Source of the DNA: a virus
Lineage: Duplodnaviria > Heunggongvirae > Uroviricota > Caudoviricetes
Length of the DNA: 35,930 nucleotides
Strand: one strand, 5' to 3'
IMG/VR virus record: IMGVR_UViG_2671180986_000014
In this document: positions 1 to 35,930 of the stretch, piece by piece
Position numbering within the stretch: position 1 is the first letter of the stretch
How the letters are laid out: the number at the start of each line of letters is the position of its first letter
Position numbers and translations under genes: made by a program
Notes under the pieces: generated by a model
Databases searched by the model: none
What the model was told of the DNA's origin: nothing
The model's input: only the letters and a program-made list of their open reading frames with translations

Positions 1-996
1 CTAACGAACCAGCCAGACCAGCATCAGGATAATCGCGACTAACAGTATCCACAGCGCGGGACGCGTTGCCATATTTTGCAACGTGTCCATCATCGGTGGA
101 AAAGGATTAAGCAGCGGTTGCATATCACGCGGATCAATCCCTTTAACCCGCCGTTGATAAAGCTGATTAAGAATATCCTCGGCCTGGGCAGAAGAAAGCG
201 ATGATTGCGCAGAAAGACCATATTTTTGCTGGATATACGCCGATAACGCTGCCAGTTCACTGGCATCTAAAGGTTGTTTTAGCGCCATCTGTAGTGATTC
301 CAGCGTCGGCGTATTTTGCTGGCTTAACGTCTGGCGCGCCTGCAACCAGGTCACCAGATGGTTAAACAGTTTCGCTGGAATTAACTCGCCATCGTTCACC
401 CCGGAAAGTTCCAGCATCGATTGCCAGATCTGTTTGCTGGGTTCCCCCGTTGCCGCCGCAAGTTTGGTCACCAGCTGTTTTAGCGCATTGTGCTCCGCCG
501 GTAATAAAGGACGGTCGGTCGCCTCGCGCTGCTGTGGTTGCGGAATAACCATCTTCCCTTCCTGCAACAGGGTGAGAATGGTTTTTAATTGCTCCGGTGA
601 GAGCTGATTCAGCGGCGTCTGACCAAAGTTATGACGGATATAATCCGTGACCGCCTGACGATTATTCCCCAGACGTAAATACTCCCCTAATTGCGCTAAA
701 AGCTGGCGGGCAGAATGGCTTTTTTGCGCGGCCAGCAGACGTTGCGCCAGATTATGCTCAGCGGCAGGGAAGTGACGCGAAAGCAGCGGTGAATCTCCCG
801 ACAGACCAATATCGTGCCTGATACCCGCCCACAGTTCTGCTCTTTGTTGTTGCGTCAGTGAGGTCACTTTCGTCATTAAGCTTTCCAGCGAAGTACGTTG
901 CTGACTGGATAAAGGCTGATTGCCCGCGCCAGACGGCAGGTTATCTCCCTGACCTGGTGGTTGCCCAGGAGGAGGGCCGGAAATAGGTTGTATCAT
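1..996 (-). CDS. flk: flagellar regulator Flk (host gene, complete)
   Basis: 331-aa ORF, ATG at 994-996, TAG at 1-3; Pro/Gln-rich N-terminus and hydrophobic C-terminal anchor match enterobacterial Flk as I recall it. Confidence 0.85.
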   Translation of the reverse strand: MIQPISGPPPGQPPGQGDNLPSGAGNQPLSSQQRTSLESLMTKVTSLTQQQRAELWAGIRHDIGLSGDSPLLSRHFPAAEHNLAQRLLAAQKSHSARQLLAQLGEYLRLGNNRQAVTDYIRHNFGQTPLNQLSPEQLKTILTLLQEGKMVIPQPQQREATDRPLLPAEHNALKQLVTKLAAATGEPSKQIWQSMLELSGVNDGELIPAKLFNHLVTWLQARQTLSQQNTPTLESLQMALKQPLDASELAALSAYIQQKYGLSAQSSLSSAQAEDILNQLYQRRVKGIDPRDMQPLLNPFPPMMDTLQNMATRPALWILLVAIILMLVWLVR

Positions 997-1195
997 TACG
1001 TATCCTTATACCTGAAATCTTCGCAAGTATGCCTGGCCGCGAGATTATGGCACACTTGTCCGGTTAACTCTCGTCTCATACAGGTAACACAAACGTGAAA
1101 ATCCTTGTTGATGAAAAAAACAAAGATTTAATTTCTTGATATAAAAGGATTTGTATCAGCGTATGTCCACGCAGTGACCACATTTTCGAGAGGTA

Positions 1196-1228
1196 GAGTA
1201 AGCCCGCAACATTGCGGGCTTTGTCTTA
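1196..1228. terminator. GC-rich hairpin (gcccgc / gcgggc) with T-tract on the plus strand, immediately 3' of the methyltransferase stop
   Basis: inverted repeat 1202-1219 followed by tttgtctt; the U-tract is better on the plus strand than on the minus strand. Confidence 0.4.
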
Positions 1229-2017
1229 TGGTTCGATCGCCGTTTTGAGCCGTTGTGTTGCTACATCAAAATAATGATCACTGGTTTCTATACCAATAAA
1301 TTTGCGTCCTGCTTTCAGTGCTGCAACACCCGTTGTTCCCGATCCCATAAAAGGATCAAGGACTGTTCCACCACTATTCGCAGTTCTGACCAGTTCTGCC
1401 ATAAGTACTTCTGGTTTTCCGGTCGGGTGCATTTTCTTTGATGGGATAACCGGGAACGTCATGCAGCCGTCGAACGGTCCCGAAGGCGATTTACCTAAAT
1501 GGCCTTTACTGCCCCAGACGATGTATTCGCACTGATGCCGGAAATACCCCGTATGGGGTGTTCGTGACCCCCTTCCTTTGTTCCACGCAATGATGCCGCG
1601 CCATGTAAAGCCACTGGCCTGAAACGCATCGGTTAAAGCAGGCAGTTGTCGCCAGTCAGTAAATACCAGGGCATAACCACCCGGCCTGACTGCGCGGTGT
1701 GCCTGTGCCATCCATAATTGTGTCCAGTAAGCCCACGAACGGGCATCCATATTTTCACCCGCAAATCCATCAAAGCGGTGAAGGCTCTCGCTGTTCAGAT
1801 ATTTTGCGTGGCTGCCCTGGTTGGTGCGTCCGGCCTTGTGTGTCGCGCCCGAACTGTAAGGCGGGTCAGTGATTAAGGCATCAATACTTTCTGGCTCAAT
1901 CAGCGGCAATATTTCCAGTGCATTCCCACGACAGAGCGTGGCATTGTCAGTCTGATAAACCTTAGTGTGTTCCGGTGTATGTGCTGGTTGGTGCTGGATT
2001 GCGATCCCCACGGTCAT
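1226..2017 (-). CDS. DNA methyltransferase, beta-class N6-adenine/N4-cytosine type (DPPY motif N-terminal, FxGxG AdoMet motif C-terminal); prophage cargo
   Basis: 263-aa ORF; motifs ITDPPYS and DPFMGSGTTGVAA read directly; GAGGAG ribosome-binding site before ATG at 2015-2017. Confidence 0.85.
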   Translation of the reverse strand: MTVGIAIQHQPAHTPEHTKVYQTDNATLCRGNALEILPLIEPESIDALITDPPYSSGATHKAGRTNQGSHAKYLNSESLHRFDGFAGENMDARSWAYWTQLWMAQAHRAVRPGGYALVFTDWRQLPALTDAFQASGFTWRGIIAWNKGRGSRTPHTGYFRHQCEYIVWGSKGHLGKSPSGPFDGCMTFPVIPSKKMHPTGKPEVLMAELVRTANSGGTVLDPFMGSGTTGVAALKAGRKFIGIETSDHYFDVATQRLKTAIEP

Positions 2018-2159
2018 AGCTCCTCATGTGTGTGGGGGGCTCAATGGCTCTCGTTATCTGGTTAAGTGTTTTGCAGCGCGGACATTTTATTTCAATGTAG
2101 TGAAATGAGGCGCGGGCAAGTAGTTTGTTGCAATTTTTGCATCGTACATTTTGCGTCAT
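1962..2159 (-). CDS. Com-like zinc-finger protein (homolog of phage Mu Com translational activator); 3' end overlaps the methyltransferase start by 56 nt
   Basis: 65 aa from ATG at 2157-2159 (track start 2168 is GTG); RCKNCNKLL...HYIEIKCPRCK resembles Mu Com as recalled; AGAGGTG ribosome-binding site. Confidence 0.65.
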   Translation of the reverse strand: MTQNVRCKNCNKLLARASFHYIEIKCPRCKTLNQITRAIEPPTHMRSYDRGDRNPAPTSTYTGTH

Positions 2160-2203
2160 TTGCGGCACCTCTTGTGTGGTTACTGCTGCCGATATGATAG
2201 CAA

Positions 2204-2245
2204 ATCGATCGTTTTTATCGATCGGATTTATTGCATTGATCTATC
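2204..2245. promoter_or_regulatory. cluster of three GATC (Dam) sites within 35 bp, 48-82 bp upstream of the com-like start codon; candidate methylation-sensitive control region
   Basis: GATC at 2207-2210, 2220-2223, 2238-2241, embedded in an imperfect palindrome around atcgatcg. Confidence 0.35.
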
Positions 2246-2380
2246 ATTCCTATTGCTTATGAATAGTGTCACCCTCATTTGTGAGGGCGACAAAAAGAAA
2301 ACCCGCAGTTTTTACGCTGCGGGTTTGTTGTTCATGTCTGTGAGATAGGGTGCCGTTTCGACCAACCTTAGCAACCGATT

Positions 2381-2437
2381 GACGGGGAAGTTGACTTCCC
2401 CGTCGCGGTTCCTTACAGTGTAGACTTACACTGTAAG
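2381..2437. repeat. two adjacent perfect hairpins (9-bp arms 2381-2404; 11-bp arms 2412-2437) between ogr and the com promoter region
   Basis: gacggggaa/ttccccgtc and cttacagtgta/tacactgtaag read directly. Confidence 0.5.
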
Positions 2438-2750
2438 AATGCCGCAATTTCCGTGCCTGCAAACCTGAATCGCAACTCACAAGGTGATGTGTGGAGGATC
2501 CAGATTATCGCTACTGCGGTTAAACACAGTAGCAAGGTTTTTAACGGAATTTGCGTCATAGCGCTTGCTCCTTTGCTGGAGAGGCGCTAACCTTCTACTT
2601 GCTGAGGGTAGATGGTCAGGGCCTCGGGTTAACATTAAAGTTGACTCGGGGCCTTTCCACATCTGGCCTTCGGGTATTCCCTCCAGCCATCAGCCGAAAG
2701 GCACCCGCGCGTAATCTATCGCTTTTTTGTTACTCCGGCAATTCTGCCTG

Positions 2751-3011
2751 TTAATTCTGAGGGAAAGGCAAACTCATCTGATTGTTTCCCCTGTGTGAAG
2801 CTGGCAGCTCATGCCACGGGATACCTTCTGATGAGTGAACGCCGGAGGCGTGTTTCGATGTGAATTTATGGAAAGCTTCCAGTGTTGAGAAGCATACGCC
2901 GCATTCCAGGTTGTTACACTGGTAATACTTTTGCCGCACGGTGTTTGAATCATTTTCCGGACGACTGGTGCGGATACGGGCAGATGCGCCACAAAGCGGA
3001 CAACGGAACAT
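2751..3011 (-). CDS. ogr: Ogr/Delta-family zinc-finger late-gene transcriptional activator
   Basis: 86-aa ORF starting MFRCPLCG with a four-Cys arrangement like P2 Ogr; AGGGAGG ribosome-binding site; sits beside D as in P2. Confidence 0.85.
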   Translation of the reverse strand: MFRCPLCGASARIRTSRPENDSNTVRQKYYQCNNLECGVCFSTLEAFHKFTSKHASGVHSSEGIPWHELPASHRGNNQMSLPFPQN

Positions 3012-3053
3012 AGCGACCTCCCTTAACGTGGTGCTGTCGCTATTCTAAGTTCC

Positions 3054-4267
3054 TCACTCTGTTTCCGCTATCCATTCCGGGATTTTTGCCTCAAGCTCAA
3101 GCTGTGTGGTAAAGCCGCTGTTATCAATGGTGTGCCCGGCTTTTGCAATAATCCAGTCCTGATTATCGATGTCACTTTTGAAGCCTGTCACCGTGCCATG
3201 CATTTCAGGGTAGAGTTCTGCACGTCCACGCGCCAGCGTGATGGAGAAGGATGCGGCTCCGCGTTGTANNNNNNNNNNNNNNNNNNNNNNNNNNNNNNNN
3301 NNNNNNNNNNNNNNNNNNNNNNNNNNNNNNNNNNNNNNNNNNNNNNNNNNNNNNNNNNNNNNNNNNNNNNNNNNNNNNNNNNNNNNNNNNNNNNNNNNNN
3401 NNNNNNNNNNNNNNNNNNNNNNNNNNNNNNNNNNNNNNNNNNNNNNNNNNNNNNNNNNNNNNNNNNNNNNNNNNNNNNNNNNNNNNNNNNNNNNNNNNNN
3501 NNNNNNNNNNNNNNNNNNNNNNNNNNNNNNNNNNNNNNNNNNNNNNNNNNNNNNNNNNNNNNNNNNNNNNNNNNNNNNNNNNNNNNNNNNNNNNNNNNNN
3601 NNNNNNNNNNNNNNNNNNNNNNNNNNNNNNNNNNNNNNNNNNNNNNNNNNNNNNNNNNNNNNNNNNNNNGCGCGTTCACGCCACCGCCTGGCATAATGAA
3701 TAACAGATTACCGCTTTTTACCGTGGTGACTGCGCCCAGCATTTCCGCCATGCGCGTAAGGAAGGACATGTCGCTTTCTTCAGTCTGGTCGGCGTGGTCG
3801 ATTTCGATATCCATCAGCATTTCGCTGATTTGCGGTTTCAGACCGTACCGGTGAGCGATGGCGGATACCACACGCTCAATGGTCACATCATGCCAGGACA
3901 CCTCACGTTTAACGTTAAATTCATCCCGAAAATCTGCGCTTCTGGCTGAAACAGTCAGCCTGTCCGGCGGTCCTTCGTGAGCGATTTCATCAACAATATA
4001 AGTGCCTTTTTCTGTCAGTGGTTCTCCTTTCCAGCCAATGAGAACCGTCAGGCGCGCGCCCCGTGGTGGTAGCTGCAACTGACCATCTGCATCATCCAGC
4101 GTGATGGTGAGCTGGTCCGCTTCAAATCCCCGGTTGTCGGTCAGTGACAGGCTCATCAGTCGCTCTGTCACGTCGGGCAGTGTTTCACCTTCCGCGAGAA
4201 TATCAAAATCCGGCATTTTCACGGGGTCTGGGCCCTGACTGAGCAATTGCATGGTGGTGTCGGTCAT
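3054..4267 (-). CDS. D: tail protein D (late control D family); interior masked by 401 N
   Basis: N-terminus from ATG 4265-4267 (AGGGAGG ribosome-binding site); true C-terminus found in a different frame from the track, ending ...PEWIAETE with TGA at 3054-3056. Confidence 0.8.
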
Positions 4268-4424
4268 CTGTTCCCTCCCTGTGCGGCATGGTCGCATGTG
4301 CGTGCGGAGGGGGTTACTGCTTTTTGTTGTCGCCGTGGCGGGAGAACGGCGCAGGGGTGAGATTACGCGCGTGGTGGGTGATGATTGTTGCCGAATCATT
4401 TAACGGATACAAGGGGCTGAAGCT

Positions 4425-5609
4425 ATGAGTGAAACTCGTTTTCATGGTGCCCGTGTTACGGAAAGTACCAACCTGGTAACAGCGATTAATGATGTTGATT
4501 CCAGTGTTATCGGTATCGTGGCAACGGCGGATGATGCGGACGCGGAGCTGTTCCCGCTGAACAAGCCCACACTGCTGACCCGCGTCAATGACGTGCTGGG
4601 AAAATGCGGAACAACGGGGACGCTTTATCGTGCGCTTAAGGCCATCGCAGACCAGGTGAGCACAAAGGTGATCGTCGTTCGCGTGGCTGAACACAAAGAA
4701 GAAGACGGAAAAACGCAGGATCAACTGGTTATCGGTGGTTCTGAATCTGACGGCAGCTATACGGGGATGTATGCGCTGCTTGTTGCAGAGCAGGATGAAA
4801 GCATCGGATACCGTCCGCGTATTCTGGCCGCGCCGGAGCTGGACACGGAGGCGGTAACAAAATCCCTGTGCGTGATTGCAGGTAAACTGCGCGCGTTTGT
4901 GTATGCCTCATGTCACGGCTGTAACACGATGGCTGAGGCGATTACCTACCGCCAGAAATTCAACGAACGTGAGGTGATGCTCTTATGGCCGGACTTCATC
5001 GCCTGGAACCCGAAAAGTGGCAAAAACGAAACGTTCCCCGCGCCTGCCTATGCGTGCGGCCTTCGTGCGTACATTGACCATGAGCAGGGCTGGCACAAAT
5101 CATTGTCCAACGTTCCGGTTAAAAATGTGCTGGGGATGTCGAGGCATGTGTTCTGGTCGTTGCAGGCCGAAGACAGCGATGCCAACAGCCTCAACAACAA
5201 AGAAATCACGACCATTATTCGTCGTAACGGGTTCCGCTTCTGGGGCAACCGCACACCGGAAACGAACGCCTACATCTTTGAGGTGTATACCCGAACCGCA
5301 CAGGTGCTGGCTGATTCAATTGTGGAAGCGCAGTTTGAAACCATCGACAGTCCACTGACGCCTGCGAACGTGAAGGATGTTATCAGTGCCATCAGGGCAA
5401 GACTGGATTCACTGGTGACTGCCGGGAAACTGATTGGGGCGTCGTGCTGGTATGACGTGGTGGATAACGGCACCACGGATTTACGTCAGGGGCGCGTGCG
5501 TATTCGCTACAAATATACGCCCGTTCCGCCACTGGAAGATATGGAGCTTTACCAGACGTTTACTGATGAATTCTTTGGTCCCGCATTTGCGGTGCTGGGA
5601 GGTGTCTGA
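4425..5609 (+). CDS. FI: contractile tail sheath protein FI
   Basis: 394-aa ORF with P2 FI-like motifs (KLRAF, RELM..WPDF, IRRNGFRFWGNRT, YKYTPVPPLE); AAGGGG ribosome-binding site. Confidence 0.9.
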   Translation: MSETRFHGARVTESTNLVTAINDVDSSVIGIVATADDADAELFPLNKPTLLTRVNDVLGKCGTTGTLYRALKAIADQVSTKVIVVRVAEHKEEDGKTQDQLVIGGSESDGSYTGMYALLVAEQDESIGYRPRILAAPELDTEAVTKSLCVIAGKLRAFVYASCHGCNTMAEAITYRQKFNEREVMLLWPDFIAWNPKSGKNETFPAPAYACGLRAYIDHEQGWHKSLSNVPVKNVLGMSRHVFWSLQAEDSDANSLNNKEITTIIRRNGFRFWGNRTPETNAYIFEVYTRTAQVLADSIVEAQFETIDSPLTPANVKDVISAIRARLDSLVTAGKLIGASCWYDVVDNGTTDLRQGRVRIRYKYTPVPPLEDMELYQTFTDEFFGPAFAVLGGV

Positions 5610-6121
5610 TGGCTGTACCAAAAAATCTTCGTTTTTTTACGCTGTTTGTGGATGGTGAAAACGAAGTGGGTAAGGTGACGTCCGTCACTCTGCCTAAACT
5701 GACGCGCAAAACCGACAGCTACCGGGGTGGTGGCATGATGGGGGCAGTAAGTATTGATCTCGGCCTGGACGACTCCGCGCTTGATGCGAGCTTTGTCATG
5801 GGGGGCGCAGTTCGTGAGTTGTTCCTGAAGTATGGCGGCACGATTGACGGTACGCTGCTGCGTTTTGCGGGTGAATACTACACCGACGCTGAAAGCGACC
5901 TGTATGAAGTCGAAATGCGCGGACGTGTGACGGAAATTGATATGGGGGAAGCCAAACAGGGTGAGGCCACATCACACACTTACGCCATTAAAAACACCTA
6001 CTACAAGCTGAGTGTTAACGATCGCCCGTTGTGGGAGATTGACCTGCTGAACTTCATTTACCGGAAGGACGGCAGGGACATTGTGCCCGATCGCATCCGT
6101 TCCGCGCTCGGGCTTGGCTGA
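5609..6121 (+). CDS. FII: tail tube protein FII
   Basis: 170-aa ORF; start overlaps FI stop (TGATG); LPKLTRK...YRGGGM and FAGEYY resemble P2 FII. Confidence 0.9.
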   Translation: MAVPKNLRFFTLFVDGENEVGKVTSVTLPKLTRKTDSYRGGGMMGAVSIDLGLDDSALDASFVMGGAVRELFLKYGGTIDGTLLRFAGEYYTDAESDLYEVEMRGRVTEIDMGEAKQGEATSHTYAIKNTYYKLSVNDRPLWEIDLLNFIYRKDGRDIVPDRIRSALGLG

Positions 6122-6175
6122 TAAGTAATATGCAGGCGGCGCAGTGCGTCGCCTCTGACTGAAAGGAGTTTCCTG

Positions 6176-6614
6176 ATGAAAGAGACGAAAAACATCGATA
6201 CCGAAAACACGGTAGTTACTGACACTGTGAAAGAAACCAGTGAGCGTGGCGTAAAACTTACCCAACCAATTGAGCGAGGCGACGAAAAAANNNNNNNNNN
6301 NNNNNNNNNNNNNNNNNNNCGAAAAAATCACGTATGTGGAGATCTCCGGGGCTATTGAGCAGGCTGGTTCTCTGCGAGATTTGTCGCTGTCTGATGTGCT
6401 GAATCTGAAAGCGGAATCCATGTTTACGCTGCTGTCACGCGTGACATCACCGCGACTGGATGAAGTGACGATCAAAAAAANNNNNNNNNNNNNNNNNNNN
6501 NNNNNNNNNNNNNNNNNNNNNNNNNNNNNNNNNNNNNNNNNNNNNNNNNNNNNNNNNNNNNNNNNNNGCGGTGCGGACTCTGGCGGGAAGAACGAACAGG
6601 CGCCGGAAGCCTGA
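6176..6614 (+). CDS. E: tail assembly chaperone E and frameshift extension E' (two N runs inside; boundaries approximate)
   Basis: AAAGGAG ribosome-binding site and ATG at 6176; A7 run at 6474-6480 at the expected E end is a candidate -1 slip site; a second frame ends at 6612-6614. Confidence 0.65.
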
Positions 6615-6622
6615 TCACGGTT

Positions 6623-9600
6623 GTGTGCTTTGAGCACATAGAAGACTTTGTGGCAGATATTGCCGTTATTTTTAACTGGTCGCCCGCCGAAATCTNNNNN
6701 NNNNNNNNNNNNNNNNNNNNNNNNNNNNNNNNNNNNNNNNNNNNNNNNNNNNNNNNNNNNNNNNNNNNNNNNNNNNNNNNNNNNNNNNNNNNNNNNNNNN
6801 NNNNNNNNNNNNNNNNNNNNNNNNNNNNNNNNNNNNNNNNNNNNNNNNNNNNNNNNNNNNNNNNNNNNNNNNNNNNNNNNNNNNNNNNNNNNNNNNNNNN
6901 NNNNNNNNNNNNNNNNNNNNNNNNNNNNNNNNNNNNNNNNNNNNNNNNNNNNNNNNNNNNNNNNNNNNNNNNNNNNNNNNNNNNNNNNNNNNNNNNNNNN
7001 NNNNNNNNNNNNNNNNNNNNNNNNNNNNNNNNNNNNNNNNNNNNNNNNNNNNNNNNNNNNNNNNNNNNNNNNNNNNNNNNNNNNNNNNNNNNNNNNNNNN
7101 NNNNNNNNNNNNNNNNNNNNNCTTGGCGGAGAGCTGAANNNNNNNNNNNNNNNNNNNNNNNNNNNNNNNNNNNNNNNNNNNNNNNNNNNNNNNNNNNNNN
7201 NNNNNNNNNNNNNNNNNNNNNNNNNNNNNNNNNNNNNNNNNNNNNNNNNNNNNNNNNNNNNNNNNNNNNNNNNNNNNNNNNNNNNNNNNNNNNNNNNNNN
7301 NNNNNNNNNNNNNNNNNNNNNNNNNNNNNNNNNNNNNNNNNNNNNNNNNNNNNNNNNNNNNNNNNNNNNNNNNNNNNNNNNNNNNNNNNNNNNNNNNNNN
7401 NNNNNNNNNNNNNNNNNNNNNNNNNNNNNNNNNNNNNNNNNNNNNNNNNNNNNNNNNNNNNNNNNNNNNNNNNNNNNNNNNNNNNNNNNNNNNNNNNNNN
7501 NNNNNNNNNNNNNNAAAACTTGGCTCTGAAACGCAGTTCACCGCAGGCGATGCCGCCAGTGGACAGGCATTTCTTTCAATGGCTGGCTTCACACCGCAGG
7601 CCATTCAGGCTGCGCTTCCCGGCGTGCTGAGCATGGCAACGGCTGGCGGTATGGACCTCGGCGAGACGGCAGATATTGGTTCCAATATCCTGACGCAGTT
7701 CGGCCTTTCTGCTGACCAGATGGACCGGGTCGGTGACACACTTACCGCAGCGTTTACCCGTACCAACACTGACCTTCGCGCACTGGGCGAAACCATGAAA
7801 TATGCAGGTCCGGTGGCGGGTAAGCTGGGAATATCGCTGGAGCAGGCCGCAGCGATGGCGGGCGTGCTGGCGAAGATGGGTATCAGGGGGAGTGATGCAG
7901 GTACAGCGTTGCGTAAAAGCCTGGCCAATCTGTCATCACCGCCAAAGGCAGCGGCAGAAGCACTGAAAGAGCTGGGGGTGTCAGTTGCTGACGCCAAAGG
8001 CAAAATGCGCCCGATGGAGAATGTGCTGGCCGATCTCTATAAAGCCACCCGCAAATACGGGGAGGTTGACCGGGTATCGTTCTTTAAGGACATTGCCGGA
8101 GAAGAGGCTTTCACATCATTTATGGGCCTCGTTGATGCGGCAGGTGACGGCTTCTTAGCCAAACTGAGAAAAGAACTTGAAGGCGCGCGCGGTGAGGCAG
8201 AACGCACGGCAAAGGTTATGGCCAATAACCTTGATGGCGACCTGAAATCACTCGGCAGTGCATGGGAAGGTCTGCGTATTCGCATCAGTGATCTGGTTGA
8301 CGGTCCGCTGCGTTCTGTCACGCAGTGGCTCACGCGGGTTGTCTCAAAGGTGACGGCGCTGGCGCAGGCCCACCCGGCACTGACGCGCCAGTTACTGATA
8401 GCGGGAGGCGCACTGCTGGCGACAACAGCAACGGTTGGTTCGTTGTCTCTGGTTATTGGGGTGCTTCACGGGAAGCTGGCTACGTTGCGTCTCGGTTTTT
8501 CTCTCCTGACCGGATCAATGAATGTTGTCAGGGTTCTGCCTGCATTATGGGGAATGGTGACGGGTTCCGTTTCTTTACTGGGAGGCGCTATCGGGGCGCT
8601 GTTCAGTCCGGTTGGATTGATTGCTGCTGCGTTTGTGGCTGNNNNNNNNNNNNNNNNNNNNNNNNNNNNNNNNNNNNNNNNNNNNNNNNNNNNNNNNNNN
8701 NNNNNNNNNNNNNNNNNNNNNNNNGGTTCTCATCTGGAAATACTGGGATCCCATCAGGGCATTTTTTGCCGGGGTGTTCAGCGGGATTATGGAAAGGCTG
8801 ACCCCGTTGCGCGAAACCTTTGAACGGTTTGGCCCTGTTTTTGATGTCGTGCGCGATGGGATTATTCAGGTCTTTAACTGGTTTAAATCGCTGCTGTCAC
8901 CGATGGAGTCCGGCAAGGAAACGCTGGATAAATGTACCAGTGCTGGCGAGATATTCGGTAACGTTCTTGGTGGCGCGCTACATCTTGTTCTGACGCCTGC
9001 AAAAATGTTGCTGGATACGCTGGCGTGGATACTTGAAAAACTCGGTGTGCTTCCGGATGAAGCGGAAAGGGCGAGAAAGAAAATCGAAGACGCACAGCGT
9101 GCGGCCATTCTTCAGGACAAGGTTGCTCTGTTTCAGGGAGACATTGCGAAAATCAATCCGCCGAAGTCTGCGGAAAATGGCAATGGCACCGGAGGCGATA
9201 AACCCAAAGACAACAAACCGCTCACAGACAGCAATACCGGCACGCTACGCAGACTCAGCAAAATTGCTGATAACACAGGTAAGCTGGTTGATGAGACAAA
9301 AAAACGTATTGGCCCCGGCGATATTGTCTTTAAGAACCTGCCCCGCGCACTTGCTGTTCGTGGGGAGTGGCAGGAGCGGAAGATTGCGCAGGTCAGTAAG
9401 CCTGCTTCCGCAATCAACATCACACCCGTGGTCCCGACTCCGCTGCCTCCGGCGCTGGTCCCTGTTGTTGCGGCCAGCTCCCGCCCGGTGGCGGAGGCCA
9501 TACGATCGCCAGTGGCATCAGTTCCTGCAACTTCCCGTAACCGGGAGCCTGTTGCCTCCGGATTTGGCGGTGAAATTCATGTTCATCTGCATAACGTTGT

Positions 9601-9706
9601 TACGCAGAATCCCCGCGAACTGGCGAAACTGGTCGGTGAAATGGTCAGGGCAGAAATGGAACGGCGCGCCCGTGCCGGGCGTGGCAGTTTTTACGATAAA
9701 GATTGA
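6623..9706 (+). CDS. T: tail tape measure protein T (start uncertain; about 0.9 kb masked)
   Basis: long Ala/Gly-rich ORF with hydrophobic central segments, TGA at 9704-9706; sits between E' and U. Confidence 0.8.
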
Positions 9707-9712
9707 GGAGTT

Positions 9713-10207
9713 ATGGCCATGATGATGATCTACGGCATGTTTGTTTTTGAGCTGCGCACGCTGCCGCATCAGCAGTTACAGCAAAACAAAAGCTGGCGGC
9801 ATGTGAAAAATGAACGCGTTAACCGTTCAGCAAGCTGGCAGTATATCGGTGCAGGTGATGATCGCATCGTTCTTTCTGGTGTGCTTTATCCTGAAATTAC
9901 AGGTGGCGAAGTATCGCTGTCGCTGCTGACCACGCAGGCGTATACAGGACGACCCTGGCCTCTGATTGATGGCGTCGGGCAGATTTACGGCATGTATGTC
10001 CTGACCGGAACGAATACGACCCGTTCCGAGTTTGATCGCTACGGTAAGGCGAAAAAGATAGAATTTTCACTGACCCTTGAACGCTGTGATGAGGATTTGC
10101 GGGAGCGCCTGCAATCCTCATCGTTCAGCGATATGCTGTCCGGCTTCAAAGATAAGGTGACAACATCCATTAACAACGCGGCCAGTTCAGTTAAAGGGCT
10201 GTTCTGA
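9713..10207 (+). CDS. U: tail protein U
   Basis: MMMIYGMFVFELRTLP...SWRH resembles P2 gpU; GAGGAG ribosome-binding site favours ATG at 9719 over 9713. Confidence 0.85.
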   Translation: MAMMMIYGMFVFELRTLPHQQLQQNKSWRHVKNERVNRSASWQYIGAGDDRIVLSGVLYPEITGGEVSLSLLTTQAYTGRPWPLIDGVGQIYGMYVLTGTNTTRSEFDRYGKAKKIEFSLTLERCDEDLRERLQSSSFSDMLSGFKDKVTTSINNAASSVKGLF

Positions 10208-10218
10208 TTTAACACAAT

Positions 10219-10250
10219 AACCGCTAATGGTCAGATTAGCGGTTATTTTG
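10219..10250 (+). terminator. rho-independent terminator after U (10-bp stem, T-tract)
   Basis: aaccgctaat / attagcggtt followed by attttg. Confidence 0.6.
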
Positions 10251-10255
10251 TCAGG

Positions 10256-10408
10256 GATAAAACCCAGCTATGGGACTCACAGCTACGGCTGGGCATCATT
10301 TCCGACGAGAATAAACAAAAATTAACCGAGTGGATGCTCTATGCGCAGAAGGTCGAATCCACAGACACCTCCAGCCTGCCAGTAACATTTCCCGAACAAC
10401 CAGAATGA
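10256..10408 (+). pseudogene. 5'-truncated remnant of a second tail-fibre assembly (tfa) gene, C-terminal ~50 codons only
   Basis: start-less frame ending TGA 10406-10408 encodes ...LTEWMLYAQKVESTDTSSLPVTFPEQPE, parallel to the G C-terminus ...[26 protein letters not shown]. Confidence 0.5.
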
Positions 10409-10410
10409 GA

Positions 10411-10440
10411 GAAGGCCCGATATCGGGCCTTAATTTTTAT
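10411..10440 (+). terminator. hairpin plus T-tract between the tfa remnant and the 3' end of G
   Basis: aggcccgat / atcgggcct followed by taatttttatt; overlaps the G stop codon. Confidence 0.4.
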
Positions 10441-10964
10441 TCAGGCTTTTGTGGCCATTCAGGATTTGCCGTATCCACACGGCTGACCAGAACACTGTAG
10501 CGTTCCCATGACTCCAGTCGTGCGTGTTCCTCATCCGTCGCCATATTCAGCCTGACAGCGCGTTCCAGCGGCTGGATGACTGATTCAGCTTCGGAAAGTA
10601 ACGCGGCCTTTTGTGATTCGGCCTGTTGCTGCTGTTCGTCTGCTGTATAAGTCCTCCTGACCACCGCTCCGTCCTTAAACATCCACTTCCCTGAATCATC
10701 GGCACGACGGTTAGCTGTTATATCGGGGATTTCAACGACGCTAAAACCTTCAGGATTAAGCGTGGAGGCATCTTTAGTGACGGCGACAATAATATTATTT
10801 TCGTCGTAAACAATCTTTATTGTATCCGGCTGAAAGTTCTTCACTTCCTCATACCAGTTTTTCCCGTCTTCAGCGTAAAGCCAGATGACTCCGTGCTTCT
10901 TTGTTAACTCATACTGCTCCAGTGTTTTAGCATTACCCGCTTTTATGTTCTTTAAGTGCATCAT
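10437..10964 (-). CDS. G: tail fibre assembly protein G
   Basis: 175-aa ORF directly after H; typical Tfa C-terminus. Confidence 0.85.
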
Positions 10965-10965
10965 A

Positions 10966-13052
10966 TTAAACGCTCGCTACATTATACCATGTGCCATTTA
11001 TATACTTTTGAACGGGTCTGTAATAAACGCCAGCTATATTATCGGCAGAGTTTTTGCCTGTATCCTGAACATTAATACCAGACAATACATGACCTGAAGG
11101 GCACTGGAAATTCCATGTTTGCCAGTTATTCACACCATAATATTGCTGTGAGCCAAGCCGGACATCTTTCACATATCTGGAGTCAAAATTGCCATAATTG
11201 CCGGGAATAACTTGCGCACCACAAAGCCAGTTACCGTTATTATCCATGTACGCCTGACCATCGGTGCCATTGGCTGTCCTTGAGTTATTAATCATGTAGA
11301 TGCCAAATTGCCTATTTCCCAGCCCACCAATCATAAATTTGCGATCAGCATGGTCCTGACGAAGTAATGCCTGCGCACCATCGGTGGATACCGCATTGCG
11401 TCCCAAAATAACATTCTGGTCACGCATATGAATCCACATGCCGGTACTACTGTTAATTGCAAAACGGTTTGCAAATATATCTCCTGTAACAACCAGACCA
11501 TGCCCCATGCTTATCCGGCCAGTTCTGAGATTAAGCGTAAAGGGGCGTAATGGCCCTATATTACCATTTTCTCCCTCATTCTCTCGTGTAGGGATGATAT
11601 GCAGGCATTCTTCAGAACGGCGAAAAATGGCACCAAAAGATGAATTAAATATCCTCAGTGCATTGACTGTCGATATTTTCACTTCACTGCTGAAAAGGGC
11701 TTTAACAAGAACAGACAAAGCATTCCATTTAAGATTCATCAGGTCTTTAGGCCGGGTGCCAATGATGCGGTGTCTCCATTTGAAATACTCATTGCCGTTG
11801 TCGCCTGTTTCAAACCACATGTATGAATCAGTGTCGCTGTCGGCATCATTTTTAAATCCAATCTTCGCCCAGTCAGTATTCCGAATCCAGGCAAGGATTG
11901 AGTCGTTTTCAAAAGTAAGTCCGCCGGACAAGGTATCGCCTGTCTTTTGAACGGCATTACCAGCCTTGTTTACCGTTTCCTGTAAACCGAGGTATTCGAT
12001 AACGGCGGCAACGGTCGATTTCGCAAGAATATCCCGCCCGACTTTTGTCAGGGTTGCCAGGCTGGCGACATCATTCCCCGTAAAATACGGAAACCTGTCT
12101 GCCGCAGTAGCAAGCCCCGCCAGCGCCGTCAGAGTGGCATCTTTCGGTTGCTTACCCGCAAGCGCGTTAGTCATGGTGGTCGCAAAATTCGGGTCGTTGC
12201 CCAGCGCCGCCGCCAGCTCGTTCAGTGTGTTCAGTGCATCAGGCGAAGAGTCTACAAGTGCGGCAATCGCAGCCATAACGAAAGCCGTGCTTGCGATTTG
12301 GGTATTATTCGTTCCCTGTCGCGCAGTTGGTGTTGTTGGCGTTCCGGTCAGTGCCGGGCTGTTTAATGGGGCTTTCTTGTTCGTTTCATCCATTACTGCC
12401 TTAACGGCTTTTGGTGTCGCTGCCAGCGTTTCAGACGTGCTGTTGGTGGCGTNNNNNNNNNNNNNNNNNNNNNNNNNNNNNNNNNNNNNNNNNNNNNNNN
12501 NNNNNNNNNNNNNNNNNNNNNNNNNNNNNNNNNNNNNNNNNNNNNNNNNNNNNNNNNNNNNNNNNNNNNNNNNNNNNNNNNNNNNNNNNNNNNNNNNNNN
12601 NNNNNNNNNNNNNNNNNNNNNNNNNNNNNNNNNNNNNNNNNNNNNNNNNNNNNNNNNNNNNNNNNNNNNNNNNNNNNNNNNNNNNNNNNNNNNNNNNNNN
12701 NNNNNNNNNNNNNNNNNNNNNNNNNNNNNNNNNNNNNNNNNNNNNNNNNNNNNNNNNNNNNNNNNNNNNNNNNNNNNNNNNNNNNNNNNNNNNNNNNNNN
12801 NNNNNNNNNNNNNNNNNNNNNNNNNNNNNNNNNNNNNNNNNNNNNNNNNNNNNNNNNNNNNNNNNNNNNNNNNNNNNNNNNNNNNNNNNNNNNNNNNNNN
12901 NNNNNNNNNNNNNNNNNNNNNNNNNNNNNNNNNNNNNNNNNNNNNNNNNNNNNNNNNNNNNNNNNNNNNNNNNNNNNNNNNNNNNNNNNNNNTAATTTTT
13001 TTGCACCCGTATCGGTGATAATGGTTTTAAATTTTCGTGTTGTGGTACTCAT
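10966..13052 (-). CDS. H: tail fibre protein H (540 N inside)
   Basis: N-terminus [20 protein letters not shown] and the long C-terminal part resemble P2 gpH as recalled. Confidence 0.85.
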
Positions 13053-13054
13053 GC

Positions 13055-13585
13055 TTAATCGTCCGGATAAATGGTAATGACTTCACCGTCGTAAGTTGCT
13101 GCTGCCGCGAAAATATCTCCCTGAATCTCCTGAATGATATTCAGCCCTGTCATGTGGCGGCTGACCGGGCGGGCATCAGCAATCAACCGCTCCATTTCCA
13201 GATACATTTCCTCCGTCACGCCACTGTCCAGCGTGCCAACATCAATCTTGAATGTTCCGGGTTCGCCGTTGAACTCCCACCACTCAGACACGCGAATGAG
13301 GTATCCCAGCGGCTCAATGGCCCGTCGCAGGGCGCTGATGGTTCCTTTGTGTCGGTGTATCAGCCATGCATCACGAATCACCTGTCGCTTTGTCTCTTCC
13401 GGCCAGTTGCGATCCCAGCGGTCAACGGAAAACGCCCAGGCGAGATAAGGCAGCAGATGCACCGGGCAGGTGTCCGGCGACCACAGCGTGTTGAGGTCTG
13501 CCGGAATGTCTGTAATGCGTGTTCCGACGGCTTCGGCACAACGCATGAAATTGCTGGCTGATGGTGGTAACAGTGAATTACTCAT
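13055..13585 (-). CDS. I: baseplate assembly protein I
   Basis: start at second in-frame ATG (13583-13585) with AAGGTGGG ribosome-binding site; WSPDTCP...LAWAFSVDRWD motif. Confidence 0.85.
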   Translation of the reverse strand: MSNSLLPPSASNFMRCAEAVGTRITDIPADLNTLWSPDTCPVHLLPYLAWAFSVDRWDRNWPEETKRQVIRDAWLIHRHKGTISALRRAIEPLGYLIRVSEWWEFNGEPGTFKIDVGTLDSGVTEEMYLEMERLIADARPVSRHMTGLNIIQEIQGDIFAAAATYDGEVITIYPDD

Positions 13586-14474
13586 TACGCCCACCTTCGC
13601 TGATGGTGAATGACTCACAGCGCGCCGCCTGTATGTCGCTGATGGCCATATTCTGTGTGGGTTCGATTATCTCCACGCGTTGCACACCGTGCACATGCAG
13701 TGCGGCAGCAATGGCGGACAACGCCACGTCCTGACCGATAAGCCCCTGCTCAGCCAGCCACTTCCTGAACGACGATTCAGCCGCAGCCAGAATAGGTTCG
13801 GATTCCGGACCGGGGTAAAAGTACAGTTTTGCATTCAGCCGCCATGTCACGATTCTGGCACTCTGTACGGTCAGGCGGTCGGCCACCGGGCGGGTATCCT
13901 CTGCATTCAGAACGGCGCGAACGGTATTAAGCAACGCCTCCGTTGCTGTGCCGTCGCCCTCAGTGGACAGGATGGAAACCGTCACATTTGCCGGAGACGG
14001 ACTGATGGCCCGCGCATCGCGCACCAGACCGCTGGCGCTGCGGGCAAAATACTCGTATGCGCCTGACGGGCCTGCAACACTCAGGCCGTCATACGCCCGC
14101 TGCGCCCGCAGTCTCAGCGAGGTGTCGTTCTCCATCACCACGTCGGTGGTATCCGTTGCCGGAGTGATAACCAGGCGCTTTGTGTTCATATTGCCCGCGA
14201 GGTTGTCCAGGTCTGTTCCGGCGCTGTGGCTCAACATGCAGGCGCGTGCGGCCTCATTGACCCGCTGGCGTAACAGCATTTCACGAAACGACATGGTTTG
14301 AGCGATAACGTTCAGGGGTTCCGATTCCAGTTCCAGTGCGGCGGAGACGACTTCACGCTGTTCGGCGGGATAAGCTGCAATCATCATGGCCTTTGTGTCA
14401 GCCAGAATTGCCTCAAAGTCAGGCTCCGCGATGATGGCGGGTTCCGGTAACTGGGAAAGGTCAACGGCAGGCAT
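13578..14474 (-). CDS. J: baseplate assembly protein J
   Basis: 298-aa ORF between W and I, overlapping I start. Confidence 0.85.
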   Translation of the reverse strand: MPAVDLSQLPEPAIIAEPDFEAILADTKAMMIAAYPAEQREVVSAALELESEPLNVIAQTMSFREMLLRQRVNEAARACMLSHSAGTDLDNLAGNMNTKRLVITPATDTTDVVMENDTSLRLRAQRAYDGLSVAGPSGAYEYFARSASGLVRDARAISPSPANVTVSILSTEGDGTATEALLNTVRAVLNAEDTRPVADRLTVQSARIVTWRLNAKLYFYPGPESEPILAAAESSFRKWLAEQGLIGQDVALSAIAAALHVHGVQRVEIIEPTQNMAISDIQAARCESFTISEGGRNE

Positions 14475-14477
14475 GAT

Positions 14478-14828
14478 TTACTCCCTCAGCGTGATGGTTA
14501 ATTCAACATTCTGCATGGTCTGCATGACAGTGCCCGACAGCGTCACCCCGGCGTGGCCTCCTGCCTTCCAGACAACGTCGATGGCGTTCAGGGCAATGCG
14601 TGGTTCCCATCGTGTCAGTGCAATCACGGTAGCACTCATGCATTGCAGACGCGTGGTGTTATTCATGGGTTCGTCAATCAAATCAGGCACAAGGCTGCCA
14701 TATTCCCGTCGCATAACCCGGCTTGCCAGCGGGGTGGTCAGGATGTCCCTGACTGACTGTTTCAGGTGCGCCATATCGTTCAGGTTTCCCGTCCCGTCCG
14801 GGTTCATTCCTGTGTAGCGGGTTGTCAC
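14478..14828 (-). CDS. W: baseplate protein W (GPW/gp25 family)
   Basis: 116-aa ORF; position and size. Confidence 0.8.
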   Translation of the reverse strand: MTTRYTGMNPDGTGNLNDMAHLKQSVRDILTTPLASRVMRREYGSLVPDLIDEPMNNTTRLQCMSATVIALTRWEPRIALNAIDVVWKAGGHAGVTLSGTVMQTMQNVELTITLRE

Positions 14829-15406
14829 TGCGGGCCTCCTGTCGAATCGCTGCCACCTTTAACGCCACCGTGCTTATGCGTATGCACTGTGATGCCGTTT
14901 GAGGTGAAATCGCCGCCGCTGTGCGTGATATTGCCGCTCATCGTTCCCCCTTTTGTGACGTCAAGCGTCGCTGTTCTCAGAAGGTCTGTGCATTCCACGA
15001 CGGGCGTATCCAGTTTCACGCTGACGGATGCCTGCAAAGTGGCCGTTTTCATGCCGCTGGCGCTCAGTGCGCCTGCGTCCGCGTCGTAGCGGAACACCGC
15101 GCCATCCGGCGCGCTGACCACGATTTCTTTCAGGCTTTTGCCGGGTGCCGGAATGGCATCACTCCACAGACTGCCAATTATCATGGCGGTTTCCGGGTTG
15201 CCGCCGATGCAGGCAATTACCACCTGTTCGCCGGGTGATGGCGGCAACCACACATTGAAGGCACCCGCGCGCGAGGTGTTCCAGCGCAGCCAGCCTGTTT
15301 CCAGTTCGCCGCTGCGAACGCGCACGCACCAAGATTCCTCATCAACTTCAGAGATGATCCCGGTGCGGATGATATTGCTCAGCAGTCGCATGAGTTCTGC
15401 GCTCAT
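14825..15406 (-). CDS. V: baseplate spike/assembly protein V
   Basis: 193-aa ORF with Gly-rich C-terminus; start overlaps S stop. Confidence 0.85.
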   Translation of the reverse strand: MSAELMRLLSNIIRTGIISEVDEESWCVRVRSGELETGWLRWNTSRAGAFNVWLPPSPGEQVVIACIGGNPETAMIIGSLWSDAIPAPGKSLKEIVVSAPDGAVFRYDADAGALSASGMKTATLQASVSVKLDTPVVECTDLLRTATLDVTKGGTMSGNITHSGGDFTSNGITVHTHKHGGVKGGSDSTGGPQ

Positions 15407-16038
15407 CGTACAGCCTCCGCAATCCGGCCCAGCACCGTGTTATAAATCAGGCGCTCATCTGCCTGGCTGATACCCAGCAGCTCACGTACCGGGTAATCGG
15501 TGAAAATGCCCGGCGCAACCTGATCGCGCTCACCGAACTGATGAACGCGTGCAATACGTGCGGCCACGCCGCTGTAACCCACCGTCACACCGGAAGCATC
15601 TGCACGGGCTTTCAGGTAGCGGGCGGTGCGCAGTTTTACGAACATGGGGACGCGCCTGGTGCTGTCCTGGTTGATGCGCCGGGTGCGTATTTCCAGAAAA
15701 CGGTCGATGTCATCCCGGTAAAACGTGCGGATATTGTTTTTATCCTCATCCCACCCGGTGATGGTTCGCCCGTATTTCCCCGTGTCGTGATGCCAGTTTT
15801 TCAGCGTGCGTGCTTCGTTATTCCAGATAAAGCGAATGCGCTCCTGTATCCGGGTTACGCGGCGTCTGCGTGGTGTCCATGCGGTCCCGTCCGGCGCTTT
15901 CTGTGACCGGATACGCGCCTGCTGGGCGCGGCGTAAATCCTGTGCCAGCTTTCTGGCGATGTTATTAATGGCCTGCTGATTCAGGCTGTCGCGGATAGCC
16001 TCAAAGGTTTCATCCACGCGGGTGAATGCCTTATCCAT
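15403..16038 (-). CDS. S: tail completion / virion morphogenesis protein S
   Basis: 211-aa ORF; position between R and V. Confidence 0.8.
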   Translation of the reverse strand: MDKAFTRVDETFEAIRDSLNQQAINNIARKLAQDLRRAQQARIRSQKAPDGTAWTPRRRRVTRIQERIRFIWNNEARTLKNWHHDTGKYGRTITGWDEDKNNIRTFYRDDIDRFLEIRTRRINQDSTRRVPMFVKLRTARYLKARADASGVTVGYSGVAARIARVHQFGERDQVAPGIFTDYPVRELLGISQADERLIYNTVLGRIAEAVR

Positions 16039-16666
16039 CGCTTTCCCCCCACGTCACATCCTGGAATACATGCGACCAGTCGCCTTCGGAAGAGGGCAGG
16101 CGGGGTTTTGGCTCCGGCAGGTGTTCTGCCTGCGGTGTGCCCTGACTGCTGCGCGTGATGCGAACGCGTTCCCGCAGGGGGAGCGTAAACAGGAGATCGG
16201 CGCTGTCATCGTCATTGATAACGGCGGAAAATTTGATGTCCTGATTACGCTCCGGATTGAGCAACAACTGTGGCTGATTTTCGGATAACCACGCCAGCAG
16301 CGGCAGCGTGAGGTCGTCCAGCTCTCCGGCGTAATCCATGACAAACATCACTATCTGATAGCGGTAAACAAACGATGGGGTTTCTCCGGTCGTTTCAATG
16401 TTGNNNNNNNNNNNNNNNNNNNNNNNNNNNNNNNNNNNNNNNNNNNNNNNNNNNNNNNNNNNNNNNNNNNNNNNNNNNNNNNNNNNNNNNNNNNNNNNNN
16501 NNNNNNTGACAAACATCACTATCTGATAGCGGTAAACAAACGATGGGGTTTCTCCGGTCGTTTCAATGTTGCCGCTCTCCACGAAAATGGTGAATTTTTC
16601 CGGGTTGGCATGACACCACCGGCATGAACGGGTCATGGCTTCACGCAGGGAATCAGTTTTCAGCAT
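16031..16666 (-). CDS. R: tail completion protein R (ORF inflated by a 103-N run flanked by identical 65-bp copies)
   Basis: MLKTDSLR... N-terminus, AGGA ribosome-binding site; removing one copy plus the N run (168 nt) gives 155 aa. Confidence 0.8.
   Translation of the reverse strand: MLKTDSLREAMTRSCRWCHANPEKFTIFVESGNIETTGETPSFVYRYQIVMFVXXXXXXXXXXXXXXXXXXXXXXXXXXXXXXXXXXXNIETTGETPSFVYRYQIVMFVMDYAGELDDLTLPLLAWLSENQPQLLLNPERNQDIKFSAVINDDDSADLLFTLPLRERVRITRSSQGTPQAEHLPEPKPRLPSSEGDWSHVFQDVTWGESDG
16339..16403. repeat. 65-bp exact direct repeat, copy 1, abutting the N run 16404-16506
   Basis: identical to 16507-16571. Confidence 0.9.
16507..16571. repeat. 65-bp exact direct repeat, copy 2
   Basis: identical to 16339-16403. 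Confidence 0.9.
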
Positions 16667-16973
16667 GGTTGTTTTCCTCGTTGTTCAGTCGTTGCAGCCT
16701 GCGCTGTTCCAGTAATTCAATGGCCCGCTTATCGGCGTTACAGGTTTCCAGTGCGTCCATGAGGCTGTCGCTCCATATCCCGATGTTTCCCCATGATGGC
16801 GTCACCGGAAACGGCGGGGGAAGTACGGGGGCGGTCAGCCCTTCCGGGATGAAACGGAACGACGGCGGCGGCGCGGACGCGTTCTGCGTGCTGGTGCAAC
16901 CGCTCAGTAAAGCGAGCGTCAGGAACAGCGCGGGCACATGCATCTGTCGTGATATCGTTGCGTAGCTGTTCAC
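16653..16973 (-). CDS. outer-membrane spanin (Rz1/LysC-like lipoprotein), overlapping the i-spanin out of frame
   Basis: signal peptide with lipobox LLSGC, Pro-rich mature part; likely start at internal ATG (16943). Confidence 0.55.
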   Translation of the reverse strand: MNSYATISRQMHVPALFLTLALLSGCTSTQNASAPPPSFRFIPEGLTAPVLPPPFPVTPSWGNIGIWSDSLMDALETCNADKRAIELLEQRRLQRLNNEENNHAEN

Positions 16974-17211
16974 GTCGGATTTCCCCTTCCTGTTGTCGGT
17001 TCTGGCGCGCTGTCATGACGTCACGCAGTACACCGGATGCGGTGCTGATGATGGTGCCGGCCTCTTTCAGGGTCCGGCTGTAATCGTCCAGTTGCGCCTG
17101 TGTATAACGGTTGTGTCCGTCTTCCTGCCCCAGTCTGAATGTCTGCCAGAGTGTTATGGTCAGCAGCGTGAGGACGGTCAGTGCCATCATCAGGATGTAA
17201 CGCACTTTCAT
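16738..17211 (-). CDS. inner-membrane spanin (Rz/LysB-like)
   Basis: N-terminal TM helix then charged helical region; position after endolysin. Confidence 0.6.
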   Translation of the reverse strand: MKVRYILMMALTVLTLLTITLWQTFRLGQEDGHNRYTQAQLDDYSRTLKEAGTIISTASGVLRDVMTARQNRQQEGEIRREQLRNDITTDACARAVPDARFTERLHQHAERVRAAAVVPFHPGRADRPRTSPAVSGDAIMGKHRDMERQPHGRTGNL

Positions 17212-17756
17212 GACTGGCCTCCGGTGTCACGTAAGCACCATGCACGAAAATCAGTACGACGGTTAACCAGTCCCTGTGAGCGTTCGCCGCCGCTGTTCAC
17301 GAAGTCAGTCAGTCTGTTGCACATGTCAGGCCAGTTGTGCGCCTGTGCATGTTTCCAGATAGTGGTGCGGTGGTAGTTACGGTTCTTATCCCTGAACCAC
17401 ATAAGATTTCTGCATCCAAGATTAAAGGCGGCATCTGTCATTGCCTCAAACGCGGACTGTGGCATGGCGTTGCCGCTGAAGTTCTGATTTATGCAGTTTT
17501 CTGCATGTTGCATATCATTAACCCAGCGCCCGGCGACTTCCGTTTCGGTGTACAGACGATTTTCCACATGCCCGGTCGAGCCGCACCCCACGGTCATTAC
17601 CCCGGCAATATCCCGGTAAGGCGTTGCGCGACAGTCCTCCCATGTGGCAATGTGGATTTGCGCTTCCGGGCTGGTCCGGAGTTTGTGAGGGGCAATGGAG
17701 AACCCCAGCGCCACAATGGCGGCTACGGCGTAACGTTTAACGGGCAGCTTTATCAT
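17208..17756 (-). CDS. endolysin, T4-lysozyme-type fold with N-terminal signal-anchor (SAR-type)
   Basis: E-x8-D-x5-T catalytic spacing in WEDCRATPYRDIAGVMT; hydrophobic AVAAIVALGF at residues 10-20. Confidence 0.8.
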   Translation of the reverse strand: MIKLPVKRYAVAAIVALGFSIAPHKLRTSPEAQIHIATWEDCRATPYRDIAGVMTVGCGSTGHVENRLYTETEVAGRWVNDMQHAENCINQNFSGNAMPQSAFEAMTDAAFNLGCRNLMWFRDKNRNYHRTTIWKHAQAHNWPDMCNRLTDFVNSGGERSQGLVNRRTDFRAWCLRDTGGQS

Positions 17757-18039
17757 GTGTATCGTTATCCCGCAGAATGTTCAGAGCCTGACGCTCACTG
17801 TCGTGAAGTGGCTGTGCGTCTGACTGTACCAGGATACTGGCGATGAGTTCATTGCGACGCTGCATGGCGGTTTCCATCAGGCGGCGATGTCGCCAGGCAT
17901 GTAATGCAGACAGAGAACCGAGTAACAACCCGGCAAGGGCGATTTTTTCACTGATGGTCATCACGCCTATTGTGGTGGCTGTGACTGATGCCCAGAAGGT
18001 GATCCAGTCACTCACCCGCTGAAAAAAACCTGTTACCAT
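17737..18039 (-). CDS. holin with two predicted TM segments (pinholin-like)
   Basis: 100 aa from ATG 18037-18039 (track ORF is longer); start overlaps X stop. Confidence 0.65.
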   Translation of the reverse strand: MVTGFFQRVSDWITFWASVTATTIGVMTISEKIALAGLLLGSLSALHAWRHRRLMETAMQRRNELIASILVQSDAQPLHDSERQALNILRDNDTHDKAAR

Positions 18040-18230
18040 AGCTGTATCATCTCTCGTTGTTTTTTCTTCTCCGGCTCCGGCATTTCTACCTCCTGTCCGG
18101 CTTCCAGAAATACCTGTCGGCAGAGTCCGGGGTTGGCATCCAGCACCTTTTCGGTGACGCCCTGCGTCGTGCCGTAGTACCGGAAACAGAGCGAATCCAC
18201 GGTGTCGCCTTCCAGTGCCTTCACTTTCAT
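18033..18230 (-). CDS. X: tail protein X (LysM-like)
   Basis: MKVKALEGDTVDSLCFRYYG resembles P2 gpX; start overlaps L stop (ATGA). Confidence 0.75.
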   Translation of the reverse strand: MKVKALEGDTVDSLCFRYYGTTQGVTEKVLDANPGLCRQVFLEAGQEVEMPEPEKKKQREMIQLW

Positions 18231-18391
18231 CAGCACAACTCCGCAAAGATTCGCGGGCGGCACAGAATGTCAGAGATGGCCCAGCTCACATCGCGCCACA
18301 AATCCGATGTCTGTATATCCAGTGCGTCCGCCCGGCGGTCGCCCTTGTCCGTTGTGTCCGCATCGCGGTAACGCTCCAGAATCAGGGCGCG
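18230..18391 (-). CDS. L: head completion protein L, visible C-terminal part only
   Basis: start-less frame (not in the track) reads ...ALILERYRDADTTDKGDRRADALDIQTSDLWRDVSWAISDILCRPRIFAELC, TGA at 18230-18232. Confidence 0.5.
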   Translation of the reverse strand, partial: RALILERYRDADTTDKGDRRADALDIQTSDLWRDVSWAISDILCRPRIFAELC

Positions 18392-19236
18392 NNNNNNNNN
18401 NNNNNNNNNNNNNNNNNNNNNNNNNNNNNNNNNNNNNNNNNNNNNNNNNNNNNNNNNNNNNNNNNNNNNNNNNNNNNNNNNNNNNNNNNNNNNNNNNNNN
18501 NNNNNNNNNNNNNNNNNNNNNNNNNNNNNNNNNNNNNNNNNNNNNNNNNNNNNNNNNNNNNNNNNNNNNNNNNNNNNNNNNNNNNNNNNNNNNNNNNNNN
18601 NNNNNNNNNNNNNNNNNNNNNNNNNNNNNNNNNNNNNNNNNNNNNNNNNNNNNNNNNNNNNNNNNNNNNNNNNNNNNNNNNNNNNNNNNNNNNNNNNNNN
18701 NNNNNNNNNNNNNNNNNNNNNNNNNNNNNNNNNNNNNNNNNNNNNNNNNNNNNNNNNNNNNNNNNNNNNNNNNNNNNNNNNNNNNNNNNNNNNNNNNNNN
18801 NNNNNNNNNNNNNNNNNNNNNNNNNNNNNNNNNNNNNNNNNNNNNNNNNNNNNNNNNNNNNNNNNNNNNNNNNNNNNNNNNNNNNNNNNNNNNNNNNNNN
18901 NNNNNNNNNNNNNNNNNNNNNNNNNNNNNNNNNNNNNNNNNNNNNNNNNNNNNNNNNNNNNNNNNNNNNNNNNNNNNNNNNNNNNNNNNNNNNNNNNNNN
19001 NNNNNNNNNNNNNNNNNNNNNNNNNNNNNNNNNNNNNNNNNNNNNNNNNNNNNNNNNNNNNNNNNNNNNNNNNNNNNNNNNNNNNNNNNNNNNNNNNNNN
19101 NNNNNNNNNNNNNNNNNNNNNNNNNNNNNNNTTCACACCTGCGTTCGGGTTCAGGTGCATCGCTTNNNNNNNNNNNNNNNNNNNNNNNNNNNNNNNNNNN
19201 NNNNNNNNNNNNNNNNNNNNNNNNNNNNNNNNNNNN

Positions 19237-19794
19237 GGTCAGGCCACGGCGGGCAAAGGCACACGCCTTGCATAATTTGGCGTGCACTTCGTCCGGCATG
19301 TCCTGGTTGGCGACAATTTCCCAAAGTGTGTCCAGTGGTTCGATAAAGGCGGATAAATCCGCGTCGGCATCCGTTCCGGCCTGCGTCAGTATTGGGTTGC
19401 AGATTTCCTCGGTCAGCACTGTGGCAGCAGTACGACCAAAGTTATCCGGCATGATGAGGTTGTGACGGACCACATACGCACCAATACGCAGCGCAAGCGG
19501 AAGATCGCCGCAGTCAATCGCCCACACCATCAGCGTTGCAATCACTTCATCCTGCTGCCCGCCGTCAGCCTCCAGCGTTCCCTCAATCCAGCCGGAAAAG
19601 TCCGGCAACAACTCTTTTTTGATGGCGGCTTTCGCGCTTCTGGCCTGTACGCCCTTAAGCCGGGCCTGTGCCAGACGCAGACGATACAGCACCTCTTCAT
19701 GCGCGGTACGCGCGGCGTGGTCCACGCCTTCATTCGCCTGGCCTGCGCGCTGTGCCATCACGTTCTGCCAGTGTTGCTGTGCAGGAGTAATCAT
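19237..19794 (-). CDS. M: terminase small (endonuclease) subunit M, visible N-terminal part; 3' end masked
   Basis: MITPAQQHW...KKELLP...DMPDEVHAKL resembles P2 gpM; GGAGAG ribosome-binding site. Confidence 0.8.
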
Positions 19795-19839
19795 TTTTTC
19801 TCTCCGTTACAGGCGGGCATGATGCCCGCCGTGAGTTGA

Positions 19840-20930
19840 TTAGCTGTCGGCGAACTTCAGGCCAGTGACCATCGCGCACTTGCCATAGTCTTCAACGACA
19901 TAAGCGTCATTGATGGACTGGTAGGTGGCGATGCGGTTGTATTCCGGTTCGTCTTTCATCAGACGACGCATTGAACCTTTCTGCCAGTAAATCGACAGGT
20001 TGTTGAATGAGGTGATCAGCATCGTTGCATCCGGGAAGAACGGTGCAAGGAACACACCCAGCCCGCCAATGGTGCGCGATGACAGGATGAGCTGCCCGGC
20101 AAGTAATTCCGCATTGGGATTCTGGCCGCTGATGCTGTTCAGCACTGGCAGACGCAGCGAGTTAAACAGGTTGCGCCCCATAATCACCACGAGGTCGTCA
20201 GCTTCCTTGTGCCATTCATCCAGNNNNNNNNNNNNNNNNNNNNNNNNNNNNNNNNNNNTCCTGTACCAGTGCATCAGGGTTCGCGTATTTACCCGCGTGC
20301 GCCACGGTGTTGTCCATGTTGCGGGAAGTCAGCGTCACGTCANNNNNNNNNNNNNNNNNNNNNNNNNNNNNNNNNNNNNNNNNNNNNNNNNNNNNNNNNN
20401 NNNNNNNNNNNNNNNNNNNNNNNNNNNNNNNNNNNNNNNNNNNNNNNNNNNNNNNNNNNNNNNNNNNNNNNNNNNNNNNNNNNNNNNNNNNNNNNNNNNN
20501 NNNNNNNNNNNNNNNNNNNNNNNNNNNNNNNNNNNNNNNNNNNNNNNNNNNNNNNNNNNNNNNNNNNNNNNNNNNNNNNNNNNNNNNNNNNNNNNNNNNN
20601 NNGTTCGCACTGGTATTTGCGGTTTTTCAGATCAACCACGTTATTCGGGTTACGGCGTTTTGTTCCGTCATAACTGGTATTTGTGCGTGCAATCGGTCCT
20701 GTGGTGTCCAGGAGGATTTTTTCGCCTTTCTGGTCGGTCACGCCGATCACGTTAATTCTTTTCGTAAACTCGGTGCTGTCCTTTGAGGCGTTTTCAAAAC
20801 GCTGCTGCACCGCGGGTTCCACGGTAAATCGCGATACCAGTGCAGAAACCGGGATATTGTTAAGCGACGCCTGCTGCGCCATATAGCAACCCAGCTTGTT
20901 GCGGGTAATATCTGACATCACCAGATTCAT
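19840..20930 (-). CDS. N: major capsid protein N (two N runs inside)
   Basis: FTVEP...KRINVIGVTDQKGEKI and C-terminal FFPDATMLITSFNNLSIYW...YVVEDYG resemble P2 gpN. Confidence 0.85.
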
Positions 20931-20953
20931 AAAAAATTTGCTCCTTTGTCTTA

Positions 20954-21822
20954 TCAGAAGTCAGCCAGCTGGTCGGAGGCTGCGCCCGTTGCGGTGAACC
21001 GGTTCTGCGGATCGCCGTCCTGCGTGCGCAGTTTTTCCTTCAGTGCTGTCAGCTCTGTGGTCAGTGACGTAATTTTCTGGCGGTCCTGCTGATGGCGGGT
21101 TTCCAGCACATTAAAACGGTCGATAATGTCGGCCTGTGACGTTGCGACGCCTTCCACCGCTTCCTGAATACGGGAGAAACTGGCGTCATCCGCTTTGCGG
21201 CCACGACCAATAATCCCCATTACGCGGTTAAACCACTGGGTGCCTTCTTCCTGGCGTTGTTCTGCCATTTCGATGATTTCAGACTCGATGGCTTCGGAGA
21301 TAAGCGGTGCTTCACCCTGGATACTGTTGAACGTCATCACCGCCTGACGTTGCTGTGCCGTGAATTTCAGGCGCTCAGTGCCCAGGCTTGCCGGGGTGTC
21401 GGTCATCGCCAGCCCGACCAGATAGGCGCGCCCGTTAACGAAGAACTGCGGGTGCAGTTCGATACTGGAATAGATTTTCTTGCCGTCAGCGACAAGCTGC
21501 TTCATGCGCTCGGTCGGTTCGATTTCTGCATACAGCGCAGTACGTCCAGCCAGCGGGCCTTCCGTAATATCTTCCGTACTCAGCGCGGTGACATCGCCCA
21601 TTGCGGAAAATTCGCTTGACGGGCATGGNNNNNNNNNNNNNNNNNNNNNNNNNNNNNNNNNNNNNNNNNNNNNTCAACGTTCACGCGGGCAGCGTAAACA
21701 TCCGGGTTGAAGTTCTCGGCGGCTTCACGCAGATGTACCGGGCTGATTTCGCGGCCATCAACAGTTGATCCGGAGACAGCCACGCGAAACTTTTTGCGGG
21801 ATGTTTTTTTTTCATTAGCCAT
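20954..21822 (-). CDS. O: capsid scaffolding protein O (45-N run causes an apparent frame break)
   Basis: N-terminus MANEKKTSRKKFRVAVSGSTVDGREI and the downstream part resemble P2 gpO. Confidence 0.85.
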
Positions 21823-22833
21823 AGTTTTTGCCCNNNNNNNNNNNNNNNNNNNNNNNNNNNNNNNNNNNNNNNNNNNNNNNNNNNNNNNNNNNNNNNNNNN
21901 NNNNNNNNNNNNNNNNNNNNNNNNNNNNNNNNNNNNNNNNNNNNNNNNNNNNNNNNNNNNNNNNNNNNNNNNNNNNNNNNNNNNNNNNNNNNNNNNNNNN
22001 NNNNNNNNNNNNNNNNNNNNNNNNNNNNNNNNNNNNNNNNNNNNNNNNNNNNNNNNNNNNNNNNNNNNNNNNNNNNNNNNNNNNNNNNNNNNNNNNNNNN
22101 NNNNNNNNNNNNNNNNNNNNNNNNNNNNNNNNNNNNNNNNNNNNNNNNNNNNNNNNNNNNNNNNNNNNNNNNNNNNNNNNNNNNNNNNNNNNNNNNNNNN
22201 NNNNNNNNNNNNNNNNNNNNNNNNNNNNNNNNNNNNNNNTGCATGATGGCCAGCCGGATGTGATGGCCGCAGGAAAGANNNNNNNNNNNNNNNNNNNNNN
22301 NNNNNNNNNNNNNNNNNNNNNNNNNNNNNNNNNNNNNNNNNNNNNNNNNNNNNNNNNNNNNNNNNNNNNNNNNNNNNNNNNNNNNNNNNNNNNNNNNNNN
22401 NNNNNNNNNNNNNNNNNNNNNNNNNNNNNNNNNNNNNNNNNNNNNNNNNNNNNNNNNNNNNNNNNNNNNNNNNNNNNNNNNNNNNNNNNNNNNNNNNNNN
22501 NNNNNNNNNNNNNNNNNNNNNNNNNNNNNNNNNNNNNNNNNNNNNNNNNNNNNNNNNNNNNNNNNNNNNNNNNNNNNNNNNNNNNNNNNNNNNNNNNNNN
22601 NNNNNNNNNNNNNNNNNNNNNNNNNNNNNNNNNNNNNNNNNNNNNNNNNNNNNNNNNNNNNNNNNNNNNNNNNNNNNNNNNNNNNNNNNNNNNNNNNNNN
22701 NNNNNNNNNNNNNNNNNNNNNNNNNNNNNNNNNNNNNNNNNNNNNNNNNNNNNNNNNNNNNNNNNNNNNNNNNNNNNNNNNNNNNNNNNNNNNNNNNNNN
22801 NNNNNNNNNNNNNNNNNNNNNNNNNNNNNNNNN

Positions 22834-23731
22834 CTGCGCAAGGTGGCTGGCGCTATGGCAACCCTCAGCGGACTGCGGCGCACCTACTTCTCCACGCCAT
22901 CCACCGAAACGCACGAGGCATACGCCTACTGGAACGGCGACCGCTGGAACGAGAAAAAGGCCACGCATAAACGCCAGCGTTTTTCTGTGGACTGGAAAAC
23001 GCTGCATAACGGGCTTATCTGCCCTGACCGGACGTGGCGGCAAATTGTCACGCTGGAAGATGTGGTTAATCACGGCTGGAAACACACCGATATCGACGAA
23101 ATTCGTGATGAAAACACCGAAGACGAGTTCCGCAATCTCTATATGTGTGAGTTTGTCCGCGAAGGGGAATCGGCATTTAACCTGAATATCCTGATTGGCT
23201 GCGGTGTTGATGGATACGACGACTGGAAAGACTGGAAACCTTTTGCTCCCCGCCCGATGGGGAATCGTCCGGTATGGATTGGGTATGACGCAAACGGCAG
23301 CAGTGNNNNNNNNNNNNNNNNNNNNNNNNNNNNNNNTGGAAACGGCGACAGCGGCGCTGTGTCCGTGGTGGTTCCTCCGGCTGTTCCTGGTGGCCGTTTT
23401 CGAACGGTGGAGACACGACGCGTTCAGGGGCTGGAGTTTGAAGAACAGGCCAGAGTCATTGAAGAGTTCACGTGTCGCTACAACGTGGAACACATCGGCA
23501 TTGATGCGANNNNNNNNNNNNNNNNNNNNNNNNNNNNNNNNNNNNNNNNNNNNNNNNNNNNNNNNNNNNNNNNNNNNNNNNNGAAACGGTTTTTCCCTGC
23601 TGCCATCCCGTACACCTTCACGCTGTCATCAAAACGGTCGCTGGTACTGAAAATGCTGCAAATAATGCGTGCCGGGCGGTGGGAATACGATCGCGCCGAA
23701 CGCGAGCTGGTCGCGGCCTTTAACGCCGTGC
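22834..23731 (+). CDS. P: terminase large (ATPase) subunit P, visible C-terminal nuclease-domain part; 5' two-thirds masked
   Basis: VWIGYDANGSS...GDSGAVSVVVPP acidic motifs typical of terminase nuclease domain; divergent from O. Confidence 0.65.
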
Positions 23732-24026
23732 NNNNNNNNNNNNNNNNNNNNNNNNNNNNNNNNNNNNNNNNNNNNNNNNNNNNNNNNNNNNNNNNNNNNN
23801 NNNNNNNNNNNNNNNNNNNNNNNNNNNNNNNNNNNNNNNNNNNNNNNNNNNNNNNNNNNNNNNNNNNNNNNNNNNNNNNNNNNNNNNNNNNNNNNNNNNN
23901 NNNNNNNNNNNNNNNNNNNNNNNNNNNNNNNNNNNNNNNNNNNNNNNNNNNNNNNNNNNNNNNNNNNNNNNNNNNNNNNNNNNNNNNNNNNNNNNNNNNN
24001 NNNNNNNNNNNNNNNNNNNNNNNNNN

Positions 24027-24990
24027 ATTCACTTTTGATGGTCCTTATCGCCTGACCGGGCATGATTTGCTGGACAATATGTACTGTGCTGATAACGGGC
24101 GGTGGTATGAAACCCCGGTGGACTGGTACGGTCTGGCAAGAGCCGCCCGGCAAACGTCCTGGCATCAGTCTGCGCTTTACTTTAAGCGCAATGTATTGCT
24201 CGGTTGCTACATCCCGCACCCGCTGCTTTCCCGGCAGGATTTTTCGGCGCTGGCGCTGGACTGGTTTGTGTTCGGTAACGCATTCCTTGAGCTTCGAAGC
24301 AGTATGCTCGGCGAACCGCTTAAATTACGGCACGCCCTGGCGAAATACATGCGACGCGGAAGCGATCTTGAATCATGGTGGTATGTGCAGGATGGTAAGG
24401 ACGCGTTTCAGTTTCGCCCTGGCAAAGTGTGCCACCTGATGAACCCGGATATTAACCAGGAAATCTACGGCATGCCGGAATATCTTGGCGCGTTACTCTC
24501 GGCCAGCCTGTCTCATTCGGCGGACATGTTCAGAAAACTGTATTACGACAACGGATCCCATGCCGGGTGCATCATCTACATCGGTGCAGCGCAGGTAAAC
24601 CGCGAAAGCATGGACTCCCTGAAAGAAACGCTACAGGGTGCACGTGGTGGTGGTGCGTTTAAAAACGTGCTCATTCATGCGCCCAACGGGGGCAAAGAGG
24701 GGGTGCAAATTTTGCCGTTCCAGCAGATCACTGCAAAGGATGAGTTCATGAATGTGAAGGCGGCATCCCGTGATGATGTGCTGGCTGCGCACCGCGTTCC
24801 GCCGCAACTGATGGGGGCGATGCCGGGCGAAAAAAGTGCGTTTGGTGATGTGGAGAAGGCCGCGCGGGTTTACGCAATTAACGAGCTGATGCCCGTTATG
24901 GAGGCCATGAAGCACATCAATGACTGGCTTGGCGAAGAGGTGATCCGCTTTAACTCTTATGCTCTTCTTGATGAAAAAACAGCCCCGTGA
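24027..24990 (+). CDS. Q: portal protein Q, visible C-terminal ~320 aa; start masked
   Basis: in frame to TGA 24988-24990; length and position match P2 gpQ. Confidence 0.75.
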
Positions 24991-25009
24991 TGGGGCTGTC
25001 CTTTTTACC
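24974..25009. terminator. bidirectional rho-independent terminator shared by Q and the convergent gene
   Basis: A6 - cagcccc - gtga - ggggctg - T-tract; both stop codons lie within the structure. Confidence 0.7.
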
Positions 25010-25529
25010 AGAGTTGAACCATTTTCTGGGTGCCGTCAGGCTTGAGATTATCAATTTCAGAGAGAACGTAATATTGAATGGCTTCACAAACGGTGGTGTA
25101 TGGTGAATTACCTTCTTTAAGTGGCACGATATTATTATTAACGCGAACCTGTATTTCATCGTTATACATTGCGATCGAAAGAGGAGTATGCACGAACGCG
25201 ACTTCGCCAGGTGTGTCGTCAACTACTGTCTCAATGCTAAAAGTCAGTTTTCGCTCATCATTGCTGCCCCGTGCTTTGGGGGTAGCGGCAGGGATCTGGG
25301 ATAAAGGCATTCTGCGAAATCCGTCAGCCGCTTCCAGTCCGCATGAAACGTAATGCTGGTGATTACCGTCGCTATCCGTCCATGTCTGTGATGGCAGATC
25401 CAGCGAGATTTCATAAGCATCAACAATGCCCTGGGCAAGGCGTACAAGCGGGGTCAGATCTTCATTGCGGCGAAAACTCTCCTTTACCTGCTCTCGTTTT
25501 TCTCGTAACTGCTTGTAATTAATGACCAT
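25005..25529 (-). CDS. hypothetical protein, paralog 1 of a tandem pair (174 aa)
   Basis: GGAGG ribosome-binding site before ATG 25527-25529; shares YE..L.LPS..W.D.DG..H.YV..GL with paralog 2. Confidence 0.6.
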   Translation of the reverse strand: MVINYKQLREKREQVKESFRRNEDLTPLVRLAQGIVDAYEISLDLPSQTWTDSDGNHQHYVSCGLEAADGFRRMPLSQIPAATPKARGSNDERKLTFSIETVVDDTPGEVAFVHTPLSIAMYNDEIQVRVNNNIVPLKEGNSPYTTVCEAIQYYVLSEIDNLKPDGTQKMVQLW

Positions 25530-25630
25530 AAGACAGCCTCCAGTGATTTCTTTGCTCGTATTTTGCGCTTATGAAGTGTGGTCGGCAAGGTGCCGCATCA
25601 CTGACGCGCTTCGCTTGTCTGCTGCTTCGC

Positions 25631-25719
25631 CGGGGCATAAANNNNNNNNNNNNNNNNNNNNNNNNNNNNNNNNNNNNNNNNNNNNNNNNNNNNNNNNNNN
25701 NNNNNNNNTTTATGCCCCG
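25631..25719. repeat. 11-bp inverted repeat (cggggcataaa / tttatgccccg) flanking a 67-N run between the paralogs
   Basis: read directly on both sides of N 25642-25708. Confidence 0.6.
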
Positions 25720-25734
25720 ACTCTCCAGCTCTGT

Positions 25735-26238
25735 TTAACGAAGTGCTGATGGCGCGCGCTTTTTCAGGTGATTAGCGATGTGCTTTTTCACATGCATAAC
25801 AACATCGCCCCAGGCTTCTTCACTGGGTTTATTGATAAATACGCGAACAGAAATATCGTCTTCCACCCGGACTCTCAGAGACACCCGTTCCGCATCCACT
25901 GAATATAATTCAAGTGCAATAACCACGCTTACGGGGTAGCTGCAATCAGATGACTTAACCCAGGTTCGCACGGCCATGCGAAAAATATTGTCTGGTGTAG
26001 ATGCGATATTGTGGACTGAAAGCGGACTAAAATCCGCTGCCGTCTTACATGGCAAGCCTGTCTCCACGTAGCGGTGCAGGTCGCCATCATCGTCTTCCCA
26101 GTACATGGATGGAAGCCCCAGCCATTCTTCATAGAAATCAATCAGCCTTGCTGCTTCATCCCGCAAAATTTGCGCTGCCTCAGCGCGTTTTTCTTCAGCT
26201 TCACGATTGATCTGGCATAAATCATTAAAGTGGCTCAT
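25735..26238 (-). CDS. hypothetical protein, paralog 2 (167 aa from ATG 26236-26238)
   Basis: AAGAGGA ribosome-binding site before the internal ATG; track start further upstream is not supported. Confidence 0.6.
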   Translation of the reverse strand: MSHFNDLCQINREAEEKRAEAAQILRDEAARLIDFYEEWLGLPSMYWEDDDGDLHRYVETGLPCKTAADFSPLSVHNIASTPDNIFRMAVRTWVKSSDCSYPVSVVIALELYSVDAERVSLRVRVEDDISVRVFINKPSEEAWGDVVMHVKKHIANHLKKRAPSALR

Positions 26239-26659
26239 GACATTATCCTCTTTTGAGTTGATGCCTGCCGCTATTCTGGCTTTGCCCGAACCCCCCTGCA
26301 AGCTGGTTATTCCATCAGATAATTTCACAACATCTCCAGCCCTGTAGCCATTATCGCCGGGCTGGTACTTACGTAACCCCGCAGTGCTGACTGCATGTTT
26401 CTCGCTGCCTCAGTGCGATTTTGACGGTCTTACCTTTCAGCCCATCAAATCAGAACCCCTCACGTCTTTTTCACGCTCAGCGTGAGAAATACAGCCATTC
26501 TGTTGTGTCGCTGCGACATCGTTCAGGGAATGCTATTTACCCCCTGAAACGCGGGCTGTTCCCCCGTCACCTGCGCGCAGAAAAAACGCGTTTTTTTGTG
26601 CACGCACGGATCCTTGACGGATCCAGTCGCCACGCGGGCCGGAAGGGTAAAAAGTTGTT

Positions 26660-26706
26660 CAAAAAAATTGTGCAAATTTGTGCACTATTGTGCGGTGTAT
26701 AAAATG
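26660..26706 (+). promoter_or_regulatory. candidate phd/doc promoter-operator: three TTGTGC repeats at 10-bp spacing followed by a TATAAA-like -10
   Basis: TTGTGC at 26668, 26678, 26688; gtataaaat at 26696-26704; TTGACG -35 candidate at 26614. Confidence 0.3.
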
Positions 26707-26767
26707 AAAATATGGCGGTGTTATTACTGCCCAACAAGCCGTTATACTTACGTTATGGGCGTGCATA

Positions 26768-27124
26768 ATGGAAATGAATATGAAAACTGTAACTGATGAT
26801 GAATTTCGTGAGAACCTGAGTGAAATTCTGGATTACCTTTCTTCCGGTGGCAGTGTCGTTATCACGGCGCAGGGAGGGAAGGATGTTGTTCTTGCTGGTT
26901 CTGATCTTAGTCCTGAAATACGGGCTGTCCTTGGCAAAACCAAAAAACTGCGGGATCAAATAAACAAAATGAAGCAACCACTCTTAATAAATGCAGTGAG
27001 AGATCTGGAAAAACGTCATCCAGCTCTTGTCGCACAGAGAAAAAAAGGATTGTCTTTTGAAGATGCAATGAAGCGTACAAGAGAAAAACATGCGGATATC
27101 ATTAAAAAGCTTGAGGATAACTGA
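26768..27124 (+). CDS. Phd/YefM-family antitoxin with C-terminal extension
   Basis: N-terminal region (FRENLSEILDYL...VVITAQGGKDVVLAG) has the Phd/YefM pattern; stop overlaps doc start (TGATG). Confidence 0.65.
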   Translation: MEMNMKTVTDDEFRENLSEILDYLSSGGSVVITAQGGKDVVLAGSDLSPEIRAVLGKTKKLRDQINKMKQPLLINAVRDLEKRHPALVAQRKKGLSFEDAMKRTREKHADIIKKLEDN

Positions 27125-27531
27125 TGGACATAGTGTTTTTGTCAAAAGAACAAGTAGAACGTATCCATGCTGAAACTTTACCCCAGAGCGGAAATGCCAA
27201 TGACGGGCTACTTGAAGGTGCTTTAAATCGCGTCAGGACACTACACTACTATGAAGGGGTTGATGATATTCATGCTCTGGCTGCTATGTATTTGATTGGT
27301 ATAGCCAAGGCTCATGCCTTTCATGATGGGAATAAACGCACAGCTTTTCAGGCTGCATCAATATTTTTAATGATGAACTCTTCCGAACTTTCAAACTCCC
27401 TGCTGCTGGTTAAATTAACGGTGTTTTCAGCAATGGGGATAGCTACCCTTGAGGAAGTTACCTTTGCTTTGAAATTGCTGTCTGATTATGGCAATGAATT
27501 AATCAGCGACTACGAAGAAGATTATATTTAA
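27124..27531 (+). CDS. doc: Doc (death-on-curing) toxin, Fic/Doc family
   Basis: Fic/Doc motif HAFHDGNKRTAF; 135 aa; translationally coupled to the antitoxin. Confidence 0.8.
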   Translation: MDIVFLSKEQVERIHAETLPQSGNANDGLLEGALNRVRTLHYYEGVDDIHALAAMYLIGIAKAHAFHDGNKRTAFQAASIFLMMNSSELSNSLLLVKLTVFSAMGIATLEEVTFALKLLSDYGNELISDYEEDYI

Positions 27532-27697
27532 TGCTGGCATACTCTGTCGTGTTAAGACAACAGCCTTTGCGGAGACAGGGCAGGGTGCCAGACTTGCCCG
27601 CAGCGCGTCTGACATGAGCAGTTATTCATCTTTTTTATTGTTTTTCTCCATGCAGGGCGACAGTGCGCCCCGATAAAATTAAAAGCCGTCAAATTCG

Positions 27698-28033
27698 TCA
27701 TTCATGCGTTTTTTCTTCATGGTCTGTCACTTCTCTCCTGATAACTTCATTGCACAAATCAACGCACTCATTGCAGATGTAAACAGACGGTCCGGCAATC
27801 ACCTTTGTGACTTCGTACTGGGATTTATTGCAGAAGCTGCAATAAATCGTCTCCTCACCTGAAGTCCATGTTTTGCTGGTTTCGCCAGACATCAGTTGTT
27901 TGAGGTCTTTTTCACGACGAAGAACTATCTGGCCACATTCAGCTATTTTTTGGATGTTGACATTTTCTTCTTTCGCCAGCGCTTCCATCCGCTCAATCAG
28001 TCGCTGCGCTTTTTCTCTGTCAATGCGTTGCAT
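27698..28033 (-). CDS. small protein with C-terminal ClpX-type C4 zinc-finger domain and N-terminal helical region
   Basis: [38 protein letters not shown] closely resembles the ClpX N-terminal zinc-binding domain; AAGGGGG ribosome-binding site. Confidence 0.7.
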
Positions 28034-29034
28034 TGTGTCCCCCTTGTTTATGTTCCCGGGTTAAAGTCATCAGGGCGGATGCGCCCTGATGTTGTGTTAT
28101 TCGGGAAATAACGCCCGGATATTTCCGGCCATCTGACTGGTTATCTGTGCGGTTGATACTGGCTGTGACGCGGGGCGTTCTGTCCTGGTTTGTGTCACTG
28201 ATAACGCTTCATCANNNNNNNNNNNNNNNNNNNNNNNNNNNNNNNNNNNNNNNNNNNNNNNNNNNNNNNNNNNNNNNNNNNNNNNNNNNNNNNNNNNNNN
28301 NNNNNNNNNNNNNNNNNNNNNNNNNNNNNNNNNNNNNNNNNNNNNNNNNNNNNNNNNNNNNNNNNNNNNNNNNNNNNNNNNNNNNNNNNNNNNNNNNNNN
28401 NNNNNNNNNNNNNNNNNNNNNNNNNNNNNNNNNNNNNNNNNNNNNNNNNNNNNNNNNNNNNNNNNNNNNNNNNNNNNNNNNNNNNNNNNNNNNNNNNNNN
28501 NNNNNNNNNNNNNNNNNNNNNNNNNNNNNNNNNNNNNNNNNNNNNNNNNNNNNNNNNNNNNNNNNNNNNNNNNNNNNNNNNNNNNNNNNNNNNNNNNNNN
28601 NNNNNNNNNNNNNNNNNNNNNNNNNNNNNNNNNNNNNNNNNNNNNNNNNNNNNNNNNNNNNNNNNNNNNNNNNNNNNNNNNNNNNNNNNNNNNNNNNNNN
28701 NNNNNNNNNNNNNNNNNNNNNNNNNNNNNNNNNNNNNNNNNNNNNNNNNNNNNNNNNNNNNNNNNNNNNNNNNNNNNNNNNNNNNNNNNNNNNNNNNNNN
28801 NNNNNNNNNNNNNNNNNNNNNNNNNNNNNNNNNNNNNNNNNNNNNNNNNNNNNNNNNNNNNNNNNNNNNNNNNNNNNNNNNNNNNNNNNNNNNNNNNNNN
28901 NNNNNNNNNNNNNNNNNNNNNNNNNNNNNNNNNNNNNNNNNNNNNNNNNNNNNNNNNNNNNNNNNNNNNNNNNNNNNNNNNNNNNNNNNNNNNNNNNNNN
29001 NNNNNNNNNNNNNNNNNNNNNNNNNNNNNNNNNN

Positions 29035-29489
29035 CCAGCCGGAATGGATTCAGGCATAACCCGTACGTTACGGATAGTAAATGCTTCGCTGTTCTGGTAC
29101 TCCACCGGGCGCATAACGTTCGCTTTTTTGCGGCTGATGTTGGCCATGTCCGGCTGTGCGTTTGTGTCGAAATACTCGCTCAGTGGCAGGGTGACAACCA
29201 CATCCACCTCCTGTGGCGTGATGCCTGATTTGACCAGCGCGTGATGAATGGCAATGACATTCACATCGCTGTACTGGTATTGCGTGTCGGTCGTCTGGAC
29301 AAAGCGATCGCTGACCGGATCAAAACCATAGCGCACGCCATCAAGCATGTAGTTCGCGGGCTGCGTGCCACCGAACGGCGCAGACCATTCCGACTTGAAG
29401 CTGTTCGGGCTGATGGCGTTGCGGCGTTCGCCGTTCTCAGTCCATGCCAGCTTGATGTTGGTGGAGCCGTCGTCGATACAAATTTTCAT
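29035..29489 (-). CDS. parM: ParM/StbA-family actin-like partition ATPase, visible N-terminal ~150 aa; rest masked by 820 N
   Basis: MKICIDDGSTNIKLAW...SPNSFK...YSDVNVIAIHHAL...VMPESIPA tracks plasmid R1 ParM closely; AAGGAAAA ribosome-binding site. Confidence 0.8.
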
Positions 29490-29520
29490 GTCGCTTTTCC
29501 TTATGTTGATTAATTAATCG

Positions 29521-29632
29521 TTTACAGGATTTTTAAATCCCGCTTTTGCCTGTTTTGTGCGCGCTTCATATATCGCGGCACGTTTTTTGCTCATTTACGG
29601 GATTTGTGAATCCCGTTTCTGTCTGTTTTTTG
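29521..29632. repeat. two ~39-bp hairpin-containing direct repeats (73-bp period) upstream of parM; parC-like centromere candidate or replication-origin structure
   Basis: tttacaggatttttaaatcccgcttttgcctgttttgtg and tttacgggatttgtgaatcccgtttctgtctgttttttg. Confidence 0.5.
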
Positions 29633-30025
29633 TTTCCACTGGTCAGGCTACCCCGCAGCAGGTCTGCTTTGCGGTGGGCGCGTTCAGTGGTTTCACTGAT
29701 TCTCTGTGCGTGCTCTGTGTCGCGGATGGCGCGCAGCATGTCAGAAAGCACGGTAACGGGTGTTTTCATGGTGTTCTGGTCCTGCTGAAGTGTGGATGCC
29801 AGGCGTGCGGCGGCTTCAGGGTCTGATGCCCCCAGCTGCGCCAGATAGCTGGCGACCGGGTTATGGCGGATCTCCGTGCTGCTTACGCCGTGATTACGGC
29901 TCAGGCGCTGCCAGAGCTGCGTGATTCGGCTGTCCGGGCGGGTATCCGGTTTGCGTACAATTTCAAATCCCTGCGGTGCAATGATGCTGCCGTCAACGTA
30001 CAGACTGCCGCCCCGTAACAGGTGC
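29566..30025 (-). CDS. CDS fragment of uncertain identity (C-terminus of A or a separate gene; 5' end masked)
   Basis: 153 in-frame codons to TGA at 29566-29568; the last codons overlap the second hairpin repeat. Confidence 0.35.
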
Positions 30026-30753
30026 NNNNNNNNNNNNNNNNNNNNNNNNNNNNNNNNNNNNNNNNNNNNNNNNNNNNNNNNNNNNNNNNNNNNNNNNNNN
30101 NNNNNNNNNNNNNNNNNNNNNNNNNNNNNNNNNNNNNNNNNNNNNNNNNNNNNNNNNNNNNNNNNNNNNNNNNNNNNNNNNNNNNNNNNNNNNNNNNNNN
30201 NNNNNNNNNNNNNNNNNNNNNNNNNNNNNNNNNNNNNNNNNNNNNNNNNNNNNNNNNNNNNNNNNNNNNNNNNNNNNNNNNNNNNNNNNNNNNNNNNNNN
30301 NNNNNNNNNNNNNNNNNNNNNNNNNNNNNNNNNNNNNNNNNNNNNNNNNNNNNNNNNNNNNNNNNNNNNNNNNNNNNNNNNNNNNNNNNNNNNNNNNNNN
30401 NNNNNNNNNNNNNNNNNNNNNNNNNNNNNNNNNNNNNNNNNNNNNNNNNNNNNNNNNNNNNNNNNNNNNNNNNNNNNNNNNNNNNNNNNNNNNNNNNNNN
30501 NNNNNNNNNNNNNNNNNNNNNNNNNNNNNNNNNNNNNNNNNNNNNNNNNNNNNNNNNNNNNNNNNNNNNNNNNNNNNNNNNNNNNNNNNNNNNNNNNNNN
30601 NNNNNNNNNNNNNNNNNNNNNNNNNNNNNNNNNNNNNNNNNNNNNNNNNNNNNNNNNNNNNNNNNNNNNNNNNNNNNNNNNNNNNNNNNNNNNNNNNNNN
30701 NNNNNNNNGTACGCNNNNNNNNNNNNNNNNNNNNNNNNNNNNNNNNNNNNNNN

Positions 30754-32545
30754 CAATGTAGGTGGCAAAACACCCTGCATCAGCGGCAGCGAGTACCGCA
30801 TCCATTGCATCATCCTTCAGCCGTTGCGGGCCTTCCGGGTTGCGTGCCATCTGGCTGGCAAGGCGGCGGAGTTCACGCCATACCTGACGGGAGGGGATGC
30901 CAAAGAACTGGAACTGGCGGACCCGATGAAGACGCGCCCAGCCGATGGCGCGCTCCACGCTCTCGGCCATTGATTTTCCGGTTTCGTGGTCAACGCGTGG
31001 CTTGCCCGTTTTCGGATCGATGCCATCCACGGCGCGGCTGTCCAGGTTTTTTCCGATGTAGGTGGCGATGTAGCTGGTTGGCGTGCCTTTTGAGCCGTCT
31101 ACGTACTCTGCCTTAAAACGCGGAGTTATGTCATCGCCCAGCTCGTGGCGGTCTTCCTGAATGGCAATATCGCGGGTGATGGCCACGATGCTGTCGATTT
31201 CTTCCGGATGAGCAAAGACCATCATATGCCAGTGCACGGTGCCGTCATGGTGAGGCTCCACCGTGCGGATGCCATACCAGCGAAGACCGTCGCGGTTCNN
31301 NNNNNNNNNNCGGACCGCCGCAAAAAACGTGTTAACCAGGTAATCGCTGGAGTCGCGCATGGTGGCCCCGTTCCATTTGGGATTCGGATGACCGTTCTCC
31401 GTTGTGGCGTGGTATTTTGACGGGCAGGTGACAGTCAGAAACACCGCTCTGTCGCCACGGGCTTCGGCCAGAAGTTCCAGCCCCTTCATGGTGGCCATCA
31501 TTTCTGCCTTACGGTGAACCGGGTTACTTACTCCCGCGTAATACACCGTCTCGAGATCAATCGTGAACCCGTCTTCATTTTCCAGCATGAAACTTTTCAG
31601 AAAATCGCGTGTTTTCTCGCGCTGTGCGCGAAACTCGCTTAACGCGTCCTGGCTCAGATAGGGAGATGTTTTTCTGGAAACCAGACAGGCGGCGCGGAGT
31701 TGTTCTTCTCTCCACTCGCAACGTAACAGCCACAGTTTGCGTTTCCACCATTCCGCACAGGTCAGGCGAAGGATTGCGCCCGGCAGCAGCTCCGTGTCCG
31801 GTTCGTTCCTCCGGTCTTTGTCTGTTGTCAGTGCGTCATAATGTGGAGGCATGGCGTGCAGGTGTAACGCCATGCGGGCCAGCATCTGATACGCCTTCAG
31901 CGTTACATCCATGGTCAGTTCGCCATCAGTCGCGCCAAAGCCATCGCAGAGTTTTTCGAAGGTGCTGCTGAACATCGCCGCCGTCATGGTGGCCAGCGTC
32001 TGTATCTGGTGTTTGTTGAGCTGCGGCAGGTAAAGCAAATCGTCCAGGCGTTCGCGTCCGGCAAGGGAGCGATACCCCGGTGTCAGCCAGCGTCCGTCAG
32101 TGCGATCCAGACGTTCGAATATTTTGCGCAGGGTTCCGCGTGCATAGCGTTCCGCCTGCCAGCTCTTTTTGCCTTTCTGGCGATCGGATTCCTGTTTTTT
32201 GCGCAGGAAGGAGAGGTGGCGAATAAGCGGATCGCGCAGATAGGACGGCAGCAGGCGCAGCGAGGCCATGGCTTCATCCACCGCGCCGCGTGCCTGTTTT
32301 CTGGCGTCTCCTGCCAGTGTGATGGTTTTGTCCTGTTTTTCCTGTGCGTCCAGGCTTTTATTAATCAGGTTGCCCAGCGGCGTGGCGGAGAACGCCGCAT
32401 CAGCCATTTCCTGGCGGCGTTCGTTCTCTACCCGGTAGGCATCCAGCCAGGAGGAAAGCGCGGATTCAGGAGCGGGGATCCCCGTTCCTTCACGCCCCAC
32501 TGCGTGGCGCGGTTGTTGCCAGTCCCTGATGTACTCTGCCGTCAT
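30754..32545 (-). CDS. A: replication initiation protein A (rolling-circle HUH endonuclease), visible N-terminal ~600 aa; 3' end masked
   Basis: HUH-like VHWHMMVF and paired-Tyr SYIATYIGK motifs; large size; position in the early operon. Confidence 0.85.
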
Positions 32546-32551
32546 AGTGAT

Positions 32552-32917
32552 TTACTTCGTCATGCCATTCAGGGTGTCGCGGCAGACTGTAGCCAGCCGC
32601 TGAATTTCCAGCACGGTGTCTTCTGTGTCGGCATGGCGATGTGTGATGCGGATGCTGTCGGCAATCACATCGACGATTGCAGAGGATGGGCGCTGGTAAA
32701 TGCCAATAACGGACGGGGTGCCACCTTCAATGCGGTAAAGCCTGTAATTTCCCTCGTGGCTGTCAATCATGTAGCGACCATCAATAACAATCTTTCCGTC
32801 AGCGAGCTGCGGTACAGGCAGGGATTTCAGGTACATGTCATAACGATCACGCACGCGAGCGGCAAGATCACGCTCTGTGTTGAGCAGGTATTCAAGAAAG
32901 TCATTGGCGAGAATCAT
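32552..32917 (-). CDS. hypothetical early protein (121 aa) immediately upstream of A
   Basis: AAGAGGA ribosome-binding site; tight spacing to A; no family recognised. Confidence 0.55.
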   Translation of the reverse strand: MILANDFLEYLLNTERDLAARVRDRYDMYLKSLPVPQLADGKIVIDGRYMIDSHEGNYRLYRIEGGTPSVIGIYQRPSSAIVDVIADSIRITHRHADTEDTVLEIQRLATVCRDTLNGMTK

Positions 32918-32989
32918 TGCGGCAATCCTCTTGTTACAGATGTGCGAAGGCCTCCCTCCGCAAGGTGCAGGAAAGGCCCGGAACAGGAA

Positions 32990-33220
32990 TTAATGGAGTT
33001 TGTTTTGCTGCTGGATGAGCTGTTGAAGCTCGTGCAGATCATCCGCCAGATAGCTGAAAACAGAGGCGGAATAAATGTTTGATAGTGCGTGGCTGCGCTC
33101 ATGCAGCATATTGATGTGCATGATTTGCGCGACGCGTGATGCGCGGGAAAGTCTGCGGTTGATTTCAGTCTGGATGTGACGACGCTCCGCGATAGCGCGG
33201 TGTGGTTTGCGGTTTGCCAT
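32990..33220 (-). CDS. hypothetical early protein (76 aa)
   Basis: ORF with AGAGG upstream; no family recognised. Confidence 0.4.
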   Translation of the reverse strand: MANRKPHRAIAERRHIQTEINRRLSRASRVAQIMHINMLHERSHALSNIYSASVFSYLADDLHELQQLIQQQNKLH

Positions 33221-33397
33221 GGTGTGGCCTCTACGTGTGTAAGTTTTGAAAACTCACCATCCAGAGCTGCGAAACTGTGGGTGGCGAGACGTACGAGGTT
33301 CGCAGTACCGGCAAACGCAGAACCCGGCCCGACCGAAGTCGGCCCCGTACGCCCCACCATAATTCTGATGCGAAAAAGACGTGGCGATACAGTACGC

Positions 33398-33420
33398 ACA
33401 AAAAAACCGCTGGCGCGGTT
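33398..33420 (-). terminator. rho-independent terminator on the minus strand inside the early gene array
   Basis: aaccgc-tggc-gcggtt stem with a T7 run on the minus strand. Confidence 0.5.
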
Positions 33421-33542
33421 GTGCGCTACGTTTGTCAGCGGGCTGCGAAACCCGGCACCCGTTTTGTGAGGTGCAGCGGAAATGTAACCTGACTGATTGC
33501 GGCATGGCAAGCGGTTTTTTTGTGTGTGCATGTTCTGGTTTC

Positions 33543-34118
33543 TTACTGGTTCAGAAAAAAATCAAAAACCTTGTCAATGCGTTGCAGCAGCTCTTGCTGT
33601 ATTGCTTCCGGCGTTTCCGGTTCGCCGGGTGCCTCCAACGTCGCGCAGAAATCAGCGATTTCATGATGGAGTGTCAGGCGAATGGCAGGAGCCGTGGTTC
33701 TGGCGTGCTCCAGCTCATCCAGCAGTGCCAGCACAGCAGACGGCGAGAGCATTGCGCGAAACGCCAGTAATTTTTGATGCGTTGCCATTCGTTGAAGGTC
33801 AGTTGCCAGTTCGCGTAATTCCTGGTGGTTGATGGCGCTCATGCTCTGGNNNNNNNNNNNNNNNNNNNNNNNNNNNNNNNNNNNNNCCTTCAGTAGCTGG
33901 TTAAACATGTTGGTAAGTGGATTGCCGCACCCGAACGGCATCGGGTTTATCTGGTAAGAAAAGCGACCGCCTGTTTTGCGCTCTTTTCTTATGACTGAAC
34001 CGCTGCGCCAGAGTCGGCGTAACTCCGCATTAATGGCTGTGGTTGGGGTATTCAGTGCTGCGGCGATTTCTCCACCGCTACACCCCGGATTGGCAGCGAT
34101 ATAATCCAGAATGGTCAT
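33543..34118 (-). CDS. hypothetical early protein with predicted N-terminal winged-helix DNA-binding domain (37-N run inside)
   Basis: MTILDYIAANPGCSGGEIAAALN...LRRLWRSGSVIRK reads like a winged HTH; start overlaps upstream stop. Confidence 0.5.
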   Translation of the reverse strand: MTILDYIAANPGCSGGEIAAALNTPTTAINAELRRLWRSGSVIRKERKTGGRFSYQINPMPFGCGNPLTNMFNQLLKXXXXXXXXXXXXXQSMSAINHQELRELATDLQRMATHQKLLAFRAMLSPSAVLALLDELEHARTTAPAIRLTLHHEIADFCATLEAPGEPETPEAIQQELLQRIDKVFDFFLNQ

Positions 34119-34318
34119 CTGCGTGACTCCTGTACCTGTCGGATAAGGTTCACCTGCACCACATTCGTGGCGCAGAAGTAAGTGCCGTCAGTGAGATAGA
34201 TGTGATGTGCATCCTTTTCTGAACGGTGTTTGTCGATTGTGGTAATCAGGCGTTCGTCGACTTCGTATTCACGTCCTCTGGAGGTAAAACGAACGACAGG
34301 AAAATGCTTAATTGCCAT
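34115..34318 (-). CDS. hypothetical small early protein (67 aa)
   Basis: AAGGGGG ribosome-binding site; translationally coupled to the downstream gene. Confidence 0.45.
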   Translation of the reverse strand: MAIKHFPVVRFTSRGREYEVDERLITTIDKHRSEKDAHHIYLTDGTYFCATNVVQVNLIRQVQESRR

Positions 34319-34341
34319 TACGCCCCCTTTGTCCAGTAACC

Positions 34342-34758
34342 CTATGCGTTAAATACGGCACATTGCGCGTCATCAATGAATACAGCTTGAGAGCGTTCTA
34401 TCAGGCGGAGATTTGTCAGAAGCTCTGACTCTTTTGTGTGGTAAGGCGTTATCAGGTATTTGCCGTGCAGTTCGGCAATAATGGTGTATTGCAGCATCAT
34501 TGCTGAACCAAGAATATAAATGCAGCGTCCAGTGCTGGACGGATTCATGGCTGCAACTGTTGACTGTGTTTTAAGAGTGTCGATTTCTTTGCTCTGTTCC
34601 TCAATAACTTTGGCTGCTTCAGAGGTGGCTATTGCGATGGTCAGTGCGTAAAGCGCTGCCATATGTTGATTATCTTTCTGGGCTGCCCTGGACAGCTTGT
34701 CTTGCTCTGCTGACACTATTTTTAATGTATTGATAATATTTTTTTCTTTTGCGTTCAT
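34342..34758 (-). CDS. hypothetical protein (138 aa), AT-rich, likely accessory gene
   Basis: GGAGA ribosome-binding site; lower GC than flanking phage genes. Confidence 0.5.
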   Translation of the reverse strand: MNAKEKNIINTLKIVSAEQDKLSRAAQKDNQHMAALYALTIAIATSEAAKVIEEQSKEIDTLKTQSTVAAMNPSSTGRCIYILGSAMMLQYTIIAELHGKYLITPYHTKESELLTNLRLIERSQAVFIDDAQCAVFNA

Positions 34759-34850
34759 TTTATATCTCCGTTATTTACGTGTGCGAATACCTCCGCGAAT
34801 GCGGATAGTTTTCAGGTTTTCGGGTTTAATCTGGTGTTTTGTTTAAGCTG

Positions 34851-34964
34851 TTATTTGTCAGTGAAAAAGCATTCAATCTTTTTTACTGAATGAATAATTC
34901 GCATAATCCCAATGGTGCAGGCCACCGAAATAATCAGAACAAGCCATGAGATAAATATACTCAT
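34851..34964 (-). CDS. candidate small hydrophobic peptide (37 aa; below the track threshold)
   Basis: MSIFISWLVLIISVACTIGIMRIIHSVKKIECFFTDK; GGGGA upstream; start overlaps upstream stop (ATGA). Confidence 0.3.
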   Translation of the reverse strand: MSIFISWLVLIISVACTIGIMRIIHSVKKIECFFTDK

Positions 34965-35288
34965 GCGATATTCCCCAGCTTATACGGTTCAATGTGTTCC
35001 CCGCATTCTGCGGCACAGATCAGCTCGGAAAGTTCGTTAAGTGCATCCAGATCATCAGCGTAAAANNNNNNNNNNNNNNNNNNNNNNNNNNNNNNNNNNN
35101 NNNNNNNNNNNNNNNNNNNNNNNNNNNNNNNNNNNNNNNNNNNNNNAAAAAGCCACGTCATACAGACTCCGGATTGCCCTGGTCAATGAGTCACGGGCTG
35201 CACGTTCAGCATGAGCGCCTGATGCACTTAAGCGAAAATAAAATCGTTCAAGTGCTTTGTTAATGAGAGTTTTATATTCTTTGCCCAT
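34961..35288 (-). CDS. hypothetical protein; one or two genes spanning an 81-N run
   Basis: N-terminus MGKEYKTLINKALERF with AAAGGG upstream; C-terminal piece ends at 34961. Confidence 0.35.
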
Positions 35289-35299
35289 CGCAACGCCCT

Positions 35300-35578
35300 T
35301 TAATCTGCTTTCTGAATTTCAGCTTCTGAATCCATACAAATAATTTCGATATAGGGTTCATCGCCATTAACCTGACGTGCCTTTTCAGCTTCGCTAATGA
35401 TTTCTCGTACGGTCTGGTACGGAAGCTCCACAGTCAGGCGCGTACCGTTCAGATAAACGTAAGTAGCTGCGTTTTTTTCGGATGGAACAACTCCGTCAAT
35501 GGCTGATGCGCGTAATAACAGTTCACCGCGAAAATCAATAAAACGGATAAATACACCTTGTGCATGCTCTTTGGTCAT
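35300..35578 (-). CDS. hypothetical early protein (92 aa from ATG 35576-35578)
   Basis: AGGTG ribosome-binding site favours the internal ATG. Confidence 0.45.
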   Translation of the reverse strand: MTKEHAQGVFIRFIDFRGELLLRASAIDGVVPSEKNAATYVYLNGTRLTVELPYQTVREIISEAEKARQVNGDEPYIEIICMDSEAEIQKAD

Positions 35579-35588
35579 AAAGCACCTG

Positions 35589-35930
35589 TTATAAATCAGC
35601 CTGTTTAATAAAACTTTGCCCGCGAAGCAGACGATCAACCGTGCGAAGTGCTTCGTATAATGTGAAATCCTGCCCGAAGTGATTGTCGCCGCAGCTCAAT
35701 GCAAAAATGCGGTTTCCGGTAAACGGATTGCGTGGGCATTTGTGGACCACGATTCCAGCTTTCTCAATCAGCCAGGCATGCTCGCCGATTTGTTTTACTG
35801 GGTAGCCATCCGGCGTTGCGTGTGTTTCGCTCAGGCTGTAGCGAGAGTTGCTACGCGATGCACTGGTAGCGAAACGGTTAGCGTGGCGTTCAGCACCATT
35901 ACGAAAGCGTGAATTACGTTGCTGTTTCAT
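35589..35930 (-). CDS. hypothetical early protein (113 aa); start codon on the last three bases of the window, may extend beyond
   Basis: ORF with basic N-terminus; no family recognised. Confidence 0.4.
   Translation of the reverse strand: MKQQRNSRFRNGAERHANRFATSASRSNSRYSLSETHATPDGYPVKQIGEHAWLIEKAGIVVHKCPRNPFTGNRIFALSCGDNHFGQDFTLYEALRTVDRLLRGQSFIKQADL

Follow-up and report, generated by a model that had tools for sequence, protein, structure and literature searches.

Next to flk, where a P2-like prophage has its right end, we find a two-gene cassette, com followed by a DNA methyltransferase gene. Comparing its sequence with known systems, we propose with moderate confidence that it is a self-contained DNA-modification cassette of the prophage, in which the regulatory front end of the phage Mu com-mom operon would control not Mom but a methyltransferase of the beta class (probably N6-adenine). 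Both genes lie on the minus strand of the window, by which we mean the whole 35,930-nucleotide stretch of viral DNA that was analysed: com at 1962..2159 and the methyltransferase CDS at 1226..2017. Phage cassettes of this kind are widespread and already annotated, and the present one is an ordinary example and not new; its regulation is what we infer here.

According to the proposed mechanism, transcription would start from an extended -10 promoter, TGcTATCAT, at 2202-2194. OxyR bound to the un- or hemimethylated GATC sites of an overlapping operator would block RNA polymerase, and full Dam methylation of these sites would exclude OxyR. On the bicistronic mRNA, com would be translated freely, and the ribosome-binding site and start codon of the methyltransferase (most likely GUG 2011) would be locked in a hairpin of -13 kcal/mol. 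Com would bind CC(N)3GAG immediately 5' of this hairpin, open it and permit initiation. The methyltransferase would thereby be made only once enough Com is present, presumably in lytic growth, and would then protect progeny phage DNA, by methylating it, from restriction in the next host. The enzyme would stay silent in the lysogen, avoiding toxicity or attack by host methylation-dependent nucleases; the toxicity is our assumption.

The preliminary description of this DNA had called the larger gene a beta-class DNA methyltransferase, and our searches agree. The protein matches PF01555 (N6_N4_Mtase) with an E-value of 3.3e-32, and a DPPY motif at residue 51 precedes the FxGxG motif (FMGSG, residue 223), which is the beta-class motif order. 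Matches to N6-adenine enzymes (M1.HpyAVI type, 6.7e-21; CcrM, 1.5e-20) were better than those to N4-cytosine enzymes (8e-14), and the nearest solved relatives are likewise the N6-adenine enzymes M1.HpyAVI/DpnA-type and CcrM. The DPPY motif and these best matches suggest that the enzyme probably modifies N6-adenine. It is 98.9% identical to the enzyme of phage Chuche and 41% identical to gp20 of Burkholderia phage KS5. The cargo here matches methyltransferase families only and not the Mom family (PF25680), which the Mom-type cargoes of relatives match at E 4e-77. M.EcoGII was considered as the identity of the enzyme and ruled out, being a protein of 349 aa carried on another prophage (PMC5778455).

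Two in-frame start codons are available, ATG 2017 (263 aa) and GTG 2011 (261 aa). The AGGAG ribosome-binding site is only 2 nt from the former and 8 nt from the latter. Moreover, every other cargo in the Com-cassette family has a GUG-GGN start, of which GTG 2011 is the counterpart here, and the cargo N-termini have V-G-N-K/R-K in common. Because of this spacing and these common N-termini, GUG 2011 is the likely start of the methyltransferase rather than AUG 2017, and the likely overlap with com is 50 nt. The overlap of 56 nt given in the preliminary description is correct for ATG 2017; the likelier GTG 2011 gives the 50 nt of Mu com-mom.

The smaller gene encodes a 65-aa, four-cysteine zinc ribbon of the Com family. 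It had been described as a Com-like zinc-finger ORF, with a profile search against the Mu Com family proposed as a check, and this search upholds the assignment: the protein scores 45.5 bits against Pfam Zn_ribbon_Com (PF10122; cut-off 22.9), with an E-value of 5.2e-12. It shares 57% identity with Mu Com over 42 aa (BLASTP E 2e-14). The zinc-binding cysteines of CxxC...CxxC (C7, C10, C26 and C29) are all present and are invariant in the alignment. Searching the solved structures by sequence, we obtained zinc-ribbon matches at chance level only. The com ATG has a GAGG ribosome-binding site (2171-2168) 8 nt upstream. The start chosen by the ORF finder, GTG 2168, sits within this ribosome-binding site and was rejected in favour of the 65-aa ATG start. 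Com is predicted from its family to be an RNA-binding activator of methyltransferase translation.

The preliminary description had also pointed to three GATC sites within 35 bp just upstream of com. We locate them at 2207-2210, 2220-2223 and 2238-2241, a 35-bp span lying 48-82 nt upstream of the com ATG. Their spacing of 18 and 13 bp is identical to that of Mu mom and close to the 19/13 of agn43. The sites fall in a predicted OxyR-type operator (2208..2244) that matches ATAGnTnnnAnCTAT-N7-ATAGnTnnnAnCTAT at 16/20 positions. The register is that of the authentic Mu site, and the two proven operators score lower (Mu 13/20, agn43 14/20). No other site in the 35.9-kb window has a score of 15/20 or more, and 30 Markov shuffles yielded none. 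Taken alone, the single occurrence of the pattern GATC-N5-25-GATC-N5-25-GATC in the window is not significant, the shuffles giving an expectation of 0.65. The weight of the cluster therefore comes from its Mu-like 18/13 spacing, its conservation in the diverged loci L029 and L038, and the independent OxyR-consensus match.

The operator would span about -57 to -21 of a putative com promoter on the minus strand. A consensus scan placed its extended -10 element, TGcTATCAT, at 2194..2202, with a weak -35 element (TCGATA, 2221-2216) and a predicted transcription start at about 2187. TGnTATCAT or TATACT is found at a constant distance past the last GATC in all loci of the window's type and in related Mu-like loci, including variants that have lost the GATC sites. 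A second candidate promoter, GTGACA-18-AATGAT (2272-2243), was rejected as the main promoter; sister loci, among them L004 and L029, keep TGnTATCAT but neither of the two hexamers of this candidate. This second candidate would place the operator downstream of the start site, in an agn43-like arrangement. No P2 Ogr box (TGT-N12-ACA, centred near -55) was found at 2160-2340 upstream of com, and the only nearby match (2067-2084) falls within the com coding sequence. A C-type activator site and a T-run were also not found upstream of com. The proposed restriction of transcription to lytic growth is therefore not accounted for by a C or Ogr site, a point against the favoured mechanism.

Could the GATC cluster be an inherited relic without regulatory effect, with expression set by the promoter and the Com/hairpin lock only? 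A cluster of this kind is not improbable by chance, as the shuffles show, and its position relative to the promoter is unlike that in Mu. In three natural variants (L035-L037) the cluster is precisely lost and both genes are intact, which makes the Dam layer dispensable; another locus (L011) has lost the middle GATC. However, all three GATCs are retained in 30/34 viral loci of the window's type, and likewise in diverged loci (L029, L038 and Salmonella L089). In L038, 8/23 spacer bases differ and all 12 GATC bases are kept, and the same holds for L029 and Mu. The OxyR half-sites are better than those of Mu. Furthermore, multi-GATC clusters upstream of com were seen only in Enterobacterales, spaced 18 and/or 13 bp, and in Neptunomonas, spaced 18-19 bp, and were absent from the Acinetobacter, Halomonas, Methylophaga, Burkholderia and Desulfovibrio loci compared. 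We give the relic explanation a small, though not negligible, probability.

The same operator raised a different question, whether it acts as a heritable ON/OFF switch of the agn43 or gtr type in the lysogen, giving phase-variable methylation of the host, rather than as a lytic gate. The promoter looks sigma-70 competent without an activator, having an extended -10 element and no C or Ogr site that we could find. The overlap of operator and core promoter is what a repressor site would show, and the operator's sequence and spacing are near those of agn43. Nevertheless, the retained Com/hairpin lock argues for tight silencing over stochastic expression, and the module comes by inheritance from Mu-like phages, where lytic growth is its setting. 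We consider such a switch unlikely. We also doubt the specific form of it in which the three-GATC OxyR operator would be a heritable epigenetic switch in lysogens, a fraction of the cells making Com and methyltransferase and carrying a different methylome. If true, this would be a prophage methyltransferase switched by Dam and OxyR and not by simple-sequence repeats, and the switch would possibly be self-reinforcing, should the enzyme also methylate the GATC adenine.

The second control layer of the favoured Mu-type reading is expected on the mRNA. The window has a single match to the bipartite Com RNA motif defined by SELEX (PMC6483171), GAGNNCC(N)3GAGNNCC, where 0.03 would be expected; the match lies on the minus strand. 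This predicted Com-binding site, GAGAGCCAUUGAGCCCC, lies at 2036..2052 and contains CC(N)3GAG at 2047-2040. Across the family, 69/70 unique genome loci have CC(N)2-3GAG at this distance from the com ATG, compared with 15% of background chunks. The 4-bp stem flanking the Com site shows compensatory changes across 64 unique sequences; in the window it contains an A.C mismatch, and taken alone it is not expected to fold. Searching Rfam, we found no family covering the Com site and hairpin, the sole match being sok.

Directly 3' of the predicted Com site, a hairpin at 2006..2037 (minus strand) is predicted to block methyltransferase translation. Folding of the RNA around the methyltransferase start had been suggested earlier as a check, and it gives a structure of -13.0 kcal/mol (77% of the ensemble, z -2.0) with an outer stem CCCCAC/GUGGGG and an inner stem CAUG/UAUG. 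The hairpin encloses the ribosome-binding site GAGGAG (2025-2020) and both candidate starts, AUG 2017 and GUG 2011, and it recurs in the 101-nt fold. The z-scores of 101-nt folds around the start (-1.1 here, -0.5 in Mu) are uninformative; the isolated hairpin alone stands out. All enterobacterial relatives, irrespective of cargo, have the CCCAC...GUGGG stem too, as does Mu (-9.5 kcal/mol). Because the stem is invariant among enterobacterial loci, the hairpin has no covariation support of its own.

Ribosomes reading com might themselves unfold this hairpin, in which case the methyltransferase would be translated by coupling, whenever com is translated at all, and the Com protein would be irrelevant. 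The com frame does cross the hairpin in both its arms and ends at a stop codon 44-50 nt downstream of the two candidate methyltransferase starts, and coupling is common among overlapping genes. In Mu, however, Com binds the mRNA at its own site and is needed for mom translation (PMC6483171, PMC3378877), and coupling alone fails to explain a Com motif and stem that are conserved and covary across the family. We regard coupling as improbable. That Com is instead a DNA-binding transcription factor activating the methyltransferase promoter is very improbable, having in its favour only the RefSeq product name ('Com family DNA-binding transcriptional regulator'), whereas the founding member of the family binds RNA and acts on translation (PMC6483171) and the motif here is an RNA motif in the transcript and not in the promoter. 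The RefSeq name is thus misleading, Com being by family an RNA-binding translational activator.

We also checked the surroundings of the cassette. It had been placed in the cargo slot beside ogr, which is only approximately right: ogr (2751-3011) is separated from com by a hok/sok toxin-antitoxin locus (~2413-2706) and by an intrinsic terminator on the minus strand (2299..2326, a 10-pair stem and then a T run). This putative terminator would end the upstream hok transcript and shield com from ogr/hok transcription. At the other end, a terminator-like scan detected a G+C-rich hairpin at 1200..1221, 4 nt past the methyltransferase stop codon. It is possibly a terminator at the prophage/host junction; the assignment is tentative because the U-tract is poor on the minus strand. 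The att/int end of the prophage is absent from the window. In Chuche, an isolated and viable phage, the same cassette lies between ogr and attP/int.

The cassette is found, already annotated, in 149/5426 complete E. coli genomes (~3%) and in Chuche. Looking at 68 genomes of other species, we find behind Com the D12 Dam-like enzymes in 44, beta-class enzymes in 8, Mom in 5 and C5 enzymes in 3. Methyltransferases are the commoner cargo of the Com-gene family and Mom is the exception; the wiring here is not unusual. Com with a methyltransferase replacing Mom has been published for FluMu, Pnm1 and B3 (PMC3299994), and Com with a PF01555 methylase for the P2-like Burkholderia phage KS5 (PMC3091744). 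Searching the literature with the RefSeq protein accessions, for a description of the E. coli P2-type cassette and for the target motif, we found nothing.

Four unrelated DNA-modification enzymes are found behind the Mu-type front end. The comparison shows this front end to be a portable module, made up of the Dam/OxyR operator, com and the Com site, together with the hairpin and the first few codons of the cargo. The findings point to a silent, tightly gated methyltransferase that about 3% of complete E. coli genomes carry. This enzyme could account for methylation that depends on induction, and for how P2-like phages escape restriction. The front end would also be a convenient natural system for the study of how toxic modification genes are silenced. 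The practical value is modest, and current understanding is not overturned.

Among the known systems, E. coli agn43 (flu) offers a parallel to the operator. Its Dam/OxyR phase-variation operator has three GATCs in an OxyR site, with the 19/13 spacing and 14/20 score given above, and the local sequence, GATCaat...atcGATCg...atcGATCgat, is closely similar. In contrast to the cassette here, the first GATC of agn43 falls on the position annotated as the start of the IsrC transcript, which places the operator downstream of that start; the operator controls an autotransporter, and the Com layer is absent.

The Mu-like prophage genes Hin1523 (FluMu), Nma1821 (Pnm1) and Hia5, and also ORF47/48 of B3, combine a com homologue with non-specific adenine methyltransferases, for which Com-type regulation was proposed (PMC3299994). 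As proposed here, the com homologue is followed by a lysogen-silent m6A methyltransferase in the mom position. The Hin1523/Nma1821/Hia5-type enzymes align with Dam and M1.DpnII (Fig. 1 of PMC3299994), and we find that the Haemophilus and B3-type cargoes match D12 (PF02086) references. Their motif order is unrelated to that of the beta-class enzyme here, and their hosts are transposable phages.

KS5 (gp21/gp20) and AP3, P2-like Burkholderia phages, share several features with the present cassette: they too are Peduoviridae, and their gene for a Com 'translational regulator' overlaps that of a PF01555 methyltransferase (PMC3091744), the enzyme being at the 41% identity given above. They also have CC(N)3GAG and, after it, a CCUCC segment with complementarity to the ribosome-binding site. 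However, their cassette lies between the tail-fibre assembly and tail-sheath genes rather than between ogr and att, the overlap is 23 nt, the upstream GATC sites are absent, and their hairpin pairs with the ribosome-binding site and not with the start codon.

The fullest comparison is with Mu com-mom, where Dam and OxyR control the mom promoter and Com activates translation of mom (PMC6483171, PMC3378877, PMC3299994). The preliminary description had proposed the same two-layer logic as in Mu, and both layers have specific sequence counterparts here: the 18/13 GATC/OxyR site for the first, and the Com motif with the hairpin for the second. Mu Com acts in trans. The two cassettes share a Com that is 57% identical, three GATCs spaced 18/13 bp in the same register of an OxyR-consensus site, a CCCAC...GUGGG hairpin that contains both the ribosome-binding site and a GUG start and has CC(N)3GAG immediately on its 5' side, and a 50-nt overlap of com and cargo if GUG 2011 is used here. 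The Mu hairpin blocks mom translation, and the predicted arrangement here is alike. They differ in cargo, a PF01555 methyltransferase here and Mom (PF25680) in Mu, and in the element, a P2-like phage here and a transposable phage there; an extra in-frame AUG also lies 6 nt upstream of the GUG here. The promoter geometry differs as well. The operator here lies 27 bp nearer com and overlaps the putative extended -10 promoter, whereas the Mu operator lies upstream of the binding site of the C activator, on which the weak Mu promoter depends. The C-activator site, the T6 run and the 19-bp spacer promoter of Mu are all absent here, as is the stretch that in Mu joins the C site and the -10 element. 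Taken over both control layers, the sequence counterparts support homology with Mu and not mere resemblance.

Performing profile searches, we find that the small ORF (com, 1962-2159, minus strand) encodes a Com zinc ribbon (PF10122, E 5.2e-12) that shares 57% identity and all four cysteines with Mu Com. The preliminary description had called this ORF Com-like and proposed a Com-family HMM match as the check, and the match was obtained. The true start of com is ATG 2159, with a GAGG ribosome-binding site 8 nt upstream. The large overlapping ORF (1226-2017, minus strand) matches PF01555 (E 3.3e-32). It encodes a beta-class methyltransferase, as had been claimed, because DPPY precedes FxGxG; its nearest solved relatives are N6-adenine enzymes. 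Its AUG 2017 lies 2 nt from the ribosome-binding site and GUG 2011 lies 8 nt from it. As the GUG has the better spacing, and GUG-GGN (V-G-N-K/R-K...) opens the cargo, the gene downstream of com, in all related loci, we think that translation starts at GUG 2011. This start would shorten the overlap with com to 50 nt, as in Mu; thus, the overlap described earlier holds, and its length of 56 nt does not if GUG 2011 is used.

A bipartite Com RNA motif, GAGNNCC(N)3GAGNNCC, is known from SELEX (PMC6483171). It has one match in the 35.9-kb window (2052-2036, minus strand), where 0.03 are expected. Directly 3′ of it lies a hairpin (2037-2006, minus strand) with an outer stem CCCCAC/GUGGGG and an inner stem CAUG/UAUG, enclosing the ribosome-binding site GAGGAG, AUG 2017, and GUG 2011. 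Folding the RNA near the methyltransferase start, a check proposed earlier, thus predicts a hairpin of -13.0 kcal/mol over the ribosome-binding site and both starts, which accounts for 77% of the ensemble; its Mu counterpart is at -9.5 kcal/mol. The motif CC(N)2-3GAG occurs in 69/70 unique genome loci, at 94-137 nt from the start of com, versus 15% of background segments. Of 64 unique sequences, 64, 62, 50, and 60 have a canonical pair at the four respective positions around it, where G-C, A-U, U-A, and C-G occur as alternatives, while slid controls reached at most 46/64. The weak point is the window copy of this small stem, whose third pair is an A.C mismatch and which is not predicted to fold by itself. 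Compensatory changes in the small stem were seen over the 64 unique sequences. Together, the Com-binding and translation-blocking hairpins make up a cis-regulatory RNA that is conserved (2006-2052 on the minus strand, and the corresponding region of com loci L004-L168), and an Rfam scan at E ≤0.1 matched no family to it.

The survey covered 80 viral contigs that encode a Com homologue, together with 68 unique genome loci of other species. The cargo of the genome loci was a D12 Dam-like methyltransferase (PF02086) in 44 of 68, a beta-class N6/N4 methyltransferase (PF01555) in 8, Mom (PF25680) in 5, and a C5-cytosine methyltransferase (PF00145) in 3; none was recognised in the remaining 8. Two loci with near-identical Mu-like backgrounds (L040 and L053, around 2655-2670) have swapped Mom and the C5-cytosine methyltransferase. 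Sequence identity stops there within about 13 nt past the GUG start, which places the recombination junction a short way into the cargo ORF. Over its first 15 nt, the beta-class gene of L038 equals the Mom gene of L068. These swaps and shared first codons show the Com regulatory front end, with the first few cargo codons, to be a portable module.

The host gene flk, on the minus strand at 1-996, matches the NCBIfam flagella biosynthesis regulator Flk (E 4.7e-152), and past it the window enters a P2-like prophage at its right end. The minus-strand order is D (3188-4399), ogr (2751-3011, PF04606), a hok/sok-type type I toxin-antitoxin (2413-2706), a terminator, com, the methyltransferase, and the host junction. 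Gene D is not fully readable, as masked bases (N) run at about 3260-3700. The hok/sok locus has a 48-aa Hok-like ORF (2413-2559, minus strand) and an Rfam sok match (RF01794, 2554-2706) that, at 55.7 bits, falls slightly short of the gathering score (59); in relatives, the locus is annotated as Hok/Gef or MokW-like. An identical order, D-ogr-hok-com-methyltransferase-att-int, is found in the isolated phage Chuche, and the cassette therefore fills the variable ogr-attP slot of a viable phage. The cargo slot proposed earlier is thus real, but it is not directly beside ogr, since hok/sok and the terminator intervene. The interval from the hok terminator to the GATC cluster contains a nearly perfect inverted repeat, GTCACCCTCA-N-TGAGGGCGAC (2268-2291), present in many sister loci and absent from L004 and L029. 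Elsewhere in the prophage, there is a perfect 65-nt direct repeat (16339-16403 and 16507-16571, 168 nt apart).

As pointed out earlier, three GATC sites (2207, 2220, and 2238) lie upstream of the com start. Such a triple is not improbable alone (0.65 clusters expected in shuffles), so its significance must rest on other evidence. Scoring both strands of the entire window against the OxyR consensus ATAGnTnnnAnCTAT-N7-ATAGnTnnnAnCTAT, we find sites of at least 15/20 only on the GATC cluster, the best scoring 16/20 at 2208-2244; 30 Markov shuffles gave zero sites at this threshold. The agn43 operator of E. coli, with GATC spacing of 19 and 13 bp, is treated in the literature as a Dam-sensitive OxyR site. 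The Mu operator is treated likewise (PMC3378877). Aligning the Mu com-mom region base by base with the window, we find 18- and 13-bp GATC spacing in both and the same register of the OxyR site relative to the first GATC. The window site outscores the Mu (13/20) and agn43 (14/20) operators.

The top com promoter candidate is an extended -10 element, TGcTATCAT (2202-2194), which every sister locus keeps in the same place and which appears as TATACT in related Mu-like loci. Taking the predicted transcription start near 2187, the operator lies at about -57 to -21, from where OxyR would act by occluding the com promoter. No Ogr box was found upstream of com. An agn43-like switch in lysogens, making this a Dam/OxyR phase-variable prophage methyltransferase, is conceivable because the confinement of com transcription to lytic growth is in question; we regard it as quite unlikely.

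The three GATC sites are intact in 30/34 window-type viral loci. In L029 and L038, the spacer has diverged (8/23 positions in L038), and the GATC sites keep all of their twelve bases as well as both spacings. Multi-GATC clusters with 18- and/or 13-bp spacing precede com in Enterobacterales (Salmonella, Citrobacter, and an Enterobacteriaceae genome), and Neptunomonas has two sites 18-19 bp apart; the Acinetobacter, Halomonas, Methylophaga, Burkholderia, and Desulfovibrio loci examined have no such cluster. This confinement to certain taxa suggests that the Dam-dependent layer is an addition in some lineages only. Three loci (L035, L036, and L037, about 2440-2470) have precisely lost the GATC/OxyR cluster (cataacaGATC...GATCgatttg to cataacaAATCaatttg) and retain the -10 element, com, and the methyltransferase despite this loss. 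These natural variants show that the Dam layer is not essential.

Among the other loci, the Methylophaga thiooxydans DMS010 draft genome carries at least 12 copies of a com and Dam-like methyltransferase pair (L094-L104, L130), and many of these copies are about 440 nt away from the end of a contig; the pattern resembles that of a transposable Mu-like prophage present in multiple copies and breaking the assembly. A contig labelled Vagococcus sp. WN89Y, a Gram-positive (L090), holds the cassette of enterobacteria, with 91% identity in Com and 89% in the methyltransferase, and this assembly is likely contaminated or mislabelled.

The gene pair itself is familiar. RefSeq annotates exactly this com and methyltransferase pair in 149/5426 complete E. 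coli genomes, and Chuche carries the annotation 'gpCom control of modification'. The RefSeq family name, 'Com family DNA-binding transcriptional regulator' (also used in L001, 2463-2660), is misleading, as the characterised Com member binds RNA and activates translation. Searching the literature for a conserved OxyR/Dam operator of the P2-type cassette or for the target motif of the enzyme, we found no paper. Adenine methyltransferases follow com homologues, in the position of mom, in FluMu, Pnm1, a Haemophilus aegyptius island, and phage B3, and they are nearly non-specific and silent in lysogens (PMC3299994). The 2010 annotation of Burkholderia phage KS5, which is also P2-like, lists a 'Com translational regulator' whose gene overlaps that of an N4/N6 methylase (PF01555; PMC3091744). 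The KS5 methylase is 41% identical to that of the window, and phage AP3 has the same pair.

We infer all regulatory steps at the cassette from sequence. Homology of the GATC/OxyR operator, the Com site, and the hairpin supports the proposed Mu-like two-layer control, which would act here on a methyltransferase in place of Mom. The window differs from Mu in missing the segment with the C-activator site, the T-run, and the poor -35/-10 promoter, and its operator lies 27 bp nearer to com than that of Mu.

Follow-up and report, generated by a model that had tools for sequence, protein, structure and literature searches.

Gene order around the FI–U tail block of a P88-like prophage, and a predicted activator dyad shared by divergent late promoters

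In the sequence record of phage P2 the genes V W J I H G, FI FII E E′ T U D and ogr lie co-oriented on one strand. The DNA analysed here (the window, 35,930 nucleotides of a tailed virus) departs from that plan: D, ogr and the fibre genes share one strand, while FI through U occupy the other. Two questions follow. The first is whether the inverted block is a peculiarity of this DNA or the ordinary arrangement of a lineage; the second concerns the promoter from which D, now separated from the operon that serves it in P2, could be transcribed. We consider it very probable that the window holds a P88-like prophage whose gene order, fixed across its clade, stems from one old inversion, and in which a single Ogr-type dyad would be shared by divergent late promoters.

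Orientation of the tail genes

Two genes on the minus strand precede the block. The first, ogr (2751–3011), encodes an Ogr/Delta-type zinc-finger late activator of 86 amino acids (Pfam PF04606, E=5e-14) with 42% identity to P2 Ogr across the zinc-finger region; the second, gene D (3188–4267), encodes the tail or baseplate hub protein. The match of D to Pfam Phage_GPD is weak because of an N mask at 3269–3669; by tblastn the protein is 96% identical to that of P88, which in turn shows 49% identity to P2 D. The open reading frame of D as listed reaches 4399; the conserved start is an ATG at 4267, and the start codon column is kept in 29 of the 32 related loci of the spacer alignment.

Across a divergent control region (4268–4424) the plus strand takes over with FI, the tail sheath (4425–5609; Pfam Phage_sheath_1, Gp18_domIII_N and sheath_1C; 46% identical to P2 FI), and FII, the tail tube (5609–6121; Phage_tube, E=1.6e-46). 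The tail assembly chaperone genes E and E′ follow (6176–6700, end approximate); they are partly N-masked, and the region is collinear both with gp47 and gp46 of P88 and with annotated genes of E. coli SK1144. T, the tape measure protein (6700–9706, start masked and approximate; PhageMin_Tail, E=1.7e-50), shifts frame across N runs and is collinear with P88 gp45, and the block closes with the tail protein gene U (gpU, 9713–10207; Phage_P2_GpU, E=1.5e-38). Back on the minus strand lie G, a tail-fibre assembly protein (10437–10964; Caudo_TAP, E=1.4e-36), and H, the tail fibre (10966–13052, masked at 12453–12992), whose translation matches P2 H. All six of the Peduoviridae tail-module homologues FI, FII, T, U, D and Ogr are thus present, as judged by Pfam and by tblastn with P2 and P88 proteins. 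At the edge of the window an open reading frame at 1–996, at first guessed from its size to be an integrase, found no support in Pfam or PHROGs; BLAST identified it as the host gene flk, which the prophage adjoins.

A first-pass annotation of this DNA had described FI-FII-E-T-U as inverted relative to P2, and the P2 record and a direct blastn alignment of the window to P2 bear this out: D, G and H align in minus orientation (G at 84% and H at 90% DNA identity), FI and U in plus. D and FI are indeed divergent, their spacer measuring 157 bp, and both junctions, D/FI and U/G, are free of N, the closest runs lying at 3269–3669, 6291–6319, 8642–8724 and 12453–12992. The P2 F operon, which runs from pF through FI FII E E′ T U D and reads on into ogr, contains the same genes, and the internal order of the FI–U block is identical. 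The difference lies in D. In P2 it follows U on the same strand without a promoter of its own, whereas in the window it lies ahead of FI on the other strand and faces away. The suggestion of a separate promoter for D is supported by the content of the D/FI spacer, where a conserved dyad is flanked by symmetric −10-like hexamers; D must have such a promoter, and the layout of late promoters accordingly differs from that of P2.

Relatives and distribution of the flipped order

Over 2292–35909, some 33.6 kb, the window aligns collinearly with phage P88 (NC_026014; Peduoviridae, Xuanwuvirus) in reverse complement, at identities of ~87–98% in most unmasked pieces. On these alignments it is a P88-like (Xuanwuvirus-type) prophage of the P2 family, a placement made at the level of type since the whole-genome genus cut-off is not computable with ~17% of the window as N. 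The cargo of P88 beyond ogr is unlike that of the window. The tail genes of P88, P884B11 and Citrobacter phage Shae_phiSM are ordered as in the window – D(−), then FI FII E E′ T U(+), then the fibre genes (−) – and in this group the D/FI spacer is also 157 bp, with a dyad identical to the window's. The same flipped order occurs in Salmonella phage SEN4 (Senquatrovirus), Serratia phage KSP20 and xenorhabdicin-type loci of Xenorhabdus and Photorhabdus, which differ in that their FI is just 54–67% identical to that of the window. Existing annotations already show D divergent from FI in P88, Shae_phiSM, SEN4 and KSP20, and U convergent on the fibre genes in P88, Shae_phiSM and SEN4; the KSP20 fragment stops within T.

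The implication that this DNA had undergone an unusual rearrangement therefore did not survive comparison, given that P88, P884B11, Shae_phiSM, SEN4 and KSP20 are ordered alike: the arrangement is the norm for the P88 lineage, though not for the whole P2-like family. The extent of that norm is evident from a census of gene order in the best 80 loci from species-representative genomes, with FI of each compared to FI of the window. Where FI was at least 54% identical, every locus (38/38) read ogr(−) D(−) followed by FI..U(+), with J on the minus strand in all 27 flipped loci in which J was detected; where FI was at most 51% identical, the order was that of P2 in 42 of 42 loci, so far as D and U were detected in them. 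Adding P88, SEN4, Kp4848-1, KSP20 and the window to the 38 genomic loci gives 43 P88-type loci, none of them in P2 orientation. The flipped set is monophyletic in neighbour-joining trees of FI, FII, U and D, and the agreement of these four gene trees indicates one old inversion.

Of 5426 complete E. coli genomes, 1358 (~25%) match the D/FI junction in one uninterrupted stretch, and the flipped order extends to prophages of about 20 genera of Enterobacterales. In a large P2-related lineage this order has long been fixed as the standard one, and it is ordinary. Our finding is thus mainly a correction: P2 is an unsafe gene-order template for P2-like prophages as a whole, since the flipped clade covers prophages in roughly one in four complete E. 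coli genomes as well as the Xenorhabdus and Photorhabdus loci of the census, and the flipped order should not be marked as a rearrangement in annotation. In the literature searched we found no remark on the inversion, or on a promoter for D, in P88, SEN4, phiSM, KSP20 or the xenorhabdicin loci.

The D/FI spacer and a predicted promoter of D

Among 32 related loci the D/FI spacer measures 147–162 bp, and 29 of them have a single TGT-N12-AC/GA in it, which falls at one and the same position of the alignment. In the window this is the predicted Ogr-type activator dyad TTGTTGT-N12-AGAAC (4324–4347), with its core TGT-N12-AGA at 4328–4345 and its centre at 4336.5. The core reads TGT-N12-AGA in the window, in P88 and in one subclade, and TGT-N12-ACA in most relatives; the latter is the consensus for P2 late promoters (PMC3931495). 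An exact scan of the window for TGT-N12-ACA returned seven matches, a number not above chance, and none within the D/FI spacer; because the window carries the TGT-N12-AGA version, the dyad emerged only through alignment across genera. The longer motif TTGTTGT-N12-AGAAC occurs exactly twice in P88, in the P/O and the D/FI divergent spacers, the former being read in P88 only, as the P/O spacer of the window (21834–22239) is N-masked.

The dyad is flanked symmetrically. To its left, on the minus strand, lies GACCAT (4288–4293), the predicted −10 of a leftward D promoter with a start near 4281; to its right, on the plus strand, lies GATGAT (4380–4385), the predicted −10 of a rightward FI promoter with a start near 4392. 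On the left 26 of 30 loci, and on the right 27 of 30, have a hexamer of the form nAnnnT whose end lies exactly 48.5 nt from the centre of the dyad; these counts overstate independent support inasmuch as the loci are phylogenetically linked. At other offsets there is almost no signal. This spacing would put the dyad at about −55.5 from both predicted starts. The same design recurs in SEN4, KSP20 and the xenorhabdicin-type loci, whose spacers hold one TGT-N12-ACA dyad and −10-like hexamers at ±48.5.

A close parallel exists within P2 itself. In the P2 record pP and pO share one activator site (3057–3087), and their starts, at 3016 and 3127, fall at about −56 and +55 from its centre. With the starts predicted for the window, 4281 and 4392, both systems would have a single mid-placed site with starts some 55 nt to each side and ~111 bp apart. 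They differ in what is driven, pP and pO serving the terminase and portal versus the head genes, and in standing: the P2 starts are mapped according to the record, those for D and FI are predictions. The pF side also resembles P2: the dyad is ~80–88 nt upstream of the FI start in flipped loci and 83 nt upstream in P2. A strict dyad is found ahead of FI in only 6 of 44 P2-order loci, P2-type sites being looser; in those six the geometry is the same.

These observations suggest how D may have acquired a promoter. The ancestral inversion would have spanned the region from the pF control elements to the end of U, once and long ago, and would have left D beginning next to the upstream side of the pF activator site. 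One Ogr-binding dyad would then most likely serve two divergent late promoters: pF, running rightward through FI–U and ending at a hairpin after U (10212–10251), and a new pD, whose leftward transcript would cover D and probably ogr as well. We think it somewhat more probable than its negation that D gained a late promoter from the back side of the pF site, so that Ogr would act at two bidirectional nodes, P↔O and D↔FI, with feedback through D–ogr. The D–ogr pair would then be a separate Ogr-activated unit exerting positive feedback on ogr. A putative sigma-70-like promoter (GTGACA-18-GATAAT, minus strand, 3162–3191), picked up by a consensus scan upstream of ogr, overlaps the end of D; the P2 record annotates an ogr promoter at the equivalent position between the two genes.

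Is the shared dyad needed for D at all? The D promoter might instead be independent of Ogr, for example constitutive or governed by another factor, with the dyad serving pF only. The reason to take this seriously is a GC-rich block of the CAYGCGCGCGCG family (4296–4309), situated between the leftward −10 and the dyad, which comprises the most conserved columns of the spacer alignment and could alternatively be the site of another regulator; the leftward hexamer GACCAT, moreover, makes a poor −10. Yet similar CGCGCGCG blocks stand immediately upstream of the −10 in P88 pP, SEN4 pP and SEN4 pV, and since these are dyad-associated late promoters, the block resembles part of a late-promoter core. 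A consensus scan found no sigma-70 promoter inside the spacer, and the leftward hexamer keeps the same distance from the dyad as the rightward one, mirroring pP/pO. An Ogr-independent promoter for D thus seems unlikely to us, although it is the most credible of the alternatives.

Should the shared dyad be the correct reading, late transcription from two nodes would be clearest in P88-type phages: their S and V genes overlap, which in P88 and the window leaves no pV spacer. SEN4 differs in keeping a separate dyad-type promoter ahead of V. No extra late-promoter dyad was seen between the lysis genes and R in the window (16640–16830). The literature searched yielded neither a description nor a test of a D/FI promoter pair, and the by-product of our analysis is a testable prediction: that within the 157-bp spacer a single Ogr-type dyad activates transcription of D as well as of FI. 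If true, it would illustrate how a new promoter can arise when an inversion puts an activator site that is already in place to further use. The regulatory scheme is well understood, and what this adds to it is modest.

The U/G junction and a lost invertase module

At the other end of the block U and G converge, as the first-pass annotation had stated, and two stable hairpins lie between them. The first, at 10212–10251 on the plus strand, is an inverted repeat (−19.6 kcal/mol, z −5.46) that is also present downstream of U in P88 and is likely the terminator of the FI–U transcript. The second, GC-rich and found by a terminator scan (10412–10431), folds on both strands (z about −4) and would act as a convergent terminator. 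Between them alignment to P88 and SK1144 places the 3′ remnant of an alternative tail-fibre assembly gene, U′ (10250–10408, plus strand), 99.5% identical to the tail-fibre assembly DNA of SfMu.

A DNA invertase is encoded beside the U end in P88 and many E. coli prophages, which raises the thought that FI–U is itself a reversible segment, flipped by a Gin/Cin/Hin-type enzyme and caught here in one of two states. We regard this as highly improbable. The inverted repeats found are short chance pairs, and none connects 4268–4424 with 10208–10436; a single orientation is seen in all P88-type loci, and the D/FI junction is contiguous in 1358 complete genomes. Furthermore, SEN4 has the flipped order and no invertase, and the window has lost the invertase gene entirely. 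Less credible still is an assembly error or a recent rearrangement private to this strain, which has nothing but the difference from P2 to recommend it and is contradicted by the recurrence of the same unmasked junctions in over a thousand complete genomes and in phage isolates that were sequenced independently.

The loss of the invertase can be traced to a deletion. Compared with P88 the window is without 1979 bp between U and G, the deletion junction falling at a TTGT microhomology (10248–10251); the missing module comprises the DNA invertase, an alternative fibre tip and the 5′ portion of the alternative assembly gene whose remainder is U′. P88, phiSM and most E. coli prophages have the invertase and invertible fibre tip, which are not necessarily lineage-defining. 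The module is also missing from 13 E. coli genomes, and in the one examined, SK1144, the deletion has different ends.

Layout of the tail block and its occurrence among relatives

The P2 reference record reads, rightward, V W J I H G and then FI FII E E' T U D and ogr, with fun(Z) between G and FI on the opposite strand and pF annotated as the promoter for FI through D. For the window, Pfam scans and an ORF listing put FI (tail sheath, 4425-5609), FII (tube, 5609-6121), the E/E' and tape-measure region (ending at 9706) and gpU (9713-10207) on the plus strand, flanked on the minus strand by an Ogr/Delta zinc-finger gene (2751-3011) and D (3188-4267) on one side and by G (tail-fibre assembly, 10437-10964) and the fibre gene H (from 10966) on the other. 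Direct blastn aligned D, G, H, I and J with P2 in reverse and FI and U forward, which, together with the P2 record, bears out the inversion of the FI-U block reported in the first-pass annotation; we are close to certain of the flipped order. By design, the window lacks the placing of D after U that marks the canonical P2 F operon. Both junctions lie in unmasked sequence, as had been claimed, neither being touched by any of the 25 N runs. A strong hairpin (10212-10251; -19.6 kcal/mol, z -5.5) lies 3' of U, and a GC-rich one (10412-10431) 3' of G.

D and FI do diverge, across a spacer one base shorter than the 158 bp first given. The mechanically called D ORF extends to 4399; the true start of D is the ATG at 4267. 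This codon follows a ribosome-binding sequence and agrees with the start annotated in P88, and 29 of 32 relatives in the spacer alignment conserve its column as a start codon. That leaves 157 bp (4268-4424) for the D/FI spacer.

The implication that the flip is unusual did not hold. When 2700-11000 was compared with phage records by megablast, P88 (Escherichia phage P88, NC_026014), P884B11, Shae_phiSM, PhiR44_2 and others matched it at 93-95% identity in a single collinear place, and reverse-complemented P88 is collinear with 2292-35909. In the P88 and Shae_phiSM annotations D occupies one strand and FI to U the other, followed by converging fibre genes; a gpD-like gene also diverges from a gpFI-like gene in Salmonella phage SEN4, of a different genus, and in a Serratia phage KSP20 fragment (2009). 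Of 5426 complete E. coli genomes, 1358 contain the 2.6-kb D/FI junction stretch as a single contiguous match (approximately 97.6% identity). The element is a member of the P88-like lineage with that lineage's standard layout, and the arrangement has stood in deposited, annotated phage genomes since 2009-2017; our literature search found no paper commenting on the flipped order or on a D promoter.

A wider census used an alignment of six FI proteins as anchor, took the best 80 loci with one genome per species, and relied on tblastn to find D, U, FII, ogr, I and J. The loci divided cleanly. Wherever FI was at least 54% identical to that of the window (38 of 38 loci), ogr and D lay on the minus strand directly upstream of, and divergent from, FI to U. 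J, detected in 27 of these 38, was downstream on the minus strand in all 27, as was gene I with one exception (L017). The flipped loci come from Salmonella, Citrobacter, Enterobacter, Kosakonia, Symbiopectobacterium, Mixta, Trabulsiella, Erwinia, Klebsiella, Raoultella, Brenneria, Pantoea, Pectobacterium, Yokenella, Providencia, Photorhabdus, Morganella, Xenorhabdus, Dryocola and Chania. The other 42 loci, with FI at most 51% identical and including Burkholderia, Ralstonia, Pseudomonas and Acinetobacter, had P2 order in all 41 where D and U were detected.

The D/FI spacer and predicted late transcription

The expectation in the first-pass annotation that D would need its own promoter is sound. 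No sigma-70 consensus promoter was found within the D/FI spacer; ahead of ogr there is one on the minus strand (GTGACA-18-GATAAT, 3191 to 3162), and P2 likewise has an ogr promoter annotated at the matching place. Alignment of 32 spacers spanning the flipped clade revealed a dyad, TTGTTGTC...ACAAC, that is TGT-N12-ACA, the published consensus of the four Ogr-dependent P2 late promoters as quoted in PMC3931495; it takes the form TGT-N12-AGA in the window (4328-4345, centre 4336.5), P88 and a subclade. In 29 of the 32 spacers the dyad occurs a single time, where the alignment places it. Hexamers of the form nAnnnT end exactly 48.5 nt from its centre on the FI side in 27 of 30 loci and on the D side in 26 of 30, with hardly any signal at other offsets. 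The -10-like hexamers of the window are, on the plus strand, GATGAT (4380-4385) and, on the minus strand, GACCAT (4293-4288), and a conserved GC-rich block (4296-4309) lies between the latter and the dyad. An equal dyad-to-hexamer distance is seen in the SEN4 promoter before V and in those few P2-order loci where a strict dyad precedes FI.

In the P2 record a single activator site (3057-3087) serves both promoters of the divergent late pair, pP (start 3016) and pO (start 3127), whose starts lie about 55 nt either side of its centre. Where a hexamer ends 48.5 nt from the centre, transcription would begin about 55.5 nt from it. The geometry of the D/FI spacer is therefore that of pP/pO, and starts are predicted near 4281 (minus) and 4392 (plus). 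The exact 12-base TTGTTGT-N12-AGAAC has only two copies in the 35.8 kb of P88, one in the D/FI spacer and one in the divergent terminase/scaffold (P/O) spacer; the P/O spacer of the window is masked. A CGCGCGCG block, similar to the GC-rich one of the D/FI spacer, stands just upstream of the -10 in P88 pP and recurs in the pV and P/O spacers of SEN4.

We consider it fairly probable, judging from these sequence patterns, that one Ogr-type dyad would serve two divergent promoters: pF, whose transcript would run from FI to U and stop at the 10212-10251 hairpin, and pD, a putative clade-specific promoter for D, probably reading on into ogr. Only this bidirectional prediction is modestly new. The one live rival is a pD independent of the shared dyad, in which case the conserved block at 4296-4309 could belong to another factor.

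S and V overlap by 4 nt in the window (14825-16038) and in P88, leaving no room for a P2-style pV. SEN4 (locus L090, 9263-9320) keeps an S/V spacer; in it are a TGT-N12-ACA dyad, the CGCGCGCG block and the hexamer GATACT, whose end lies 48.5 nt from the centre of the dyad. Members of the flipped clade thus differ in how many late promoters they have. Downstream of the portal gene, in a stretch of small ORFs, an exact TGT-N12-ACA (TGTTGTGTCGCTGCGACA) at 26501-26518 is conserved in P88 (11079-11096) and could be a further activator site or chance.

Origin of the inversion and loss of the invertase module

Neighbour-joining trees place the flipped loci in one clade for FI, FII, U and D. Since every distant outgroup shows P2 order, that order is ancestral, and the simplest reading is a single old inversion, later fixed in the flipped clade. 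In the J tree the flipped loci are not monophyletic, with between-group identity of up to 76% (related loci L009-L088); this indicates recombination between both gene-order types in the baseplate/fibre region, and fits its usual mosaicism. A reversible flip driven by an invertase is excluded: no inverted repeats were found flanking the FI-U block, none of the 43 P88-type loci compared has the opposite orientation, SEN4 has the flipped order without an invertase, and the window has lost its own. The number of independent genomes with this order likewise excludes an assembly error or a private rearrangement.

The lost invertase belongs to a 1979-bp module that lies between U and G in P88 and in most E. 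coli relatives. Besides the DNA invertase, this module comprises the alternative fibre tip, Sv', and two-thirds, at the 5' side, of the alternative assembly gene, U'. It is missing from 10208-10436, where the deletion junction falls at a 4-nt TTGT microhomology (10248-10251) and a U' 3' remnant persists (10250-10408), so that the fibre is locked in one form. The module is also absent from 13 complete E. coli genomes; in SK1144, the sole module-less genome examined, the deletion ends differ from those of the window, and module loss therefore looks recurrent.

Masked sequence, prophage end and cargo

N runs are longer than their counterparts in P88, in a Salmonella prophage and in E. coli SK1144: 83 N (8642-8724) against 4 nt, 29 N (6291-6319) against minus 8 nt, and 401 N (3269-3669) against approximately 290 nt, the run at 6481-6567 being affected too. 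Reading frames consequently shift across masks (T, D, H), and coordinates of mask-spanning ORFs are unreliable.

The ORF at 1-996 (minus strand) is flk, a host gene with a match in each of the 5426 E. coli genomes, which puts the prophage end near 997-1225. Next comes a type II DNA methyltransferase gene (1226-2017, minus strand), beside small ORFs that E. coli annotations assign to a Com-family regulator; this cargo beyond ogr differs from that of P88. In relatives, the short D/ogr spacer looks like a site where cargo is inserted. In SK1144 it holds a GmrSD restriction endonuclease gene (L089, 332-1915), and other strains carry a DUF2971 gene or IS1 somewhere within the matched flk-to-D stretch (hits H136-H140). 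The D/ogr spacer of the window is 176 bp, without insert.

Follow-up and report, generated by a model that had tools for sequence, protein, structure and literature searches.

A truncated tail-fibre assembly gene as the probable remnant of a lost invertible fibre cassette in a P88-like Escherichia coli prophage

We found that a short fragment of a second tail-fibre assembly gene (tfa'), situated just downstream of tail gene U in an E. coli prophage, is very probably the remnant of a P88-like invertible fibre cassette that was lost through a single illegitimate deletion of ~1,979 bp. The window (the whole 35,930-nt stretch of viral DNA analysed) retains one complete fibre arm and one crossover site, while related prophages carry the intact cassette at the same position, some of them sequenced in the opposite orientation. 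The fragment would properly be annotated as a tfa' pseudogene fragment and as the scar left by the loss of an invertible fibre cassette, in a prophage fixed on one fibre type.

Nucleotide similarity and gene order both placed the window in Xuanwuvirus (P88-like Peduoviridae), and on this basis we regard it as a P88-like E. coli prophage of the P2 family. Identity to P88 was 95% at the nucleotide level over 67% of the first 25 kb, with the rest of that stretch largely masked or variable. The genes are ordered D on the minus strand, FI, FII, E, E', T and U on the plus strand, and then G, H, I, J, W and V on the minus strand, and the same D(-) FI-U(+) G-V(-) order was observed in P88, P884B11, Citrobacter phage Shae_phiSM, 520873, 503458 and PhiR44_2. 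When compared to P2 (locus L009), the FI-FII-E-T-U block (~3188-10207) has been inverted without leaving its place between G and D, with D remaining on the V-G strand. This inversion was common to all Xuanwuvirus genomes examined, and in the intact members the invertase gene sits at one edge of the inverted block. Positions 1-996 (minus strand) correspond to E. coli flk, a flagella biosynthesis regulator, by match to a related record; flk also flanks the related prophage 500465-2, and its presence at the left end indicates that the window includes the prophage-chromosome boundary region. The features surrounding the fragment are as follows.

9713-10207, plus strand: tail gene U (P2 GpU family), last of the FI-FII-E-T-U operon (Pfam PF06995, E = 1.5e-38)
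10217-10246, plus strand: U-operon terminator hairpin followed by a short T run (fold -19.6 kcal/mol, z = -6.7)
10243-10251, minus strand: invertase remnant, the last 9 nt (two codons and the stop of the P88 allele), overlapping the tail of the U terminator (alignment to P88 L003 7013-7021)
10248-10251, no strand: deletion junction with a 4-bp microhomology, TTGT (the two P88 alignments overlap by 4 nt)
10250-10407, plus strand: tfa' relic (Mu U'-type tail-fibre assembly gene), codons 126-177 and the stop (Mu U' identity, Pfam Caudo_TAP)
10412-10431, no strand: central hairpin common to both convergent tfa genes (T run on the plus-strand side)
10437-10964, minus strand: intact tail-fibre assembly gene G, Mu U type (Pfam Caudo_TAP, E = 1.4e-36)
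10966-11976, minus strand: variable receptor-binding part of H, the presumed surviving arm of the former invertible segment (between G and the crossover site)
11977-12002, plus strand: orphan gix/cix-like crossover site inside H, TTCCTGTAAACCGAGGTATTCGATAA (2 of 26 positions mismatched to Mu gix)

The sequence-only reading of this region had described a start-less plus-strand frame lying tail-to-tail with G across a hairpin, ending in a parallel to the C-terminus of G, and had taken it for what remains of a second tail-fibre assembly gene in the opposite orientation, within the geometry of a Mu G or P1 C invertible cassette, with only about 50 codons surviving and no invertase nearby. Each of these points was borne out. 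The frame running from 10208 remained open until the TGA at 10405-10407 (reading FNTITANGQISGYFVRDKTQLWDSQLRLGIISDENKQKLTEWMLYAQKVESTDTSSLPVTFPEQPE up to the stop), and no usable in-frame start (ATG, GTG or TTG) was found upstream of its homologous part. Its last 52 codons (10250-10404) matched residues 126-177 of Mu U' at 52 of 52 amino acids; in the tblastn comparison of Mu U' residues 125-177 with the window, 52 of 53 residues were identical (E = 1e-30) and the sole mismatch was the junction codon. The stub also scored 53 bits (E = 5e-14) with the Pfam family PF02413 (Caudo_TAP), for which the cutoff is 22.1, the match covering profile positions 79-130 of 131, and the parallel to the resident G protein amounted to 30% identity over 40 amino acids (E = 6e-5). 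A chance similarity to Tfa proteins, the outcome that would have undone the earlier interpretation, was ruled out by the tblastn and Pfam E-values. At the DNA level, positions 10248-10500 were 96-98% identical to the middle of the invertible segment of Mu, D108, SfMu, P1 and P7, a part made up of the U' 3' end, the intergenic hairpin and the U 3' end.

The profile match, confined to the C-terminal portion, assigns the stub to the Caudo_TAP family (Mu U' subtype). A complete tfa' open reading frame with a start and the N-terminal two thirds was not found, codons 1-125 being missing from the window. Because both the start and these codons are missing, the stub is best classed as a pseudogene fragment of a Caudo_TAP gene rather than as a gene. 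The stub peptide is the exact consensus of the intact tfa' alleles, and its DNA differed from the nearest of these by 2-5 nt, all of them synonymous. The fragment most likely yields no product and is presumably non-functional.

Both sides of the stub are bounded by strong hairpins. Gene U ends with the TGA at 10205-10207, and the 26-nt core of the terminator that follows, AACCGCTAATGGTCAGATTAGCGGTT (10219-10244), was found as an exact match downstream of U in 113 IMG/VR contigs. The stub shares the reading frame of U, and beyond the U stop the next one lies 66 codons on (10205-10407, plus strand), so that read-through would produce a fusion of U to the Tfa' C-terminus. This shared frame probably arose by accident through the deletion, given the strong terminator hairpin directly after the U stop. 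On the other side, the central hairpin separates the stub frame from the stop of the intact G and consists of an 8-bp stem (6 G-C pairs) followed by AATTTTTATT (fold -22.4 kcal/mol, z = -5.9). Mu and D108 have their own hairpin between U' and U at this same position, and the D108 record carries annotated terminators there. The G protein was 91% identical in amino acids to Mu U and 90% to P88 tfa, and the variable part of H was collinear with P88 H and Mu S. We also observed that, if the 540-N mask (12453-12992) preserves length, the N-terminal frame of H (which begins with the ATG at 13052) is one base out of step with its C-terminal frame (open between the mask edge at 12450 and 10966). H (10966-13052, minus strand) then spans 2,087 nt, a length not divisible by 3. 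Either a frameshift in H or a mask that alters the length may account for this. H was ~214 nt shorter than P88 H, with the shortfall located within the 132-bp repeat region.

A Gin/Cin/Pin-type segment comprises an adjoining serine DNA invertase gene, two inverted 26-bp flanking sites, and two fibre C-termini with their own chaperones placed tail-to-tail around a terminator. No match to Gin or to the P88 invertase was found by tblastn in the unmasked window at E <= 1, and all that is left of the gene is 9 nt of its 3' end. Sv' was likewise absent from the unmasked window by tblastn, save for a weak match to H itself. A single gix-like sequence was found, where none is expected by chance; it is the site inside H, identical to the in-H site of P88, and no second crossover site was found in the window. 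Two sites each are present in Mu and P88, as two inverted copies of TTCCTGTAAACCGAGGTTTTGGATAA in the former and as two close variants of the Mu site, ~3.07 kb apart, in the latter. Of the fibre parts, the window holds one full set (Sv and G), the central hairpin and the 52-codon stub of the second chaperone. With one site, one arm and no invertase, the window does not contain a functioning invertible segment, and with one site and no invertase the remaining segment would be unable to flip. These absences apply to the unmasked part of the window, in which 25 N runs cover a total of 6,295 nt (17.5%), mostly inside structural genes (D, T, H, and the capsid and terminase region) and in the early region. 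An invertase hidden in a masked stretch is conceivable in the strict sense; the N runs in the part that can be aligned to P88 (about 2.3-25 kb) lie inside genes syntenic with P88.

The extent of the loss was determined by alignment to the P88 locus (L003). Between the U terminator and G, P88 carries a serine invertase gene of 588 bp (CDS at L003 7013-7600, minus strand), a crossover site, Sv' on the plus strand, and a full tfa' of 534 bp, also on the plus strand. Window positions 9601-10251, the U side, aligned to L003 6371-7021 at 98.8% nucleotide identity, and positions 10248-12450 aligned to L003 9001-11199 at ~87%, so that the window corresponds to P88 minus L003 7022-9000, a gap of ~1,979 bp (about 25577-27555 of KP063541.1). 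TTGT is present on both P88 flanks of the missing 1,979 bp, and the 44 nt kept after the U stop include the terminal 9 nt of a P88-type invertase gene. The lower identity of the fibre/G arm (~87%, against 98.8% on the U side) suggests that the cassette was also reshuffled by recombination and that P88 is not the exact parent.

The deletion appears to be recent, because the stub shows no decay and its differences from intact alleles are all synonymous. Also counted toward recency was the rarity of the junction itself: no full-length single-piece match was found in 5,426 complete E. coli genomes, and exact-match scans of the genome_contigs, viral_contigs and metagenome_contigs collections returned 0 matches. 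A scan of genome_contigs for the U terminator likewise gave no matches, and the cross-species survey was therefore carried out on IMG/VR.

Intact cassettes were readily observed in relatives. An invertase gene, Sv' and tfa' occupy the position of the stub in P88, P884B11 and Shae_phiSM. In 520873 and 503458 the sequenced orientation is the flipped one, and the right halves of their two crossover sites are exchanged relative to P884B11, as strand exchange at the site centre would lead one to expect. Between loci L005/L006 and L007/L008 (sites near 3404-3429 and 6082-6143), which stem from genomes sequenced in opposite orientations, this swap of right halves is a direct footprint of site-specific inversion at the site centre. 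Of the 113 IMG/VR contigs that contain the exact U-terminator core, 100 extended for at least 650 bp downstream, and a full-length invertase directly followed the U terminator in 85 of these 100. The Mu-type tfa' was oriented on the plus strand in 17 and on the minus strand in 12 of the surveyed contigs. In the set of 5,426 complete E. coli genomes, this U end was present in ~1,296, of which 631 had an invertase adjacent to U; the queries with the two invertase alleles cross-match and so count one and the same set. The occurrence of both orientations in relatives indicates that the intact system works in the P88-like lineage. Inversion is not discussed in the P88 paper; experiments have demonstrated it in P2-like prophages of E. 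coli (PMC4272514).

Other states of decay were also observed at this locus. A second deletion was found in PhiR44_2, in E. coli SCU-124 and six other complete genomes, and in three IMG/VR contigs. It lacks an invertase but keeps 59 nt of a P884B11-type invertase 3' end, and its stub begins ~18-20 nt further into tfa' than that of the window and carries a Gly-to-Asp change as well as a CAG-to-TAG change that introduces an in-frame stop. RefSeq annotates the SCU-124 stub (HHJ37_RS09580) as a tfa pseudogene ('tail fiber assembly protein, incomplete, missing N-terminus'). No gix-like site was found in the PhiR44_2 and SCU-124 loci when up to 4 mismatches were allowed, and the annotated H of these loci is longer, at 2,760 bp. 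In a third deletion, on contig L109, a 144-nt invertase stub is joined to the last ~10 codons of tfa'. The PhiR44_2/SCU-124 and L109 deletions have other junctions and are independent of the one in the window, giving at least three deletion alleles. The idea of a deletion hotspot where the U/U' inverted homology ends, which arose from two deletions ending within ~20 nt of each other, was not supported, as the L109 deletion ends ~120 nt further on. Several IMG/VR loci showed further irregularities: split or frameshifted invertase genes (L028, L088, L107), isolated invertase 3' stubs of 144 nt fused to unrelated DNA (L033, L071, L074), and an invertase displaced ~700 bp from U (L042). Locus L126 contained three gix-like sites (1-26, 2953-2978 and 4944-4969) and two tfa' 3' ends, of which one belongs to a truncated tfa'. 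This locus has the look of a shufflon-like variant with multiple segments and resembles the three-repeat P2-like locus reported in EPEC (PMC4272514).

The arrangement of the relatives points to an ancestor with a Gin/Cin-type invertible fibre segment between U and H, in which the invertase, outer site, Sv', tfa', central hairpin, G, and Sv with the inner site inside H would have followed in that order. A single illegitimate deletion of ~1,979 bp in this P88-like ancestor, joined at the 4-bp microhomology, would have taken away all of the invertase but its last 9 nt, together with the outer crossover site, Sv' and tfa' codons 1-125. In Gin and Hin systems a Fis-dependent enhancer lies in the 5' part of the invertase gene, and by analogy this enhancer would have been lost along with the invertase. 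The phage would then have been left fixed on the Sv and G fibre type, and presumably on one host range.

The same arrangement could have been produced if a block consisting of the variable part of H, G, the hairpin and the tfa' 3' end had been imported from a Mu-, P1- or P88-like donor, by a homologous crossover in H and an illegitimate crossover inside the donor tfa', into a phage that never carried the complete cassette. Such an import would suit the mosaic character of the fibre/G arm, which matches P88 at 87% where the U side reaches 98.8%, as well as the observation that the stub and hairpin resemble their Mu, D108 and SfMu counterparts no less closely than those of P88. Fibre-module exchange among these phages is established knowledge, and Haggard-Ljungquist et al. 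reportedly described it in 1992. We nevertheless consider an import quite unlikely. It requires an invertase-less ancestor, whereas 85 of 100 relatives carry an invertase at this exact spot, and the 44 nt kept after the U stop still include 9 nt of a P88-type invertase. An import with one illegitimate end is also less parsimonious than a single internal deletion, and internal deletions recur in the relatives.

A most improbable reading is that the stub is functional, either as a read-through extension of U or as a DNA or RNA element under selection, such as a second plus-strand terminator that shields G and H from antisense read-through of the FI-U operon. The U stop is in frame with the stub with no further stop until 10405, although a frame match is expected by chance in about 1 of 5 cases and the strong terminator hairpin lies directly after that stop. 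The central hairpin does have its T run on the plus strand, and two independent deletions (the window and the PhiR44_2 type) kept similar stubs of ~140-160 nt; however, the PhiR44_2-type stub contains an in-frame TAG and a missense change, L109 keeps only ~10 codons, and the body of the window stub shows no excess of RNA structure (fold z = +0.8). Beyond the hairpin, nothing is consistently kept. A broader view would have loss of the invertase and the alternative arm, with its at least three deletions, as a recurrent and selected 'locking' of host range in P88-like prophages rather than as neutral decay, the stub and hairpin being kept as a back-stop terminator between the convergent late operons; we regard this as unlikely.

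Loss of the cassette by deletion also bears on two further suggestions of the sequence-only reading. The stub had been proposed as one possible breakpoint of the FI-U inversion, and this did not hold: the FI-U orientation is common to the genus, mostly with cassette and invertase intact, which makes the inversion the older event and the 5' edge of the stub the junction of what would be a later deletion. Its description as a mark of past fibre-module exchange was imprecise, as the stub marks the loss of a switchable module and not an exchange. The searches that had been suggested for crossover sites and for invertase genes in relatives were productive, yielding the one gix-like sequence inside H and invertase genes at exactly this position in related phages. 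The locus provides a clean example of the decay of a phase-variable host-range switch, and the relatives provide a rough decay rate (~85% keep the invertase intact, and independent deletion alleles number at least three). It carries little weight beyond annotation. The finding is already known in kind, being an ordinary remnant of a well-known system, and standard annotation covers the relatives.

The similarity of Mu, P1 and P2 fibres is classical. In P2, genes H and G are the counterparts, and G and the fibre repeats are homologous to those of the window. P2 differs in having FI-U-D on the same strand as V-G, and no match to a tfa' stub was found downstream of its G; a P2-style ancestral stub was rejected on the grounds that P2 has none. 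Much closer at the DNA level are the Mu G segment (gin, gix, S/U, S'/U') and the P1/P7 C segment (cin, cix), to which the stub, hairpin and G 3' end are 96-98% identical. With respect to Mu, the stub corresponds to U' residues 126-177, the window site differs from gix at 2 of 26 positions, and G is 91% identical to Mu U. Unlike Mu G and P1 C, the window has one arm and one site, with the invertase, outer site, Sv' and 70% of tfa' gone, and its segment lies between U and H of a P2-family genome, whereas the Mu segment lies at the end of the Mu genome. The Xuanwuvirus cassettes (P88, P884B11, Shae_phiSM, 520873 and 503458) share both backbone and gene order with the window. In P88 the crossover site within H is the same and both flanks of the stub are collinear, the window being without the intervening 1,979 bp. 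The tfa pseudogene of PhiR44_2 and SCU-124 lies in the same position downstream of U and is the same kind of stub, formed by a separate deletion.

Follow-up and report, generated by a model that had tools for sequence, protein, structure and literature searches.

Two diverged phrog_5091 genes adjoining the portal gene of a P2-like prophage

Rousset et al. (2022) defined the interval from portal gene Q to replication gene A as a hotspot of P2-like prophages, and a number of candidate systems cloned from this gpA-gpQ hotspot gave protection against phages (PMC9122126). One protein of these loci, WP_000236495 (termed type A below), is listed as 'hypothetical' in Table S5 of that study and was outside the systems tested (PMC9122126). 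A full-text literature search for WP_000236495 and for its protein family, phrog_5091, returned no papers, the accession appearing in the supplementary table of PMC9122126. The old and tin genes of P2 and the hotspot cargo are non-essential accessory genes of the Q-A interval, and the two genes described here, geneA and geneB, likewise are. Both belong to phrog_5091, a family that lacks a functional annotation and for which neither a Pfam or NCBIfam model nor a solved structure exists.

Location of geneA and geneB in the Q-A interval

The window (the whole 35,930-nt stretch analyzed, IMG/VR record IMGVR_UViG_2671180986_000014) is a P2-like, P88-type prophage with the gene order Q, geneA, geneB, a conserved block, phd/doc, a ClpX-ZnF ORF, ParM and A. 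GeneA (25005-25529, minus strand) encodes a type A protein of 174 aa with a pI of 5.0, and geneB (25735-26238, minus strand) encodes a type B protein of 167 aa from its ATG with a pI of 5.4. Both genes are intact and lie side by side next to Q. The ORF list contained the two minus-strand genes of 174 and 167 aa that a first-pass annotation had reported, along with the strong ribosome-binding sites noted there: GGAGG at 25537-25541 for geneA and AAGAGGA at 26246-26252 for geneB, each 7 nt before the ATG. The GC content of the two genes was 46.7% and 48%, vs 52.6% for the window.

The placement of the pair between Q and A was likewise borne out, both genes lying inside the interval that constitutes the P2-like hotspot (PMC9122126). 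The equation of this slot with the old/tin site of P2 was not. GeneA and geneB are found between Q and the conserved block, on its Q side, whereas the old/tin-equivalent cargo lies beyond the block, where phd/doc holds the position and orientation resembling those of old and tin. In the broader sense of a dispensable gene within the Q-A interval the likeness to old and tin does hold, since 712 E. coli genomes and phage P88_4B11 carry nothing in the slot.

On the Q side, a bidirectional intrinsic terminator at 24974-25004 is common to the convergent genes Q and geneA. Its GC-rich hairpin stands between an A-run and a T-run, and the stop codon of Q (24988-24990) falls inside the loop. The terminator scan called the hairpin on the plus strand at 24979-24999, followed by CCTTTTT; it was also detected as an inverted repeat (I7) and was kept in two related loci (L001 and L002). 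No sigma-70 promoter above the scan threshold was found upstream of geneA or geneB, and an Rfam scan of 24900-26850 gave no match. Ogr-type late-promoter sites have the form TGT-N12-ACA. This pattern was discarded as a late-promoter signal, with seven occurrences vs 7.15 expected by chance. A 13-nt direct repeat flanking geneB (D4) is probably also due to chance.

The geneB reading frame continues upstream, in frame, to a GTG at 26328 (26239-26328, minus strand). Judged from sequence conservation, this extension is most likely untranslated: N-termini of the family align at the geneB ATG and not at the upstream GTG, type B relatives all begin at the same MSHF... methionine, and the extension sequence GTGAAATTATCTGA was kept even in three loci without geneB (L001, L002 and L016).

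Beyond geneB lies a conserved non-coding block (26311-26695) that is 98% identical to E. coli 1190. The block was kept in every P88-like locus, whichever cargo lay on either side, and it stands between the geneB/geneA slot and the variable A-side cargo, here phd/doc. Because of this conservation, and because the P88_4B11 genome record (LR595891) has its ends at the equivalent of 26649|26650, we infer that the block contains the P88-type cos site. The 19-nt cos sequence of P2 was absent, even with three mismatches allowed, and local alignment of the P2 cos region with 26560-26720 was no better than that of shuffled sequence. In the same search for cos, blastn gave a weak collinear match (best E 0.02).

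Family membership and predicted structure

GeneA and geneB are full-length members of PHROG phrog_5091 ('unknown function'). GeneA matched the family HMM with an E-value of 5.1e-66 over residues 1-168 (profile positions 1-164), and geneB with 1.6e-52 over residues 1-166. The first-pass annotation had called the genes diverged paralogues from a core of 31 residues. They are indeed paralogues: pairwise BLASTP gave 22/54 identities (E=3e-8). Their homology is wider than that core, because both proteins cover the whole 164-position profile and can be aligned over their entire length with about 24-25% identity. The motif reported for the core needs one correction, since its 'H' does not align between the two proteins: type A reads DGNHQHYV and type B reads DGDLHRYV. 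All 106 of the relatives collected matched phrog_5091 and no other PHROG. The family formed 119 clusters at 50% identity, nearly all of them single-domain proteins of 150-180 aa, with a median pI of 5.2.

Both genes are under purifying selection. Ratios of dN/dS were 0.08-0.22 for geneA and 0.06-0.21 for geneB, and the range across both genes (0.06-0.22) was taken as evidence of function.

That the two proteins fall into no recognized family, as had been stated, was upheld by searches that found no Pfam, NCBIfam, PADLOC or PDB match to a characterized family. Scanning both proteins with Pfam, NCBIfam and PADLOC gave nothing significant; the sole match, to Complex1_LYR at E=0.17, is noise. No defence family of PADLOC-DB v2.0.0 matched either protein at E <=1. 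Pfam scans of the 106 relatives gave four matches, each confined to a single member and attributed to chance. Against PDB sequences, the family profile found nothing below E=0.29 and type B had no match with phmmer. Type A matched designed helical-repeat proteins (phmmer, residues 125-168, E=2.7e-7), a compositional similarity to idealized designed sequences. The family profile also matched ten times within a 3,099-aa protein, a cadherin/RTX adhesin, and five times within a 1,292-aa Ig-repeat protein; both were set aside as convergence on a motif of beta-strand and aspartate-rich turn.

Each protein is roughly 19 kDa, acidic and cytoplasmic, and neither has a catalytic motif, a signal peptide or a membrane segment. 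AF2 models (pLDDT 92.9 and pTM 0.86 for geneB; pLDDT 77 for geneA) predicted a two-layer alpha/beta sandwich in which a seven-strand antiparallel sheet is preceded by a long N-terminal helix and followed by a C-terminal one. The only near-invariant residues were Y36, L40, W47 and Y57, located in the model where the N-terminal helix ends and within the beta-hairpin that follows, and they may be read as core-packing residues.

Structural matches were too weak to assign these models to a superfamily and lie at noise level as indicators of homology. Foldseek against the BFVD viral-structure library gave nothing at E <=0.001. Among the best structural neighbors was the FP dimerization domain of Fbxo7 and PI31 (PDB 4l9c, 4ouh). 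Small alpha-beta proteins resembling type III secretion chaperones and YbjN, and toxin-immunity proteins, scored weakly (1s28, 3kxy, 4h5b, 7zhm); they share no motifs with geneA or geneB, and no gene for an effector or toxin partner was found near the two genes. P1 DarA, a head-internal anti-restriction protein (PDB 9vz0_I), also showed weak similarity, at 7-10% identity, and is larger. The family profile was unrelated to P2 Tin (hhalign probability 0.4%).

Slot occupancy and the intercistronic stem-loop

Among complete E. coli genomes the slot was empty in 712, held type A only in 397, held type B only in 32 and held both in none. Type A orthologues were 94-98% identical and adjoined the portal gene in those 397 genomes and in 41 IMG/VR loci; they occur in about 7% of complete E. 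coli genomes (397/5,426), including ST131 strain EC958. Type B without type A adjoined the portal gene in the 32 E. coli genomes and in six IMG/VR loci, and tandems were again absent from the IMG/VR set (41 A-only, 6 B-only, 0 tandem). The slot was also empty in P88 and in P88_4B11, a sequenced phage genome of the genus Xuanwuvirus (LR595891). Type A, almost invariant in sequence (95-98% identity) and always at the same position, resembles a gene tied to a lineage more than defence cargo that is exchanged rapidly.

The tandem was seen only in the window, in an identical contig (L073) and in two further loci, L003 and L004; in L003 it takes a diverged form (60% and 84% identity). The treatment of the tandem as a coupled pair was not sustained, each gene adjoining the portal alone far more often than together with the other. 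Because stand-alone copies match each of the window copies at 98% identity, the tandem is a rare recombinational stack of two independent cassettes around a conserved stem-loop, and not a local duplication or an obligate system. That the slot can be vacant or carry A, B or, in rare cases, B+A implies that the genes are dispensable for virions and that neither needs the other. Nor do they form a type II toxin-antitoxin pair, being paralogues of each other and each occurring alone in most loci.

Within the intercistronic region (25530-25734, minus strand) lie a perfect stem-loop and the 5' leader of geneA, both conserved. An 11-bp inverted repeat had been described here as flanking a masked stretch. 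The repeat is real, with arms CGGGGCATAAA at 25631-25641 and TTTATGCCCCG at 25709-25719, while the masked stretch is an artefact: the 67 N between the arms (25642-25708) stand for a true loop of 3 nt. In contig L073, which is 100% identical to the window in all unmasked blocks, the intergenic region is 141 nt long and reads CGGGGCATAAA-TTT-TTTATGCCCCG, and the same short loop was present in all five other relatives aligned. Each of the N-runs of the window spanned by L073 was longer than the real sequence. N-runs in the window consequently distort length, and features built on them, such as a repeat flanking a masked stretch, are untrustworthy. The RNA fold of the stem-loop gave a perfect 13-bp stem, an MFE of -50.7 kcal/mol and a z-score of -3.6. 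It is not a Rho-independent terminator by the scan, which left it uncalled even on the unmasked L073, and neither strand has a T-run after it. The stem-loop was retained whether the slot was empty or held A, B or B+A.

Possible functions of the two genes

On balance we favor the view that geneA and geneB are separately acquired phrog_5091 moron cassettes whose products are binding proteins in phage conflict. The two genes occupy adjacent insertion points on either side of the stem-loop, between the inferred cos block and Q. Each protein would act stoichiometrically by protein binding, probably as a dimer formed through the exposed sheet of the model, and its role would lie in phage-host or phage-phage conflict, either excluding competitors or neutralizing host defences. 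Two diverged paralogues would then provide two binding specificities. The conflict role and the binding mechanism are suggested by position, fold class and precedent. Binding is preferred to an enzymatic role because of the confident models (pLDDT 92.9 and 77), the reading of the near-invariant residues as core packing and the family pI of 5.2.

Distant members of phrog_5091 occupy classic moron positions in unrelated temperate phages. They were found between antiterminator and holin genes (three loci: L010, L069, L070), between lysis genes and terminase (L008, L009, L013), inside a baseplate operon (L011) and 12 nt after ogr (L071). One lambdoid prophage independently carries two phrog_5091 paralogues. 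In Peduoviridae from E. coli, Salmonella and Edwardsiella the gene always adjoined the portal gene and the inferred cos block. Extending the favored view to the whole family is more tentative: phrog_5091 could be a new single-protein conflict family with a fold so far unseen among characterized defence and anti-defence proteins, comprising exclusion proteins or inhibitors of host immunity that act purely by protein binding, with paralogue stacking widening the range of targets.

As to the kind of conflict, anti-phage defence or superinfection exclusion is a somewhat doubtful alternative, in which A and/or B, expressed in the lysogen, would poison a component of an incoming phage by analogy with P2 Tin. 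It would suit a position in the gpA-gpQ hotspot, where a number of cloned candidates protected against phages (PMC9122126), next to a Phd/Doc toxin-antitoxin pair. Presence or absence of the genes varies among otherwise similar prophages, their GC content is below that of the phage, and two diverged paralogues would match two target specificities. The proteins nevertheless have no PADLOC match and no similarity to Tin, no promoter above the scan threshold was found for the genes, and relative to the inferred cos block they are located towards Q, away from the side on which cargo is swapped. Rousset et al. listed the type A protein but did not include it among the systems tested (PMC9122126). 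Furthermore, lambdoid and other phages carry the family co-oriented in late operons (a stx-like slot, the lysis-terminase gap, the baseplate cluster and after ogr), which points to expression in the lytic cycle rather than in the lysogen.

Those late-operon positions agree better with counter-defence, which we nonetheless consider rather unlikely as the specific role. Here a small acidic protein made during lytic growth, or carried in the virion, would inhibit a host immune sensor or effector, for example one that senses portal, terminase or capsid. The small size, acidity and non-enzymatic character of the proteins, the adjacency of geneA and geneB to portal and terminase genes and the recurrence of two paralogues within a single phage are all in keeping with such a role. 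Against it, fold similarities were at noise level and BFVD had no match; in P88-like phages the gene faces the late P-Q operon in convergent orientation and would require its own promoter; and the gene is absent from 62% of the E. coli genomes with a P88-type junction.

A packaging or virion-assembly accessory factor tied to cos, portal or terminase is very improbable. In Peduoviridae the gene does sit directly beside the portal gene and the inferred cos block, and a position immediately upstream of terminase genes is shared by several lambdoid homologues; yet close P88-type junctions are empty, including those of the sequenced phages P88 and P88_4B11, and other homologues, which follow the antiterminator or ogr or lie in the baseplate cluster, are far from packaging genes. 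Least likely of all is an obligate two-gene system, an A-B heterodimer functional only when both are present, for although geneA and geneB are adjacent on the same strand, the tandem recurs in diverged form in L003 and the best structural neighbors include modules that heterodimerize with a paralogue (Fbxo7/PI31 FP, capping-protein alpha/beta), each gene stands alone in the great majority of its loci in E. coli and IMG/VR, and the two are separated by a very stable stem-loop and by a leader of geneA's own.

If the favored reading of separately acquired conflict cassettes is correct, and the proteins are exclusion or counter-defence factors, the repertoire of the P2-like hotspot would gain a new and widespread module made up of a single gene, and the natural series of empty, A, B and B+A slots would be a ready-made allelic test set. 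With no conflict phenotype, phrog_5091 would merely be a well-delimited hypothetical moron family. The two genes are at this point a modest lead and not a new defence system. Despite its presence in about 7% of complete E. coli genomes, type A has no annotation, Pfam model or structural relative. Separately, paralogue stacking was observed to occur independently in P2-like and lambdoid prophages.

Gene layout and family membership

The window consists of a P2-like, P88-type prophage (genus Xuanwuvirus). Terminase P and portal Q (+, ending at 24990) are followed in order by geneA, geneB, a non-coding block, phd, doc, an ORF encoding only a ClpX zinc finger, ParM, and replication gene A (-). GeneA (25005-25529, 174 aa) and geneB (25735-26238, 167 aa from ATG) are intact minus-strand ORFs. 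Each has the ribosome-binding site reported in the first-pass annotation, a Shine-Dalgarno sequence 7 nt 5' of the ATG (geneA, GGAGG, 25537-25541; geneB, AAGAGGA, 26246-26252). A longer geneB starting from GTG 26328, present in an ORF listing, was rejected; the 167-aa form was preferred because all type-B relatives share the MSHF methionine as a common start and because GTGAAATTATCTGA, upstream of geneB, is kept even in loci without geneB. A separate hairpin at 24974-25004 resembles, in both directions, a bidirectional terminator common to Q and geneA. GC content of the two genes was 46.7% and 48.0%, versus 52.6% for the window and 54% for the adjacent Q. Among orthologues 60-98% identical, dN/dS was 0.06-0.22 for both genes, pointing to purifying selection on each.

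BLASTP between the two proteins recovered 22 identities over 54 residues (E = 3e-8), coinciding with the shared core noticed earlier. Homology is not limited to this core: both proteins matched all 164 positions of PHROG family phrog_5091 (5.1e-66 and 1.6e-52), and in a 17-sequence alignment types A and B aligned end to end at 24-25% identity. Neither protein matched Pfam, NCBIfam, or PADLOC. When 1.84 billion cluster representatives were searched exhaustively with the profile, 119 clusters reached E ≤ 0.001, almost all of them single-domain proteins of 150-180 aa. A 106-member family alignment had no match in Pfam or among PDB sequences, and phrog_5091 was the sole PHROG match for 106/106 members. 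The family is already on record both as phrog_5091 and, in a published hotspot table, under the label 'hypothetical': the type-A protein WP_000236495 has 167 such entries in the table of Rousset et al. (PMC9122126), and it was not found in the tested-systems table of the same study.

Slot occupancy and the intercistronic region

The P88-type junction, from the conserved non-coding block to Q, was present in 1,146 of 5,426 complete E. coli genomes. The junction was uninterrupted (an empty slot) in 712 of these, contained type A in 397, and contained type B in 32. By the criterion of a single place covering at least 80% of a 1.9-kb query across both genes, none carried the tandem. Beside the portal in 47 IMG/VR loci, A occurred alone in 41, B alone in six, and both in none. 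Tandem B+A was seen only in the window and an identical contig (L073), and in two further loci, L003 and L004, as a diverged version (60% and 84% protein identity). Stand-alone copies were 98% identical to the A and to the B of the window, and the exact geneB protein was present in four contigs. By these counts, the two genes are not a coupled pair.

In a multiple alignment of loci, all arrangements share a conserved element, GGAGCTGGAGAGT-CGGGGCATAAA-loop-TTTATGCCCCG-GCGAAGCAGCAGACAAGCGAAGCGCGTCAG. The insertion point of geneB is on the cos side of this stem-loop element; that of geneA, which has its own leader of ~90 nt, is on the Q side. What looks like a pair is two independent cassettes stacked next to each other. 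GeneA and geneB are both functional, belong to one accessory family, and are each distributed independently of the other; the phage can do without them, and their behaviour is that of mobile morons (optional phage accessory genes).

The inverted repeat between the two genes is real, and its masked loop is an artefact. L073 (Logan ERR5976076) is unmasked and, over 20603-30025, matches all unmasked blocks of the window at 100% identity. All nine N-runs compared were longer than the true sequence: 67 N versus 3 nt between geneA and geneB; 31 N versus no nucleotides inside the terminase gene; 45/13, 406/405, 555/467, 73/34, 295/240, and 820/703 (N/real) in further runs; and 728 versus 574 nt for two runs in replication gene A together with the 6 nt between them. 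Length is not preserved across the N-runs of the window, and frames and spacings across them are untrustworthy. The first-pass observation is confirmed with two corrections, the full-length homology and the artefactual loop.

The true intercistronic region is 141 nt, and the 11-bp arms extend to a perfect 13-bp stem with a loop of 3 nt (MFE of the whole region -50.7 kcal/mol, z = -3.6). The stem-loop is not a canonical terminator, as neither strand has a U-tract after the stem. No Rfam family matched the region. The stem-loop may be a hairpin that stabilises RNA, a palindrome bound by a protein, or no more than a recombination junction.

Position relative to cos and neighbouring cargo

All P88-like loci share a conserved non-coding block of 385 bp (26311-26695), irrespective of what flanks it. 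For phage P88_4B11, both ends of the linear genome record map to one position, 26649|26650, so cos probably lies within this block, which would place geneA and geneB between cos and Q. In P2, the cos-Q distance is just 187 nt, and the A-cos interval holds old and tin, transcribed away from cos. Here it is phd/doc that correspond to old/tin in position and orientation. The earlier interpretation is partly supported: paralogues of no characterised family do lie in the Q-A interval, but they are not coupled, and the side of cos on which they lie is probably not that of old/tin. They fall within the P2-like hotspot, defined as 'between gpA and gpQ' (Rousset et al., PMC9122126), in its broad sense.

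The 19-nt P2 cos sequence was absent from the block, and similarity of the block to the P2 cos region was not significant. The only P2 similarities of the P88-type block (window 26311-26695; L016 1-420; the end of L017) were weak (best E = 0.02) and lay in the opposite orientation relative to Q. Together, these results suggest a P88-type cos that is unlike, or inverted relative to, the one in P2. The two copies of a 20-nt direct repeat (90% identity) lie at 26173-26192 (CGCTGCCTCAGCGCGTTTTT, in geneB) and 26403-26422 (CGCTGCCTCAGTGCGATTTT, in the conserved block); the latter copy overlaps the sole stretch weakly similar to the P2 cos flank.

The Phd/Doc toxin-antitoxin pair (phd 26768-27124, +; doc 27124-27531, +) adjoins a 111-aa ORF (27698-28033, -) that is little beyond a ClpX C4 zinc finger (zf-C4_ClpX, 3e-17). 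Phd of phage P1 is a ClpXP substrate and is degraded; by analogy, a ClpX N-domain on its own might affect how fast the antitoxin is turned over. E. coli 1190 and Table S5 of Rousset et al. (PMC9122126) show the same arrangement. Between the hotspot cargo and replication gene A is a plasmid partition module of the ParM/StbB type (28212-29489 and further downstream, partly masked; 8559-9834 in related locus L001), consistent with the partition system reported in roughly one quarter of P2-like phages (Rousset et al., PMC9122126). In the diverged tandem locus L003, a DUF3800 protein on the A side of cos (4597-5307, -) matched PADLOC candidate system PDC-M04A (1.2e-30); the slot neighbouring that of geneA and geneB does carry candidate defence genes.

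Protein models, relatives, and possible roles

Four residues were near-invariant in the 106-member alignment (type-B numbering): Y36, L40, W47, and Y57. A 'TVVDDSPRGG' turn was found in many distant members and is partly missing from types A and B. No conserved polar constellation suggestive of catalysis was seen among family members. The geneA and geneB proteins have pI values of 5.0 and 5.4 and net charges of about -7 (family median pI 5.2); by eye, their N-termini are highly charged and neither has a hydrophobic segment. The AlphaFold2 model of type B, from a deep alignment, was confident (pLDDT 92.9, pTM 0.86), with a long N-terminal helix (3-40), a seven-strand antiparallel sheet, and a C-terminal helix (139-159). 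The type A model, from a shallow alignment (pLDDT 77), had the same architecture, but with its N-terminal helix broken into a hairpin and a disordered loop (83-89). Structural comparisons named actin-capping protein subunits and Mediator Med17, matches insufficient for superfamily assignment, and a viral structure library gave no match. By predicted fold class, the proteins belong with small modules for protein binding or dimerisation, and the models justify no superfamily assignment.

Family members lie directly beside the portal in Peduoviridae of E. coli, Salmonella, Edwardsiella, and Trabulsiella, including one locus whose portal is only 30% identical. Distant members occupy other positions typical of morons: an stx-like slot between late antiterminator and holin (L010, L069, L070), the interval between lysis genes and terminase (L008, L009, L013), and the inside of a baseplate operon (L011). 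Members are essentially restricted to prophages. Among 50,697 phage genomes, five records contained the family, and two plasmid records with a member both appear to carry the prophage.

The geneA and geneB products may be non-enzymatic binding proteins that would serve phage-host or phage-phage conflict. They could act in the prophage-bearing host, in exclusion from the lysogen, a role favoured by their place in the hotspot, by presence/absence polymorphism, and by the precedent of Tin. They could instead be lytic-phase proteins, such as counter-defence factors; this is favoured by where distant members lie in late operons, by the small size and acidity of the proteins, and by the fact that geneA and geneB lack a recognisable promoter. 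An obligate A-B heteromer is unlikely because A and B occur stand-alone. Because sequenced phage genomes, P88 and P88_4B11 among them, have empty slots, a packaging role is also unlikely. Common, conserved, confidently modelled, without structural relatives, and easily tested, phrog_5091 is a reasonable, not an exceptional, lead.

Two further loci extend the range of slots. In another P2-like prophage (L071 5747-7359), ogr is followed after 12 nt by a family member and then by a HicA/HicB toxin-antitoxin pair; here the same family occupies a different accessory slot. A Lelliottia lambdoid prophage (L009) contained two diverged phrog_5091 paralogues (5319-5858 and 7950-8528) ~2 kb apart, separated by three genes, one a methyltransferase, which makes it an independent example of stacked paralogues in a phage that is not P2-like.

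Follow-up and report, generated by a model that had tools for sequence, protein, structure and literature searches.

An apparently intact ParMRC-like segregation cassette at the end of the replication gene in P88-like, P2-family phages

The viral window analyzed here, a stretch of 35,930 nucleotides (IMG/VR record IMGVR_UViG_2671180986_000014), contains an apparently intact type II (ParMRC-like) segregation cassette that probably moves the extrachromosomal circles of the phage once infection or induction has taken place. The cassette lies on the minus strand in the order repeats, parM, masked stretch and parR end (Table 1); its gene identities, motif conservation, repeat architecture, boundaries, selection and distribution were all computed here. 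A sequence-only reading of the same DNA had proposed a plasmid-type module in a P2-family phage, and the Pfam and PDB matches of both proteins bear this out and place it in the type II ParM/ParR class.

Table 1 Features of the parMR cassette and its surroundings in the window.
Feature	Position	Strand	Remarks
Cargo gene, 111-aa protein	27698..28033	-	C-terminal ClpX-type C4 zinc finger (PF06689, 3.1e-17)
GC-rich hairpin, 10-bp stem	28068..28091		Terminator-like in scan; just past the parR stop, on the module's downstream edge
parR, visible 3' part	28097..28214	-	38 codons + TAA stop (28097-28099); the linker varies, the C-terminal motif QMAGNIRALFPE is conserved; protein end reads ...DEALSVTQTRTERPASQPVSTAQITSQMAGNIRALFPE, then stop
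Masked N run	28215..29034	-	In relatives: parM 3' half, 4-nt gap, first 65 parR codons
parM, visible 5' part	about 29035-29489	-	151 codons of an actin-like segregation ATPase; ATG at 29489
Proximal 42-nt repeat	29518..29559	-	Palindrome at 29524-29542; in the 76-bp gpA-parM gap
gpA replication endonuclease, 3' tail	29566..29680 (start approximate)	-	Stop at 29566-29568; read from par-module DNA
Distal 42-nt repeat, parC-like candidate	29591..29632	-	Palindrome ACGGGATTTGTGAATCCCGT at 29597-29616, within the last gpA codons

Part of the cassette is covered by the N run, which we filled from a 99.8%-identical copy in an E. coli chromosome (locus L001, the reference relative). This copy has 703 nt where the window has Ns, over parMR the window exceeds it by 117 nt, and in the window the two visible gpA pieces do not share a frame. 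The N runs thus seem not to keep true length, and the masked content is therefore taken from relatives. A 425-aa open reading frame in the window is an artefact produced by reading through the N run. The window holds no integrase, att site or host flank, and its right end falls inside the phage, at a DUF4761 early gene; integration is accordingly not demonstrable from the window alone, so that in the earlier description of an integrated P2-like prophage the P2-family part stands and the word integrated goes beyond what this DNA shows.

The 151 amino acids of ParM visible in the window are 56% identical to R1-type ParM (BLASTP, E=4e-61), which gives formal backing to the resemblance to R1 that had been noticed over the N-terminal ~150 residues. 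Read in the reference relative, the full protein has 319 aa and matches the Pfam domains StbA_N (3.5e-82) and ParM C-terminal (3.5e-68), as well as R1 ParM over its full length (PDB 1mwk; E=1e-93, residues 2-316), with 46.7% identity. Residues D6, E147 and D169 correspond to D6, E148 and D170 of R1 ParM, the numbering being shifted by one residue beyond position 18, and the motifs IDDGSTN, MPES, DLGGTT and GGGAE are all kept in the relative's protein, the first two being those that can be seen in the window. The earlier concern that the ParM frame might be truncated and lack an adaptor finds no support in this relative, which has an intact 319-aa ParM together with a 103-aa ParR. In all 11 related loci that were read, ParM has 319 aa and ParR 103-104 aa. 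No disrupted copy was present among 10 loci, for which parM dN/dS ranged from 0.01 to 0.19; parM is under purifying selection. At one locus the ParM protein is 94% identical while the neighbouring DNA is 64% identical. A ParM scan of genome contigs returned 3 near-identical loci only and so provides no taxonomic breadth; the Vagococcus label on one of these is probably a contamination.

The parR open reading frame begins 4 nt past the parM stop in 11 of 11 loci. The masked stretch had been judged large enough for a parR-sized gene, and in every close relative a ParR-like gene is present there; the protein C-terminus that had been seen next to the mask is real and is the end of parR. An alternative gene end suspected at TGATGA (28209-28214) is out of frame, the parR frame reading A-D-D-E at this point. 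ParR (StbB) of the reference relative matches Pfam PF10784 at 1.6e-24. When the PDB was searched with this single sequence, no match was obtained; a profile search alone succeeded, and the sole solved structure that it matched was pB171 ParR (PDB 2jd3; E=1.7e-10, residues 5-102 aligned with 7-130). Alleles hardly differ in the N-terminal segment PTRRISFYLKP; disorder is predicted for the hypervariable linker, and a helix for residues 86-100. The conserved end motif M..NI.A.FP aligns with the C-terminus of R1 ParR (KKNAMKLIN) and also with the ends of IncF and IncI ParR proteins. The AF2 model of the monomer is of low confidence (pLDDT 61), does not itself show the strand and was set aside. Alleles of parR diverge sharply (69% at the nucleotide level) beside a nearly identical parM. 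Judged from sequence, parR encodes a short ribbon-helix-helix adaptor.

Upstream of parM are two direct repeats of 42 nt that are 81% identical and 73 bp apart, the proximal one lying 29-70 bp before the ATG, and each contains one palindrome of the form GGGATT-N4-AATCCC. The sequence-only reading was right that there are two hairpin repeats here and that they are palindromic; their length is 42 nt and not 39 bp, and the distal one is inside gpA instead of intergenic. With up to one mismatch allowed, GGATT-N4-AATCC occurs only at the two repeats in the 35.9-kb window, and the palindrome is found nowhere else in a complete 34.5-kb related phage genome. Across 12 loci the palindrome arms are conserved and the 4-nt spacers vary. 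A divergent Hafnia-type locus (L022) keeps both repeats and the 73-bp spacing, although its gpA tail has only 64% nucleotide identity and its gpA stop codon sits within the spacer of the distal palindrome; the conservation of the repeats is therefore at the DNA level. Both repeats are missing in a P88-type phage without parMR (L018). These properties make the repeats good candidates for a centromere. The variants of the palindromes showed no co-variation with the alleles of parR.

In the phage without parMR, homology to the reference relative is lost ~110 nt short of the gpA stop; its gpA terminates 19 aa sooner and has another tail. The module boundary lies inside gpA, and parMR, the repeats and the last gpA codons have been lost together in this phage. 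On the other side, homology among phage records breaks at or beside the parR stop, and the hairpin found there is present only in some relatives. In one allele group, a 42-aa fragment of parM follows parR. The gene for the ClpX-zinc-finger protein is a neighbour, outside the par module; its product belongs to phrog_6797 (labelled unknown function by PHROGs) and was matched in 3 of 14 phage records with parMR. No PADLOC model matches ParM, ParR or the ClpX-zinc-finger protein.

Across gpA-parM-parR the sequence is 97.7% identical, over 97% of the query, to phage P88 (NC_026014; genus Xuanwuvirus, Peduoviridae). In relatives, the neighbouring genes encode P2-family capsid, scaffold, terminase and portal proteins, and gpA is only 30% identical to P2 gpA. 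The cassette belongs to P88-like (Xuanwuvirus) P2-family phages and is conserved in this lineage. We found parM with the adjoining gpA 3' end in 1266 of 5426 complete E. coli genomes (about a quarter), carriers including O157, O104:H4 and ST131 strains. These make up 88% of the 1437 matching genomes, the other ~12% having no match that spans 80% or more of parM together with the gpA end; of two such non-complete cases examined, one has a truncated parM and one a replaced cassette, and the cassette is thus dispensable. Its position directly after gpA is fixed. Among plasmids, six records have the phage allele itself (95-99% identity), five of them with phage gpA beside it; apart from these, plasmid ParM proteins reach ~52% identity at most. 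This, together with the fixed position, speaks against a recently captured cargo, one of the origins that had been considered for the module.

The presence of the cassette is already known, since it has been annotated and remarked upon in print. PGAP annotates the locus as ParM and a 'plasmid partitioning/stability family protein', PHROGs classes both proteins as partition proteins, and P88 itself carries the genes, so that the module is not the unexpected find for which it had been taken. Rousset et al. (2022, Cell Host Microbe, PMC9122126) reported that about a quarter of E. coli P2-like phages carry a putative plasmid partitioning system in the gpA-gpQ region, a hotspot rich in defence and conversion genes, and they placed it under 'other functions' and suggested plasmid maintenance. 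Within the library searched, no experimental work on the cassette turned up. The anatomy was not part of that report, to which we add the candidate centromere, the boundary inside gpA, the domain layout of ParR, the selection analysis and a control with plasmid records.

That ParR binds the palindromes is inferred, as are the time at which the cassette is expressed and its biological function. ParR dimers would bind the palindromes, the conserved C-terminal helix of ParR would capture the ends of ParM-ATP filaments, and filament growth would push the ParR-bound phage DNA circles apart. The cassette is probably co-transcribed with the early replication operon, because no minus-strand terminator was found between gpA and parM, nor any sigma-70-type promoter on the gene strand upstream of parM in a simple consensus scan, which is a weak test. 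Autonomous expression in lysogens, repressed by ParR, may nevertheless occur, given the simplicity of the scan and a weak promoter-like pair that we read by eye (TTTAAA-17-ATTAAT; 8/12 matches, sub-threshold) and that overlaps the proximal palindrome. The cassette would act on phage genomes that exist as extrachromosomal circles, following infection or excision; genomes that are replicating, or that have yet to integrate, would be spaced or partitioned by it, as AlpAC does for prophage CGP3.

The published suggestion goes further, in that the cassette would allow P88-like phages to be kept as low-copy plasmids, in place of integration or in addition to it (Rousset et al. 2022; PMC9122126), which we consider unlikely. 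Such a plasmid prophage would fit a cassette that appears complete and is under purifying selection, as well as a circular 34,461-bp 'plasmid' record (NZ_CP148288.1) that is a whole P88-like genome, the only phage-sized one; the collection of E. coli genomes has no chromosome of its strain. Against this, complete E. coli genomes have 1621 matching places, of which 1619 lie in the chromosome and 2 on plasmids, and the fully read relatives that reach the relevant region (L001 and L002) encode an integrase. P2-like phages that have no par genes are likewise represented by phage-sized circular records (pENTAS02), so circular plasmid records are not specific evidence, and another phage-sized circular record contains chromosomal flank genes. 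Furthermore, gpA-type rolling-circle replication is not known to be under copy-number control, which also counts against a plasmid prophage. Sequence databases thus hardly support a plasmid state that is stable; extrachromosomal maintenance of the prophage is not supported, except perhaps as a rare or transient state. At the other extreme, the cassette could be the decaying relic of a plasmid or phage-plasmid ancestor, without present function. This is extremely improbable: some copies are truncated or replaced, and one allele group has the parM fragment after parR, but all ATPase and ParR motifs are kept, 10 of 10 examined copies are intact with the low dN/dS values given above, and ParM has stayed nearly the same where the neighbouring DNA has drifted.

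Two further explanations concern what the repeats do and whom the cassette serves. The hairpins might be transcription signals (terminators, attenuators or an autoregulatory ParR operator), with the true centromere elsewhere or lost, and on the plus strand each is indeed followed by a T-rich tract, the distal one being called terminator-like; there are also two sites only, compared with ten iterons in R1. As RNA, the region has a more stable fold than shuffled sequences (z = -3.3), a result that does not decide between a protein site and an RNA hairpin, because a palindrome would fold stably anyway. On the gene strand, in contrast, the hairpins are followed by A-rich sequence and are therefore not terminators for gpA or parM transcripts, and no plus-strand gene reads into them. 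Moreover, the repeats travel with parMR, and their arms and 7-helical-turn spacing are kept while spacers and flanks drift, which leaves this explanation quite unlikely. Centromere and operator roles are not mutually exclusive, since the R1 centromere doubles as operator, and the two-palindrome element, which differs from the R1 iterons, could serve only as an operator. Very doubtful, finally, is a non-segregation role in the lysogen, where ParR/parC would interfere with rival ParMRC plasmids or superinfecting P88-like phages (incompatibility or exclusion) or bring some other host benefit. The location at the edge of the gpA-gpQ defence and conversion hotspot (PMC9122126), the sharp divergence of parR alleles and the promoter-like pair over the proximal palindrome would suit such a role, but neither protein has a PADLOC match. 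The DNA-reading N-terminus of ParR hardly varies, and the variants of parC show no correspondence to the parR alleles, so there is no sign of specificity diversification, and cross-reaction with IncF plasmids is unlikely because the phage palindromes are unlike R1-type iterons.

If the cassette does move circles, as the segregation reading that we prefer would have it, phages of the P2 family, known from textbooks as integrating phages, would acquire an extrachromosomal phase that has gone unrecognised, the reading of prophage gain, loss and spontaneous induction would be affected, and a tractable E. coli counterpart of CGP3 AlpAC would be at hand. A bolder and rather unlikely proposition is that P88-like phages, about a quarter of the P2-like prophages of E. 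coli, partition their own unintegrated or excised circles between daughter cells by an actin-like spindle, with a heritable episomal phase (as carrier state or plasmid-like) or spatially organised replication as the outcome; if true, enterobacteria would have their first demonstrated case of ParM-driven virus segregation, with a minimal two-palindrome centromere overlapping the end of a replication gene.

Among known systems, ParMRC (StbA/StbB) of plasmids R1 and NR1 resembles the phage cassette in the order of centromere (a candidate in the phage), parM and parR, in the catalytic motifs of ParM, in the Pfam family of ParR and in upstream repeats that form two blocks; the C-terminal motif of the phage ParR aligns with the R1 ParM-binding peptide. 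R1 is a low-copy plasmid replicon, whereas the P2-family phage is normally integrated. The phage ParR is shorter (103 aa versus 117 aa) and is without the segment after the core domain. R1 parC consists of ten direct 11-bp iterons, in two sets of five, whereas the phage has two palindromes 73 bp apart, the distal one overlapping the coding end of gpA, and the scan found no consensus promoter between or next to the repeats, where a type II system would be expected to have one, embedded in the centromere and autoregulated by ParR. The ParR of pB171 (StbB, 2jd3) is likewise a ribbon-helix-helix centromere-binding adaptor, matched by profile; it is longer (130 aa), and the pB171 centromeres are many short direct repeats. 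P1 ParABS and N15 SopAB are, like the phage cassette, phage-encoded combinations of centromere, adaptor and NTPase beside replication functions. P1 and N15 are maintained as plasmids, with ParA ATPases of the Walker type, whereas P88-like phages carry an integrase and are almost always found in the chromosome (1619 of 1621 places). Closer in circumstance is the AlpA/AlpC/alpS system of the Corynebacterium glutamicum prophage CGP3, in which an actin-like ATPase (AlpC), a DNA-binding adaptor (AlpA) and upstream binding sites are likewise combined in an integrated prophage. The two genes are expressed early after induction, their products bind the upstream sites, and the excised circle depends on them to replicate efficiently (PMC4446434). 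The two cases differ in host phylum and in phage type, and the likeness meant is one of function, the ParM described here being a close R1-family ParM; as such an analogy, CGP3 AlpAC is nonetheless the best one for the cassette of the P88-like phages.

The replication endonuclease gene gpA is followed by a ParM/ParR-type partition cassette whose two ends are readable in the window and whose middle lies in a run of Ns. Outside the mask, the flanking sequence shares 99.8% identity with a copy on an E. coli chromosome (L001; NZ_CP074781), in which parM spans 960 nt (319 aa) and is followed, after 4 nt, by a 312-nt gene for a 103-aa protein with a C-terminus identical to that visible in the window. 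Across parMR the window exceeds L001 by 117 nt, and gpA, which measures 2980 nt between its start and its stop, shows two visible parts that are out of frame with each other; neither N run therefore seems to have kept its true length, and the masked content is deduced from relatives. A 425-aa ORF is an artefact produced by the Ns, as is any ORF listed through the masks. ParM has 319 aa and ParR 102-104 aa in 11 of the 11 related loci read. The window ends within the phage, so that integration is not visible from the window itself.

Features of the cassette and its surroundings (window coordinates unless stated)
Feature	Position	Strand	Remark
gpA	about 29566-32545; L001 7910-10750	minus	
gpA stop	29566-29568	minus	
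N run within gpA	30026-30753		
Distal repeat	29591-29632	minus	42 nt; inside last gpA codons
Proximal repeat	29518-29559	minus	42 nt; upstream of parM ATG
parM start	ATG 29489	minus	76-bp gap after gpA
parM, visible part	from ATG 29489	minus	151 codons
N run (mask)	28215-29034		between visible parM and parR parts
parR, visible end	TAA at 28097-28099	minus	38 codons; frame other than parM's
111-aa protein	27698-28033	minus	~60-aa N-terminal region, C-terminal ClpX-type C4 zinc finger
Phd/YefM-like antitoxin (118 aa), Doc/Fic toxin (135 aa)	26768-27531	plus	type II toxin-antitoxin pair
197-aa ORF	25735-26328	minus	between toxin-antitoxin pair and portal side of hotspot

The sequence-only reading had described a parM-like ORF, upstream repeats and a C-terminus in a second frame, all of which were borne out with corrections. 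The likeness to R1 ParM holds over the 151 visible residues (56% identity to an R1-type ParM, E=4e-61), and the ParR-like gene suspected under the mask corresponds, judging from L001, to a 103-aa PF10784 gene at that place. Both repeats are present but measure 42 rather than 39 nt, and the TGATGA beside the mask, suggested as an alternative gene end, reads A-D-D-E in the parR frame and so does not terminate a gene.

Full-length ParM matched the Pfam families StbA_N (3.5e-82) and ParM C-terminal domain (3.5e-68), and matched R1 ParM structures along its full length (E=1e-93), with 46.7% global identity to an R1-type ParM. The ATPase motifs D6, E147, D169 and GGGAE are kept, equivalent to D6, E148, D170 and GGGAE of R1. 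The downstream protein matched Plasmid_stab_B (PF10784; 1.6e-24), and a profile built from its relatives matched the solved pB171 ParR (2jd3) over the whole length (E=1.7e-10). Its layout is that of a ParR. An almost invariant N-terminal segment (PTRRISFYLKP) leads into two or three helices; the Pro/Gln-rich linker at residues 65-85 is hypervariable; and the terminal motif, M..NI.A.FP, is conserved and aligns with the C-termini of R1 ParR (KKNAMKLIN) and of IncF and IncI ParRs. In a low-confidence AF2 monomer model, residues 20-61 form helices, 65-84 are disordered and 86-100 form a further helix. PADLOC returned no match for ParM or ParR, and PHROGs enters both as partition proteins. The identity and integrity of the two genes are regarded as shown.

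parR is mosaic. In five loci (L004, L007-L010) compared with L001, parM is 96-99% identical in nucleotides, and a sharp boundary lies within parR, the gene that occupies about 960-1275 nt downstream of the parM start: from roughly codon 16 up to the stop codon, identity drops to 69% in nucleotides and 53-57% in protein. The alleles fall into at least three groups, all of which retain the DNA-reading segment at the N-terminus and the motif at the C-terminus, and the palindrome variants do not track them. In one group, parR is directly followed by a 42-aa ORF (4309-4437 in L009 and L010) that matches StbA_N weakly and looks like a parM 5' remnant of an earlier recombination.

The upstream repeats are direct, 81% identical to each other and 73 bp apart, and each contains one palindrome. 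Scanning the window for GGATT-N4-AATCC with at most one mismatch returned two places, both in the repeats; in L002, a relative whose 34.5-kb sequence is complete and unmasked, GGGATT-N4-AATCCC with at most two substitutions likewise occurred at two sites, both upstream of parM. Comparison of 12 loci shows conserved palindrome arms and variable 4-nt spacers. The strongest evidence on this candidate centromere is a divergent Hafnia-type locus (L022; ParM 94% identical in protein), in which the upstream gpA tail falls to 64% nucleotide identity and the distal spacer contains the gpA stop codon, while both 42-nt repeats, the palindrome arms and the exact 73-bp spacing are retained; conservation of the element is therefore at the level of DNA and does not stem from gpA coding. 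In a P88-type relative without parMR (L018), homology is lost about 110 nt before the gpA stop, and the two repeats, the last gpA codons and parMR are jointly missing, with an AAA ATPase and an S8 peptidase instead; the repeats thus belong to the par module. We propose them as candidate ParR-binding sites; they differ from R1 parC, where direct A/C-rich iterons form two blocks.

P88-type gpA (927-946 aa) is 30% identical to P2 gpA (761 aa) and bears a C-terminal extension of ~140 aa in which Pfam found no domain; its last ~35 codons lie in par-module DNA. In L018 (NZ_CP157152, region 1-3265) the gpA protein ends 19 aa earlier with a different tail, and the ATPase and peptidase genes directly after it form a defence-like pair. 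Homology among the phage records stops at the parR stop, which places the cassette on the conserved side of the gpA-gpQ hotspot and makes the neighbouring ClpX-zinc-finger gene separate, variable cargo. The 111-aa product of that gene (PF06689, 3.1e-17; phrog_6797, function unknown) was matched in 3 of 14 parMR-carrying phage records, had no PADLOC match and no family match for its ~60-aa N-terminal region; it amounts to the substrate/adaptor-binding domain of ClpX in free form and might interfere with ClpXP targeting. The toxin-antitoxin pair occupies the same hotspot on the opposite strand, its Doc protein weakly matching the PADLOC candidate families PDC-S23 and PDC-M59B. The 197-aa ORF, which had no Pfam, NCBIfam or PADLOC match, matched only phrog_5091 (function unknown).

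With parM and the gpA 3' end as query, 1437 of 5426 complete E. coli genomes matched, 1266 of them with at least one place covering at least 80% of the query. The module is present in 14 phage records, among them P88 (genus Xuanwuvirus), phiSM and P884B11. A captured cargo module was one option of the sequence-only reading; the closest plasmid ParMs are 47-52% identical, and the sole exceptions, six records at 95-99%, carry the phage allele, which argues against recent capture from a plasmid. In five of the six, phage gpA adjoins parM, so that these are P88-like prophage sequence deposited under a plasmid label. One contig of 226 kb, assigned to Vagococcus sp. (NZ_JBQPOM010000071.1), carries a parM that shares 97% identity with the gene of the E. 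coli phage; it is probably a contaminant or an enterobacterial contig under the wrong name.

We consider it reasonably probable that the cassette is a working ParMRC-type machine acting on the free phage circle. ParR would bind the two palindromes, its C-terminal helix would capture ParM filaments, and these would push the ParR-bound DNA apart at the stage, following infection or excision, when the phage genome exists as a free circle. In P2-family phages the replicating form is a monomeric circle, which also serves as the packaging substrate and would therefore be suitable cargo. ParR binding, timing and role are what we infer here. A functionless relic is contradicted by selection (parM dN/dS 0.01-0.19; 0 disrupted copies among 10 loci) and is extremely unlikely. 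A true plasmid-prophage lifestyle is unlikely: one circular 34,461-bp record in the plasmid database is an entire P88-like genome with integrase, but matching places in complete E. coli genomes number 1619 chromosomal against 2 plasmid, and, as a control, phage-sized circular records also exist for P2-like phages without par genes (pENTAS02), another such record including chromosomal flank genes. Records of this kind can therefore originate in assembly or in phage DNA that was excised or replicating, and are weak evidence of a plasmid state. Of the phage-sized circular plasmid records NC_015969.1 and NZ_CP019275.1, both whole P2-like phages without partition genes, one carries chromosomal smpB, ratA and bamE; caution is needed when counting phage-plasmids from plasmid databases.

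On the gene strand, scans found neither a consensus promoter upstream of parM nor a terminator in the gpA-parM interval, and A-rich sequence follows the hairpins; we infer that parMR is co-transcribed with the early replication operon. Direct reading of the sequence showed a below-threshold promoter-like pair overlapping the proximal palindrome, from which autonomous expression is conceivable. That the repeats are transcription signals or an operator only is quite unlikely, and a function within the lysogen, for example incompatibility or exclusion, is distinctly improbable.

The finding is real and correctly identified, and is already annotated and noted in print with the same hypothesis. Exactly the gpA-gpQ region was analysed by Rousset et al. 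2022 (PMC9122126), who noted a putative plasmid partition system in around a fourth of E. coli P2-like prophages and suggested plasmid maintenance; in the phiSM paper (PMC6456863) the gene is entered simply as a 'fitness' ORF. Our literature search found no experiments on the cassette. A functional precedent in an integrated prophage is CGP3, in which the actin-like AlpC and its adaptor AlpA are early genes with binding sites upstream of their own operon, circular phage DNA is attached to the filaments, and both proteins are needed for efficient replication (PMC4446434).

Follow-up and report, generated by a model that had tools for sequence, protein, structure and literature searches.

The window, the whole 35,930-nucleotide stretch of DNA that was analysed, is a P88-like prophage (Xuanwuvirus, P2-family Peduoviridae) of E. 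coli. Its minus strand encodes, at 27698..28033, a 111-residue protein with a stand-alone ClpX-type zinc-binding domain (ZBD), identified from its open reading frame, PF06689 and phrog_6797. The chances seem about even that this protein is a decoy of N-domain-dependent ClpXP recognition which is made together with the early genes. The domain itself and its RefSeq name, 'ClpX C4-type zinc finger protein', were already known, and the functional proposal added here comes from sequence inference. Searches of the full-text literature returned neither a functional study of this protein family nor a phage ZBD decoy. The gene is 100% identical to a chromosomal copy in E. coli strain 1190.

The whole protein matches phrog_6797 (PHROG 6797), a family without an assigned function, over its full length (E 1.6e-57). 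It is comprised of three parts, all encoded on the minus strand. Codons 1-48 (27890..28033) form a two-helix hairpin, which is defined by the AF2 model, phmmer and conservation in the family. They are followed by a flexible linker (codons 49-62, 27848..27889), in which the AF2 pLDDT falls below 50 at residues 53-59, and by the ClpX-type C4 ZBD (codons 63-102, 27728..27847), which is supported by profile, PDB matches, alignment and model. The protein ends nine residues past the ZBD. The helices of the hairpin span residues 6-23 and 27-48 with pLDDT of 86-95, in agreement with the original description of a helical region before the domain. The linker varies in length and sequence within the family and is longer in P0019, a 41%-identical member for which AF2 yields the same architecture. 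Full-length relatives, 35-58% identical, all consist of hairpin, linker and ZBD. The pI is 5.2-5.7 throughout the family, and such acidity speaks against the binding of nucleic acids.

A Shine-Dalgarno sequence, AAGGGGGA, can be read at 28038..28045 on the minus strand, four bases before the ATG, and in the alignment other genes that take the first cargo position start from this junction too. Many records, including P88 gp19, D6 gp034, P0001 and P0003, label the protein a 'carboxylate--amine ligase'. Nothing in the sequence backs this label, which appears to be an annotation error that has been propagated widely in the records. The first CxxC codons of the gene are covered exactly by a perfect inverted repeat (27822-27848; GATTTATTGCAG CTT CTGCAATAAATC) whose 12-bp arms are separated by 3 nt. 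All phage family members have the core of this repeat, TTGCAGCTTCTGCAA, and host clpX does not; the repeat could have arisen by chance and been passed on to descendants, or be an element that acts in RNA or DNA.

The assignment of the domain to the ClpX C4 family, made originally from the sequence together with a proposal to check it by HMM, is borne out by the profile search. Pfam zf-C4_ClpX (PF06689) covers residues 64-99 with 62.6 bits against a cut-off of 27 (E 3.1e-17) and is the sole Pfam match of the protein. The PDB entries 1ovx and 2ds5, both of the ClpX ZBD, are matched with E about 1e-19, and the AF2 model of the domain superimposes on 2ds5, 2ds6 and 2ds8 with rmsd of 0.6-0.8 Å and TM of 0.87-0.91. 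The zinc ligands C65, C68, C87 and C90 (CxxC-x18-CxxC) are invariant in an alignment of 15 sequences, and 30 of the 43 residues aligned with E. coli K-12 ClpX are identical. TIGR00382, the model of ClpX, scores 49 bits against a cut-off of 371 and is covered at model residues 6-53 alone; the AAA+ ATPase module with the ClpP-docking IGF loop is absent by this model. Since the NCBIfam ClpX models are covered over about their first 50 positions and score far under their cut-offs, the protein contains a ClpX domain but is not ClpX.

Of the residues with which the ClpX ZBD contacts its ligands, some are kept and others are changed. F16 and I46 of ClpX form a hydrophobic pocket for lambda O, TF (trigger factor), SspB and RssB (PMC7804408). 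The counterpart of F16, F67, is invariant in the 15-sequence alignment, and that of I46 is V97 in the window protein and I in most members. All positions that are invariant in 51 distinct ClpX ZBDs, a set biased towards query-like sequences, are retained in the window protein except for the conservative I46V. ClpX L12, L13 and H23, which contribute to the recognition of the MqsA antitoxin by the ClpX N-domain (PMC8808172), are replaced by T, I and Y. Two of these changes, L12 to T and H23 to Y, fall at MqsA/SspB recognition positions, so that the phage domain may have a shifted specificity. In the D6-type subfamily, P31, S32, Y34 and L42 of ClpX are not kept.

At the nucleotide level the gene and E. 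coli clpX are 65% identical, and 17 of the 30 codons for identical residues differ, including AGC/TCT serine switches. A blastn search of E. coli genomes with the gene did not match host clpX. The codon divergence and this negative search rule out a recent capture from clpX. The dN/dS between subfamilies is 0.22-0.44. The ClpX-invariant residues were retained even though synonymous sites are saturated, which argues for selection for ClpX-like contacts and indicates, as far as sequence comparison can tell, that the likeness to ClpX is held by selection beyond the needs of zinc-ribbon folding. It is extremely improbable that the gene is a functionless, decaying fragment of a captured clpX. Truncated and frameshifted variants do occur in databases, and a remnant of eight codons is found in E. 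coli AVS0533, but intact reading frames persist in several phage groups, 35-50% identical and with dN/dS below 0.45. The conserved and novel N-terminal domain, the strong ribosome-binding site and the saturation of synonymous sites relative to clpX also speak against decay.

The isolated ClpX ZBD, added in trans at 5-20 µM, blocks the RssB-dependent degradation of sigmaS by ClpXP in vitro (PMC7226468). This inhibition, taken with the selected ClpX-like ZBD of the phage protein, makes a decoy the best reading. For inhibition in trans, ZBD had to exceed ClpXP by a factor of roughly 10 to 30, and a decoy would accordingly require high expression or added avidity. The protein would be expressed once the prophage turns to lytic growth, as transcripts of the early (gpA) operon read through into its gene, a timing that is taken from the gene order. 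With the ClpX fold and nearly all invariant residues kept, it would be expected to dimerise in the manner of ClpX. It would also be expected to bind the short docking motifs of the adaptors SspB and RssB and of N-domain-dependent substrates such as lambda-O-type initiators, UmuD and some antitoxins. The free protein would titrate these ligands off ClpXP and so stabilise a subset of proteins, and N-domain-independent degradation, for example of plain ssrA tags, would be unaffected. The tethered hairpin would probably, to speculate further, contribute avidity by self-association or bind a second partner. The decoy or anti-adaptor role that was originally suggested has thus kept a credible mechanism, given trans-inhibition (PMC7226468), the MqsA precedent (PMC8808172), the retained F16 and the conservative I46V, and has lost its tie to the neighbouring Phd/Doc genes.

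The hairpin is conserved across the family. A word-indexed search with the N-terminal 62 residues alone retrieved family members only, and phmmer against 1.84 billion representative proteins found this region only fused to the ZBD. A eukaryotic repeat protein (P0126) that matched the N-terminal residues was judged spurious. Foldseek against the PDB gave matches for the ZBD and none for the hairpin. The N-terminal domain has no relatives that could reveal a partner. The hydrophobic residues of its helices occupy wide a/d/e positions, which can be read as a hydrophobic stripe, and the hairpin is possibly a dimerisation or partner-binding module. Within the D6 group its dN/dS is about 0.3, which implies a function of its own.

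These properties bear on a different use of the same domain. The phage ZBD could pair either with its counterpart in host ClpX or with adaptors that have a ZBD bound, and thereby install the hairpin on ClpXP, re-targeting or gating the protease in lytic growth. In its most explicit form, the phage ZBD would heterodimerise with the ZBD of nascent ClpX subunits, and the hairpin, tethered in this way to the hexamer, would either block the pore or recruit proteins that are not normally substrates, such as those of host defence or regulation. Such a design, a partner module joined by a flexible tether to a ClpX-contacting module, mirrors adaptors like SspB; the ClpX-invariant core and interface positions are all conserved, and the hairpin itself is conserved and constrained (dN/dS about 0.3 in the D6 group). 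The ClpX ZBD dimer, however, is reported to be constitutive, with rapid cross-linking of the homodimer (PMC7226468), and subunit exchange may therefore be slow. The hairpin, moreover, has no identifiable cargo-binding fold. We consider pairing with ClpX distinctly unlikely in either form; if true, a virus would here be taking over an AAA+ protease by mimicry of its own docking domain.

The decoy reading includes synthesis with the early genes, which is suggested by the position of the gene. The order in the prophage is gpA replication endonuclease, ParM, ParP, a stem-loop, the ZBD gene, variable cargo and portal, so that the ZBD gene occupies the first cargo slot after gpA-ParM-ParP. As was noted at the outset, it is co-oriented with the parM operon: gpA, ParM, ParP and the ZBD gene all have the same orientation, and the Phd/Doc genes are convergent with the ZBD gene. 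The GC content is 44% in the ZBD gene, 41% in Phd/Doc and 58% in gpA. The last of the backbone genes before the ZBD gene is ParP, which is mentioned here as context, outside the function of the ZBD protein. Its unmasked 3' end lies at 28097..28214 (minus strand), and the whole gene, 312 nt at about 28097-28408 by homology on the same strand, is annotated for 'plasmid partitioning/stability' at a locus with an identical ZBD gene. The ZBD gene is therefore in the neighbourhood of parM, as had been described, but not directly adjacent to it, because ParP intervenes.

The window holds 25 runs of N (e.g. 28215-29034 and 30026-30708), which mask large parts of ParM/ParP, gpA and the structural genes. 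Reading frames listed across these runs are artefacts, among them a '425-aa' frame (28212-29489) that fuses ParM and ParP. The actin-like ParM and the small ParP, which span about 28097-29372 in the window (mostly masked) and 4662-5937 in locus L008, thus belong to the early genes of a P2-family prophage that is integrated, and 1296 of 5426 complete E. coli genomes (24%) carry them; such a plasmid-type segregation pair is puzzling in a phage that integrates. Between Phd/Doc and the portal, the cargo region contains two tandem, diverged paralogues (25005-25529 and 25735-26328, both on the minus strand). Both match phrog_5091 and they are 41% identical over 54 residues; neither has a Pfam or a PADLOC match.

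Five nucleotides past the ParP stop there is a perfect 10-bp stem with a 4-nt loop (arms 28068-28077 and 28082-28091). The presence of a perfect inverted repeat had been predicted correctly, but its arms are of 10 bp at 28068-28091 and not of 9 bp at 28066-28089. The surrounding 91-nt region is stable (z = -5.1), and the stem-loop resembles a terminator only on the plus strand, which is antisense to the ZBD gene. Prophages that lack this gene still have the stem-loop, as seen in an alignment and in the many matches that end at query positions 1304-1364. A role as a ZBD-specific regulatory element is ruled out by this, since the stem-loop belongs to the backbone at the ParP end, where it marks the boundary of the conserved early operon. 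A promoter scan of the ZBD strand, with the DNA masked upstream of 28214, found no sigma-70-like site from ParP to the ATG. An independent promoter is therefore not supported, and we infer that transcripts of the early operon read through. No Rfam family matched 26300-28214 at E <= 1.

The full-length ZBD gene is present in about 112 E. coli genomes, to be compared with the 1296 that carry ParM/ParP. It is found in about 9% of P88-like E. coli prophages and is missing from about 91%, which makes it an optional first cargo gene and places it outside the partition operon. Where a P2-family backbone of another type has no ParM/ParP, relatives (35-50% identical) are always downstream of gpA and co-oriented with it. 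Neither observation supports a dedicated link to parM. All the P2-family backbones that were examined have the gene at the end of the early operon, in the orientation of gpA. P88-like backbones (L090-L092) carry a D6-type allele in the same slot, and relatives also occur in ea22/eaA-type early regions of phage D6, D6-like plasmids and SSU5-like phage-plasmids. The members on phage-plasmids have no ParM either. Some member of the family was found in 221 of the 5426 complete E. coli genomes (about 4%), on prophages and phage-plasmids. The ZBD gene is a mobile early accessory gene common to P2-family phages and to D6-like and SSU5-like phage-plasmids.

In prophages without it, the ParP stop, the stem-loop and the ribosome-binding site are followed by other genes, e.g. 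Ea22-like ones. In E. coli C11 (L115, 3840-4430) an Ea22-like gene begins at the offset of the ZBD gene, and in E. coli AVS0533 (L116, 3840-3875) about the first eight ZBD codons remain, fused to unrelated sequence. The slot past the ParP stem-loop behaves like a cassette site. PADLOC returned no family at E <= 0.01 for the ZBD protein, and the alternative cargo genes were likewise unmatched.

Reading frames that consist of the ZBD only are also found in other temperate phages, and in the two cases examined, both in unrelated lambdoid-type phages, they adjoin replication genes. In the D3-like Pseudomonas phage phi1 (L017, 2495-2692) the frame follows a P-like gene. In the lambdoid Klebsiella phage ST846-OXA48phi9.2 (L018, 2501-2704) it is located between cII and an O/DnaC-type module, and is unannotated, an opposite-strand frame having been annotated instead. 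These two cases, and the constant proximity of the ZBD gene to replication genes in P2-family phages, would also suit a ZBD fold recruited for an early-operon job unrelated to ClpX, such as a zinc-ribbon protein-protein or nucleic-acid contact that serves replication, partition or regulation, the P2 Ogr/Delta zinc-finger activators being an example. Zinc ribbons of small size lend themselves to many uses. We nevertheless regard this explanation as rather doubtful, because PF06689 is the sole match of the protein, with no Ogr_Delta match, and related loci have separate Ogr-like genes. The proteins of the family are acidic, and ClpX-specific surface residues are conserved beyond the requirements of the fold. 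A gene that is dispensable in about 91% of P88-like prophages is no core replication or partition factor, and its proximity to replication genes fits the protection of an initiator from ClpXP equally well.

The Phd-like antitoxin (26768-27124) and the Doc toxin (27124-27531) are encoded on the plus strand, as optional cargo convergent with the ZBD gene. The antitoxin is long, at 118 residues (RefSeq places its start 12 nt later), and falls just under the Pfam threshold with 29.2 against 29.8 bits. Its C-terminal motif, GLSFE-A-K---E-HAD-IK-LE-N, is common to the window and the homologue in L095 and is presumably the Doc-neutralising segment.

A dedicated function in this module was part of the original prediction: the ZBD protein would be a third component of Phd/Doc that stabilises the Phd-like antitoxin against ClpXP and sets the threshold at which Doc is triggered. 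The Phd of P1 is an established ClpXP substrate. Recognition of an antitoxin through the ClpX N-domain has a precedent (PMC8808172). The cassette was found in 20 E. coli genomes, in 18 of which it stands beside the ZBD gene. Its best matches are all at least 99% identical, the 20 listed records being 99.9-100% identical, which points to one recent acquisition and turns these 18 cases into a single event. When counted from the ZBD gene, Doc is contiguous in 18 of 112 E. coli genomes (16%), and 84% of the copies are without Doc, as are all members on phage-plasmids; neither these nor most P2-family members have Phd/Doc. About 41 P88-type loci were found in IMG/VR, of which four carry the cassette and the others a 104-aa gene, Ea22-like genes or other cargo. 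Among 16 viral loci with relatives of the window Doc, the ZBD gene is present in five (four of the window type, and L113, which is the L095 contig) and absent in 11. The latter include L099, where an identical cassette lies directly beside gpA, and the P2-like phages L103 and L104.

A second, independent juxtaposition is found in L095, which has another P2-family backbone and in which Doc is 56%, Phd 34% and the ZBD protein 35% identical to their counterparts in the window. Because of it, there may be an occasional, facultative interplay between Phd/Doc and the ZBD protein. The pair is arranged divergently in L095, upstream of the ZBD gene, and convergently here, so that the ZBD gene and Phd/Doc are not co-transcribed, and their co-occurrence is not conserved. 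The independent events are few and all of them fall in the same P2-family cargo hotspot, which does not establish a functional unit. A role as a third Phd/Doc component is therefore very unlikely, and the ZBD gene is no component of the ParM partition system or of Phd/Doc.

The ZBD of E. coli ClpX is the closest known counterpart of the phage domain, with the same C4 ligands and fold, about 72% identity, a retained F16, and I or V at I46. The phage ZBD differs from it in being phage-encoded and free of the AAA+ module, in its C-terminal position behind a novel hairpin and linker, and in T for L12 and Y for H23 at ligand-contact positions. Other AAA+ proteases are modulated by T4 PinA and T7 Gp4.5, which act on Lon, and by lambda CIII, which acts on FtsH. 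SPO1 Gp53 acts on ClpCP (PMC6873191). Like these, the ZBD protein would be a small early phage protein that reprograms a host ATP-dependent protease, but none of the four is known to copy a domain of the protease itself or to target recognition by the ClpX N-domain. Free ClpX-type ZBDs of temperate phages, early or close to replication genes, are also found in phrog_12435 and phrog_5259 (e.g. a 65-aa protein of Pseudomonas phage phi1), which are without the N-terminal hairpin that defines phrog_6797. The late-gene activators P2 Ogr and P4 Delta are likewise small C4 zinc proteins of P2-family phages. They belong, however, to PF04606, which the ZBD protein does not match, and related prophages carry separate Ogr-like genes. 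The proposed outcome of decoy action matches that of the anti-adaptors IraD, IraM, IraP and IraL, which block the delivery of sigmaS to ClpXP by RssB. IraD and the ClpX ZBD have been reported to share an overlapping site on RssB (PMC7226468). The Ira proteins have no kinship in sequence or fold with the phage ZBD, which would mimic the docking domain of the protease itself and so would not be limited to RssB.

The substrates that ClpXP selects through its N-domain include sigmaS via RssB, ssrA-tagged proteins via SspB, UmuD', phage replication initiators and some antitoxins. That a virus has copied a protease docking domain is plausible for the ZBD protein and can be tested directly. A natural phage-borne copy kept by selection would show that viruses exploit the N-domain as a weak point of ClpXP, and would supply a genetically encoded blocker of N-domain-dependent ClpXP proteolysis alone. 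It would also indicate which host and phage proteins need to be shielded from ClpXP in the development of temperate phages.
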